From assembly GCA_951406725.2 (NCBI GenBank), contig OX597814.1:66960001-67024000 (forward strand): a stretch of 64,000 nt of DNA. Direction: 5' to 3'. Of this stretch, positions 1 to 64,000 are shown piece by piece (the first letter of the stretch is position 1; the number at the start of each line of letters is the position of its first letter). This stretch comes from Octopus vulgaris. Taxonomy: Eukaryota. The notes beneath the pieces are model-generated. The model was not told the origin of the DNA. It worked only from the letters and a program-made list of their open reading frames with translations, and ran no database searches. Position numbers and translations under genes: made by a program.

Positions 1-736
1 TGTATGTAGGCATAGATGTATACACATTAAGAATATACAAGGATGGTGATGAAGAAGAGACAGTGAAAGAGTCTGTAGCCATCGAAGTGAGGAGTAAGTT
101 CACAGATACAAGAATGATAAATACCAGTTCGTAGTCAATTATACTGTATCAAGAAGTTGCAACGATGATGCAGAGCCGGAGCGGTACATGTCATACGTGA
201 AGTTGTGGCTGTGATGCTGCTGCCTGGGTCACTTGGTACAGAAGTTCTCGCAGGTTGTATATTCTATGTTGGTCCATGGTGAAGTAATTCACGTATAGTG
301 GAGTGTTGGAACCTGGGCGAGTTGCTTGTTGAGCTGCGTACGCAGAGATGTTGACATGAGGACGATGGTGGTGACGGAGATGGAGGTCGCCGAATGCTGT
401 TGGACGAAGTTGGTGAGTCTCAACGTGGCTGCTGTTGTTTTGTCGCTGGAACTGGCTGTGTCTTGTGTGGTCAGTAGCTAGGCCTTAAAAGGTCTGGAAG
501 CGAAAGACGTTGAGACGAGAAGCTGGGTTTCTATAAGGAGTTGTAGGCTCAAACTGAGTTGAGAACAGGCTGTAACACGTGACCTTATTAAGGGGCTTCG
601 ATTGGACAAATTGCGCCAATACCAACCAATCAGAGTAGTGGGCACAACGGGGTCCAAAATGCGTCCAAAGGCTAGCTGTTTGTATGTATGTACATATAAT
701 AGAGAGGAGAGGAATTTCACTCAAGTGTACGCTACA
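1..736 (-). mobile_element. Probable LTR (solo or edge of an LTR element), truncated by the window start
   Basis: On the minus strand it begins TGTAGCG at 736, followed by CCAAT boxes, a CACGTG E-box and a TATA-like CCTTATAGAAA (~528-538). It is more GC-rich than the flanks and has no credible ORF. The 3' CA end is not visible. Confidence 0.45.
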
Positions 737-805
737 ATGTTTTCCTGGGGCTAAAAAGTAGTAACATTCGTCCTAACCAGGGCTGCTACTTTGCGTTGGC
801 AATTA

Positions 806-881
<76 letters not shown>

Positions 882-882
<1 letters not shown>

Positions 883-1260
883 ATGGAAAAATGCGAGCAA
901 AAGAAATAATATTCTTAAGATTATAAAAGTGGAAAAGTACAAGACAAGTTATTACACTTGGTAAAGTTCAGGAGAAGTTATTACATCTAGCAAAGTACAG
1001 AAAAAGAAAATTTTTGCAGCTAGAACAAGAATAACTTTGCAGCGAGAAAATATTAGCTTTTATTAAAACTAAAAATTTTATTACAGGTTATTACTTCTAT
1101 TAAAAATTTTAAAAATAACTCAAAATATTTTATCCTTAACTGCAATATTTTAAGTAAAACTTTTCTTGTTCTGTACTTTACCAAATGTAATAACTTGCCC
1201 TGTATTTTTCCAGATTTATAGTCTTTAGAATATTATTTCTCTTACTCGCAGTTTTCCATG
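882..1260. mobile_element. MITE with ~90-110 bp imperfect TIRs and TA target duplication
   Basis: ta|CATGGAAAAATGCGAGCAAAAGAAATAATATTCTTAAG... pairs with ...CTTTAGAATATTATTTCTCTTACTCGCAGTTTTCCATG|ta. The interior is AT-rich and non-coding. Confidence 0.85.
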
Positions 1261-1496
1261 TAATCCATGTTTTTTCCAAGTTTTGATATTATGCTAATTA
1301 ATAATGTATCAAATGTGTAAATTTGTGATGTCTACCCTCAAATTTGAGAAACAAGCATTCATAACTATTTTTCTTTTAAAACTTCATTGCATGAGATTGA
1401 TACCATGAAATTCCTCTAATTAAGATCTTTCGTTTAAGCTTAATTAAGATATAGTTTGGGAGAGTCATTCTCTTTTAGTGCCTTATTATATAGCAC

Positions 1497-1633
1497 ACTC
1501 ACTCTTTTACTCTTTTACATGTTTCAGTCATTTGACTGTGGCCATGCTGAAACACCGCCTTTTAGTCGAGCACATCGACCCCAGGACTTATTCTTTGTAC
1601 GCCTACTACTTATTCTATCGGTCTCTTTTTGCC
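1497..1633 (-). mobile_element. 3' fragment of tRNA-derived SINE family A
   Basis: Reverse complement of the 3' part of the SINE at 15150-15270 (GATAGAATAAGTA...GGGGTCGAT...GACTAAAGGCGGTG...CAGTCAAATGACTGAAACA). Confidence 0.9.
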
Positions 1634-2660
1634 ATAAAGGCATTACAAAGAGTAGCTTGCGTGTTGGACACATACATTGATGAGGTGAATGAGGAAACAA
1701 GAATGATATTGATGGGAGAAGACAAAAAAATGCCAACCGATTTTCTGCTTCTCAAAAACATTCTTCTTCTTTTTTTTCCAACAGAAAAAACAAAACGTGG
1801 TATTGAACCTCTCACGACAGTGTTTACAATTATTGGACTTAATAGTCTATTAACATACAATAAGATATTCAATATACAATCAACACTAGTCCATTTACAA
1901 ATGAGGCGCTGAGCCTCTTACACTTTATAACACCTCTTTTCAACCTCTTGTCAATTTTCCACCACATCATCGCTTGTGTCCGTGTACTCCACCATCGCCC
2001 ATGCTTGCTTTAAAATCAAGGCGGGCTCCGAGTTGGCGTCACCCGGCCATGAGCAATATCCCTCTTTTAGTCCCTCCAGCCTATGTAACACGCGCAACGT
2101 TATGACCTCCACAGCTATCTGCGGAGGTTATTCGGGATCCCGTGTGAAGGCCAAAGGTACTCCCTTGTAGTGTTCTTCCACCACCTTTTCCACCTCTCCG
2201 CCTCTATAAAAGAAGACCAACAGTTCTTCGTCCTCCGGGTCCGAGGGGGTCAATTCTAACGTTAGCAGCACAATTCCCGCCAATGGTGTCTCCCCACCCC
2301 CGCCGGTGGCACAACCGACGAGGCTCCGGGACACTCCGGCGCCATGTCTCCGACTGCTAGCAATGTCCCGTTTCTCCACCTCTTCCTCTTTTTATCTTCT
2401 CGACTGGGGGAGGGTGCGTCTTTTCTGTGACCGGGAGATTCGCCTTCCCTCCCTCATCCCCAAGATCCTTCGGTGAGCACCCATTGTTGTTCACCTTCTT
2501 CCTTTTGCGGCTCTTCTTTGAGGAGTTCTCCGTCTTTGAGGATTCCTGTGAATTTCCCTGCAAGTCCCTGCAATCTTCTGCAAGCCCCTACAAGCTCTTG
2601 CAAACCCCTACTCGCCTTTTGTTTGGATTCATTTATTTTCTTGTATGCGTGTGTATCTGA
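1629..2660 (-). mobile_element. Diverged copy of the ORF-bearing non-autonomous retroposon at 13711-14903
   Basis: Its 3' ~150 nt (TTGGAAAAAAAAGAAG...GAGAAGCA...CTTCTCCCATCA...TGTCCA...AGCTACTCT...TGGCAAA) aligns by eye with 14745-14892, and the encoded motifs are shared. The 5' boundary is approximate. Confidence 0.8.
1951..2632 (-). pseudogene. Disrupted ORF homologous to the 14049-14615 protein
   Basis: ATG at 2632 (MNPNKRRV...), then basic KKSRKRKK, a frameshift near 2380, and LLVFFYRGGEVEK...RDPE*PPQIAVEVI...LHRLE. It carries two in-frame stops and one frameshift. Confidence 0.75.
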
Positions 2661-3459
2661 GTATCTTCTTTTATTTTGTTTCCATCACACAGTACTGCAA
2701 ATAAGTAGCCTCATACACAACTATACTATGTTATGTCACAATGTCAGTGTAGTAGACTGTACCACTGGCTACAACTACTTTACTATATCTCAATTCTAAT
2801 TCAAGAGCGCTCTATTCTGCTTCGACGTTATCTTACTGTATTACGCCATTTTACATTTTACCATATTACAGACCAAACCATACTACACTACAACATGGTA
2901 ATATGCACACACACACACACACACACACACATGCACACGCATACACATACACATGCACTTATACATACAAGTACATGCGTATATACAGTAATGTACGTGT
3001 GATGTAACTCACTTTCTCATTCTTTCACTCCTTCTGTCTATGGTGGACGTCGACTCAACGCTGCCATTCATCATGGCATTGTACAAGTTGTTTATCAAGA
3101 GGTAAAAGAAAGTGCTAAGGAAGGCAAGCAGTAGGAGTGTTTGCGAGTATGTATGTGTGAGTGCGTGTGTGTGAGTGTGTGTGTGAGTGTGTGTACGTCT
3201 GTGTGTGTGTAAATAATGTCGGTTATTAACCGCAAATACGTTGGTCGACTTTAAAATAAAAAGCAGTCGCCGCTATATTATTTCACTTTTGTACCAAAGC
3301 ACAGTCATTTCTATGAAAGCCGTTTTGAGTGTCTTTTTTACTTCTTGCTTGCTCTACCTAGCTACTCATTTAATCATCCGAAATCCCAGACACTTGCACA
3401 CATGAGTACACTCACACACATACGCGCATGCATAGATACAAACATCATTATGAATATGC

Positions 3460-3523
3460 ATGCATACGTACATACATACATACAGACAGACATATATACA
3501 TTTGTGTGTATATGTATATATAA

Positions 3524-3589
<66 letters not shown>

Positions 3590-3631
3590 GATAGATAGAT
3601 AGATAGATGATGGGTGGATGGAGGGATGGAT

Positions 3632-3703
<72 letters not shown>

Positions 3704-3749
3704 AATCTCTATATATTTATCTATCCATCCAGCTATCTATCTATCTATC

Positions 3750-3818
<69 letters not shown>

Positions 3819-3820
3819 AA
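3460..3820. repeat. Compound microsatellite (TACA/GATA/TA/GA/GACA)
   Basis: Directly visible. It stands in for dozens of similar tracts in the window. Confidence 0.95.
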
Positions 3821-4112
3821 CTCACACACATATAAGGATGCATATGCATACGGTGGGACAGAAATGAAATAGATATTTACATACAAATCGACAAATAGCT
3901 ATGAAGTCCTGCGTAAAACAAAACCGGAAGTTCAAAAAACTCATATAATATAAATAACGGTCTATCCTTTCTTATTGATAAGCAATATGTCTAGCCACCT
4001 GACCTTTCATTCATCTGTTCATATAGGCGTTTTATATGTGTGTATGTATGTATGTATGTATGTATGTATGTATGTATGTATGTATGTATGTATGTATGTA
4101 TGTGTGTATGTA

Positions 4113-4958
4113 TGTACAGATTTGTAACGTTTAATGTATGTATTTTCATGCATATAGTTGCATATCTAGACATGCTCATATATATTTAAATGATAAACTT
4201 CTGGAAAGTTTTACAGATTTTTACTGTTCCAGTGATGGATTGGGTCTATAGCCTTTGAATTAGCTTTCTCCTTTCTGGTTTTGAGAAGCCTAACTTCTTA
4301 AGATTGGTATTTAGGCAGCGTGTTACATATTCCAGGGCCCCAATAATTACAGGTATAAACATGAACTTGTAATCTGGATAGAGTAACTGTAGATTTCTCA
4401 ATACTTCAGCATTGATGTTCTCTTTTTCACTGATCTTCAGCTTTATGTTAACATCCACTGGGCAGCTAATTTCCACAGCTGTGCACAGTTTCTCTTCTCT
4501 ATCACAAATCATTATATCAGGTATGTTGTGCTTACATTTTATAAAGGTCTTCGCTGGTACATTCCGCCAGTATTCCTTTTTATTATGAGTGGCTATGCCT
4601 TCTACCATATTATGGGTTCTTATTTCTTTGTCGCTAGGATTATCCTTCCGACGGATTTCCTTATAGAGTGTCCTAGCTATAACGTCATGTCTCATCGGTA
4701 GATAATACTGTGATGACATTTTCGGACAACTGCTTGTGATGTGGGTGATATCTTCAGTATGAACTCCACAAAGTTTGCATCGGTTGTCACATTTTATGGC
4801 TTTTCCTGCATCTCTATCTCTTTTGTGTATCAGGTACTTGATTGATATTTCCTGTTCCTGGATTGCAAACGCATACCCTTCAAAGGGGGAGGTAGTAATC
4901 TGTCTGCTGGTCCATGATAAACTGTTATGATGATCGATGTTACTATCATCACGGAGCT
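4113..4958 (-). mobile_element. 5'-truncated R4/Dong-type non-LTR retrotransposon (zinc knuckle + restriction-like endonuclease)
   Basis: Translation has CKLC...HITSSC (CCHC), MRHDVIA, PDIMI...VEISCP...EKE and PVIIGAL. (TACA)n flanks both sides. Confidence 0.9.
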
Positions 4959-5389
4959 TATGTATGTATGTATGTGTGTATGTATGCATGCATGTATGAA
5001 TGTATGTATGTATGTATGCATGCATACATTCATGTATGTCTGTATGTATGTATGTATGTATGTATGTATGTATGTATGTATGTATGTATGTATGTATGTA
5101 TGCATGCATGCATGTATGTATGTATGTATGTATATATGTATGTATGTATGTATTATGTTTGTGTGTATGTCACTCCTGAGCACTACTGACAGCGCATAAC
5201 CTATCCCCATCCACTGCAATCGTTAGATGCTCAGGGGTTGCTGTCTAAAGCACCATCCTCAACCAGCTATTTAGTGAGTGGCGAGGTTGATTTTTTAGAC
5301 ACACTGCAAAGGGCGGATTAACGGAAAAGAGTCAACGACCATCTGACAATATGCTAGCACCATAGCATCATAAGTATGAAATAACTACA

Positions 5390-6600
5390 AAATCGTCAAA
5401 AGCTTGTTTATTTTTATGTTTCTTTGATTTATTATTAGTGTTGCTTAATATGTTTTGCTAAAATTGCTGTTTCTTTTCAGATATCACCAGAAAAAGGTAA
5501 TTAAAATTTATTAAAATGACAGATCTAACGGGCTTCCAAAGAGCTCAAATTGTCAAATTGTTGGTGCTCGTATGGCAGGTGCTAGCGTAACGAAAACTGC
5601 CAAAATGTTTGGTATATCAAGAAGTACTGTCTTGAAAGTAATTACAGCCTTTGAGAAAGAGAGAAAAACCTCGTCGAAACAAAACTCCGGAAGAAAACCA
5701 AAACTTTCAGATAGGGACCGTCAGACTCTTACGCGAATTGTTAGAAAGCATTACAAAAGTACAGCTCCCAAAATTACTGCAGAACTTAATGATCACCTCG
5801 AGAACCCAGTTTCCAGAAAAACTGGTCGTCGGGAGCTGCACAAAGCCGGATTTCGCAGGAGGGCTGCAATCAGAAAACGACTACTTTCAAAAACAAACGT
5901 TGCAAAGCATTTAGAGTGGAGTAAAATCCTCCAGAATTGGTCCCTAGAGCAGTGGAAGAATGTTATTTTCTTGGACGAGTCATCCTTTACCTTATTTCTG
6001 ACCACCGGCCGAGTATACGTGTGGAGACATCCAAAAGAAGCATTTGACCCAGACTGTCTTCTTCCAACTGTTAAACATGCAGGAAGATCTGTGATGATCT
6101 GGGGGTGGGGGAGTATATATCTTGGAAATCCGCCGGCCCAATGGTTTCCCTTCAAAGCAGAATTGATAGTCAAGACTATTTAAGCATTTTACTTGATCGA
6201 ATTCATCCTATACTTGTGGAACTGTTTCCAGAGGGAAACGTAATCTTTCATGATGATAACATACCCATTCACACAGCTAAATTTGTTACTGAATAGCACG
6301 AGGAACATTCTGGTAAAGTCGAACATTTCATCTGGCCACCACTGTCCCCAGATATCAATACTGTTGCAAATGTATGCATTACAAAAGTAAGGAGTCGATA
6401 TCCTCCACCATCATCACTACAAGAACTGGAGACTGTTTTAGCTGAAGAATGGACAAAAATTCCTTTGGAAACATTTCAAACTATGTACGAGTCCATATCT
6501 CAGAGAATCTAAGCTGTAATTTCTGCTAAAGGCGGTCCTACACCATATTAAAATAACGTTGCAAATTTTAAGGTGTTCCTCCAAATTGGTCCAACCTCTG
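5390..6600 (+). mobile_element. Decayed Tc1-family transposon (transposase ~5516-6551)
   Basis: HTH region, GRKPKLS, IFLDESSF, TVKHAGRSVMIWG, IFHDDN, WPPLSPDIN, and C-terminal AKGGPTPY*. Frameshifts and stops are present. The right end is ...CCAACCTCTG|TA and the left TIR is not found. Confidence 0.92.
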
Positions 6601-6609
6601 TAGCAGTGG

Positions 6610-8600
6610 AAGAACTTTATTGTTTTACATATTTATCGTTTCCATTAACAACTTGTGTGTGCCCGTATCTTTTCTAGTTTCTCCAGATTGTTAAACGTAG
6701 TTAAACGCACACCAAAATATTCCAGTATTCTCAAGTATGCTTTATTGTAATTATACTATCGGCAGATTTCTCATAGATGCTTATTTTCTTTCTATCTTTA
6801 ACATTACGTTAACGTCTACTGGACGACTGATTTATAATAGTGATCACGGTTTCTTCTTGTCTTAGACAATTCTGTCTGGACTGTTATACCTCCATTTTAC
6901 AGAGGTTTTATAACGAACATTCTTCCACTATTACATATTATAGATTCCAATGTAAGTTCTTATCTTTTCATTTTTATAGCTATTGTTAAACCAGATCATG
7001 CATCGTAAGGCAAGAGTGCTGTCGGGACATCTTGTGCATAAGGTATTTTGCTGCTATTGGTAAAACCATTCTCTTCAAAATTGTTAGTTCCAAATAAATT
7101 CATCTCGTTATCTGTGTTAGTACCACTATCAAACTTTCTTACATAGAACTGGAGACATTTTAGCTGAAGAGAAAAATCCTTTCGAAACATTTGATAAACT
7201 ATGTCAGTCCATATCTCAGAGATATCAAACAATGACTACTTTCCAATGGGGACATTTCCAACTCTAATGGTATTATTTGCCTCATGTGTGCAAACTAAAT
7301 CCATTGATGCACCACAAAATTTGATGGTTTGTAAGTGTTGTCTAATAATTATGATGAGATTTTCAAAGGCTGTTTGAGTCGATGTTAAGCCTCTGCCTTT
7401 TTGTTTTCCATTTACATTTTAACAGTCAATATCACTACTGATGTAAATATTTCTAGTTGCAGTTAGAAATGTCTAGCTATTAACATCAATCGTCAAGGTT
7501 TGATTCTGAGTCGAACTGAGTGACCCAATGTTAGAATAATCATTGGTATCAACAATTACTCAGTAAATACAGCTGGGCCTACTGATTTATTGTAAGCACA
7601 AAGCCTCGGGTGCCATACTTTTTTCTGCAGTTCACGCGTGCTCTATTGCAAATTCCATCGTAGTATATTCCTGTCGACCTCTTGATACCTGTAATATTCC
7701 CAATAAGATTCCAGAAAAATATTCAGGCTATTGATTGCGATATTATTAGGCGGAGTTGCAGCTTTTTGTTGAACAAACTCTACCTCTTTATTATCTCTGA
7801 GAATATCATCACCGTGCGGTGACTCTTCTTCATAAAATATTCTTCAACTTTTATTACATACAATTTTTATTTATAAGTCTTCAAAATCTTCAAAGAACTA
7901 CCAAGCAGATGTTGAAGAAAATAAACATTAGATATTTGCTAAAATAATGTTTTATCTTGTGAATGTTTACATGTAAAATCAGCGTCAATTTCAGTTTTGT
8001 TAGATTTTTATTAATGCGAGTCAAATTTGTCTTGTCTTAGATTTAGGAATGAATTAATCTCGATCTATTTCATAAACATTTCTTTAAAGTGTTCATATTG
8101 TTAACACCTCAGCTTATGACATACATCATTACTGTTGTTATGGCCAATAGCAGAAAGATGTGATCAACTATCCTTAATTCGAGCAGGTATTGTATATGCT
8201 TCTGGATGTCGCTGATCAGTTATTCCACGTGGTTCTCTATTTGCCGGAATACATAAATCAATTACTTCTAAGTTTTGAAAATAAGAATTATAATCAGTAA
8301 CTCTCCTCTTGTGTTCAACAAATATCACTTATTGGAGTGATTGTTTTATGTTTAATAATTTAACTCTGAGAAGAAACAGTCTCTGTAAGTCTATACCTCC
8401 AAGAAAAAAATACTTCATAATTTAATTTTTCTATAACTATTTCGACAATGAGTTCGTTTACCTTTTTTGATGTTGCCTTTCTTGCGTCCTTTCTCGATGC
8501 TGAATTACCTAGCCGTATATTTTGTGGTAATTTTCTGAAATGGGGAATTTCATTTGGAAACAAATATTGTTAGGATTTTGAATGAAAAGGTCTCTTCAAA
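6610..8600 (-). mobile_element. Old, highly degenerate R4/Dong-type copy
   Basis: Hand-translated islands: PVDVNVMLKIERK (cf. CPVDVNIKLKISEK in the 4.2-4.9 kb copy), KGRGLTSTQTAFENLIIIIRQH, and EDFEDL/LKTY near the expected RT motif. Boundaries are approximate. Confidence 0.6.
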
Positions 8601-8777
8601 TAAATGCGATCAGAAGATAACCAGTTATTTGTTATGGAATTAATGCTGGACTTAGTAATGATCAAAAACTCGATGAACAATCTAACACGCCAAATAAATA
8701 TTCAGGGCCAGTGTATATGTATGTTTGCATATATATATATATATATATAAGAAGGTTTGGAGATGATGTACAGGTAT

Positions 8778-8942
8778 TATATATTAGAAGAAATGAGGTA
8801 CTCAGAAATTTGGATGGTTTTATATTTACAGATATTTATTAATATGTCACATGTTTTTATAAATCATGTATTAACGCTTGCATCTACTAGAGTGGACGCA
8901 AACCATCCAGATTTCTGAGTACCTCATTTCTTCTAATATATA
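8778..8942. repeat. (TA)n-flanked fold-back unit, ~43-bp arms
   Basis: TATATATTAGAAGAAATGAGGTACTCAGAAATTTGGATGGTTT pairs with AAACCATCCAGATTTCTGAGTACCTCATTTCTTCTAATATATA. Confidence 0.9.
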
Positions 8943-8951
8943 TGTACATGT

Positions 8952-9009
<58 letters not shown>

Positions 9010-9173
9010 GACGAATTAAAAAGCAGCGAAAGTGGTGTAAACATTATCGATCGTACATACTCAATTTATGTTTTCTTTGTTCGCCGGTTTCGCTGCAGGG
9101 TAACGCTTGGGGACGAATGGCTGTTAAAATACCTCTGAGTAATAGACAGGCGAGAGAACTTACCTCAGGTCGA

Positions 9174-9303
9174 ATTCAGGAGTAACGGATACTGATATTT
9201 CGCCGTTTTTGTGGCTTATCAATATCGCCTGCCGAAATCGACCCAAGAACGAATCGAATCGTCACAAAAAGGGCGAAATATCAGTGTCCATCGCTCCTGA
9301 ATT
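9174..9303. repeat. Fold-back, ~41-bp arms
   Basis: AATTCAGGAGTAACGGATACTGATATTTCGCCGTTTTTGTG pairs with CACAAAAAGGGCGAAATATCAGTGTCCATCGCTCCTGAATT. Confidence 0.85.
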
Positions 9304-9371
9304 ACAGAATTGAAACAAAACATTTAGATACAAGCACATATAATGAAGTATCTCAATATACATATATAGAT

Positions 9372-9578
9372 TAGGCAGCGAGCTGCAGAAACGTTAACAC
9401 GCTGAACGAAATGCTTAGCGTCTGCCTTTACGTTCTGAGTTCAAATTCCGCCGAGGTCGACTTTGCTTTTCATCCTTTCGGGGTCGATAAATTAAGTACC
9501 AGTTGCGTACTGAGACCGATCTAAGCGACTGACCCCTCCCCCAAAATAACGGGTCTTGTGTCTAGAGTAGAAAAGAAT
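9372..9578 (+). mobile_element. tRNA-derived SINE family B
   Basis: AGGCAGCGAGCTGCAGAA head, B-box GAGTTCAAATTCC and body GGTCGACTTTGCTTTTCATCCTTTCGGGGTCGATAAA. Other copies lie at ~11837-11930, 22275-22462, 22598-22772 and 36962-37090. Confidence 0.9.
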
Positions 9579-9655
9579 ATATAGAGAGAGAGATTTGCGC
9601 ATTCATACATGTACCATGTACATACAGAGAACACATGTCGATAGAGAGATAGACT

Positions 9656-9726
<71 letters not shown>

Positions 9727-9965
9727 TGATTGATAGACAGACAGACAGACAGACAGACAGGCGGATAGATATAGATATAAAGGTATAGATATGCACATAT
9801 ATATATGCGTCGAAACGTAAAATTTGGATGGTTTTATATTTACAGATATTTATTAATATGTCACATGTTTTTATAAATCATGTATTAACGCTTGCATCTA
9901 CTAGAGTGGACGCAAACCATCCAGATTTCTGAGTACCTCATTTCTTCTAATATATATGTACATGT

Positions 9966-10021
<56 letters not shown>

Positions 10022-10267
10022 GACGAATTAAAAAGCAGCGAAAGTGGTGTAAACATTATCGATCGTACATACTCAATTTATGTTTTCTTTGTTCGCCGGT
10101 TTCGCTGCAGGGTAACGCTTGGGGACGAATGGCTGTTAAAATACCTCTGAGTAATAGACAGGCGAGAGAACTTAGAGAGATTTGCGCATTCATACATACT
10201 ATACACACACACACACATGCTTGTACCATGTACATACAGAGAACACATGTCGATAGAGAGATAGACT

Positions 10268-10326
<59 letters not shown>

Positions 10327-10573
10327 TGATTGATAGACAGACAGACAGACAGACAGACAGGCGGATAGATATAGATAAAAGTATAGATATACATATATAT
10401 ATGCCGAAACGTCCTTTCTTCCCTTCCTTCCTGAGCGTCCAATAATAGTATATTTGTTCCACGTCCTCGCGTTGTTGTGTTTTCTCTTTGTGTTTTCATG
10501 TTTGGATTAACTTTATATACATACATACATACATACATACATGAATGTGTGTATCTGTGTGTATGTATGCATG

Positions 10574-10615
<42 letters not shown>

Positions 10616-10616
10616 A

Positions 10617-10958
10617 AGATATTGTTATATTTCGGAATGGTCATTTTGCCAGTTTAGCCAATAAAAACACACGCACTATATATTTGGTGTTATTTTGCTT
10701 CATTGTTATTTATTTTTTACATTAATCTTAATCTTATTTTGGCCAGAATTCTTTCGTCACACTCCTGTGACCGCATCAGTGGTCCTTTGTTTTCTTCTTT
10801 CTTATTTGTGTCTCTCCTTACTAACCGTCAGCCATTTTGTATTTCTATTGTATGTCTTCATTTGCGCATGCTTATATCTCTATGTGCGTTTATGTTTATT
10901 TAGTGTGTTTTTATTGGCTAAACTGGCAAAATGACCATTCCGAAATATAACAATATCT
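10617..10958. mobile_element. Fold-back unit (~55-bp arms) enclosing a hammerhead-like motif; probable Penelope pLTR derivative
   Basis: AGATATTGTTATATTTCGGAATGGTCATTTTGCCAGTTTAGCCAATAAAAACAC and its reverse complement. A related sequence lies at 12380-12560. Confidence 0.7.
10743..10782 (-). ncRNA. Minimal type-I hammerhead ribozyme motif (A9C variant)
   Basis: cca-CTGATGC-g-gtcac(aggagt)gtgac-GAAA-gaat-TC-tgg. Confidence 0.7.
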
Positions 10959-11139
10959 GTTTCAACACACGACTTCACATAAAAAATCTTGCACAACAAA
11001 TATTTAAACGTATATAGGAAGAGTTTACAGTAAATCCACAAAAAAAAAACAAGAAAAAAAAAATCACAAAAAAAAAACAACGTGAGAACGTGGTACACGT
11101 AAAGTATTAGCAGACGCTCAGGGAAGGAAAGAAACGTAT

Positions 11140-11172
11140 TTTTACGTTTCGAGTGAAGCTCTTCTTCAGAAA
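11140..11172 (-). ncRNA. Minimal type-I hammerhead ribozyme motif, intact core
   Basis: ttt-CTGAAGA-a-gag(cttca)ctc-GAAA-cg-TA-aaa, with a palindromic ACGT stem III. Confidence 0.75.
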
Positions 11173-11246
11173 CCGAGAAAAGTCCAATAGAAAAGGAAGA
11201 CGGAGTAAAAAATTTGCCAACGATTCACATATGGTTATATTTTAAG

Positions 11247-11336
11247 CTCATGTTCATTGTCTAGAAATCTTTCGTCACACATCTGTGACCTCTTCAGCAA
11301 CTCTTCTGTCCTATGTATATCCTCCTGTTCTGTTTA

Positions 11337-11402
<66 letters not shown>

Positions 11403-11531
11403 ATTAGGGCTTAGTAAAATAAATAATTATATAATGTAATACTTTGAATACGCCTTAAATGGTCCTTTTACATACTGAACACTACTTGGTGAAATTGATT
11501 AATAACTAATTAATTTTACCCTCAATTATTG

Positions 11532-11599
<68 letters not shown>

Positions 11600-11928
11600 G
11601 AAAGAGTGAGATCACCTGAAGACGTGTTCATACACGGAATTCTAAAAAACAAGAGGCGGACTAATGTAACTGAATATTGTTTAAAAGCGACTCCTCGCTT
11701 AATCCTCGTTATTTACCTACCACTAGTGTGTATACAGTAATGTATACAAAAATAATTCAATCTTGTCATGTTTCTCTCTGGTCTCTCTTTCTCTGTATAT
11801 CGCATATATGCGCATAATATCTTATAATATAGTGTAAGGCAGTGAGCTGGCGGAATCGTTTAGCACGCCGGTCAAAATGCACGTCAGTATTTCTTCCAGC
11901 TCTTTACTTTCTGAGTTTAAATTCCGCC

Positions 11929-11993
<65 letters not shown>

Positions 11994-12578
11994 CTCTCTC
12001 TCCTCTCCTTGATATATGTATATATATATATACGAGAAAATAGATTAGACTGGCCATATTTCAAATCACTATAATTGTTTCAATTCATCATTATCCGAAG
12101 TTAATAGCTGGATAGTACATATATTATACGCATTATTGTATTAGCATGAGTCAACAATAGGTGTATAAATGCGCATCTAGAATCAAAGCACATTTTATAC
12201 TCATACCGAAATGCTGTGGTTAGTTTTCCTCTGACGAAAAGGAACAAGGAAATACGAAGGGATACAAATATGGAAAAAAAAACAACTAAAAACAAATTAG
12301 GGAAAATAAAAGATAAAGAATTAAGGAGAAATTATTTATGAATTTGTTTTGCAAGATTCCTTATGTGACAGCGTATACTGAAAGAGATATTGCTATGTTT
12401 CGGGATAGTCGTTTCTGTTTTTTCATACCAAATAAACACGCGCACTATACATTCGTTCTCCACTCATTTATTATTACCCTAATTTTATCTCATGTTCATT
12501 GTCTAGAAATCTTTCGTCACACATCTGTGACCTCTTCAGCAACTCTTCTGTCCTATGTATATCCTCCTGTTCTGTTTA

Positions 12579-12644
<66 letters not shown>

Positions 12645-12779
12645 ATTAGGGCTTAGTAAAATAAATAATTATATATTATAAATGTAATACTTTGAATACG
12701 CCTTAAATGGTCCTTTTACATACTGAACACTACTTGGTGAAATTGATTAATAACTAATTAATTTTACCCTCAATTATTG

Positions 12780-12845
<66 letters not shown>

Positions 12846-12857
12846 GAAAGAGTGAGA
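11247..12857 (+). repeat. Dispersed direct duplication (~365 bp) containing the hammerhead and two (TA)n tracts
   Basis: 11247-11611 is nearly identical to 12489-12857. Confidence 0.9.
11261..11300 (-). ncRNA. Minimal type-I hammerhead ribozyme motif, intact core (identical copy at ~12503-12542)
   Basis: ttg-CTGAAGA-g-gtcac(agatgt)gtgac-GAAA-gatt-TC-tag. Confidence 0.75.
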
Positions 12858-13216
12858 GAGATCATTGTAAAGGACACAATTATACTTAAAGACACGGATG
12901 CTACTATGCCTATATGCTGAAAATAGGCGTCAAATACGTCCTGCCGCTGTACATTATCACTATATATACACAGGTGGAAAGAGGGAAAGCAAAAATAATT
13001 CAGAGAGTTTGGGATTGATCCGTTTCTGAATTAGTTTAATAACTTTTCCTTCATCAGCAAAACATACTCAGCGAAATAAATGAAAATATGTACACATACC
13101 CACAGAAAAGTACACGCAAAATGCGAGTATATATAAATATTCACAAATATATACGCATCGAATGTTCTCAGTTCACCTCAACACATCTATATCTATATCT
13201 GGATCTATCCATCTAG

Positions 13217-13270
<54 letters not shown>

Positions 13271-13276
<6 letters not shown>

Positions 13277-13583
13277 CAAATATTATTAAGTTTGAAAACG
13301 GAGAGACCCAATGGATACAAAGTAATTTATGTATTAATTACTTAACATCTTCACCTATTCTTAGTATATTGGAATATTCCAACAGATCATAATATAATCT
13401 TTGTATTGTCCTTTTTCGTGCCCTGATGATTTTCCACCCAAGGTATTTTGAAATGCCAGATTATTTATTTATGTTTTGTAGTTAAAATTGGATGCGAAAT
13501 TGTAGGTGAATATGTTAATTAATTAATAAGTTAATTTGTATCCATTGGATCTCTTTGTTTTCAAACTTAATAATATTTGATAT
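13271..13583. repeat. (TA)n-adjacent fold-back unit, ~75-bp arms
   Basis: ATATCAAATATTATTAAGTTTGAAAAC...CCAATGGATACAAA pairs with TTTGTATCCATTGG...GTTTTCAAACTTAATAATATTTGATAT. Confidence 0.85.
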
Positions 13584-13710
13584 TTTCTGATATTTTATAT
13601 AATATTTTATATAATATTGAAGTAAGATCTTTTCAATATACAATATATTAAATCAATTAAATATATTAAATAGGTGCAGGAGTGGCTGTGTGGTAAGTAG
13701 CTTGCTAACC

Positions 13711-14903
13711 TCTGAACTGTTCAGACGTGTTATTTTGCTGCTCCAGATGTCACGTTGTTTCAACGTGAATTGTTGAACTTTTTGACTCGACTACAGGTAG
13801 GCGTGTTGTATTTTTGCGGGCGAAGTGAAGTTTTATTACTTGCATTAATGTCTTTTAGCACTTAATATTTTTAGCAGATAATAAAGCTCCACTTTGCTCC
13901 GGATGTAATTTTTCTGCCTGTTGTCGAGTGTAAAGAGAATTGTATTTTTAAAGCGGCGTAGTCCGTCTGCAAAAATTATTTTTGAAATTGTCGTTGTGTT
14001 ATCCACGGGATTTACCAAGGATTATTTTACCAAGGTGTTTTACCAACCGTGGAGAAGTTAATATCAGAGCCTCTCCCTGCCCCACCAATGGAGGGAGAGA
14101 AACAAAGTGAGGAGGGGGAAAATCCTCCTCCAAAAGAAAAAGAAAAGTGGGGAGCAATGGCGACCCACCAAAGGAATCGGAGGCTGCGGAAGAAAAGAGG
14201 ACCCGGTGCGTATAGCACCGGAACCTCAACCCCCGAGGCCCAGCGTAAAAAGAAAAAGAAAAAGAGGAACGGGACGCCACCAGCGGACTGTAACACCCAG
14301 ATGGCGTCTCCCATGTGTCCTCCGGCGGTTCTGATGCCGGAGAAATTTTATGTAGTCCTCTTCCATAAAGGAGGCACAGTAGAAAATGAAATAGGTAAGA
14401 TGAGGAAGAGAAACCAATGGGAGGGACTTCGGTCCTGCATGGAGTATCCCGAGTGGCCTTCGCAGCTGGCTGTGGAGGTCCTACTCGAAAATGATATGTG
14501 CAGGATCGAGAATTCTTTCCCGGAGGATCTCTTGCAAGTCATACCTGTATGCGGAAGCCTGACGACGGACGATTGCGTCATTAAAGCAAGAAAGTTCATC
14601 GGTCGGGTAACGTAAAATTGTAATTGTGTTACATTGTGACAGAGGTTTATTGCCTCTGAAAAGACTTTTAAAATTGTAAATTGGAAATTGGAATTTTTGT
14701 GAAAATTTTTGAATTTTTGTAATTTTTGAAATTTTGTAAATTATTGGAAAAAAAAAGAACATTGTTTTAGAGAAGCAAAAGTCGGCGGGCGCTTTCTAAC
14801 TTCTCCCATCACCATCTTCATCCACCACCACCATCATCCATTAATGTCTTTGTCCAGCCCGTAGCTACTCTGTGTGCTGCCCTAGTGGCAAATTATTGAA
14901 ATA
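13711..14903 (+). mobile_element. Non-autonomous single-ORF retroposon with 16-bp TSD
   Basis: AAGTAGCTTGCTAACC occurs at both 13695-13710 and 14904-14919. The 3' end is ...ATTGAAATAA(A). No TIRs, LTRs or RT. Confidence 0.88.
14049..14615 (+). CDS. Intact ORF of unknown function (188 aa from GTG, 175 aa from ATG 14088); possibly LINE ORF1p-like
   Basis: GC-rich open frame. The N-half is disordered with basic NLS-like tracts (RNRRLRKKR, RKKKKKKR). C-terminal motifs are conserved at protein level with the copy at 1951-2632. Confidence 0.7.
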   Translation: MEKLISEPLPAPPMEGEKQSEEGENPPPKEKEKWGAMATHQRNRRLRKKRGPGAYSTGTSTPEAQRKKKKKKRNGTPPADCNTQMASPMCPPAVLMPEKFYVVLFHKGGTVENEIGKMRKRNQWEGLRSCMEYPEWPSQLAVEVLLENDMCRIENSFPEDLLQVIPVCGSLTTDDCVIKARKFIGRVT

Positions 14904-15344
14904 AAGTAGCTTGCTAACCAACCACATGGTTCCGGGTTCACTCCCACTGCCGTAGCATCTTGGGCAAGTGTCTTCTGCTATAGCCTCGGGCCGACCAAAG
15001 CCTTGTGAGTGGATTTGGTAGACGGAAACTGAAAGAAGCCTGTCGTATATATGTATGTGTGTGTATATGTTTGTGTGTCTGTGTTTGTCCCTCTAGCATC
15101 GCTTGACAACTGATGCTGGTGTGTTTACGTCCCCGTCACTTAGCGGTTCGGCAAAAGAGGCCGATAGAATAAGTACTGGGCTTACAAAGAATAAGTCCCG
15201 GGGTCGATTTGCTCGACTAAAGGCGGTGCTTCAGCATGGCCGCAGTCAAATGACTGAAACAAGTAAAAAAAGAGAAAAGAGAAAGAGAGAGTGTATCTTG
15301 GGTAAAAATATCCCTAAAAGAGATCTAAATATTCTTACGGACGG

Positions 15345-15436
<92 letters not shown>

Positions 15437-15537
15437 GTCTCCTCCACTTACGAACGAATTCCGTTCCGACTGACAGGTCGTAAGTCGCATAGGTCATACC
15501 TTGAGAATGTGTATATATATATATATATATATATACA

Positions 15538-17160
15538 CTAGCAGAGTTACCCGGCGTTGCCCGAGTTACATACACTTGAAGAATTAGACTTATTCTGTTA
15601 TATTTTCTGTAATGAACTGGAATACATATGTTTCGAATTTCATCAAAATTGCAGATGAGGGTTATTTCCCTCTTTACACACCCAAACAAAATTGTAATCG
15701 TACCACATGTATCCCATACTACTGATTTTTATGCGTATATTCCAAAATTCCAGTCTTATAGAACCTGTTAAAAGGATTTTGCTCCTGAAAAATGTAGCTC
15801 TTTGAGGGTGAGCATCTTAATATCAACCAGAGAAGTTGCATTGTTGAGAATCTTTTTAACTTGTCTTATATCTATTGTTCGAATTTCTTTGAAATAGGAA
15901 ATATATGTTCACTGGGTTTGTAAAAGAGAGCAAAGCTACAGGAAACCAAAAGACGAATGATCACAATAAGCAGTCAGCTACAGTACCCTAGTCGTTACCA
16001 CTCCCAATGTAGTATTCCTCACCATGCAGGTGACAGGCACAGCCGTAAGATGCATTACGAATATATGGCAATTGGAAGGGCGTGACCCAACTGAAATAAA
16101 CATTAACAACTGTGTGACGTGAGGGCTAAGGAGAAACGAAAGTTGGAGTTTGCAAATGACCACTATACTGATACGTAACTGGACAGAATAAATACACAAT
16201 CTATAAATGTCTTTGAATAACCAGTCACTCATCTGGGAAGGCCTTGAAATCAATGTTACCATCTGGGGACTATGTGTGACCCAGTGATAATAAAAAGACT
16301 GAAAGGAGGTCTACAATCAAATAACTTTACTCAACACTTTGCAACTGAATCAGTAGAGGCAAAGATGCCTCTCATTTACTTGACAATTTATGCAGCACAT
16401 TGCAGAAATCCCAATCTAAGCGTATGTCAAAGCAAACTCTTACACTGTTGTACCATTGAATTACAAATAATGCTCATCTTCTATGTTCGGATGACCTCAC
16501 AGCTTCTAAGAGTACAACTATTCGTCTTTGCTTAGATAAAATGACAAAATTGTGGGTGTTAAGTCCCCATGAAGGGGTCATTCTAACTTCTAAGAAGATG
16601 AAATTTTATAAATATTACTTTATTTGTATCTAATATCTATGGTTAAAATTTCATCAACAGCAAAAATATATGAATTGTAATGGGGGTTGTGGCCCTTATG
16701 CATAGAATATAATTTCCAAATTTCGTAAAGATCCATTCAGTACTTTTGACTTAGTTTGGATCATAAAAGAAATTACTAAAATTTGGGAGTTAAGGCCCCC
16801 TTTAGGGTGTCTTAGAATCCTCATGTGAAGTGGAAACTTTGAGAATACTTCTTGATGTGTGTTAATTACCCATGGTTGAAATTTCATCAACATCGAAAAT
16901 TTATGAATTTTCATGGGGTGGCGGGGTTCTGCCCCCTTTAAGCCATCTGAAATTCAAAGCAAACATATTGCATTATTACAAATATCATAAGGATCCATTC
17001 AGTAATTTTGGTCAATGAAATTGTATGAAACACACAGCATTACCCTTCTCCTTAGGCTTCGATTTTGTGTTCCAAATTTCATTATGATCGGTGCAGCAGT
17101 TTTCGAATGTATAAGTAATACACGAACACATAGACATTGTCTTTGATATAATAAATATGA
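15538..17160 (-). mobile_element. Non-autonomous Helitron
   Basis: On the minus strand, 5' TC(ATATTTATTATATCAAAG) at 17160 and 3' hairpin CTCGGGCAACGCCGGG + CTAG|T at 15538. Internal subrepeats at ~16640 and ~16872. Confidence 0.8.
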
Positions 17161-17747
17161 ATGTACACATATACATACATGTATATATATGCGTGTGTGT
17201 GTGTGTCTGTGTGTGTGTGTGTGTGCGTGTGTGTGTGTGCTCCAGCATGGCCACAGCTCATTAGCTGAAACTGGAAAAATCAAAAATCAAAATCATACAT
17301 CTATACATATACATCTATGTGTATAGAAATAAATGTATACATATACAGCTATACACACATACACACACACACATACATAGGTACAGGTGTGGCTGTGTGG
17401 TACCAAACTTCGTTCCAAAACACATGGTCCTGGGTTTAAATTTAAATTTAAAATAATAAGGGTGAGAAATTGAATATTAATTTGATTAATATGAATTGAA
17501 AACCAGTGGTGTAGCATATAAGACCATAGCGGATCTTCTAGCAAATGGATGTCCACTGTTAATGGTTCATCCCTCTTATATAATAGTTTGACTTTAATAG
17601 TTTCAGTATTAAAGTGAAAGTATCTGACATTACAATAGAGAGATGTTTTTGTTTCACTTTTAACACGTAATACTGAAATTGTGGAGAAGATATGATATTG
17701 CTGTGGGCTCACCCTAGGCAAGAAGCTTGAAATGTTTCTGCCCATGA

Positions 17748-17881
17748 CACTCCCTGGACCCTAAGTAAGGAATGTGTAAAATTTGAATGGTTGTGTAGTT
17801 CTCAAGTTGGCAATCCCTAAAACTTGAGAACTACACAACCATTCAAATTTTACACATGCCTTACTTAGGGTCCAGGGAGTG
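17748..17881. repeat. Near-perfect hairpin, ~61-bp arms with ~12-nt loop
   Basis: CACTCCCTGGACCCTAAGTAAGG...TTCTCAAGTT pairs with AACTTGAGAA...CCTTACTTAGGGTCCAGGGAGTG. Confidence 0.95.
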
Positions 17882-17884
17882 CAC

Positions 17885-18206
17885 CTAAGAGGTTCTCCTC
17901 CGGGGTACAAGTGTGGGCGGAAAGTCGCCTCACCGGCGAACGCACAACTTCGGGTTGTTTTTTTTTATGGAAGACCAGTAGTCACCCATGCCTAGCAGTC
18001 TCCCACGCCACCGATGTTATCCAAGGGAGAGGCAAAGGCCGATACAACTTGGCACCAGTGACGTCGCAACTCAATTCTACAGCTGATTAAACTGCAGCAG
18101 CGTGAAAAAAACTGCCTTGCTCAAGAACACAACACGCAGTCCGGTCCGGGAATCGAACCCACAACCTCACGATCTTAAGCTCGACGCTCTAACCACCGAG
18201 CCATGC
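17885..18206 (-). mobile_element. tRNA-derived SINE family D (another copy at ~38735-39080; related head at 21466-21782)
   Basis: Minus-strand head TGGCTCGGTGGTTAGAGCG...GGTTCGATTCCC, followed by TGTGTTCTTGAGCAAGGCA. Confidence 0.85.
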
Positions 18207-18302
18207 ACACACACACACATACAGATATATGTATATATATATATATAATCGAACGGCTTTTGTGTGTTTCTTAAATGGCTTATAAACACCTTCCACGCTG
18301 CA

Positions 18303-18340
<38 letters not shown>

Positions 18341-18370
18341 TGTATCTGTATGCGTGTTATATATATATAT

Positions 18371-18420
<50 letters not shown>

Positions 18421-18436
<16 letters not shown>

Positions 18437-19559
18437 GGCAGTTTGTCTGTGCGTGTTTCTGTGTGTCTGTTTTCTCGTACCCTCACTCTGACCACGGCTT
18501 TCAACCGATTCTGATGAAACTTGACACACACATAGCCCAATGTCATAATTCAAAACTAACGCAGCGAAAATTTTGAAAAGTTCCCCCAGTTCTGAAAAAA
18601 AAATCGATAAATTCGACATGGGGTCGAGAATGAGAAACCCAAACTACAGACCGTCTAGGGGACGCAACTCCACCTGTTTTAACTCTCAAAAAAAATTTAC
18701 CATCATTTTTTTCCCATTTTTTTGCTATTTTTTGGCTATAACTCTCTAAAAATGCTTTATAGTTATTTCCCTTACAAACCTGAGCAACGCCGGGCGATAC
18801 TGCTATCTCTCTCTATATAAACGGCAGTTTGTCTGTGCGTGTTTCTGTGTGTCTGTTTTCTCGTACCCTCACTCTGACCACGGCTTTCAACCGATTCTGA
18901 TGAAACTTGACACACACATAGCCCAATGTCATAATTCAAAACTAACGCAGCGAAAATTTTGAAAAGTTCCTCCAGTTCTGAAAAAATCGATAAATTCGAC
19001 ATGGGGTCGAGAATGAGAAACCCAAACCACAGACCGTCTAGGGGACGCAACTCCACCTGTTTTAACTCTCAAAAAAAATTTACCATCATTTTTTTTCTAT
19101 TTTTTGGCTATAACTCTCTAAAAATGCTTTATAGTTATTTCCCTTACAAACCTGAGCAACGCCGGGCGATACTGCTAGTATATATATAAACGGCAGTTTG
19201 TCTGTGCGTGTTTCTGTGTGTCTGTTTGCTTGTACCCTCACCCTGACCACGGCTTTCAACCGATTCTGATGAAACTTGACACGCACATAGCCCAATGTCA
19301 TAATTCAAAACTAATGCAGCGAAAATTTTGAAAAGTTCCCCCACTTCTGAAAAAAATCGATAAATTCGACATGGGGTCGAGAATCAGAAACACAAGCCGC
19401 AAACTGTCTAGGGGACGCAACTCCACCTTTTTTTACTCTCAAAAAAAATTTACCATAATCTTTTTCCATTTTTTTTGCTATTTTTTGGTTATAACTCTCT
19501 AAAAATGCTTTATAGTTATTTCCCTTACAAACCTGAGCAATGCCGGGCGATACTGCTAG
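18421..19559 (+). mobile_element. Head-to-tail trimer of a ~375-bp non-autonomous Helitron
   Basis: Three units (~18421-18805, 18806-19178, 19179-19559). Each starts (TC)TATATAAACGGCAG and ends CCTGAGCAACGCCGGGCGATACTGCTA(G). Confidence 0.9.
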
Positions 19560-19574
19560 TATATATATATATAC

Positions 19575-19607
<33 letters not shown>

Positions 19608-20045
19608 TATATATATATACACAAAACATATATATATATATATATATATATACACAAAACAAGATGCTAGAAAGACAGGTCAGTTATTCCTATACAATTT
19701 TTTGTAAATTCTTAAATATATTTCCTTCTGTGTGTATATATAGTACCAAACAAATATGATGTTTATTGAATTCAAAATGCTTTTTGGAGTCCCGTTGGAG
19801 TACTTTCTTAAATACTTTCTTGTAAACTGTTTTTAACATTTTCTTATTATTATCAAAGAATGTATTTCTGTTTTTTAATACTTTTGTGATACCCAGTACT
19901 TAACACAACAAAACTCATACAAAGCTTTACATTTTACTTTTGACAATCTTTTTCTAAAAAAAGTGAAACCGGTCAAGTGAATAAACATCTTTAAAATTGC
20001 ATTTTCAAACCTTCTTTCATATATATGTATATATATATATATATA

Positions 20046-20560
20046 ATTGTCACTAAATGTGACTAAGGTGTTAAGAAACACCTACATTGCTAGAAATAAG
20101 AGCTAAACCGCTCTAATACTATAGTTAACGCACACGAATGAAAACAGAACACTAACAGGAACCAAAATCACCTGAAAAGTGCCGATAGAGAATTCTTAAT
20201 ACTAACACCCTAGTCTCATTTAGTGACAATTATTATTCTCCTTTTTGGTGAAATACTGCAAACTGCTATTTGTATTAATTTTGTGTATACATATTAGCGA
20301 ATCGATAAGTTATCCAATAATTTGGATGAAGAAAATAAATACTAATGGTGAAGCGAGCCCAGAAAGAGCCAGACAATCGAGCGGTTGTAGATGATGAGGC
20401 AACGGAAATTGCCGAAACTGCCGAAACTGACGTTTCGATCGGCACTTTTCGGACGATTATCGTCCCTGTTAGTGTGTTTTCATTCATGTGTGTTAACTAC
20501 AGCATTTAGAGCAGTTTAGTTCTTATTTCTCCTTTTTAGTGAAACATTGCAAAATGCTGT
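20046..20560. repeat. Nested inverted/direct repeat unit with decayed hammerhead-like cores
   Basis: 20046-20074 is inverted at 20203-20231; 20092-20190 is inverted at 20435-20530; 20236-20278 is repeated directly at ~20527-20570. Confidence 0.8.
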
Positions 20561-21054
20561 TTATATTAATGTATGTATGTATGTATGTATGTATGTATGT
20601 ATGTATGTATGTATGAATGTATGTATGTATGTATGTATGTATGTATGTATGTATGTACACGCACACACATCATAAATGCTTCTGCAGAGAAGTCTAAGAT
20701 CACGTGACACTCTAATCAGCAAATATGCAGGAATGGTGAGTGTATGTTACAACATGCTCACTGACATCGGTGATGTACGGAAACCGCTAAAATATGAGAA
20801 ACACGATTTTTTTTTCAATTTACTGTCGAAATAACTTTGAAGGAGTGTCGCATTATTGAAATTGACCTTAAAAGTAGAACTTTAAAAGTATTTTACGGAA
20901 ATGAGTTATTAAAATCTATATATATATATATTTTGCAGATGTAGCGAAATATTTTTCTGCTAAGTAATGATGACATGTCTAAATAAAAATTGAAATAACC
21001 AGATGTACAGCAACAATATATAGTTTAAATATCAACTCGGAAAAGGAATTGTGG

Positions 21055-21134
<80 letters not shown>

Positions 21135-21876
21135 CATATCTTGAGTATAGTTAGATGTACGACTGCTACTGTTGAGTTCAAAGTTCCATCTAGATTTTCA
21201 TTACCCAGTCTCTTTCTCGTATGGTGCTTAAACACACAAGTTTAAATTATTTGTTCCTATGTACGTTTCACAGGAAATCTTACTGTAAGATCATACAATA
21301 AGGTGTTTTCCAGATGATTTGTAATAGTTAAGCATCCAATCCAATTCCACTTGGAACATCCGATGCCGTATTTCCAACCACAATGGTGAAACGTACCGAG
21401 GGAACGAATGATATAAACTTGTGTGTATCAAAATTTTTCACATACATGTGTGTGTGTGTGTGTGTGAAGATATGTGACTGAGTGGTTAGGTTACGATCAG
21501 CTCTCGATCGCAAGGCCGTAACTCCAATACCTGGCGTTGTGTCCTTGAGTAAGACACTTTGTTTCACGCTGCTCCAGCTCATTCAGCTGGCAAAAATGAG
21601 AAGTACATGTATGCCAAACGGCCAACTTTGTCACAATTTGTGTTACACTGAATCTCCCTGGGAACTATGTTAAAAGTACACGTGTTTGTAGAGTGCTCAG
21701 CCACACATTAATTTCACGAACAGGCTTTTCCGTTAATCGGATCCATTGGAACCCATGTTAGCATAACCGACGGAGTGCCAGTTATATGTATGTGTGTGTA
21801 TGCGTGTGTATGGTATTATATATTATATATGCGCGTGTGTGTATACATACGCTCACACACACACCCATACACACAT

Positions 21877-22228
21877 ATATCTTCGCTTCTTGACGATGTC
21901 TGTTAGGGTGTCTAGCCCTGATCACCGCATGATCTCCTCATTGGTGATCTGCTCCCTCCACGATATTCCACGTATAACACGAATGCATCACCTATGGAAG
22001 ACGTCCAATTTGTTGTTGATACTAACTGTGCTTTTTCACGTCTCGCACGCATAGATAGCAGTAAGCTCTACAATCGATATGTAGAGATGGATTTTCACAT
22101 CTCTGGTGGTGGAATTATTGGTCCACACTGGGGGAAGTCGTCTGAACAAACGTGCAACTTGTCCAATACGGGCTTGAACGTCAATTTTCGCGTCACGATC
22201 ATTACGGATAGTGCTTCCTAGGTATTTG
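21877..22228 (-). mobile_element. RTE-clade LINE RT/C-terminal fragment
   Basis: YLGSTIRND...VQARIGQV...VKIHLYISIV...IYACET*...KLDVFHR*CIRVIRGISWREQITNEEI. Confidence 0.85.
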
Positions 22229-22230
22229 AA

Positions 22231-22274
<44 letters not shown>

Positions 22275-22276
<2 letters not shown>

Positions 22277-22772
22277 TTCTTTACTACCTACAAGGGGCTA
22301 AACACAGTGGAGACAAACAAGGACAAACAAACGGATTAAGTCGATTATATCGACCCCAGTGTGTAACTGGTACTTAATTTATCGATCCCGAAAGGATGAA
22401 AGGCAAAGTCGACCTTGGCGGAATTTGAACTCAGAACATAAAGACAGACGAAATACCGCTAATCAATAAGGCATTCAATAAGGCATTAAAACAAAATGAC
22501 TCTCTACAGAGAGTATGCATGTATATATATACATGCATACTCTCTGTATATATATGCATACTCTCTGTAGAGAATCATTTTGTTTTAATGCCTTATTGAT
22601 TAGCGGTATTTCGTCTGTCTTTACGTTCTGAGTTCAAATTCCGCCGAGGTCGACTTTGACTTTCATCCTTTCGGGGTCGATAAATTAAGTACCAGTTGCG
22701 TACTGGGGTCGATCTAATCGACTGGCCCTCTCAACCAAAATTTCGGGCCTTGTGCCTAGAGTAGAAAAGAAT
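22275..22772. repeat. Two head-to-head SINE-B copies joined by a palindromic linker
   Basis: Arms ~22340-22520 and ~22555-22722 are reverse complements, including the non-SINE linker. Confidence 0.9.
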
Positions 22773-22784
22773 ATTATTTTATTC

Positions 22785-23913
22785 ACTTAGTGTTACATTA
22801 GTGCAATGCATCGGTCCACACACATATTTCCACTGTTCCTAGCAGTCCAGGAACTTTTGCGAAGTGATGCCTTTTAACGCCTCCGTCGTTTTTTCTTCAC
22901 CTCTTCCACATCTGCAAAAACAAAGTCGCAGGGTGCAAGATTGGATGAATAAGGAGCATGGTTAGGCAGGGTCATGCCATTTTTGGTTTAAAACTGTCTG
23001 ACACTCAAGGCGGTGCGCGCAGGCGCATTGTCATGATGAAACCACTATTCTGCACTTTACAACAGGCCGGTGCATTTTCGTCTCACCACGTCTCGCAAAT
23101 GCTCCAGGGCTGCCAAGTAAAATGTCTGGTTAACAGTTTGATCAGGAGGAACAAGTTTTGAATGGATAATTCCTTTCGCATCGATGAAACAAATCAGCAT
23201 CGTCTTGACATTGGACTTCACTGGACAAGCTTTAAGGGGGCGTGGTGACGTCGAATGCTTCCATTGACTTGATCGCTGGTTCGTCTCCGGTCGTAGCCGT
23301 AGCACTAGCTTACGTCACTAGGTCCGGATCAACATCCAGCTGTTCTCTCAGTTTACGACACGCTTTCAGTATTGACTGATTTTGATCTTCCGTAAGCAAG
23401 CGAAGCGCAAATTTTGCTGCAACTCTTTTCATTCGCAATTCCTCGACCAAAATTCGTTGGGAGGCGCTCTAGGAACACTACTCATATCAACAAGCTCGTC
23501 AATTGTTCGGTGACGGTCCTCCAAGATCAGTTTATGAATTTTCGTAATGTTTTCATTCGTCCGGAAGGTCGACAGTCGCCCTATACGAGACCATTCCTAA
23601 AGCGTGAAAATTACTCGCTAACTTGTGTTTTGCTTATGGCAGAGTCCTTGTAAGCTGTTTGAAGTATGATAACTGTTTCAGCTGCATTTACCCCGACAAA
23701 AAAAAAAACAGAATTTCACGGAAGTATGCTGTTCCTTCGTTTCCGCCATCGCAAAAGTCGACGAACAGAGAAGAAGCACTGCTAAACAAAGACGCACCAC
23801 GATGCACGACAATACCTTACGATGCCTGAGGATCGCATTAAGTGGTTTCTAGTGGCGGAAGCAACGGGCTTGTTCTACAGAGAACTTTCCGGTTACGTTT
23901 GGGTACCCCCTTG
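22785..23913 (-). mobile_element. Decayed mariner transposon
   Basis: PETNQRSSQWKHSTSPRP...KSNVKTMLICFIDAKGIIH...QTVNQTFY. TIR-like 5' end TA|CAAGGGGGTACCCAAA. Confidence 0.9.
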
Positions 23914-23936
23914 TATGTATGCGTTTGTGTGTATGT

Positions 23937-23973
<37 letters not shown>

Positions 23974-24049
23974 CAAAGGACGGATGAACCCAGTATCTGA
24001 TCAACGACAATCTAGCTCGGCAATTCCGGATTGGTGTCCAACATGCTAG

Positions 24050-24379
<330 letters not shown>

Positions 24380-24762
24380 ATATATGTATGTATGTATGTA
24401 TTGAAAGATACATACAACACGCACATACATATATTTATATATGTATATGTGAGTTTGTTTGTATAGAAGGGGAGAGAAAGAGAGAAAGCGGGAGAGGGTG
24501 AGAAAAGGAAAGATCATTTATTAATGCACACGTATATTTCTGTAAATATACTTCCTAGTTTGTTTGACGTGAAGCAAGTACAGCAAGGCCACACTTAAGA
24601 ACTGAACAGGCCATTAGCCTCTACTTTTCTGTCTCATCTCAGCTTCAACATCCTTCCGCTGCAACTGTTTTTTTCTCTTTTCTTTATTTCTCGTTTCATC
24701 TAGCATTATTTCCTTTAACCAGTTTATATTTTCGTTCTTTCTTTTTTAAAATGCCAGTCGAC

Positions 24763-25629
24763 TCTTACCCCCAGACTACACTGTTTTTGTCGTGTAACGT
24801 GGGTCGTTTCGCATTCTAATAAACGAGAATTTTCAGGAGGCCTCTGGGAAAGCGAAACGACACACGTTACACGACGAAAACAGTGTAGTCTGGGGGTAAG
24901 AATCTGATACCCTGAGGATACATAAAAAGTGATGGTTCAAGAAAGTTGGTTAAAATTAAATTTAACTTGACTAGTTCCAAATGCATCCAGTTGCTGAAGA
25001 ACAATTTGATACCAGACTTGGATGAAGGTAAGATTTTTCAGCATGACGGAGCTCCATGCCGCAGATCGCGTGCAACACCACAGTGTTTGGCTGATGAAAG
25101 TGTTACCGTATTGAAAGATTGGTCAGCTCAGAGCCCTGACTTAAGTATCATCGGAGAATATGGACAGAACTAAAGAGAAGAGTTCGTCAGAAGAATCCAC
25201 GTAATATTGAAGAGTTGCAGAAACTCAGTCACAGAGAATAGCATCTCATACCTGTGAAGATGGTGAAGGATTTGAAAGCATCTCTTCCCAGGCGCAATTA
25301 AGCTAAGGGATTATACACGAAATATTAGCAATGTACAGTAACTTCTTGAAATGAACATTATGTAATAAATTTTCATTAGACATTTTTCTGTTTTAAAATA
25401 CTGTATCTTGATCGGTTTATTGAGGTGGCCGAAATATTTTACACAGCCATTTTTGGTAGTCGTTTCGCATCTTCCCCTCTCATCCCAAACCCCTACTATA
25501 AAATAGATTAAGTATAGAAATGACTCCAATATGACCAATGTTTCATCCGTAAAAACGCAATGCGAAACATTCACTTATTAGTTTAAATTTACAATAGATC
25601 AAAGTAGCTGAACACTTTTGCACAGTACT
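24763..25629 (+). mobile_element. Tc1 3' fragment capped by a ~48-bp inverted duplication
   Basis: IFQHDGAPC...DWSAQSPDLSII...AKGLYTKY*, ending ACTTTTGCACAGTACTG. 24763-24810 is the reverse complement of 24851-24901. Confidence 0.85.
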
Positions 25630-25889
25630 GTGTCTATGTATGTATCTGTGTCTTGACAGCCGATGTAATGCTACTTCTAAAATCTCTCTAAGAGATCAAC
25701 GCAGTAGCTTTACTAACAAGTAATATTCGTAGCCACTTCAACATGACTGTCCATTCTCGGTATTTTGGCGCGCCAAAACGAAGATTTTTGAAAGATAACC
25801 CCAAACGTAATTGGTAGAACTATATACATGTTCAATCTCATGCGGACGTCTCGTGTATAGTTCTGCAAATTATATTTTGCTATGATGAT

Positions 25890-25957
25890 CACACTGATGA
25901 GTTGCGGACAATTACGTAAGTAATTACGTAAGTAGTAACAACTAAACCAGGTTTGTG
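25890..25957 (+). ncRNA. Decayed hammerhead motif
   Basis: caca-CTGATGA-gttg...caac-TAAA(GAAA mutated)-ccagg-TT-tgtg. Confidence 0.55.
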
Positions 25958-26049
25958 ATTAATCTTTATATTTTGTATCTTTTCAATTGTCTTGTTCGCT
26001 TACGTTCTGGCGTTTGCTGAATTTTCTTGAGAACAATCCTTTCTTAGTG

Positions 26050-26210
26050 GTAAGACCATAGGAGGTCTACTTCTAGTATAATGGATGTCCACTTAGTGGT
26101 CATCCCTCTTATATGTATGTAATATAATTTTTCTGAATCTTCAGATTCTTCAATATGCTAGACCATTGGTTGAATTGATATTAATCAAATTAATATTCAA
26201 TCTTTCACCC
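26050..26210. repeat. (TA)n-associated repeat, rearranged relative to the copy at 17453-17580
   Basis: TAAGACCATAG...ATGGATGTCCACT...CATCCCTCTTATAT is direct in both copies. The GGGTGA.A.ATTGAATATTAATTTGATTAATAT block is upstream/direct in one and downstream/inverted in the other. Confidence 0.75.
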
Positions 26211-26221
26211 TTTTTTTTTTA

Positions 26222-26301
<80 letters not shown>

Positions 26302-28449
26302 TTACATTCAAAACTGGGTTAAATCGAGAATTTCGAACCACGAATCCACCTTTATCATTAATCTCTTATTCTTTTATTTTTAACATTCCTTTCTCTCAGT
26401 ACATTCCATAATTGATCATTATTTCTTCTTATTTATCTCCCCTGCACTAATATAATTTCGTTTCCTTTTCACCTTCTTCGTTCCTTACAGATTTTTATAT
26501 GTTAGTTTGTTAGTTAGTTAGTTAATTTTTGGGCTCAAAAAGCAAAAAGCAAGGCCATGTAGGGGGACATGGAGATATATGTACAGGGTGGTGTTCATGT
26601 AAAGAGTTCAGGCCACTTGAGGTCAAGGGAGACTTTGAACCGAGCGGTTATAGGTCTTACTCTATATATTTAACTAATATTTCATTATTATTTTTATTTA
26701 TACATATTTTTTCTTTCCTTCTCTCTATGTCTCCCTCCCTCTTTTTCTATTCCTATTTATCTCTCTTCATATGCCATGCTTATGGGCATTTCGTATAACA
26801 GAAATCCATTCTAAAGTCTGAAGATTCATGATTATTGTTACAAAAGACACGGCAATAGCTTCTCGTTGCCGTCTACTTCTCTATTTACTGCTTACTCTGC
26901 TAGTCTCCTGCTCTCCAGAGCTTACCCTTTAGGCACAGGGGATATTTAACCTTTAGCGAGGAGGACTGGTTCACATAACGTCGAAACATGCTTACATACC
27001 GGTGGGTTAGCGCAGCACATGTTTAGAGGCAATATTCCGAGACTTCTGTGGCCAGCGATAGGACCAGCTTTTATTACTGATAACTGAGAACCTGGATATT
27101 TGAATTAGTCATGGGAAGTAATCCACTCCCATCAATGTTTATAAGTATAAAGTTTATGCCTCTGACATCTCTGACAGCATGAAAATTGGACGTCACTTCA
27201 TTTTGATGAGGCAAATGGTTATCTCAGTCCTTGGATGGTAGGCCTTTGAGACAGATTTCGGTAAAGTTGAAGAATGTAATGGAGTATGTTTATTCAGTAT
27301 CATCGCTATATGCAATTTTACATTTTTGTACATAGACGAATAGTCAATATGTAAGGGTAGAATTGTATATTTGGTAAAAATATCTAAAGTAGTTGTTTGT
27401 TCAATTTCTTTGGCTTATCATTGTTCAGTGGCAACACTAAGGGTAGTACTGAGATATTTGCGAAGATAATGTTTTGATGGTTGAGGGATATCCAGCGTTA
27501 TGAAGAAATCGCTGCTGATATACCGTTAAAGTCGGTCATTTTATTTTCCACGTAAGTTAATAAAAAAGAATAATCACTTTAGGTGTTCTTTTGTGAAAGT
27601 ATTTTGCTGCCGAACTAGACTATTTTATTTAATTGTTCTAATGTAAATAGCAAACTTCAGATTTTTCGTTGATCGTAGAAAACCCAGAATTGGCGTCGCT
27701 ATGATTGACAAAAGCTACCGAAGGCAGTGCCCCATTATGGATGCACTCGAATGACCGAAAGCAATAAAACAAAAATAATAAAAGAATATATATTTATAAA
27801 TAGTTACATGTCTCTCCACTCTATGTTTTATATGAGAGGTGTGATGCATTAATACATCAAATAGTTTCATTGTGGTCCTAGCAACATAATAAATATAAAA
27901 TGTCTACATCACCACCATCACCATTACCACCAGTACGTATACAACTTGATACTTAATATTTTTCTCTTTTGAAAAGGGTAAGATCTCTTTTCATTGTCTC
28001 TCCGAGGGTCGACTAACCGGAAGTCCTTGCTACAAAGGATTCGTCTAGCATGGCGCCAATATTTGCCTTTATATTTACAATACCACGATTGATTTTCAGT
28101 TAGGGATGAAACTTTACCAGGAAATAAATTAAATAAGTAAAAGAGAGAAATGGAGGAAGAACATTCGAAATAAATTATGAAAGAAAAAAACTATGCCTTT
28201 TGCTTTGTGTTCGGGCGATACTTTATAGTCTGATTATGTAAAACATGTGAACAATAAGTGCATAAACTTTTTTTTTATATTAACACAGTTATTCGCTCGT
28301 GTATACATAAATCCATACACAGACAATAAATTTATTCACGTATTTACACGATGAATTCTATAAACATATATGCCTGGCATAAATATATATTATTTAATTT
28401 CTCGGTCAGTCAGTCAGACCTTCCTATACGTGTTTACACATAGAGTGGC

Positions 28450-29050
28450 AGTTCCACCCCTTGCTTTCCATCGGTTGAGCTTTCTACGCTTTTCCAGTAT
28501 CTTTTGACATCGTTCAGGCTCTCCTGAGAGGTTCGACGCCGTGTGGCACGTGGCCCTTGTTATCCTTCTCTTATTGTCTTTCTCAATGCTATTCTTTTGA
28601 GCAGATTGTCTGACTATAGAAGGAGGTAACTGCTATGTTGCCGTTCCTTCGAATCCTCGTGACGATACTCTTCAATTTTTATGTAATGAAAGGCATGCAA
28701 TATTTTTTTATGATTTTTTTCAATTTTCTTCCACATTTCACTTGCATAAAGGATCGTTGACTGTACAATGATATTATACAGCTGAATCTTGTTGTTCATG
28801 GACAATATTTTACACTTTCGCTGAAATACTGCTGTCGCATTTTGCGAATTGGATTTTCAACCATCAAGTGGCAATCTCTTGTTCTTTGACCGATCTCCAC
28901 CACGTTCGTCTTCTCTACATTCATTCTCTGTCCGGTTTTCTTCACCACTTTGCTCAGGTGATGAATCAGCACTTTTCAAGCATTTCTGGATTCCAATAAC
29001 AATGTAATATTATCGGTGAAGTCTGGGCAGTCAATGATCCCTAACATTTT
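28450..29050 (-). mobile_element. Degenerate RTE-clade LINE fragment
   Basis: SMNNKIQLYNIIVQSTILYASEMWK, with an upstream PDFTDNITLL (decayed YADD region). Confidence 0.7.
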
Positions 29051-29317
29051 CAATTAGATACCATATTCATTGCAGTAGACTGCCTTTTTTGAGGTGAAAT
29101 CTGTGATACCTTCAGGCAATCTCTGTGCGTTACATGTGTGCTCTGAGAAATTTATCTAACTTTTTGTCTTTTCACTTCTTTAAATGAGAAAATAACTAAA
29201 ATGACTGCATTTTTCAAATTTTACAAATACTAATTTTCACAAGCCATGTTAGCACAACGCATAAGGTACTTAACACTTTGGTACAATATTAATTGATTAC
29301 AATTATAATGCATATAA

Positions 29318-29610
29318 TCTCTCTATATATAAACAGCAAAATGTTTGTCTGTGTGTGTGTGTGCGTGTCCTTTATACATATCCACAATTTTTCAGTTAGA
29401 GGGCCCGCACTTTCTATGGTCATTCAAAACCGTCCAAGGGTGGTCGTGCACATCTTTACATTTCCCCAGTAAAGCCATTAAAAAATCAATAGAAGTGACT
29501 TTTTTGTGAATTTTCTATCCAAAACCCATTCAAAATGCCTGAAACTTGATACGCCAATTGAATGCTAGCTAGCTGTATGTGATTGGTCGGAGATTTGGAC
29601 AGTACTCGCG
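29318..29610 (+). mobile_element. 5' fragment of a non-autonomous Helitron
   Basis: A|TCTCTCTATATATAAACAGCAAAATGTTTGTCTGTG start resembles the 18806 unit. No 3' CTAG end is seen. Confidence 0.6.
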
Positions 29611-29726
29611 TGTATGTGCGCACGCACGCAGCTGTATATGCATGCACTGTATATGCATATGCACTGGCATGGCTGCGTGGTAAGGAGTTTGCTCTGGATT
29701 CAGGAGCCCGGCAGGTGTGTGTGTGT

Positions 29727-29786
<60 letters not shown>

Positions 29787-30348
29787 TGGTCTCCTTCACC
29801 ACTTCTCAACTGGTGTTGGTGTGTTTACGTCCCAATAACTCAACGATTCGTCAAAAGAGAACAATAGAATAAATACCAAACTTTAAAAATATAAGTACTG
29901 GGATCGAATTATTCCACCAAAAATGTTTAAGGCGGTGCTCCAATGTGGCCACAGTCTATGACTGATAAAAGAAAAAATAAAAGATAATGATTTATTTCCA
30001 CTTTGTTACCAGCAGATTTAATGAGGATATTATTTCAACATCACGTCAGTCATATTTACAAGAGAGACTAATGAGAATTTCAGGTTGATATTAGAATCGA
30101 TTCAAATAAGGATCAACCGTTGCCAATATAAACAAAATCCAACCATATCTTGCAAACCTCTCCAGACCAATTTCCACACTGATTAGTCAAACTACTAAAG
30201 TAGTCTTCGATTAATCAATTGACATTTATATCATTTAACGGAATAGATTTAAGGTAAATATTAAAACTAACAAGTTTATGGATGCACGTGCGAGGCATGT
30301 TTACGCACGTGTAAGCATATAAGTGTTTTCCAATATATATTTTAACTC

Positions 30349-30403
<55 letters not shown>

Positions 30404-30435
30404 ACACACACAACACACACTCACTCACATACATA

Positions 30436-30845
30436 AGCGCAAGCATGGCTGTGTGGTAAGAAGCTTCCTAACCACATGATTCCAGGTGCAGCCCCACTGC
30501 GCGCGGCACCTTGGGCAAGTATCTTCTACTGTAGCCTTAGGCCGACGAAAATCTTGTGAGTGAATTTAGTAGACGGACCTGAAAGAAACCTGTCACATGC
30601 ACATATCTATGTGTGTGTGTGTGTATGTGCGTATGTATGCGGGCACGTATGTGTTCCTCATTATCGCTTGACAACCGGTGTTGGTTTATTTACATCCACG
30701 TAGCTTAACGCTTCGACAAAAAGAAGTCGAAAGTACTAGGCTTAAAATAAAATAATAGTACTGGAGTCGATTCATTCGACTGAAAGTTCTTCAAAGTGGT
30801 ACCCCAGCATGACTGCAGCTTAATGCCTGGCACAGATAAAAGACA
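30436..30845 (+). mobile_element. SINE family A, older copy (partial copies at ~29665-29975 and ~31540-31730)
   Basis: Colinear with the split copy at 13672-15270. Confidence 0.88.
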
Positions 30846-30849
30846 TATG

Positions 30850-30896
<47 letters not shown>

Positions 30897-30901
30897 GTAT
30901 G

Positions 30902-30967
<66 letters not shown>

Positions 30968-31061
30968 CATATATATATATATGTATGTATGTATGTATGT
31001 AAGTATGTATGTATGTATGTATGTATGTATGTATGTATGTATGTGTATGTGTGTGTGTGTG

Positions 31062-31355
31062 TGGAAGCGCAATGGCCCAGTGGTTAGGGCAGAGGACTCG
31101 CGGTCGTAGGATCGCGGTTTCGATTCCCAAACCGGGCGTTGTGAGTGGTTATTGAGCAAAAACACCTAAAACTCCACGAGGCTCTAGAAGGGGGTGGCGT
31201 CCCTGCTGTGCTCTTTCGCCACAACTTTCTCTCAGTCTTTCTTCTATTGGCCTGCTCGCTTAGCCAACGGGGTGGCATCATTTGAAGGCTAAAACAAAGC
31301 GAAGCGCATTGCGACCAGCGATGTGTAGCAACATCTAATAGCCTGGTCGATCATT

Positions 31356-31360
<5 letters not shown>
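31062..31360 (+). mobile_element. SINE family C, full length
   Basis: A-box TGGCCCAGTGG, B-box GTTTCGATTCCC, and tail GCAACATCTAATAGCCTGGTCG running into (TA)n. Confidence 0.9.
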
Positions 31361-31396
<36 letters not shown>

Positions 31397-31777
31397 CATA
31401 GCAAATGGATATTGACCATGAATTTTGAAATTTGAGTTGTTCAGTCTACTAAACTACTAGATTCATTGCATTCGCATTGGGACGCACTAATTCACAGACA
31501 CTTAATGTAATTTTCAAGCAGAATCAGCCTTGACACAGTGTGTCAAAGCTGGACCTTTCACTTACACGCGCAATTCATCCTCCGTGCTTCGACACTGTGT
31601 CCGTCTTCCCAATTTCACTCACAAGGTTTGGTTCAACCGGGGAATTTAGAATATGAGGTTTGCCCTGTATATCACACAATAGAGTCGAACTTGAGACCTC
31701 TTGAGTGCGAACCATTCAGCCACACTGCGCCTCACACACATCTCTCTCTTTCTCTCTCTTGCTATGTATATATGTAC

Positions 31778-31825
<48 letters not shown>

Positions 31826-33811
31826 TTTGAAATATATATTACCATATTAAGAGCCTTAGTGAAGAGTGGTTCCAGGAAGTGCCTGAAGCACCCTGCCATT
31901 TCTCTTAGGTTGCCGTACCCGTCATGTTTAAAAGAATCCAGTCACTATTTGGTTAAGCATGAAATACGTTTTAAGTGGAGCGAGTGGTTCTACTGTTTAT
32001 GCAGCTGTAGTGGTAGTGTGAACATTTCGGTGCTCATATAAAGGTCACTTCCGGACATCACACACCTACAAATAAATTCCTTTCAACTAAAAATATCTTT
32101 TGCCATTTCAAATACTAATTTAGGAAGTTACGACTGATTCTTCTGTAGTTGTCATAGATATAAACTTTTTGAGTGGTATGGAATTAAACTGTCAGTCATT
32201 CATAATTTTTTTAAACGTCGCTGGAATACGTGAAACGTATAAGTTTCACGCAGGAATTGAAACTGCTTTGTGTTCATAAATCATAAGTTTTCTTTTTGTT
32301 TTTAGAATTTCGATGTATTTTTAGCATTCGTTCTTTTGCTGTTTCACACATCACTATAGGTCATAAACTGGGTTGAACAGACTTCCCTATATTATTTGCA
32401 TTCGTTTAATTTGGGATAGATATAATAAGCGATTGAATAGAACACTATATGTCAATCAATTAGCATAGATTATGTTGTTCGGGTCTCTAACTTTTTTGCC
32501 AAGTTCTTTTTCTGACGAGAAATTTATCAAATTTTATATACAACAACAAAACGATAATATTTAAAAGCTAAGGACTGAAAGATAAAATGGTTTGCTGACA
32601 TTTTATTTCTTCTTTTTATGTTCTGAGTTTAGTTTTCATCAGTGTTGACTTTCGTACAGCCAAACCGACAGAGCAACAAGCATATAGCAAGATATAACAG
32701 GTACATTTTCTACTGGATACCATATTCATTGCAGTGGACCGCCTCTTTTTGTGAAATCTATGATGATCTAGAGGCAATGGATGCACTGCAGGCTACATAA
32801 GTGTTCTGAGAAGATTATCTAACCTTTCGTCTTTTCAGATCTTTAGATGAAAAGAAATAACGAAGCTAACATTGTATTTTCGAATTTCTCAAATGTACGA
32901 ATTTTACACTTCACCTACAGTAAATTTTTAGCATATCTGGCTATCTTAGACTTTTTAGAAAAATTTTATTATATTGAGTATATTGCTATTTATTTAAAAA
33001 AAACAAAACTTATTAATTTGGGGAACAGCTATTAAAGCTAGTTACAGACTATGTAAGTTGGTATAGTAAGCTGTAATAGATAATGAAAGAGTAAGAAAGC
33101 TGTAAAAGTATAAAAAATTGAAAGTATAAAAAATTGAAATTCCTTCTATGAAGACACTCATTACTGCTATCTGTCCTACGAAAATGTTATTACTGATGTA
33201 GTATAATGAATATATCAGAAATATACACAGGGCCTGGCGAGTATGGGGTTCATGTTGTGACATTAAACTGAACGGTGATGTGTTCGTATTCTGTGTATCA
33301 ATGTCCGGGATGTTCCTCTTTTAAACGGTACAGAGCGTGTTACAAATAATGTTGAGTGAATATCTCATATCATAAGAGAAATAGATTCTGAAGAGGGATA
33401 TACGTTCATAAGATTAAGACTTTCATGATACCGTAAATGATAAATGTAGTGTGTCTTCATTAATGTTTCAGATGCTTTAGGCGGAGGGTAGTAAAATTGA
33501 TAGCACGCAGCGCAAATTGCCTTCCATTGTTATATATTTACGTCTATTTTTTCCAAGTTTAAATCCCATTGACATTGCCCTTCCTAAGATTGTGAAATTC
33601 TAATCTTTTGTTACTATTCATTAAATGTTGGTCATTCGTTTAATGCCAATTTAAGTTTACGTTTATATTTTATATATTTTCATCTAATGAACATCGGTCT
33701 GGTTAGCACTTAGAGAAACGTTGTTGATATCTATTATTTCTTCAAATAATCATAAAATAATTTCTGTGATGTTTAATTCTATCTGTTATTTCTTCAAAAA
33801 CTCACAAACCA

Positions 33812-33933
<122 letters not shown>

Positions 33934-36900
33934 GTTTTTTTTCTTTTTTTTTTCTTTTGGGGTTTTACAAAAATGTTAGGAAATAAGCAAGGCTACAGAT
34001 AGGAAATGCGCTGAAAGCCTCAATAAACGAAGTACGTCTATTGGGAAGTACGTAAAACAAATATTAGTCAGAAACGGAAGATTATTAAGTGCAAATCTTG
34101 CAAAAAAGGTTACGGACTAAAATATAAACAGTGAACGTGAGAATACTCGTGAGAGAATTTGAAGAAAGGGTGCATTTTCAAAATTCTGCAATAAGCAAAA
34201 GTATAGAAAAAAAGAAAAATGAAATGAGCAAAATTTTTATTATAATTGTTTTGATGGATTCCAGCATTGTTCCTGGTAAAATGTAAATATAAAGAAAGAT
34301 AATCTTTTGACTGATTAAAAAAAGGTACTTAAGACATCGAGCTGTCTTCGGCTTATCGATCAGCTTTCGAACCCTCGTGTCTTAGCGCATAGGCCTTATT
34401 TCTGACAGTGCAGCCTTCACGTTGAAGAATTGGTCGAGAGTCAAGCTCACAGCGAGCAAGTCTGTTGCAATACTCTTCTCTAAGAGCCTCCTCTAAGTTT
34501 CTAAAACTCCCTCTATTCTATTTTTCTTACAAACCTACTTGATCCTACTTTAATCGCTTTTTTAGGGCGTGCCACGACTTGTTGTTGGTGATTGTCCGCA
34601 TCAACGTTCGCTTATCTAATTCACTAATCCAATTTCTCTAAGTTGGGTGCATCTGGAGTAACTCATGCAGTTTCCAGTAACCGAGTACCTGCCTATGAAG
34701 CTTGTCTAACTGAGTGTACAGAACTAATTTATGGTGCGTGACCGACGATTTTAAAACGTGGAAACCTATATAGACATTATCTACTGGCCTACAAAATACT
34801 CTGGATGACTTTTTACGATTTGTTTATTGCTATATTAGCACATTCAGGAAATCTAGTTGGTTACTGTAAAAAAGTTGGAAACATCTAACTGGTTTGCGAA
34901 GCATTTGCAACTATTTTTTTCTATCGGCTAATCCCACACAACCCAAATGTGAATCCATGATAGCGTACCAGTCACCACTGGCTCTAAAGAGCGGGATGTT
35001 CATAGGAATATTTTCAGATGCCTGAAGAAATCTGGATGTTTTATCAAAACATTAAAAAAATAGCCTCACTAATGCACACATCCAGGACCACAAGCTTATC
35101 TTCTGGATTAAGAATAAGTCCGAATCGTGAGATCCAAACCATTCATTACCCACACAGCAGTTCCACCTCCCAAAACCGATCGACTTGGAAATAGATTTCG
35201 TATCCACTGAAAATGGCATGAGATCAGAAAGACTAGTCTTTTTGATGGTACCACATATATATTTAGTGACTTTAGTTGGTTGAGCATGTGGTCTTACTCC
35301 CAAGATAACCTCAGGTACCTTGCATCTACACCTGCTATTCTGAGTACAGCTATGTTTGAAAAAAAGAGAGGAAAGTGAGAAAGAATCGCATATCTTATTC
35401 CTAAAGAGATATGTATGTCTCGTCTCCCACCCCCATCTAACTGTGAGTGTTTAAATAAGGAATTCCTTTGCTTGTATTTCCCCTGATGTCTCGTATTCTT
35501 TTGGGCCTATTTATTTTTTAAAGACATGTAAATGTGTTGCGATATTTGAATAATTTTTTCTGTATGGTGGCAATCTATTTGTTAATGTGGTGTAGTTGTG
35601 TATGATGCTTGCATTTTTATGTATGTGACCCATTAACTTTTTATTGTTTGTGTTTATGGCAGTGTAGCTAATGATATCTTGCTTTGAACTGAAATCCTTA
35701 AAATGCTTATGTCACCACAAAAATTATATATCGGCCTTCTGCTTTCAACTGTCACGTATAGTCGTGTCTTGTCTGGCAGGTTGATTATGCTTCTATGCCT
35801 TGGTGATCCATTTGAATTAATAACTCTATCCCTTGGCTCTACCAACTGGACCTGCTGAATATTAGACTTGTCTTTTATGTTGAAAAGGATGGCTGTCATC
35901 AACCAGCAATTGCTTATTTCTGAGGACGCGTTGACTGTCTTATTTTCAGTATTCTACGGCCGAAGTAAATTGAAATGAGAACCAGTACATCACTTCTTAA
36001 AGTTGTTGTGAAGTGCTTCCTGACCTCATCCTCTGTAGGGAATCCTACCCCTAATGCACCGTACTTTTTCAAATTGTAAGTTATTGTGTTTACTTTACCC
36101 TGGGGATGGTACAAGAAATGGCAAGTTAGGATTACAAGAACGTGTAAAAAGAATAAAAACAGTAACAAACAGACAATAAATTCCAAATGATAGTTCCCCA
36201 AAAGAGAGAGACTTCCAAGGGTATTTGTTGAAACACCACAAAATCGTGGTCATTCTGACCACTAAAGGCAAATACCTTCACTCTCTCAGGCGCATGCTCA
36301 GAGTAGACCCGTTCATTCGGACGATGATCCCCATTTCAATATACCTATCACAATTTGCAAACGTGTTCCTTTTGCAAATCTAAGCAGTCCCTTAGCTACA
36401 TACAAAGTAAGTCTAAACTCTAGGAACTTTGTTAAGAGCATGTCTCCCAAACTCTTGAGCCTTTAATAAATAAATATTTAAGCATCACTTTGTCTGCCGT
36501 TACGCCACGCTAAGATGCAATGGTTTCAGAGCAAAGAACTAATTAGGAAACCAAACCGTATGAAAATTTATCATACTTATTAAAATACGTCCACACATGG
36601 GCAAATTTTCTCCTGTATATTCCTTGGGTGGATACTTCTAAAATTTTTCACGCTTCCCCCAAATCGCCTTAATATCTTGTATCATTAGCTATTATTTATA
36701 GGCAATTATATTATTGACATTCAATTATTTTATGTTGTTTTTATTATATTAATCATATTTGCACTCCTATATACCGATTTGTCATGAATTTTAGGTGCAA
36801 CTTCGTTATTTCCAGTCCTCATTTTTAATTTTAGCGTCACATGTCTCATTTCACCTACCCGACCATGTTCTCATTTTCACCAATAGCTGTCGTTCTATTT

Positions 36901-39266
36901 ATCCACGGCATTATACTGTTTCAATATGATTTGTTTTGCTTTTTAATTGCACTTTTTATCTAGAGCGACGAGTTGACTGAATTGTTAGCACGCCGACAAA
37001 AAAATATGCGATATGTTTCTGACTCCTTACATTCTGAGTTCAAATCCCACGAGGTCAAATTTTTTTTCGGGAGCGGAAAAATAAAGTATCAAACTTTTTT
37101 ATTTTGTTCTTTTTGGGTCCTTCACTCTCATCTTCTTAAGAACTTTTTCTATTTTTCAGAAAGAAACCTTAACTCCTCTTTTCTATTACCACTACAACAC
37201 ACGTTTTCCCCACTATTTTTTTTATTATTTATCTATTTATTTTCGTTTTTGTTTTTCAGTATGAACTGTCCACATCTGATGGGGAACGCATTCTCTTTCT
37301 ATAATCTCTTATTACCATCTTATCGAATGTCAATTAATCTTTCGTTTCTTTGCAAATGTTTCTGTTGATCAAGCTGTATGTGCAATTATTCCTATTAAAA
37401 GACCCCACTTAAATGGAAGACACTTAATCGGTCAGAAATTTGATGCAACGTTTCGTTTCAATTAGTCTCTCAAAGGAAGAGTGCACTGTGGCATATCTCC
37501 CTTTGACATACACTCATTTTACTGTATCACTAGAGTTTCATGGAGAACTGTAATTTTTCAACCAGTATTCAGGGACAAAATCTGGTCCAGTAGTTTTACG
37601 TTTTTCTACCTTTCCTAACTCTTTTAATTAGTTTCGAAAATTTGCTTTCCTTTTGGTAAAATCCTTCTGCACCTCAGCATTTTTTATTTAATTATTTACT
37701 GTAATTTTTATTTTGCGTAGAATTCTTTTAAAAATTCATCTCCAAATGAATTTGCTTTCTTCAGCAATTGGTCTTATGTTATTTCCTTTATTCTCCTCAA
37801 AAATTGTCAAACGTTTCTAGAGGCTCATTGTGTTTTTCTTTTTTTCTTTTTTTTTTTTCTAAATTTGGTAGCTTTTGTTTTTACTCTTATGCTGCATTTC
37901 CTCTACTTCACTATTCTTTCTTTAATTTACCCTGCTTCCTCTCGTCCAGCTCATATCTTTCTTAAAACCGTTAATCTTCATTAACATTCGCCTTTCCCGT
38001 CTGGTTACCCGTTAATTCCTTTTTTTTTTTTTTTGTCGTTTCTTTTTCCTCCACGTGTTGACAAAACTGTCTTTCTAAGACAGTATTTCTCATCGACTAT
38101 ACCACCAATATTAATGTGTTGGTATCTCAGAGAGGATTTCAAAAATAACCTTGTCCAATGTTACTACTTTTTTGTTCTTTCTTTAACCATGCTTCGATCC
38201 ACTGTTCAAACATTAACTGGCTCTAAGACTTTCAGTTACTTCAGATTCTACCTCAGTTTTTCAACGATCTCTTGTTCGTTGTTTACAAAACAATTTCACT
38301 TTCCTTTTGCATGTTCCTACATGCATTCGCTTCAAATGCAGAAATTGTATTTGTCTGTTTAGCTACAATAGTTGCTTTCTCTTGATTCTCGAAGCGTTGT
38401 CGTCATTCAGTTAGATTTGGCCTGTTCTTGCAAGTCTGTGTTTTTCTTTCTCTTGTATTTCTGTTTCTAAGTCAGAGAGGTAACTTCTAAAACTGAAGTA
38501 CAGTACCTGCACGTTTTGCACTGAGCTTGAATACTCCCATGTCATTCCAAATATTTAGCTTTCTTTACCAGAATCATTGCAGCATTGATTCATTTTGTAA
38601 ATAACATTCCATTGTTAACTTGATAATTTATTTTCCACTTCACTTTTGAGTTCAAATTGGAATTTGATGGTAGGCTCTTACAAAACCTATCCTTGTAAGA
38701 TATTATTTCTACCTACCAACTCGAGTCATAAGAGCAAGGGTAAAGACCCCCTTCGGTCATGAATGATCGAAGGGGGTTTTTACCCTAGAAAGTTACCCTC
38801 TGAGGCACAAGTCCGGGCAAGGTTGTTTATGGAGGACCAGCAACTGCCTGTGTATGCCAGCCTCCCCTCTCCACACCAATGATGTTATCGAAGGGAAAGG
38901 CAAAGGCCAACACAGCTTGGCACCAGTGACGTCGCAACTCATTTCTACAGATAAGTGAACTGGAGCAACGTGAAATTAAGTGTCTTGCTCAAGAACACAA
39001 CATACAGCCCGGTCTGGGAATCGAACTCGCTACCTCATGATTGTAAGTCCGACTCTCTAACTACTGAGCCACGCACCTTCATGCAGCTCATGTAATACCT
39101 TTTCAATATTTGGTGCAGGATAAGAGTCAGAACATATATCGAGATTTACTTCTATCTTGTAATTTGCACAAAAACGTAAATCGCCTTTGAGCTTGTACAC
39201 CACAATCAGCTGAGAAATCTATTTAATAAGGCATTCTCTGGCTTTACTTTTGCTAACATAAGGGTG

Positions 39267-39336
<70 letters not shown>

Positions 39337-39337
<1 letters not shown>

Positions 39338-39541
39338 GAGAGGGGTGCTGAAAAGTTCCTGGCTTTAAGGCTTCGCGAAAGGCCTACCTTTCAGAATTCT
39401 TTTACGGAGCTTAGAAAAACTAAAGAGCTGCTGCAATAAGTGTGAGAATCTGAGGTGGGAATATGCTGAATAAAATCATAATTAACTAATATTCCTGTAT
39501 TTTCTTTTACCCAAAGCCGGGAACTTTTCAGCACCCCCTCG
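39337..39541. mobile_element. Mariner-like MITE
   Basis: CGAGAGGGGTGCTGAAAAGTTCCTGGCTTT pairs with AAAGCCGGGAACTTTTCAGCACCCCCTCG|TA. Confidence 0.9.
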
Positions 39542-41191
39542 TATGGATGAATGGATGTATGGATAGATGGATGGATGGATGGATAGGAAGTTTTCTCGTT
39601 TCATATTGTAAAAGTTTGTTGTTATTTTTTATTTTATTTTATATTAAGCGGTCCATTCTTGTAAAATTTTGTTATGAATAAGTGATGTATTATTACATTA
39701 CAACGCATCTATTCTTATAAGGCAAACAATTACGAAAAATATAAATATTTTCTAGTTTCCGTCTGCGATATGGTTTTAATCAAACCATCAAACTATCTGA
39801 TGCTAGCATTGTAGTCCAGATTGAGAAACTTTAGTTTCTTTCTCGGGTTCTTGGTATTATATTTACTCTGCTGCCAACAACTACTTTCATTTGTACTTCA
39901 ACGCTATAGGACCGGTCAGCAAGTCGGCATCACTGAGCTTAATGTTGAAAACATTGCCCAATTCCCGACTTCTTCCTGCATCAGCTACAAATTCATGTAC
40001 TTTCTCAAATTTCCTTGAAATCGGAGAAATAGTGAAAATAAGTCTTCTCACAAATATTGTAAATCTTCTCAATAGCACGACACCTCAACACGTGACCTTT
40101 ACTGACGATTCTTTTCAACGTGTGACACTAACAATTCTTTTAGCATTTATTATCATTAGTAGAAGCTAAATCAAAATAATTAATCATTTCAAACTATGAC
40201 TAACACAACATAACGGCAGCATTTCCTGAAACTGTATGTATTCAAATATCTTAGAACGATGTGCAGAATTTAATAGTTCATCAGTAAGTTACATTTGTAT
40301 AAAGGGCATTTTCATCAGAATATTCTTCTGTCTCCAACTAATCAAATTCACAAAAACGTACGGCTTCTTTCAATCTTTCATATCAACGTATAAAATTCCG
40401 ATAGTATCTGCTTCAGAGCCAGAAAACGTTCACTTTCAACAATAAACAGTGTCTTTTTCGGTCTCATTGAGAACAGGATAATTTCTTTTAACTTCCTCCA
40501 ACACTTCCTCAAACAACCATTACGGATGTTTTTTAATATCTTCGTCTTCTGCTTCGGCGACGAAGGTATCAGTGAGAGCCCTTCACTTCCTTAGTCTCGA
40601 GCTGACCAAAAGACATTTTAACCAATCTTCACTTGAATCGGGATCATTCATTACTTATTCTCCAAATCTTAACGCCATTGTAATGTCGCCAATTAGAAAA
40701 AGGAAATTTAACAACACCGAAAAAGACAGTCATGTTATATAGTTTTCATCATATGACCATCAGAGTGGGTCACACGATATCATCAAGCATACACATATGC
40801 AGTTCTACTGTTGAAAAACAACCGCATTACAATATATATATATATATATATATGAGTTAGAAGGGATATATTATCCAGGTGGATACCGTATTAGCACTCA
40901 GTTAAGTTCCAGTTAACGGCTAACCACAACGATCAGTATCTAACATCTGTGACTACATTTAGTTGTTAGTCACTCTGTGAATTCTTCCGATGGGTAATTC
41001 CGTGTACTCTTCGCTGGATAGTAAAAGTTGTCTGAAGAGTATATTCATGATAACAAAGTGTATGGAGACTTGTACATCCACAAAAATTTATTTTATAGTT
41101 ATATACAACATATTATGATGACCTACCACAGAACACTAACTAGCAAGACATGACTTCAATCAGTTCACATCGAGCATGACCAAATTTACGG

Positions 41192-41273
41192 ACCCTGATG
41201 AAGCTGCACCCACCATATTACAAGGATGCAATTGCAACAGTGAGGAGTCGCTGCAATGGAAACATGTGTAGGT
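41192..41273 (+). ncRNA. Hammerhead motif with expanded stem II
   Basis: acc-CTGATGA-agc[tgca...tgca][attgca...tgcaat]g-GAAA-catgtg-TA-ggt. Confidence 0.6.
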
Positions 41274-41339
41274 GATTATAATATGCTGTATACAACTATA
41301 AAATAAATTTTCTGGACGCACAAGACTCCAAACTCTTTA

Positions 41340-41453
<114 letters not shown>

Positions 41454-41514
41454 TACATGTATGTATGTATGTATGTATTATGTATGCATTATACATGTAT
41501 GTATGTATGTATAA

Positions 41515-41932
41515 TGATCCGAATCCACTACGGTGACGTTGTCGGTATATGCCGACAAGCATCTCCCACATCTCACGCATCTCACGCGGGATGCCTATCA
41601 ACGCCTCCAATTTGTGTAGTAGTGGTTCGAAAGTTAGTACGTACAAGAGAGGCGAAAGGGGACAATCTTGCAGGACCAAACGCATGATGTTGAACGGCCC
41701 TGAGTGGTGACCGTTCACTCTGAACACTGAACAGATGTGGCTGTGCATTGCAGCGATCCATCACCTGAATACAAGCCCGATACCAGCTTCCTTGAGGACC
41801 GCCGGTATAAATGGTCGACCCTATCGAAAGCTTTAGACTGATCTAAATTGATCAGGGCCCCACTCATTCCATGTACTTCGGCCATTTTCTCAATGATGTA
41901 TCGCATGAGGTGGAGGTTGTCGTGGATCAAAT
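41515..41932 (-). mobile_element. Tx1/L1-clade RT fragment
   Basis: IHDNLHLMRYIIE...GALINLDQSKAFDRVDH...RVNGHHSGPF...QDCPLSPLLYVLTFEPLL, frameshifted. Confidence 0.88.
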
Positions 41933-42550
41933 GCACACTAACTTTTCTTAATTTTCGTTTAGTTGTCCAATTTTAAAATTTAAATTCTGTTGTTTCTTTG
42001 AAATTCTACAATTATCTAACATGATTACCTTTCAAGTATCAAACACTCATACCTAAGATTACTTCAGTCTCTTCACATTCAGAAAGAAAGAGATCATAGC
42101 GTCCAGCAATTTAAATCAAGAAAAACACAAGGCCATATACATTTCATTATAAGTCATATCAGCGTCTTGGTCAAATACTTTATATATATCATTTGTTATG
42201 TAACCGGATGTAGTTGGTTTTCGTAATAATCAGCCCTAACCACTCCTAAATTTCATATTAGTTTAATCACAATATAAGGATGCTATTATCTACACGAACA
42301 ACGATAATTAATAAGCATTTTGTGAAATTAATAATTTCATCCCTATTTTCATATATATATAAATATATATATAATGGAAATTAAAGGAACTACGCCTAGT
42401 ATGAATGTAATAAAGACTTTATTGTTGTGTAATTTAAAGCAAAGATAATGAAAAACTGACGAGATTTAGACAAATATTTTACAAATAATATACAAATTTA
42501 TATTACTCCCTACCAAGATCAGTTAGAAAATTTAGGATAGTATCTAATAG

Positions 42551-43267
42551 GAGGGAGAGTCGAAAATTATTCGCACACTTGTTTGTTGAATGTACTTATA
42601 CAAAAGCAGGGGATAAACAAGTACGTAATTTTTCTATATAGTTTCCTTCTTTTTCGATGCACTTGATCCAGCGGTCCACAAGCTTGCGTATTCCCGCCCA
42701 AGAAAAAATGGTTTTTGGTTGATCGTGCAACTATTTATGCACCGCTTCCTTCACATCTTCAACCGTAAGAAATCAACGACCTAGTAAACCATCTTTGAGC
42801 GGTCCAAAGATATGTTAGTCGGAAGGAGTGAGATCTGGACTGTAGGCAAAGTGTTCCAGCACCTCAAAACCCAATTAGTTAATGGTTTCCACGGTCTGGG
42901 TACTCGTGTGTGGTCGTGCATTCACTTGCAACAACAAAATTTTCTTCGACAGTAGGCGTCGGCGTTTGGTGCGAACTATTAGCTTCAGTTTGTTAGCCAA
43001 CAAAGCACTGTATCTTGCAATGTTGATCGTACCACCCCTTTTCCAGAGAAATTGGATCACTGTTCTTTGTTCTGCTTTGGTGCACATTGCTAGTGGAGCG
43101 ACCATGTTTACACTGTAAAGCCAGAAAGAAAACTATCGCAATCAGGCTCTAACTTCGATCACGTGACTACAATAGTCCCAACTATAAGCACGCGTGCGCA
43201 GAAGGTAGTGTGATAACAATAAAGATGTGTTATGGTGAAAGTGCGGATAATTTTTGACTTCTACTTG
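42551..43267 (-). mobile_element. Internally deleted mariner
   Basis: CTKAEQRTVIQFLW is fused to GTINIARYSALL...LLLQVNARPHT. Imperfect TIRs GTCGAAAATTATTCGCAC and GTGCGGATAATTTTTGAC. Confidence 0.88.
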
Positions 43268-44019
43268 CATTAACATTAACAAAACACTTTATTTGCTCTG
43301 GTGTAATAGATTTCTAATGCAGAGTCAGTGTAATGATGTTCAATGCTGTAATTCTTGCTCTCCCAGTGACCTACTTAACATAATTGTTGGGTGGTAAAAG
43401 TTAAAAGTAGCAGACACATTCACTTTGTGCAGACTGAGTCATACAATACTGCAGCTATGCCAGAAAATATTATCATCATTATTGGCATTTAGAATGTTGT
43501 CAATCGCTGTCAGTTATCTACCAGTATAACAGTGAGGCCGAAGGAAAATCAACAGTTAGAGATGAGATCAACGATGTTCAGGGCATACTCTGGTTGTCAA
43601 TGAACAAAAACAGAGAGGCTTTCTTGAGAAAAGTTGCAGCTCGATTGCTATGAAAAAGATTCCAAAAATCTTACTGTGATGGTGTAGTCAGTGGGGTTGG
43701 TGGGCTTTGCCAGTTCGGGATAAACATTCCAGGCATAACAATTCCGTAACACTGACTCGTCCAAGATATACACAGGACAACGAAACAGTCTTCCATGCAT
43801 AGTGAAGGGTCAGAGCATCGCTGACTCCTAAATGATGTCGATCAGCTGTTTTTAAATGTCAGATGGGTCTTGCAGTCAGTCTGATCCGTTGTGAAGATAT
43901 TCCGCTGCCTTTCTTATCTAGACAGAGACAGGCAGTTTTCTTCTAGTCTGCTGTGGTGAAAGAGGTAGTGTTGCTAGATAATGTAAAGATTTTCCAAATA
44001 TATATATATACATATATAT

Positions 44020-45511
44020 TAGGATGGAGCGAAATATGTAACTTTTGGAATTGGTAACCAAGAATCAATATTTTATTGCGAATTAGGGTTAAAAGAAAGG
44101 TGTATTAAGAACTTTGCGGTTAAATGTTTTTCAGGCTCTGCAATTGAAAATTTTTTAAATCGCAGTTTTTGGTCGAATTTTGGATTTCATGGACTATAGG
44201 TCGTAACGAATAAATATTTCTACATAGCAGAATGCAAAACAGTAAATATAGTATCCTTAAGAGGTTGCATACCAAATTTCAATACAATTGACTAATATAT
44301 CTTGAGGTTCCACATTGACTACAAAGACAACAGGAGTATGAACGTCTCTCCAGTGCTGCTGCGACGGTCGTTGCGTTTGGACGTAAGTCGAACGTGTGTG
44401 AAGTTTTCTACTTTGTACCTTGACTTTAAGCCATTGCATTAATATTAATGATCATGTTAAATTTAGTTTTGTTTACATTTAGTGATGACTCATAAGCCAA
44501 TAACGTGTCATGATATTGAATGTCCAATATTTGGTACCCCATGTGATCTTAGCGAATGAGTTTTGCCAACTTACAAGGACGTTTTATTTGAAAGAGAAAA
44601 AGAAAAGAATGTAGTTAAGAAAAATCCTTCAATTAAATAAATTTTCAAGATTGTAGCAGAAAAGATAATTCTTCTTTAGCAAAAGGCATCTATCCCTTGT
44701 GTTACCATTAAGTCAGTTAAACCGAAAATCTTAAACTTTAGTACTAAGCATTACTAAAGTCTGTGAAGAATAGAAAAATATGTGCCATCGTTTCAAACAA
44801 AGTGTTTAAAAACAATGCAACAAAAGATTTATTTGACATTTCCTGTTGCAAGTGCAACTCCTTTAAAAATTGCAGTTGTAGTAGAACTAAGAAAAGGACC
44901 ACAGAGAGAATAAGATTTTTTACAGGATCAACGGACAAATAAAAAAAATGATCATTGGCGAAATGGATCAAGCAGTATCTAAACAGAACGTTTAGATGTT
45001 AATTAGAAAGAATCAGCCAGATCACTGTCGCCCTTCTACGTCAGCAAAGGAAAGTTTAACATTTTCGGTCTAACTAACTCAATCGTAACACGAGGGATGA
45101 ATGCCTTTTGCTAAAGAAGAATTATCTTTTCTGCTACAATCTTGACAATTTGTTTAATTCATTTTAATGTGTGAGTAGTCTAGACTTCATGTAACAATAA
45201 TAAAGAAAACAAAGTCGAAAAGTTAATTTATTTCACATAATTTCGAAATTCTTGATTTTGAATGCTTTTGCAAAAGAAAAGCAATTCGTAACAATGAATG
45301 TAAAAAATAAAATGAGGAATGCAAACGTGCTATGCATTGATTTTTCGCTCATTATTCAAACTTTCAAGTGGGCTGCGAAGCCTGAAGATGTAAATTTAAG
45401 AACTTCAGATTTTAAAACAGACGTTTTTAAAGGATTTCTCAATACAGAAATATATTCTTCAAAACATATTTCGAAAATCTGTGTAAAAAGTACCTTTCTC
45501 GCTCCACTTTA
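44020..45511 (+). mobile_element. Internally deleted DNA transposon, probably hATm-like
   Basis: Ends TAGGATGGAGCGAAA and TCTCGCTCCACTTTA, with 8-bp flanks ATATATAT/ATATACAT. Remnant CPIFGTPCDL..VLPTYKDV...QKASIP...LFDISCCKCNSFKNCSC...FLQDQRT. The subfamily call is from memory. Confidence 0.7.
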
Positions 45512-45513
45512 AT

Positions 45514-45628
<115 letters not shown>

Positions 45629-45689
45629 GTGTATGTATGTTTAGGTATATATATGTGTATGTGTGTGTGCGTGTGTATATATGTATATG

Positions 45690-45721
<32 letters not shown>

Positions 45722-46197
45722 TGTATGTATGTATGTATGTATGTATGTATGTATGTATGTATATATTGCAAACCTTCCAGGGTGTGCACAGACGTATATT
45801 CAGAATTCAAAGAAGGCCTCAAAAGACATGTTAACAGTGTTTTAACACTACAAACTTCATCAGTAACAAACACGTAAGAATCTTATATCTCTTTTCAACG
45901 ACTTCTATGACGGCCTTCACAAATGCGACTACACACACCATACTGTACGTCTCACTCTCAGTTCAATTGCTATCCCACAGGGGTGTCAGGAGCGCAGCAC
46001 AACGTATATACATACACACACATACATATATATATATGTATGTATGTATCTATGTATGCATGTATTAATTTCTTTATGCCAAGGACCTATAATCCTTTAA
46101 GGGATGTTTGCATCCTAGTTCTCCGGTTTTTACGAAGGTCTTGTGAAAAACTATGTGCGTTATCTTTGTATCGATGGATATGGATACATAAATTCTT

Positions 46198-46452
46198 TAT
46201 GAATAAGAAAAAAAGAAAATTGAGAAATTGACTTATAGATGTCAGTTTATTCAAATATATTCAAATCAATATAATATGAAATTCTTAGTCCTACAGAATT
46301 TCCATAACTAATTGATTCAATTAAATAAATTAAATTAAATTAAATTAAATTAAATGTAGGGATAAGAATTTCGTATTATATTGATTTGAATATCTTTGAA
46401 TAAACTGATATCTATATGCCAATTTCTCCATTTTCTTCCTTTTCTCATTCAT
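46198..46452. repeat. Fold-back, ~95-bp imperfect arms
   Basis: GAGAAATTG...TCAGTTTATTCAAA...TCAATATAATA.GAAATTCTTA and its reverse complement surround a (TAAAT)n-containing loop. Confidence 0.85.
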
Positions 46453-46585
46453 ATATAAAGAGATAGAGAGAGAGATACATGTGTATATATAAATACACAT
46501 ACGTATGTGTATGTATATACATATGTGGGTGTATATACATATATGTGTATGTGTATAGATATAAATATATACATACATGTATGCG

Positions 46586-46626
<41 letters not shown>

Positions 46627-46643
46627 GTGTATGTGAATATATA

Positions 46644-46703
<60 letters not shown>

Positions 46704-46706
<3 letters not shown>

Positions 46707-46989
46707 GGGTGCAATGGCCCAGTGGTTAGAGCAGCGGACTCGCGTTCGTAGGATCACCAGACCGAGCGTTGTGAGTGTTTATTGAGCGAAAACACCTAAA
46801 GCTCCACGAGGCTCCGGCAGGGGGTGGTGGTGATCCCTGCTGTACTCTTTCGCCGCAACTGTCTCTCACTCTTTCTTCTGTTGGCCTGCTCGCTTAGCCA
46901 GCAGGGTGGCGTCAGTTGAAGGCTAAAACAATGTGAAGCACATTGTGACCAGCGATGTGTAGCAACATCTGATAGCCTGGTCGGTCACG

Positions 46990-46993
<4 letters not shown>
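46704..46993 (+). mobile_element. SINE family C
   Basis: Colinear with 31062-31360, with a small deletion across the B-box. Confidence 0.9.
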
Positions 46994-47043
<50 letters not shown>

Positions 47044-47064
47044 ATACATACATACAAGTGTATG

Positions 47065-47123
<59 letters not shown>

Positions 47124-47599
47124 GAGAGAGAGAGAGACAGACAGAGACAGAGAGAGAGAGGAATAATAGAGCTCACAAAAGTGACAGAAGGTACTCACTA
47201 ACACTGTTTTTGCTTAACATAAGAGTTAAATTAACTCAAAGCCACAAATGCAATGCCTTAAGAAACTGAGAAAGGGAGATACGTCCCCAGCATATATAGA
47301 TGAATCGTGATTTCGGATTTTCCTATGTTCTATATACTCTGGAAACGCATTAAAGCCCTTTTCGGGGCTACTTTATTTGAATTCTTATTATCGGGTAACG
47401 AATTTCATGTTATTACATAACTGACTTCACAATTTGGGTATTTATAACTTAGGAATTCCTAAGAACAAGATCCTGTATAAGTTCGGTATTCTCTGTAAAT
47501 GCACAAAGCCGTTTTAAGAGCTACATACATGTATCGTTGTTATTGGATTAGCGAAACAATTGTGTATATATAAATATATATTTTGCAGTAGTCTTTCAA

Positions 47600-48090
47600 A
47601 TAGCTGTTGAAGATTGCACTGAAGGGGTCTATATGAAATATAAGACAACAGGAAAACTGTTCAATCTCAAAAGACTCTATGCTAAAACGAAAGTTCTGCA
47701 TTCTCACCTCGTTGAGTTCTTGTATGCAGACGATTGTGACCTGTTGGCACATTCTCAGAAAGATATGCAGCACATGTTGAATGCGATTTCTGCAGCATGT
47801 GCAGCATTGGGCCCAACGATCAATCTAAAAAAAACTATTATAATGTACCAGCCTGCTCCCTCCAAGATGTATGTGGAACCTTTTATAACTGTGAATGGTC
47901 AAAAGTTGGAGACTGTCTCTAGATTTATTTATTTAGGAAGTACCTTGAGCACTGGTGGTCTTGAGGAAATTTCATACAGAATCAGCAGGGCTAGTAGTGC
48001 ATTTGGTCGGTTTGATAGGCGTCTGTTGAAACAACATATTATATATTTTCACAAATTAAAGTTAAGGTATATAACACGTGCGTCCTCCCA
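47600..48090 (+). mobile_element. RTE-BovB-like LINE RT fragment
   Basis: GKLFNLKRLYAKTKV...FLYADDCDL...INLKKTIIMYQPAP...FIYLGSTLS...RISRASSAFGR. Confidence 0.92.
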
Positions 48091-48140
48091 TACATATATG
48101 CATATATACGCATGATATATGTATATATATATAAATACGC

Positions 48141-48190
<50 letters not shown>

Positions 48191-48382
48191 ATGATCGCCT
48201 GGGGCTAAATGCATCAGTAACACCCCCACCGCCCTGCCCTGTCCCTAGCCACATTCAGATGGCTAACGTCCCTTATGTTATATATATATATATATGTATG
48301 TACTTATGTGTATATGTATATATATATAAATATATATACATATATATATATATACTTATATATATATGTATATATATATATA

Positions 48383-48442
<60 letters not shown>

Positions 48443-48534
48443 AATATACGCATATATATAAATATATATATATTACGGAGATGTACTTGCATAGCAAGTG
48501 ATCTGATCTGAGATCGTGTGCTGGAACGAAAACA

Positions 48535-49478
<944 letters not shown>

Positions 49479-49507
49479 CATAGATCTATATTACAAATAT
49501 ATATTTA

Positions 49508-50361
49508 CAGGCTGTTCGAGCAAAATTTGATTTTTGTCTCCTTTTCTCAGGGAAAGCTTGATGTATTGGTGAACAGTCAACGGTGTTGGAGAACATAAAG
49601 ATGAGAGTTATGGTTGAGAATAAGTTAGCTAATATGGATGACTGGAAACCATCTGAATATTGGAAAAGCGTTGCTTAAATCATAATGATTTGCGCCGAGT
49701 ATCAAAATGCCAACATCATGACAGATGCTCAATGCTCTGTAAACACTGTAAGGGTTGTATGAAATGACACGGTGAGCTGCAACGGAGACTACAATTCCAT
49801 GGCGAGTAGGAAGGGGCACAGTAACTGTCCTGAGTGTGTCCAGACGCCAGAATTCGTTCCTACATATTTGAACACGGTCTTAGGCTAAATTCGGACGGCT
49901 ATGTGAAAGTGCTGGAGACTATTCAATGCTTGACTGGAGAGATTTCTGTTAGAAGCCATATGTGTGACAGCAGGATTCGGCTCCTTGCCATGCCTCCAGA
50001 AATAGTCAAAACGGTTATCGGAGCATTTTTCCAATTTCCGGTCTCCTAATTCCCCTGAGTGTAATCACGAGTTACTGTGTGGGGCGCGATTGAGAAAGAC
50101 ACCAACTGCTCTTCTTGCAACACCAAGGTCAAGCTGATGCCCAAGATCAAGGAGATGTTCGAAAATCTTCCCAGAGACACAGTGAAAAACGCATGCGCCT
50201 GGTTCCAAAACTGTCTTGAGGCCGTGCTTAAACTGAAAGCGGCTACTTTGAGTAAACTCTGTAATCTGGTTGATACGATGTGATTGTTAAAAATACTTTT
50301 ATTTTTGGGTGGGAAATACTTTCCTTTTATGTAAACTGTCAAATTTAGCTCGAATACCCTG
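49508..50361 (+). mobile_element. Deleted Tc1/mariner-superfamily element (maT-like)
   Basis: TA|CAGGCTGTTCGAGCAAAATTTGA and TCAAATTTAGCTCGAATACCCTG|TA. Remnant YCVWGAIEKDTN...DTVKNACAWFQNCLEAVL. Confidence 0.85.
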
Positions 50362-50369
50362 TACTATAA

Positions 50370-50433
<64 letters not shown>

Positions 50434-50930
50434 CGTGCATGTTTGTGTGTGTGTTTATGTTGTAAGAGATATGTCGTCAGTAACTTTTGACACACCTAGA
50501 CTAGACAATTGCAATTGCACAATATAACACTGTGCTAGTGTAAAAACAACAAAAATGTATTATACGGCCTAATTTAAAACAGTAGTCGGTATTGATAGTG
50601 TAATAAATAACTAGCAGAACACTCGTCTACTAAATTACATTCATAATGCATGGTCACACTGTGCAACATACATTGACCGTTGCCTCAGGTAACACCAAAT
50701 CTCGTCAATGAAATAGTGTAGACGGTAAAGTGTAGAATTCTGTCGGGAGGACTTTATATAAAAGACGAAGATCTACCTTTGACACACGCTGAATGTCGTT
50801 TCTTTTTTTTTTTTCTTTAGGATTATATTAACTCTACATTTGCCGGCTGAATACTCAGTCGCTTACACTGTAATTTGATAATCTGGTAGTTCAGTTGAGA
50901 ATATATCCGATATATATATATATATATATA

Positions 50931-51754
50931 CAATCTTGGCCAAAAGTATTAGGCCACCCTAATGTTTTGGGGTTCTGCTATCTCAATGTTAATGAAACTC
51001 GAGCACATGGTAGATTGTGATATATTTCACAATATACATTAGTTTTAATATCTGGCTGACTCTCTTTTAGCATCAAATACCGCTTTTATACGGTTAGACA
51101 TTGAATCAACTAGTTTCTTGCAGGTTCTAAGCGCAATTTTACTCCATTCTTCTCTCAACTTTTAGTGCAAATGCTCTTTATCTTTAATTGTTGTGTTCCT
51201 GATAGTTTCACCCAGTGTTCCCCATAGGTGTTCAATCGGATTTAGATCGGGACTTTGAGCTGGTCAGTCCATAGGAACAATATCCTGTGTCTCAAACCAT
51301 TGATGAGCATTCTTTGCTGTATGACCAAGGCTGTATATAACACTGTTTTTCGACACTTCTCGATGCAATTTCGCAATTGATGGCTCTAAACATCTGATGA
51401 CATAGAAACATAGGTAGCTGACTTTATCCTTCCTTGACATAAAAAAATTTCTCCGGGTCCTGTGGCAGACATGCAGGTCCACACCATGATAGAACCACTC
51501 CCATGTTTTATGGTTGGTACCAGACATTCAGCCTTAAATGCTTCCCCAACTCTGCGATGCACGAAAGTTGCACCAGATGTACCGAAAACCCGAAGAAAAA
51601 CATGAAAAATAATATTAGCTTTATGTTGAATACTAATGCATATTAATGCATATTGTGAAATATACCATAATCTACCATGTGCATGAGTATCATTAACATT
51701 GAGATAGCAGAGCCCCAGAACAGTGGGGTGGCCTAATACTTTTGGCCAACGCTG
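50931..51754 (-). mobile_element. Internally deleted Tc1 with ~115-bp TIRs
   Basis: TTGGCCAAAAGTATTAGGCCACCC... is inverted at the right end. Remnant PTIKHGSGSIMVW...D*PAQSPDLNPIEHLW. Confidence 0.92.
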
Positions 51755-51783
51755 CATATATATACATATATATATATATATAT

Positions 51784-51962
51784 GCGCGGGCGTGGTTGTG
51801 TGGTAAGAAGTTTGCTTCCCAACCACATGATCCTGGATTCAGTCCCATTGCGTGGCACCTTAGGCAATTGTCTACTATAACCTCGAGCTGACCAAAGCTT
51901 TGTGAGTGGTTCTGGTAGACGGAAACCGAAACAAGCCCGTCGCATATACCTGTGTCTAAGCG

Positions 51963-52055
<93 letters not shown>

Positions 52056-52245
52056 GTGTGTGTGTGTGTGTGATTGCTCCCCACCACCGATTGTCGACCG
52101 GTGTTGATGTGCTTACGTTTCCGTAACTTAACGATTCGACAAAACTGGCCGATGAAATAAGTACCTGGTTTAAAAAGAAAATAAGTCCTGGGAGTCGATT
52201 AGTTTGATTAAAATTCCTCATTCCGCAGTCTAATGACTGAATCAA
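51784..52245 (+). mobile_element. SINE family A
   Basis: Colinear with the other A copies, with an internal (TG)n expansion. Confidence 0.88.
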
Positions 52246-52254
52246 AAAAAAAAA

Positions 52255-52370
<116 letters not shown>

Positions 52371-52702
52371 GCGAAAACATATATTCCATGAATTTCATCC
52401 AGACTTGTTTATCATTTTCCATCTATAAGAAGTGACTCGCTTCATAAAATTTCTAAAAAGAATGAAATGGTGTTATTTATGATTACCACTGAATAGAAAT
52501 GTAAAGAACTTCGCAACAAGCATATAAAAAATACATAATATTCTGGGCATCTTATTCCTTAAGTTCAAATTCAAACTTGCAATCCCGCCAAATATGAAGA
52601 AATGACCCTCTCTCACACACACACGCATATACACACGCGCACGCATGCACTCAAACGCACATATGCATGCATTCATATATAGCAAACACACATACCTGCA
52701 TA

Positions 52703-52748
<46 letters not shown>

Positions 52749-53423
52749 TATTACTAACTTGCCGTAGAGAAGCTTAAAAGTTTTCGTGTAAGCCAGCGAC
52801 TCATTGAAGGATACAACAACAGGGCGTTTCATATGTAGCTACGTGATTGGGTGTATTTATGACGTGTTATACCATATCACCGAAGAAGTACGCCAATGTA
52901 GTTGTGGATGCCTGCATAAGAATAACATGCTCAGTAATCAACGTAATAAAGGAGACAGCGACTTTTACCTTACTGAATACTGGAGCTGAACTCCAGCTAT
53001 CAAAGCAATTGTTAATGTTACAGCACTGCAACTGGACATCTAGTTTCTCCTACCTTGCAGTATTTATTGGACAGCCGACCTCTCCTGTACTTGTCTGAAA
53101 ACTTATCCAGATGGCCAAATGTGCTATCTGTGTGTGTGTGTGTGTGTGTGTGTGCGCAGGCGCATGTGTGCATGCGTTCCTGAAACAAAAAACAAAGTAG
53201 AGAACTGTGTTTTGTTGTGAATAACAGGAACGTATTTTGGCTTATTATTTCATAAATTAAGCCTAGCAACACATGCCATCAATCAACCAGATTTTTAAAT
53301 CTTGACATTATTGCGTAACAAAGATACCAGTAAAATGAAAGTTTAATTTTTTCAATACGGAAAATGATGGAATTTTAAAATATATAATCTGTGAATATTA
53401 CCATTTTTTTGTTTTTTTTTCAG

Positions 53424-53516
53424 CAGTCAGACAGGAATTTTGTTCTTCCTCTCCTTACCAACGAGCAGATTACGCTGTTAACTCGCGTACTGAAACACTC
53501 GCCTACGATTGTGAAG
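53424..53516 (+). CDS. Candidate internal coding exon of an unidentified host gene
   Basis: Strong acceptor TTTTTTTGTTTTTTTTTCAG and donor AAG|GTGAAT. It is 93 nt (frame-preserving), non-repetitive and GC-richer than the flanks, with two open frames. Confidence 0.6.
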
Positions 53517-54804
53517 GTGAATATTTAGTTTCGGTTTTTAGAAAAGAATGTCTATCCACGTTTCTTTTTCTACTATCTTTTGCTTCTATCGGATCGTCGA
53601 TAGAGAGATTTTATCAAGCTCCTAATTTCAAAATGCTAAAACTAATATGACGCACTTCATGTGGAAACAAGGCAAAAATTTAAGTTTGAGATATGAACTT
53701 GATTCGAAATTATAGAAAGATATTGTGCCATGTAATTCAGTTTGAATTTTTGTGAGTGAATGTGCCATGTTATAATTTTATTTTGTTACTGAACGTGTGA
53801 TTCTTCCAAATCCTTTCAGATTAAATATTTCACGGAACATGCGATCAAAGAAAAAGAGGTTGGAATATATCTCAAGTAAGAAAGAATTAGATAAAGGGTC
53901 TAATACATAGGGACTGATATACGGACTGGGGCGTCGATAGAAACTTGACTGTATGATTTTTCACAGAATGTGTCAGAATAAATCAAATTTTAAACATTTG
54001 TAGAAGATATAATATTCTGTAACTAATATGTACTTTATGCTGTGCATAAAAATAATTAAACTGTGCACAAAATGTTTTGTAAGTTCTGTACTCGTTTACA
54101 TAAACAAGATGGTTCACAAAATTGAACTTTATATATTATTTTTAATATCATTTTAGTTTTTAGAAGTTAAGGGATAAACGCCGAAATTATTTTATTTCCT
54201 TGCTTACATCTTCTCATTGATTCGGTGTGCATATATATTTTGTCATTAGAGAAAAAGTTTGGCATGAGAACATAGAAACTGAGTGGCACTGATGGAATTA
54301 TCAATCCAGAACTCCACTAGCGGCATCTTATTGCCGGCACTGCCTCTGTAGCAAAGACTAAAGGCACTTCATTTCTAATGAGCAAGTGTACAAAGCTGAA
54401 AGCAGGTATCATGAATATCGTGAATGGTTCTCTGTGAAAAAAATGAATGAGTATTTCGTCAGATTTCTGTGCTGAGTTCAAAAACTCAACTCCGAACCCA
54501 TTTAACCTTTTTTTTACCACTGCGCCAGTATATAATATAAAATGCTTAAAAACGCCAACGCAATATAAAGTGTATCACATATATTCCATGATAAGCAATC
54601 AATATTTTCGGTTGACCGATTTCAGTTTGAAAATATCAGGAGTGGGGTATAAGGAAGTAAAGGATTTAGAGAATTGTAAAAAGCAAATTAAACTTGCAAT
54701 TTATTTTTTTTAATGTTAAAAAGCTTAACTATCCTACAACAAAGTTTCAAACTAAAATGACATCAGGAATACCTAAACTAATGGCTTTCAAACTGACTCC
54801 GATC

Positions 54805-54864
<60 letters not shown>

Positions 54865-54914
54865 TAGCTGAAGGTGACCCGCTCTACGTGCGGGTAAGAG
54901 TGTGGTTGTTACTT

Positions 54915-55242
54915 TCTGTTGCTTCCTTTCAGCACGTAAAAAGCACCATCCGAACGTGGCGGATTGCAGCGCCGCCTTGACTGGCTTCTGTGCTGGTGGC
55001 ACGTAAAAAGCACCAACCGATCGTGGCCGCTGCCAGCCGCCCTGGCACCTGTGCAGGCGGCACAAAAAGCACCCACTACGCTCACGGAGTGGTTGGCGTT
55101 AGGAAGGGCATCCACCTGTCGAAACACTGCCAGATCAGACTGGAGCCTGGTGCAGACTCCTGGCTTCCCAGACCCCTGTCAAACTGTCCAACCCGTGCTA
55201 GCACGGAAAACGGACGTTAAACGATGATGATGATGATGATGA
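54915..55242 (+). mobile_element. 5'-truncated SINE/LINE-tail element with (GAT)n tail
   Basis: Internal GCACGTAAAAAGCACC repeats, GTTGGCGTTAGGAAGGGCATCC, ending GGACGTTAAACGATGATGATG. Confidence 0.75.
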
Positions 55243-55931
55243 TTCTCCCTCTTTGTTTCTTTCTCCTTTCTCTCTCACTTTCCCACTCTCTTACTCTTCC
55301 TTTCTCTCGGACTCTCCCTCGCTTTCTCTTACTCTCTATCTTTATGTATCTCTCTCCCATTTATAAACAACAAAAGATCTTGAGTAAGTTGAGAAATAAA
55401 ATATTTAGAAAGATCAATCATAAATATCAGGCAGTTACAAAGGAAAGGTCTGCTTCAAGACAGACAGCAAAACACTAACATTTAAAAGGGACAGAAGAAC
55501 TTGCGAGCTGAATAAAAATAATAAAATATTGGAAACCAAAGTTTGAAGGGATAGAATTTGAGGATAGTAGAGTCACCATGGCTGGCATTTGTTAACGACG
55601 GACAGCAACGTATTGACAGTTCAACGGCTGGCGTAAAATTTTGAACTTGATGTAAAAGAAAATCCCTAAAAACCAAGTTTTGACTTGATTCTTTCTCACG
55701 ACAGTAGACTCACGATGGCAAGCATTCAAAACTTCTTCATCATGGACGGCAACACATTGACGATTAAAAGGCTGGCGCAAATTTTGTAGCTTGATGTAAC
55801 AGAGAATTGTTAAACACCCGCTCCTTTAAATTTTAATCCCCTTCCAGCCCCATTTATACCCCTTTTCACCTTTTGGTTAATATAACCCGATTTCATTTGG
55901 GTCTACTGGGGCCACATTTTATAAGATGAGG

Positions 55932-56127
55932 ACTCAACCAAGTTTCCCAAGTTCTGGTAATAGACCATAGAACACTCAACCAAGTTTCCCGATTTCTGGT
56001 CATAGACCATAGAACAGTCAAGCAAGTTTCCCGAGTTCTGGTCATAGACTATAGAACACTCATACAAGTTTCCCGAGTTCTGGTCATAGACCATAGAACT
56101 AAACCAAGTTTCCCGAGTTCTGGTCAT
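55932..56127. repeat. 42-bp minisatellite, ~4.7 copies
   Basis: Unit ACTCAACCAAGTTTCCCGAGTTCTGGTCATAGACCATAGAAC. Confidence 0.92.
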
Positions 56128-56373
56128 TTGCAGAATAAATAGAGACGGCGGAGGTGGCAGACGTCGTTGCAATGTAAACATGATTTGTTATAAGAGAAAG
56201 ATTGTCCAGATTGTGTGTTGGTGGTGTTGGTGGTGGCGATGATAATTATCATTAGGAAAAAGAGTGAGTGAGTGAGGAAGACATACATAAGTTGTGGCGA
56301 TGATAATTGTAGACCCCTTTTCATATTTTGATGAAGAGAACCCGATTTCATTCTGGTGTACTGGGGCCACATA

Positions 56374-56412
<39 letters not shown>

Positions 56413-56516
56413 ACGCTGTAGAAATTAAATTAGAGATAAAACTACTAATAGGGAACTGAAACAGTAAAAAACCAAAAACAAAAACATAAAAATAGAAATA
56501 TAATATTAGATATATG

Positions 56517-56562
<46 letters not shown>

Positions 56563-56992
56563 GACAGGTAGACAATAGAATGCGATGGCGATGGGGATGG
56601 CTATGTAATATTTGTTACTGTCCATGAACGCTGATAGATACATGAGTAAAATGTATAGGAAGGTAAGCGATAAGAGTGAGTGAAAATGTTCTTGGAAGAG
56701 AGTAAATAGCGACAGATTGATTTGAGGAAGACTTTACATTAAATAACGGTAGTTGCATTGTCAAATGAAGAGGAGTGACAGAGTACTGGAGGAAATAGGG
56801 TGAGGTAGGAAGATGGCCCCTAGCAACCACACCTTTTAAGATAGGGATTTCTAAGGTAGCCCACGCGCATCGTCACCTCATTCTACATGTCCGTGTAAAT
56901 TTTGGAGCGAATCGGACGGGATGTAGTGGCATTGAAAGCGAACCAAGCGGTAAAAACGCAATTCAGTTTTATATATAGAGAAGATATATATG

Positions 56993-60430
<3,438 letters not shown>

Positions 60431-60903
60431 TAAGACTAGTCACGTGACTGTTTTCTTCCAATCAAATCCTATTCAAAACATATACTAATTTGAGCCATGA
60501 ACTCCTTATGGAAACAGGGCAAACTTCAAGCACTAGTCAGAAGCAAGACAGCTGCGACATAAGCCACGTCTTTCTATTTGAACTTTTTTAAAATCAGTGT
60601 AAACTGCGAAACCGATTAAAGCCTCAAATGTTTGATTAAAAATACTTTAACTATTCTCAGTGCATTTTCAACTTCTATTTTTCCTATATAATATTTATAT
60701 ATATACATGTGTATATGTATGTATATTTCATCTATCAAAACCAAGCGAGTTCAACTGCTTCACTACCTGCATATTACCCGGATTCCTTTTCTGGCCACTT
60801 TTCATCTTGCCAGTAAAAACTCGATAAAAACTTCGTAATTTAAGTTCAAATCATTTGAGTACTAGTTTTCTATTTTAGGCATCTCTGGGTTTCATCTGTT
60901 GAT

Positions 60904-61026
<123 letters not shown>

Positions 61027-62253
61027 ATAAAATTTTAAAATAGGATAAAATCTTTATAATAATTTATCAAGTAGTCAGCGTGAAAAACCTCATAAGGGAA
61101 CATTTTTTAATTATTCCCTATAAATATATTTATTTATATTAATGGCATTACTATACATAAACGCCTCACGCTATGAGGGACTCTTAAAGTCAAAACTACC
61201 ATAACAATTACAGTGTACCGAACGCGAGGGAATGCAACTCTCGAAGCGAGCTCCTTAAAAACAGATTATAATTAATAAACTTATTCTAAATTAATAGTAA
61301 CCTCTGTAGGTGTGTGAAAATGTGTATGTGTACGTATGTATGTTTTTGTACATATAGGTATGATCGTGGGTGGATGTACGGTTGTAAGTTTTTATTACAC
61401 ATATGAGCACGCAGGTGCGTACTTGGATATGTATATGTGTATATGCGAATATTCATTCATGGGTGGATATAAATATAGGTTTTATTTATACGTATGAGTG
61501 CGCAGATATATATTTAAATATATATATGTGTGTGCGATAGTTCCCTGACACAGTTTAGGAAAGTGTATTAATATTTATGCGTATATGCGGATGTACGTAT
61601 GAGTGTGTGTGTTAGTGTTAGACACTGCTGCCTGTACTGATATGTCTATAAGCCATGCGATGACAGACATGCACTCTGCAATTTGTTGAATGTGTAGAGA
61701 TGTGTCGGGGTGTATTCATGTGTGTGTACATGTGTGTGTGAGTTTCTGTGTGGATGTGTGGGTTTAGGGTTAGATGTGGATGTGTATGTTTTGCTTGGGC
61801 GGTGTGGTGGAGGTCGGGCGGCTCTCAATTGACCAACCGTGAGGAAGATAATGATAATTTTAAATTCAAATCCAATAGTGTATTTATGTCATAAGGAAAA
61901 TTATTAACTGGAACCCGGACATACATATATACCGCTCTGGATCCTAACGTAAGCGTTATTAATAATATTATGAATGATAATAATGATAACATTAATGGTA
62001 TTGACAACGATAATGATGCTAACTTTAACGACACTTTAGAAATTATTATGAAGTAATATAATGTACTATTGATTATGTATATTTGCATCTAGGTACTAAT
62101 TTGTGTATGTTTGTTATCACAATATTAAGTCGAAAAACTGAGACATTGAGTGTAGAACACATATATATGTTTACTAATTTATATTATTTATTTATATCAT
62201 TATGTAAATGTATATATATTTTTATATGTATAAGAGTGTGAGTATATGCACTC

Positions 62254-62256
<3 letters not shown>

Positions 62257-62311
<55 letters not shown>

Positions 62312-64000
62312 TGTGTACAGTGCTCAGGTGCACTACAACTCATCTAAAGTGTATATATAATCAGGTGTAGTTTCGACGGATTTCGGGAAGCATGAGGGCC
62401 TTAAAGGATGCAGTGTCATGGCAGTCAACAACTGATGCAGGCAGTTTATTCCACGCTTCAGCAACCCTGAGCGTGAAAAAATGTTTCCGAAAGTCATGGG
62501 AGCTGTGCTGTTTTCTGACTTTGTAGGCATGTCCACGTGTGTTAGACACATGGAGATCAAAAAGGTGTTCAGTGTTGTTGTTGGTGAGGTGGTTGATAAC
62601 CTTGTGGGTGTTTACCAAGTCCGTCGCCAGACGCCGGAGCTTCAGTGAATCCATGCCCAGGGAAACAAGGCACTCAGAATATGGTAGGTGTCTGATGGAG
62701 GGTATGCGTTTGGTTGCACGTCTCTGGACAGATTCCAGGAGGTCAATGTTCTGAGCAAGATAGGGATTCCAAACTGATGATGCGAATTCCAAGTGTGGTC
62801 GTACCATAGCTGTATACAGTTTTAAATAGATGGCTGGAGAGCGGCTAACAAAAGTCTTGCTGAGTGATGCCAAGACACCCTCGGCCTTCTTGACAATTTT
62901 AGAGATATGCTTTGTCCAACGCAAATCACTGCTGACAGTGATGCCTAGGTCACGCTCGCAAGAGGATTTCTTGATATCAGTGTTGTGGAGGGAGTATGTG
63001 GACGCAGGGTTTTTTCTCCCAAAATGCATGGTGGTACACTTGTCCACAGCCAGTTTCAGTTGCCAGTCTGTGATCCATTGCTGCATTGTGTCTAGGTCTG
63101 ATTGCAGGAAAGAGTTGTAGACATCAGGATCAGTCCTCTTGATTTCAAGGTACAGCTTGATGTCGTCTGCATATTTCAATACTGTGGCATTCTTTAAATT
63201 GGCATCTATGTCATTAATGTATGCCACAAACAGGAGGGGACCAAGGACAGATCCCTGTGGTACACCCGATGACATCTCATATGGTGTAGAGTGCTGTCCT
63301 AGAACTGTGACTACCTCCTTTCGGCTGAGGATGAAGGATTTCAACCAGTTAAAAAGGTCATCCCCCACACTCATTGCAGAGAGTTTCACCATAAGCCTTT
63401 TGTGTGGCACAGAGTTGAAAGCCTTAGCAAAGTCAAGGTAGACAACATCCACCCATGAGCCACTGTCAGTGATCTGAGTAATGTCCTCAAGGAACTCGAC
63501 AAGCTGGTCACTGCAGCTGGAGTTAGGGACAAATCCATATTGTGAGGGTCGGATGAGACTGTGAGAGCTCCAGAAGTTCCAGAGTGTTTCTCTGACACAC
63601 GATTCCATCAGTTTTGCAATACAGCTAGTGAGACTGACTGGGCGATAGTTGACAGGTGATGTGCGGTCACCCTTTTTGAACAGAGGAATGACACTGGCAG
63701 TTTTCCACTGCTCCGGAGTAGCACCATTGTTGAGACAGTACTGGAAGAAAATAGAAAGCTGGTGTAAAAGGAAGTGCCTGCCACGTTTGAGAAGCAGGTA
63801 TGTAACTCCATCGAGACCAGGGGAGGCATAGTTGCGCTTATTTTGAAGGTGACGTCGCAGCATTGCAGGTGTAAATTCCATAGTTGTTATGGAGTTTGCT
63901 GTTAGTGATGGTGAAGATGGTACATTTTGACTTTCGACAGTGAATATGTTTGCATAGCACTCGGCAATGAGTTCTGCGCATTCCTTGGGGTCGTCAGTGA
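62257..64000 (-). mobile_element. Young CR1-clade LINE, 3' portion
   Basis: Intact ORF2 end, a ~50-nt 3'UTR with stem-loop TGTAGTGC(ACCTGA)GCACTGTACA, and an (ATT)n tail. Confidence 0.93.
62361..63998 (-). CDS. LINE ORF2 reverse transcriptase (partial; open to the window edge)
   Basis: NYRPVSLTS, YLDFAKAF, SGVPQGSVLGPLLF, YADD, RPHLEFASSVWNP, ESVQRRATK, TRGH, RVAEAWNKLP. The frame stays open for 39 codons upstream of the listed Met. Confidence 0.95.
   Translation of the reverse strand, partial: TDDPKECAELIAECYANIFTVESQNVPSSPSLTANSITTMEFTPAMLRRHLQNKRNYASPGLDGVTYLLLKRGRHFLLHQLSIFFQYCLNNGATPEQWKTASVIPLFKKGDRTSPVNYRPVSLTSCIAKLMESCVRETLWNFWSSHSLIRPSQYGFVPNSSCSDQLVEFLEDITQITDSGSWVDVVYLDFAKAFNSVPHKRLMVKLSAMSVGDDLFNWLKSFILSRKEVVTVLGQHSTPYEMSSGVPQGSVLGPLLFVAYINDIDANLKNATVLKYADDIKLYLEIKRTDPDVYNSFLQSDLDTMQQWITDWQLKLAVDKCTTMHFGRKNPASTYSLHNTDIKKSSCERDLGITVSSDLRWTKHISKIVKKAEGVLASLSKTFVSRSPAIYLKLYTAMVRPHLEFASSVWNPYLAQNIDLLESVQRRATKRIPSIRHLPYSECLVSLGMDSLKLRRLATDLVNTHKVINHLTNNNTEHLFDLHVSNTRGHAYKVRKQHSSHDFRKHFFTLRVAEAWNKLPASVVDCHDTASFKALMLPEIRRNYT

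What the first reader, a model, noticed from the sequence alone, without database searches (positions are those of the whole stretch)
13695..14919. RT-less, single-ORF retroposon inserted in a SINE head: candidate undescribed family
Seen: a 1193-bp insert between exact 16-bp duplications (AAGTAGCTTGCTAACC) splits a SINE between its A and B boxes. It ends in AATAAA, has no TIR, LTR or RT, and carries one intact ORF. Established: long TSDs with A-rich ends indicate target-primed retrotransposition; HAL1 elements encode only an ORF1 protein; Tx1-clade LINEs often target multicopy small-RNA genes or other transposons. Inference: this is a protein-coding non-autonomous element that borrows a LINE RT and may use SINEs as landing sites, separating their pol III boxes. 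I do not recognise the family.
Basis: partly seen in the sequence, partly recalled or inferred. Interest (0 to 1): 0.82.

Follow-up and report, generated by a model that had tools for sequence, protein, structure and literature searches.

The report
SINE-targeting ORF1-only retroposon family, octopus
The insert is a broken copy of a multi-copy jumping-gene family, in a genome that is likely an octopus's, that encodes only one predicted RNA-binding protein, lands at one exact base inside a very common short repeat, and likely borrows its copying enzyme from a full-size retrotransposon found at the same base.

Summary
The insert and the 16-nt repeats are real, but this copy is damaged. It is a unique internal deletion (about 857 nt, taking the start codon and zinc knuckle) of a ~2.05-kb family. 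Full copies encode one ~395-415-aa ORF1-type protein (two predicted RRMs, a CCHC knuckle, an extra C-terminal domain) under purifying selection (dN/dS 0.10-0.27, N-terminal half). At least 94 of the first 100 family 3' ends sit at the same base of the SINE head. A young APE-RT LINE of the L1/Tx1 group uses that base in 30 of 30 copies and shares a 3' hairpin, so it is the likely helper. The two stack in mixed head-to-tail arrays of up to 8 or more units inside one SINE. The repeat is not a plain 16-nt TSD: about 7-11 nt are duplicated target, and the rest of the upstream copy travels with the element. There is no poly(A) tail. ORF1-only LINE derivatives (HAL1, HeT-A, Ag-Sponge, TRE5-A.2) and Tx1 elements that target other transposons are known; this combination, aimed at a tRNA-type SINE, was not found in ten literature searches. 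Repbase and Dfam could not be checked.

The parts
13673..13694 (+). 5' head of the target SINE, with A-box-like motif at 13683-13693
   Evidence: same flank upstream of other copies; 66,274 exact uninterrupted heads in the genome; box consensus recalled
13695..13710 (+). Upstream copy of the 16-nt repeat: proximal ~7-11 nt duplicated target, distal part likely the element's own 5' end
   Evidence: variants and truncated copies
13711..14047 (+). 5' part of the element's 5' UTR (about 337 of ~570 nt)
   Evidence: 92% identical to L003
14047..14050 (+). Junction of an ~857-nt internal deletion unique to this copy; removes the ATG, two predicted RRMs and the CCHC knuckle
14048..14615 (+). 3' remnant of the ORF1-type gene: basic low-complexity linker and C-terminal domain; three 1-nt losses near 14119, 14193, 14232
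14616..14903 (+). 3' UTR, no poly(A) tail
14878..14890 (+). 4-bp-stem, 5-nt-loop hairpin shared with the autonomous LINEs; likely RT recognition signal
14904..14919 (+). Downstream copy of the repeat: the original SINE target sequence
14920..15270 (+). Remainder of the SINE, with B-box-like motif at 14935-14944
   Evidence: box consensus recalled

Best explanation
The window holds a dead, internally deleted copy of a ~2.05-kb ORF1-only retroposon family that sits at one base of a tRNA-type SINE head and is likely copied in trans by a site-specific APE-RT LINE of the L1/Tx1 group found at the same base. Shown: family structure, copy number in the hundreds, site specificity, coding constraint, the partner LINE, the shared 3' end, 5'-truncated copies, mixed arrays. 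Inferred steps: (1) the element is transcribed, probably by pol II, from a start inside the upstream copy of the target, so its RNA begins with a few target-like bases; (2) its protein (two predicted RRMs plus a CCHC knuckle) coats its own RNA; (3) the helper's ORF2 protein binds the 3' hairpin, its endonuclease nicks the bottom strand at the start of the repeat, and target-primed reverse transcription follows without a poly(A) tail; (4) the top strand is cut about 7-11 nt downstream and the cDNA end anneals there through the target-like bases (full-length copies) or through chance microhomology (truncated copies); (5) each full-length insertion rebuilds a usable site next to the SINE head, so later insertions stack into arrays.
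For: Specificity: 28 of 29 other top loci end at the same base; of 228 exact 3'-end matches 147 are followed by the first target bases; among the first 100, 71 are in that list and 24 of the other 29 are on target when read by eye, with one of the 71 (L105) matching 6 nt only. Helper: ORF2 of 1140 codons with endonuclease, RT and zf-RVT, best solved relative human L1 ORF2p, E 8e-66; 30 of 30 top copies end at the same site, median pairwise identity 99.6%. Shared 3' hairpin: 96.4% of 56 cells paired, 2 of 4 pairs with two-sided changes, 14 hand-picked ends. Protein: homologous to the LINE ORF1 profile, probability 99.85, 25% identity; N-terminal model pLDDT 81.7, 24 Foldseek hits at E<=0.001, the listed ones tandem-RRM proteins; dN/dS 0.10-0.27. 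TPRT hallmarks: 5'-truncated copies with 7-11-nt duplications (L087, L104, L106, L012, L112, L118, L120). Element-borne 5' bases: 24 of 56 full-length 5' junctions carry a 15- or 17-nt version of the repeat against 0 of 38 downstream copies (hand count); the 15-nt version occurs in 12 empty SINEs genome-wide against 66,274 of the usual forms.
Against: No retrotransposition, binding or cleavage was assayed. No run on record as RNA holds the element, so transcription start and expression are untested. Five of the first 100 3' ends are off target or match only partly (L107, L121, L124, L126, L128), plus L105 and L029. One subfamily sits in a second SINE variant (19 of the first 100) and no helper LINE in the same orientation was found beside five arrays checked, four of that variant. 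An abundant unrelated SINE ends in nearly the same hairpin yet is not site-specific, so the hairpin alone does not give targeting. The hairpin has only 4 pairs and the ends were chosen by hand. In array C the 17-nt version is shared by all junctions, so some variants are inherited from the locus rather than the RNA. Junction counts are hand counts from top-scoring or first-listed copies; no formal test was run. Many copies have frameshifts in homopolymer runs, which may be assembly errors.
Confidence: 0.87

Rival explanations
1. The elements spread mainly as passengers: one ancient insertion in a SINE was then copied as a composite SINE-element unit, or by segmental duplication, so the common site is inherited and not chosen each time.
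For: Nearly all copies have SINE sequence on both sides; arrays at different loci share unit order and 98.5-100% identical units.
Against: 5'-truncated copies start at different points yet have an intact SINE head upstream; nearly identical LINE copies (99.6%) sit in different SINE variants; several distinct subfamilies and LINE families use the site.
Confidence: 0.05
2. The ORF1-only elements and their arrays are real, but arrays grow mainly by template jumping, read-through transcripts or unequal recombination instead of repeated insertion at a rebuilt site.
For: Three arrays (B, C, D) end in the same second subfamily; adjacent units can be 99.9-100% identical (A1/A2, A4/A5).
Against: Units mix subfamilies and LINEs; C1 is closer to units of array A (99.4-99.8%) than to its neighbours (98.9-99.0%); the same sub-variant lies nearest the SINE head in arrays B and C, as expected from sequential addition at that end. 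This rival changes step 5 only.
Confidence: 0.25
3. The protein, not only the helper endonuclease, helps choose the site, for example by tethering to pol III factors on the SINE as TRE5-A ORF1p does with TFIIIB.
For: The target lies between the A and B boxes; one subfamily is tied to a second SINE variant; the protein keeps an extra C-terminal domain; precedent in PMC3159450 (passages seen).
Against: Base-precise junctions are what a sequence-specific endonuclease gives (PMC4494074); junctions inside arrays lack an upstream A box yet may be reused; the variant link could reflect age or a lost second helper.
Confidence: 0.12
4. It is a processed pseudogene or a DNA-level element (recombinase, transposase or Helitron type).
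For: No poly(A) tail; a short repeat between tandem units resembles a recombination core; a host-annotated Octopus sinensis gene model matches the protein at 60%.
Against: ORF1 homology, 5' truncations, the RT-bearing partner, and no recombinase or transposase family in any Pfam scan. The gene model is 281 aa, uncharacterized and plausibly an annotated copy of the element.
Confidence: 0.03

Closest known systems
HAL1 (half-L1) and the ORF1-present non-autonomous LINEs (HeT-A, HAL1, Ag-Sponge), as grouped in PMC5786205
   Same: Encodes only an ORF1-type protein, lacks RT, depends on a LINE in trans.
   Different: Those come from the L1, Jockey and CR1 clades; this one has an RRM-RRM-CCHC (type I) protein related to L1/Tx1-group LINEs, no poly(A) tail, and base-precise targeting of a SINE.
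Tx1-Mar LINEs and SINEU of crocodilians (PMC4494074); Tx1L in Tx1D of Xenopus (as cited there)
   Same: A Tx1-type LINE and a non-autonomous partner share a target inside another transposon; tandem copies sandwich one target duplication.
   Different: [quoted passage not shown]
HeT-A with TART/TAHRE (PMC5537684)
   Same: ORF1-only element and autonomous partner form mixed head-to-tail arrays; transcription may begin in upstream neighbouring sequence.
   Different: Telomeric, Jockey-derived, attached to chromosome ends; here arrays are interstitial, inside single SINE copies.
TRE5-A.2 of Dictyostelium (PMC3159450)
   Same: ORF2-deleted, ORF1-retaining, mobilised in trans, aimed at pol III units.
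   Different: A recent deletion derivative of its helper that inserts ~50 bp upstream of tRNA genes through TFIIIB; this family is deeply diverged from its helper (25% ORF1 identity) and inserts inside the pol III unit at a fixed base.

Membership tests
ORF1-present non-autonomous LINE | Single ORF homologous to a LINE ORF1 protein | tested here: met
ORF1-present non-autonomous LINE | No ORF2/RT in full-length copies bounded by target sequence | tested here: met
   ~2.0-2.25-kb units with one ORF
ORF1-present non-autonomous LINE | Multi-copy with retrotransposition hallmarks (fixed 3' end, 5' truncation, target duplication) | tested here: met
ORF1-present non-autonomous LINE | Mobilisation in trans by a LINE RT | not testable with these tools
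   inferred from shared site and 3' end
HAL1 (mammalian, L1-derived) | Encodes only ORF1p | tested here: met
   as above; definition from PMC5753468 passage
HAL1 (mammalian, L1-derived) | ORF1p of mammalian L1 type (Transposase_22, type II) | tested here: not met
   Pfam gives only zf-CCHC-type hits, at or near cut-off; model has two RRMs and a knuckle; types from PMC5203782 passages
HAL1 (mammalian, L1-derived) | 3' poly(A) tail (recalled) | tested here: not met
   3' ends join the target directly
Tx1 clade (helper LINE) | ORF2 with APE endonuclease, RT and C-terminal zinc motif, L1-group similarity | tested here: met
Tx1 clade (helper LINE) | ORF1 with RRM/CCHC domains | tested here: met
   CCHC; RRMs by alignment to the modelled family
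Tx1 clade (helper LINE) | Target-sequence preference | tested here: met
   30 of 30
Tx1 clade (helper LINE) | RT groups with named Tx1 elements in a tree | not testable with these tools
   no named Tx1 reference among listed hits
Simple deletion derivative of the helper LINE (TRE5-A.2 type) | Extended nucleotide identity with the helper in 5' part and ORF1 | tested here: not met
   (against L036 only); protein tree separates the family from three LINE ORF1s at 100/100
HeT-A-like telomeric elements | Located in telomeric arrays | tested here: not met
   most copies lie megabases inside contigs, within SINEs
Processed pseudogene | Poly(A) tail, random site, intron-bearing source gene | tested here: not met
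   no source gene among 150 scored protein matches was examined for introns, but the matches span the domain without breaks
Catalogued Repbase/Dfam family | Sequence match to a deposited consensus | not testable with these tools
   no such library here; the library of PMC13282606 (80 L1-Tx1 families) is on Zenodo and was not seen

The most novel reading that the evidence does not exclude
One base in an octopus SINE head is a shared niche for a small community of retroelements: at least two or three LINE families and two lineages of ORF1-only parasites that have co-existed long enough to diverge to 25% protein identity, rebuild their own landing site with target-mimicking bases carried on the RNA, and stack into HeT-A/TART-like arrays in the chromosome interior; the parasite's own protein, with its extra C-terminal domain, helps decide which SINE variant is hit.
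Probability: 0.25. Interest if true: 0.78.

Novelty: new variant of a known kind. Interest (0 to 1): 0.58.

Why it matters
It adds a SINE to the known targets of L1/Tx1-group LINEs and adds a site-specific member to the short list of ORF1-only retroposons. Because helper and parasite share site and 3' signal but have very different ORF1 proteins, the pair makes a long-standing question testable: why such elements keep ORF1 under selection (cis-acting RNA chaperone, boost to the helper, or targeting). A young, base-precise APE-type LINE with more than 66,000 harmless landing sites is also a candidate tool for gene insertion in octopus. The effect on the host SINE is probably small: hundreds of ORF1-only copies, plus an uncounted number of LINE copies, against at least 66,274 empty heads.

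Tried and rejected
Rfam scan of 13600-15300: six weak matches, none near a gathering score; no ribozyme. Fold of the 5' junction RNA: z -0.61, nothing special. ARAGORN: no tRNA in the window. First 3'-end pattern (356 matches) mostly hit an unrelated SINE and was replaced. First pair count used a structure off by one column, corrected. Full-length fold was poor (pLDDT 40.4); its C-terminal domain gave only ferredoxin-like matches, best Z 5.9, rmsd 3.6, 84 aligned, no Foldseek hit at E<=0.001, no Atlas hit: inconclusive. Sequencing runs: no RNA holder listed; contigs of four runs cover the element in short pieces and say nothing on expression or ends. No same-orientation helper LINE beside five arrays. 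Earlier scan findings: four look-ups, nothing. The HAL1 paper PMC2923044 is not held. The deep profile search of protein representatives was unavailable, so the family's range outside Octopus rests on one word-based search. A deduplicated statistical test of the junction counts was not done; hand counts stand in for it. Helitron, Penelope, Crypton/recombinase and Fanzor readings were considered and dropped for lack of any matching domain.

Full report
Observation. The window has exact 16-nt direct repeats at 13695-13710 and 14904-14919 around 1193 nt. They lie in the head of a SINE, between A-box-like and B-box-like motifs (consensus recalled); 66,274 exact uninterrupted heads of three variant forms occur in the genome. 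The insert has a 209-codon open frame with no Pfam match. The genome, G000, is 2.8 Gb; the only database relative of the family protein is an uncharacterized Octopus sinensis model (60% identity, 1 hit among 3,282 candidates), so the host is likely an Octopus. Octopus SINEs named OK, OR1 and OR2 are recalled, and PMC4758252 (passages) lists OR2 as a CORE SINE; I did not test which one this is.

The window copy is broken. A search with the insert alone gave 56 matches from 40 scored of 1,692 candidates. Other copies match in two pieces about 850 nt apart. Alignment to L003 and L006 shows that the window lacks about 857 nt at 14047/14048 and has three 1-nt losses that shift about 38 codons. The junction is found once in the genome and has no splice-site ends. 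Full copies are about 2.05 kb and carry one ORF of 393-415 codons with a CCHC knuckle.

The protein is an ORF1 under selection. A profile of 14 family proteins matches a profile of 6 ORF1 or ORF1-like proteins from neighbouring elements over 204 columns (probability 99.85, 25% identity). A model of the N-terminal 208 residues from a 12-row alignment has pLDDT 81.7; Foldseek gives 24 hits at E<=0.001, the listed ones tandem-RRM proteins, and the wide search ranks La RRM first (Z 9.3, rmsd 2.8, 83 aligned). RRM plus CCHC is the type I ORF1 layout, which PMC5203782 (passages) calls consistent with the Tx1 clade in non-mammalian animals. For 15 full-length intact ORFs chosen from 41 listed, 28 of 105 pairs were printed: dN/dS 0.10-0.27 for the N-terminal ~200 codons and 0.08-0.70 for the rest (pairs are not independent, several dS values exceed 1). 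A C-terminal domain of about 90 residues is conserved across subfamilies; its fold is unresolved. At least 150 N-terminal matches at 64% identity or more exist (150 scored of 11,084 candidates), and 228 exact matches to one 23-nt 3' pattern.

Site specificity. Of 29 other top loci, 28 end at the same base as the window copy; L029 has lost its last 12 nt. Of the 228 3'-pattern matches, 147 are followed by the first target bases. For the first 100 by position, 71 are in that list; I read the other 29: 19 lie at the same place in a second SINE variant, 5 in mutated targets of the main variant, 5 are off target or match only a few bases. One of the 71 (L105) matches 6 nt only, and I did not read downstream of all 71. 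So at least 94 of 100 carry the target motif. The second variant goes mostly with one subfamily, which looks older; no helper in the same orientation was found beside five arrays checked.

The helper. Downstream of several copies lie 5.4-5.7-kb LINEs that start and end at the same repeat. L036 has an ORF2 of 1140 codons with endonuclease, RT and zf-RVT domains; its best solved relative is human L1 ORF2p (E 8e-66), far ahead of R2. The 30 best copies of the L031 family, from 40 scored of 2,532 candidates, all end at the site; 29 of them are 99.6% identical at the median over 688 nt, so the family is young. LINE and ORF1-only element share little DNA apart from the last ~35 nt, which hold a 4-bp hairpin kept in 54 of 56 cells across 14 hand-picked ends, with two-sided changes in the two more distant LINE families. 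A protein tree sets the family apart from three LINE ORF1s on a long branch (100/100, unrooted), so it is an old lineage and not a recent deletion of these LINEs. Tx1 membership of the helper is likely but untested by phylogeny.

The repeat is not a plain TSD. 5'-truncated copies have only 7-11 nt duplicated, often with microhomology (L087, L104, L106, L012, L112, L118, L120). In full-length copies the upstream repeat often differs from the downstream one. By hand (67 rows, minus 3 duplicates, 3 irrelevant, 5 truncated), 24 of 56 upstream copies are 15 or 17 nt long, against 0 of 38 downstream copies that join the SINE remainder. The 15-nt form exists in 12 empty SINEs genome-wide. At L008, L020, L021, L025 and arrays A-C the distal bases of the upstream copy do not match the SINE variant that was hit. 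The simplest reading is a 7-11-nt true duplication plus target-like bases at the element's own 5' end. In the window the two happen to agree, giving an exact 16-mer. Against a purely RNA-borne origin: in array C all junctions share the 17-nt form while near-identical units elsewhere have 16, so part of the variation is copied from the resident site.

Arrays. At G000:C1:223.689-223.709 Mb one SINE holds seven ORF1-only units and a LINE; at C5:78.744-78.758 Mb seven units; at C7:13.464-13.494 Mb at least a dozen units of mixed families. Units are 98.5-100% alike within and between arrays, and the order of sub-variants in arrays B and C fits repeated addition at the SINE-head end; template jumping or recombination is not excluded. 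One 1.47-kb unit in the C7 array encodes a different ORF1-like protein that groups on the LINE side of the tree, which suggests a second ORF1-only lineage (one bounded copy seen).

Comparison with what is known. PMC5786205 (passages) lists HeT-A, HAL1 and Ag-Sponge as ORF1-bearing non-autonomous LINEs, from the Jockey, L1 and CR1 clades. PMC5753468 (passages) defines HAL1. PMC4494074 (parts 1-4 of 5 read) describes Tx1-Mar LINEs and non-coding SINEU sharing a Mariner target with tandem copies around one TSD. PMC3159450 (passages) describes TRE5-A.2; PMC5537684 (passages) the HeT-A/TART arrays. PMC13282606 (parts 1-2 of 3 and a supplement search) counts 80 L1-Tx1 families in O. vulgaris, 13 recently active, and in what I read does not mention targets or ORF1-only elements; its consensus library was not seen. 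PMC10294476 and PMC8967140 (passages) mention L1-Tx1 only as a class. Ten searches found no report of a SINE-targeting Tx1/ORF1-only pair; subscription journals, Repbase Reports and Dfam are outside the library.

Verdict. A real, previously unrecognised-looking family that works like HAL1/HeT-A but is not a member of either, paired with a young site-specific LINE. Each ingredient has precedent; the combination and the SINE target appear new. New variant of a known kind, interest 0.58.

Noticed in passing
L049-L077 (G000:C1, many places): A second abundant SINE ends in nearly the same 3' hairpin and flanking bases as the ORF1-only family, followed by a triplet-repeat tail, but is not site-specific; most of the 2,356 matches appear to be this SINE.
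   Followed up: no
L086, L089, L090, L092, L108-L134: A subfamily of the ORF1-only element sits in a second SINE variant on both flanks; target variant tracks element subfamily.
   Followed up: partly
L038:3707-4897 and L042:2583-3821: Mosaic ORFs: N-terminal half of one subfamily joined to the C-terminal half of another near the knuckle, pointing to recombination or template switching.
   Followed up: partly
L042 (G000:C4:80.137-80.141 Mb): Tandem 1.72-kb units with another ORF1-like CCHC protein, upstream of the SINE and not at the target site.
   Followed up: partly
L144:8371-9844: A 1.47-kb unit bounded by target repeats with a distinct ORF1-like protein: possible second ORF1-only lineage.
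   Followed up: partly
L145:4443-9450: A third LINE family inside the C7 array, ending at the target repeat with a variant hairpin; whether the family as a whole is site-specific is unknown.
   Followed up: partly
L007, L020, L021, L022, L029, L038 5' ends: Some copies have tandem duplications of 150-240 nt in the 5' UTR.
   Followed up: no
L024:240-310: A tRNA-like sequence (initiator Met by recall) lies just upstream of the target SINE.
   Followed up: no
window 13263-13593: Inverted repeat with 78-nt arms, 86% complementary, 175 nt apart, just upstream of the SINE; possibly a MITE-like element.
   Followed up: no
window 30458-30473: A two-mismatch match to the repeat, likely another SINE copy of the second variant.
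   Followed up: no
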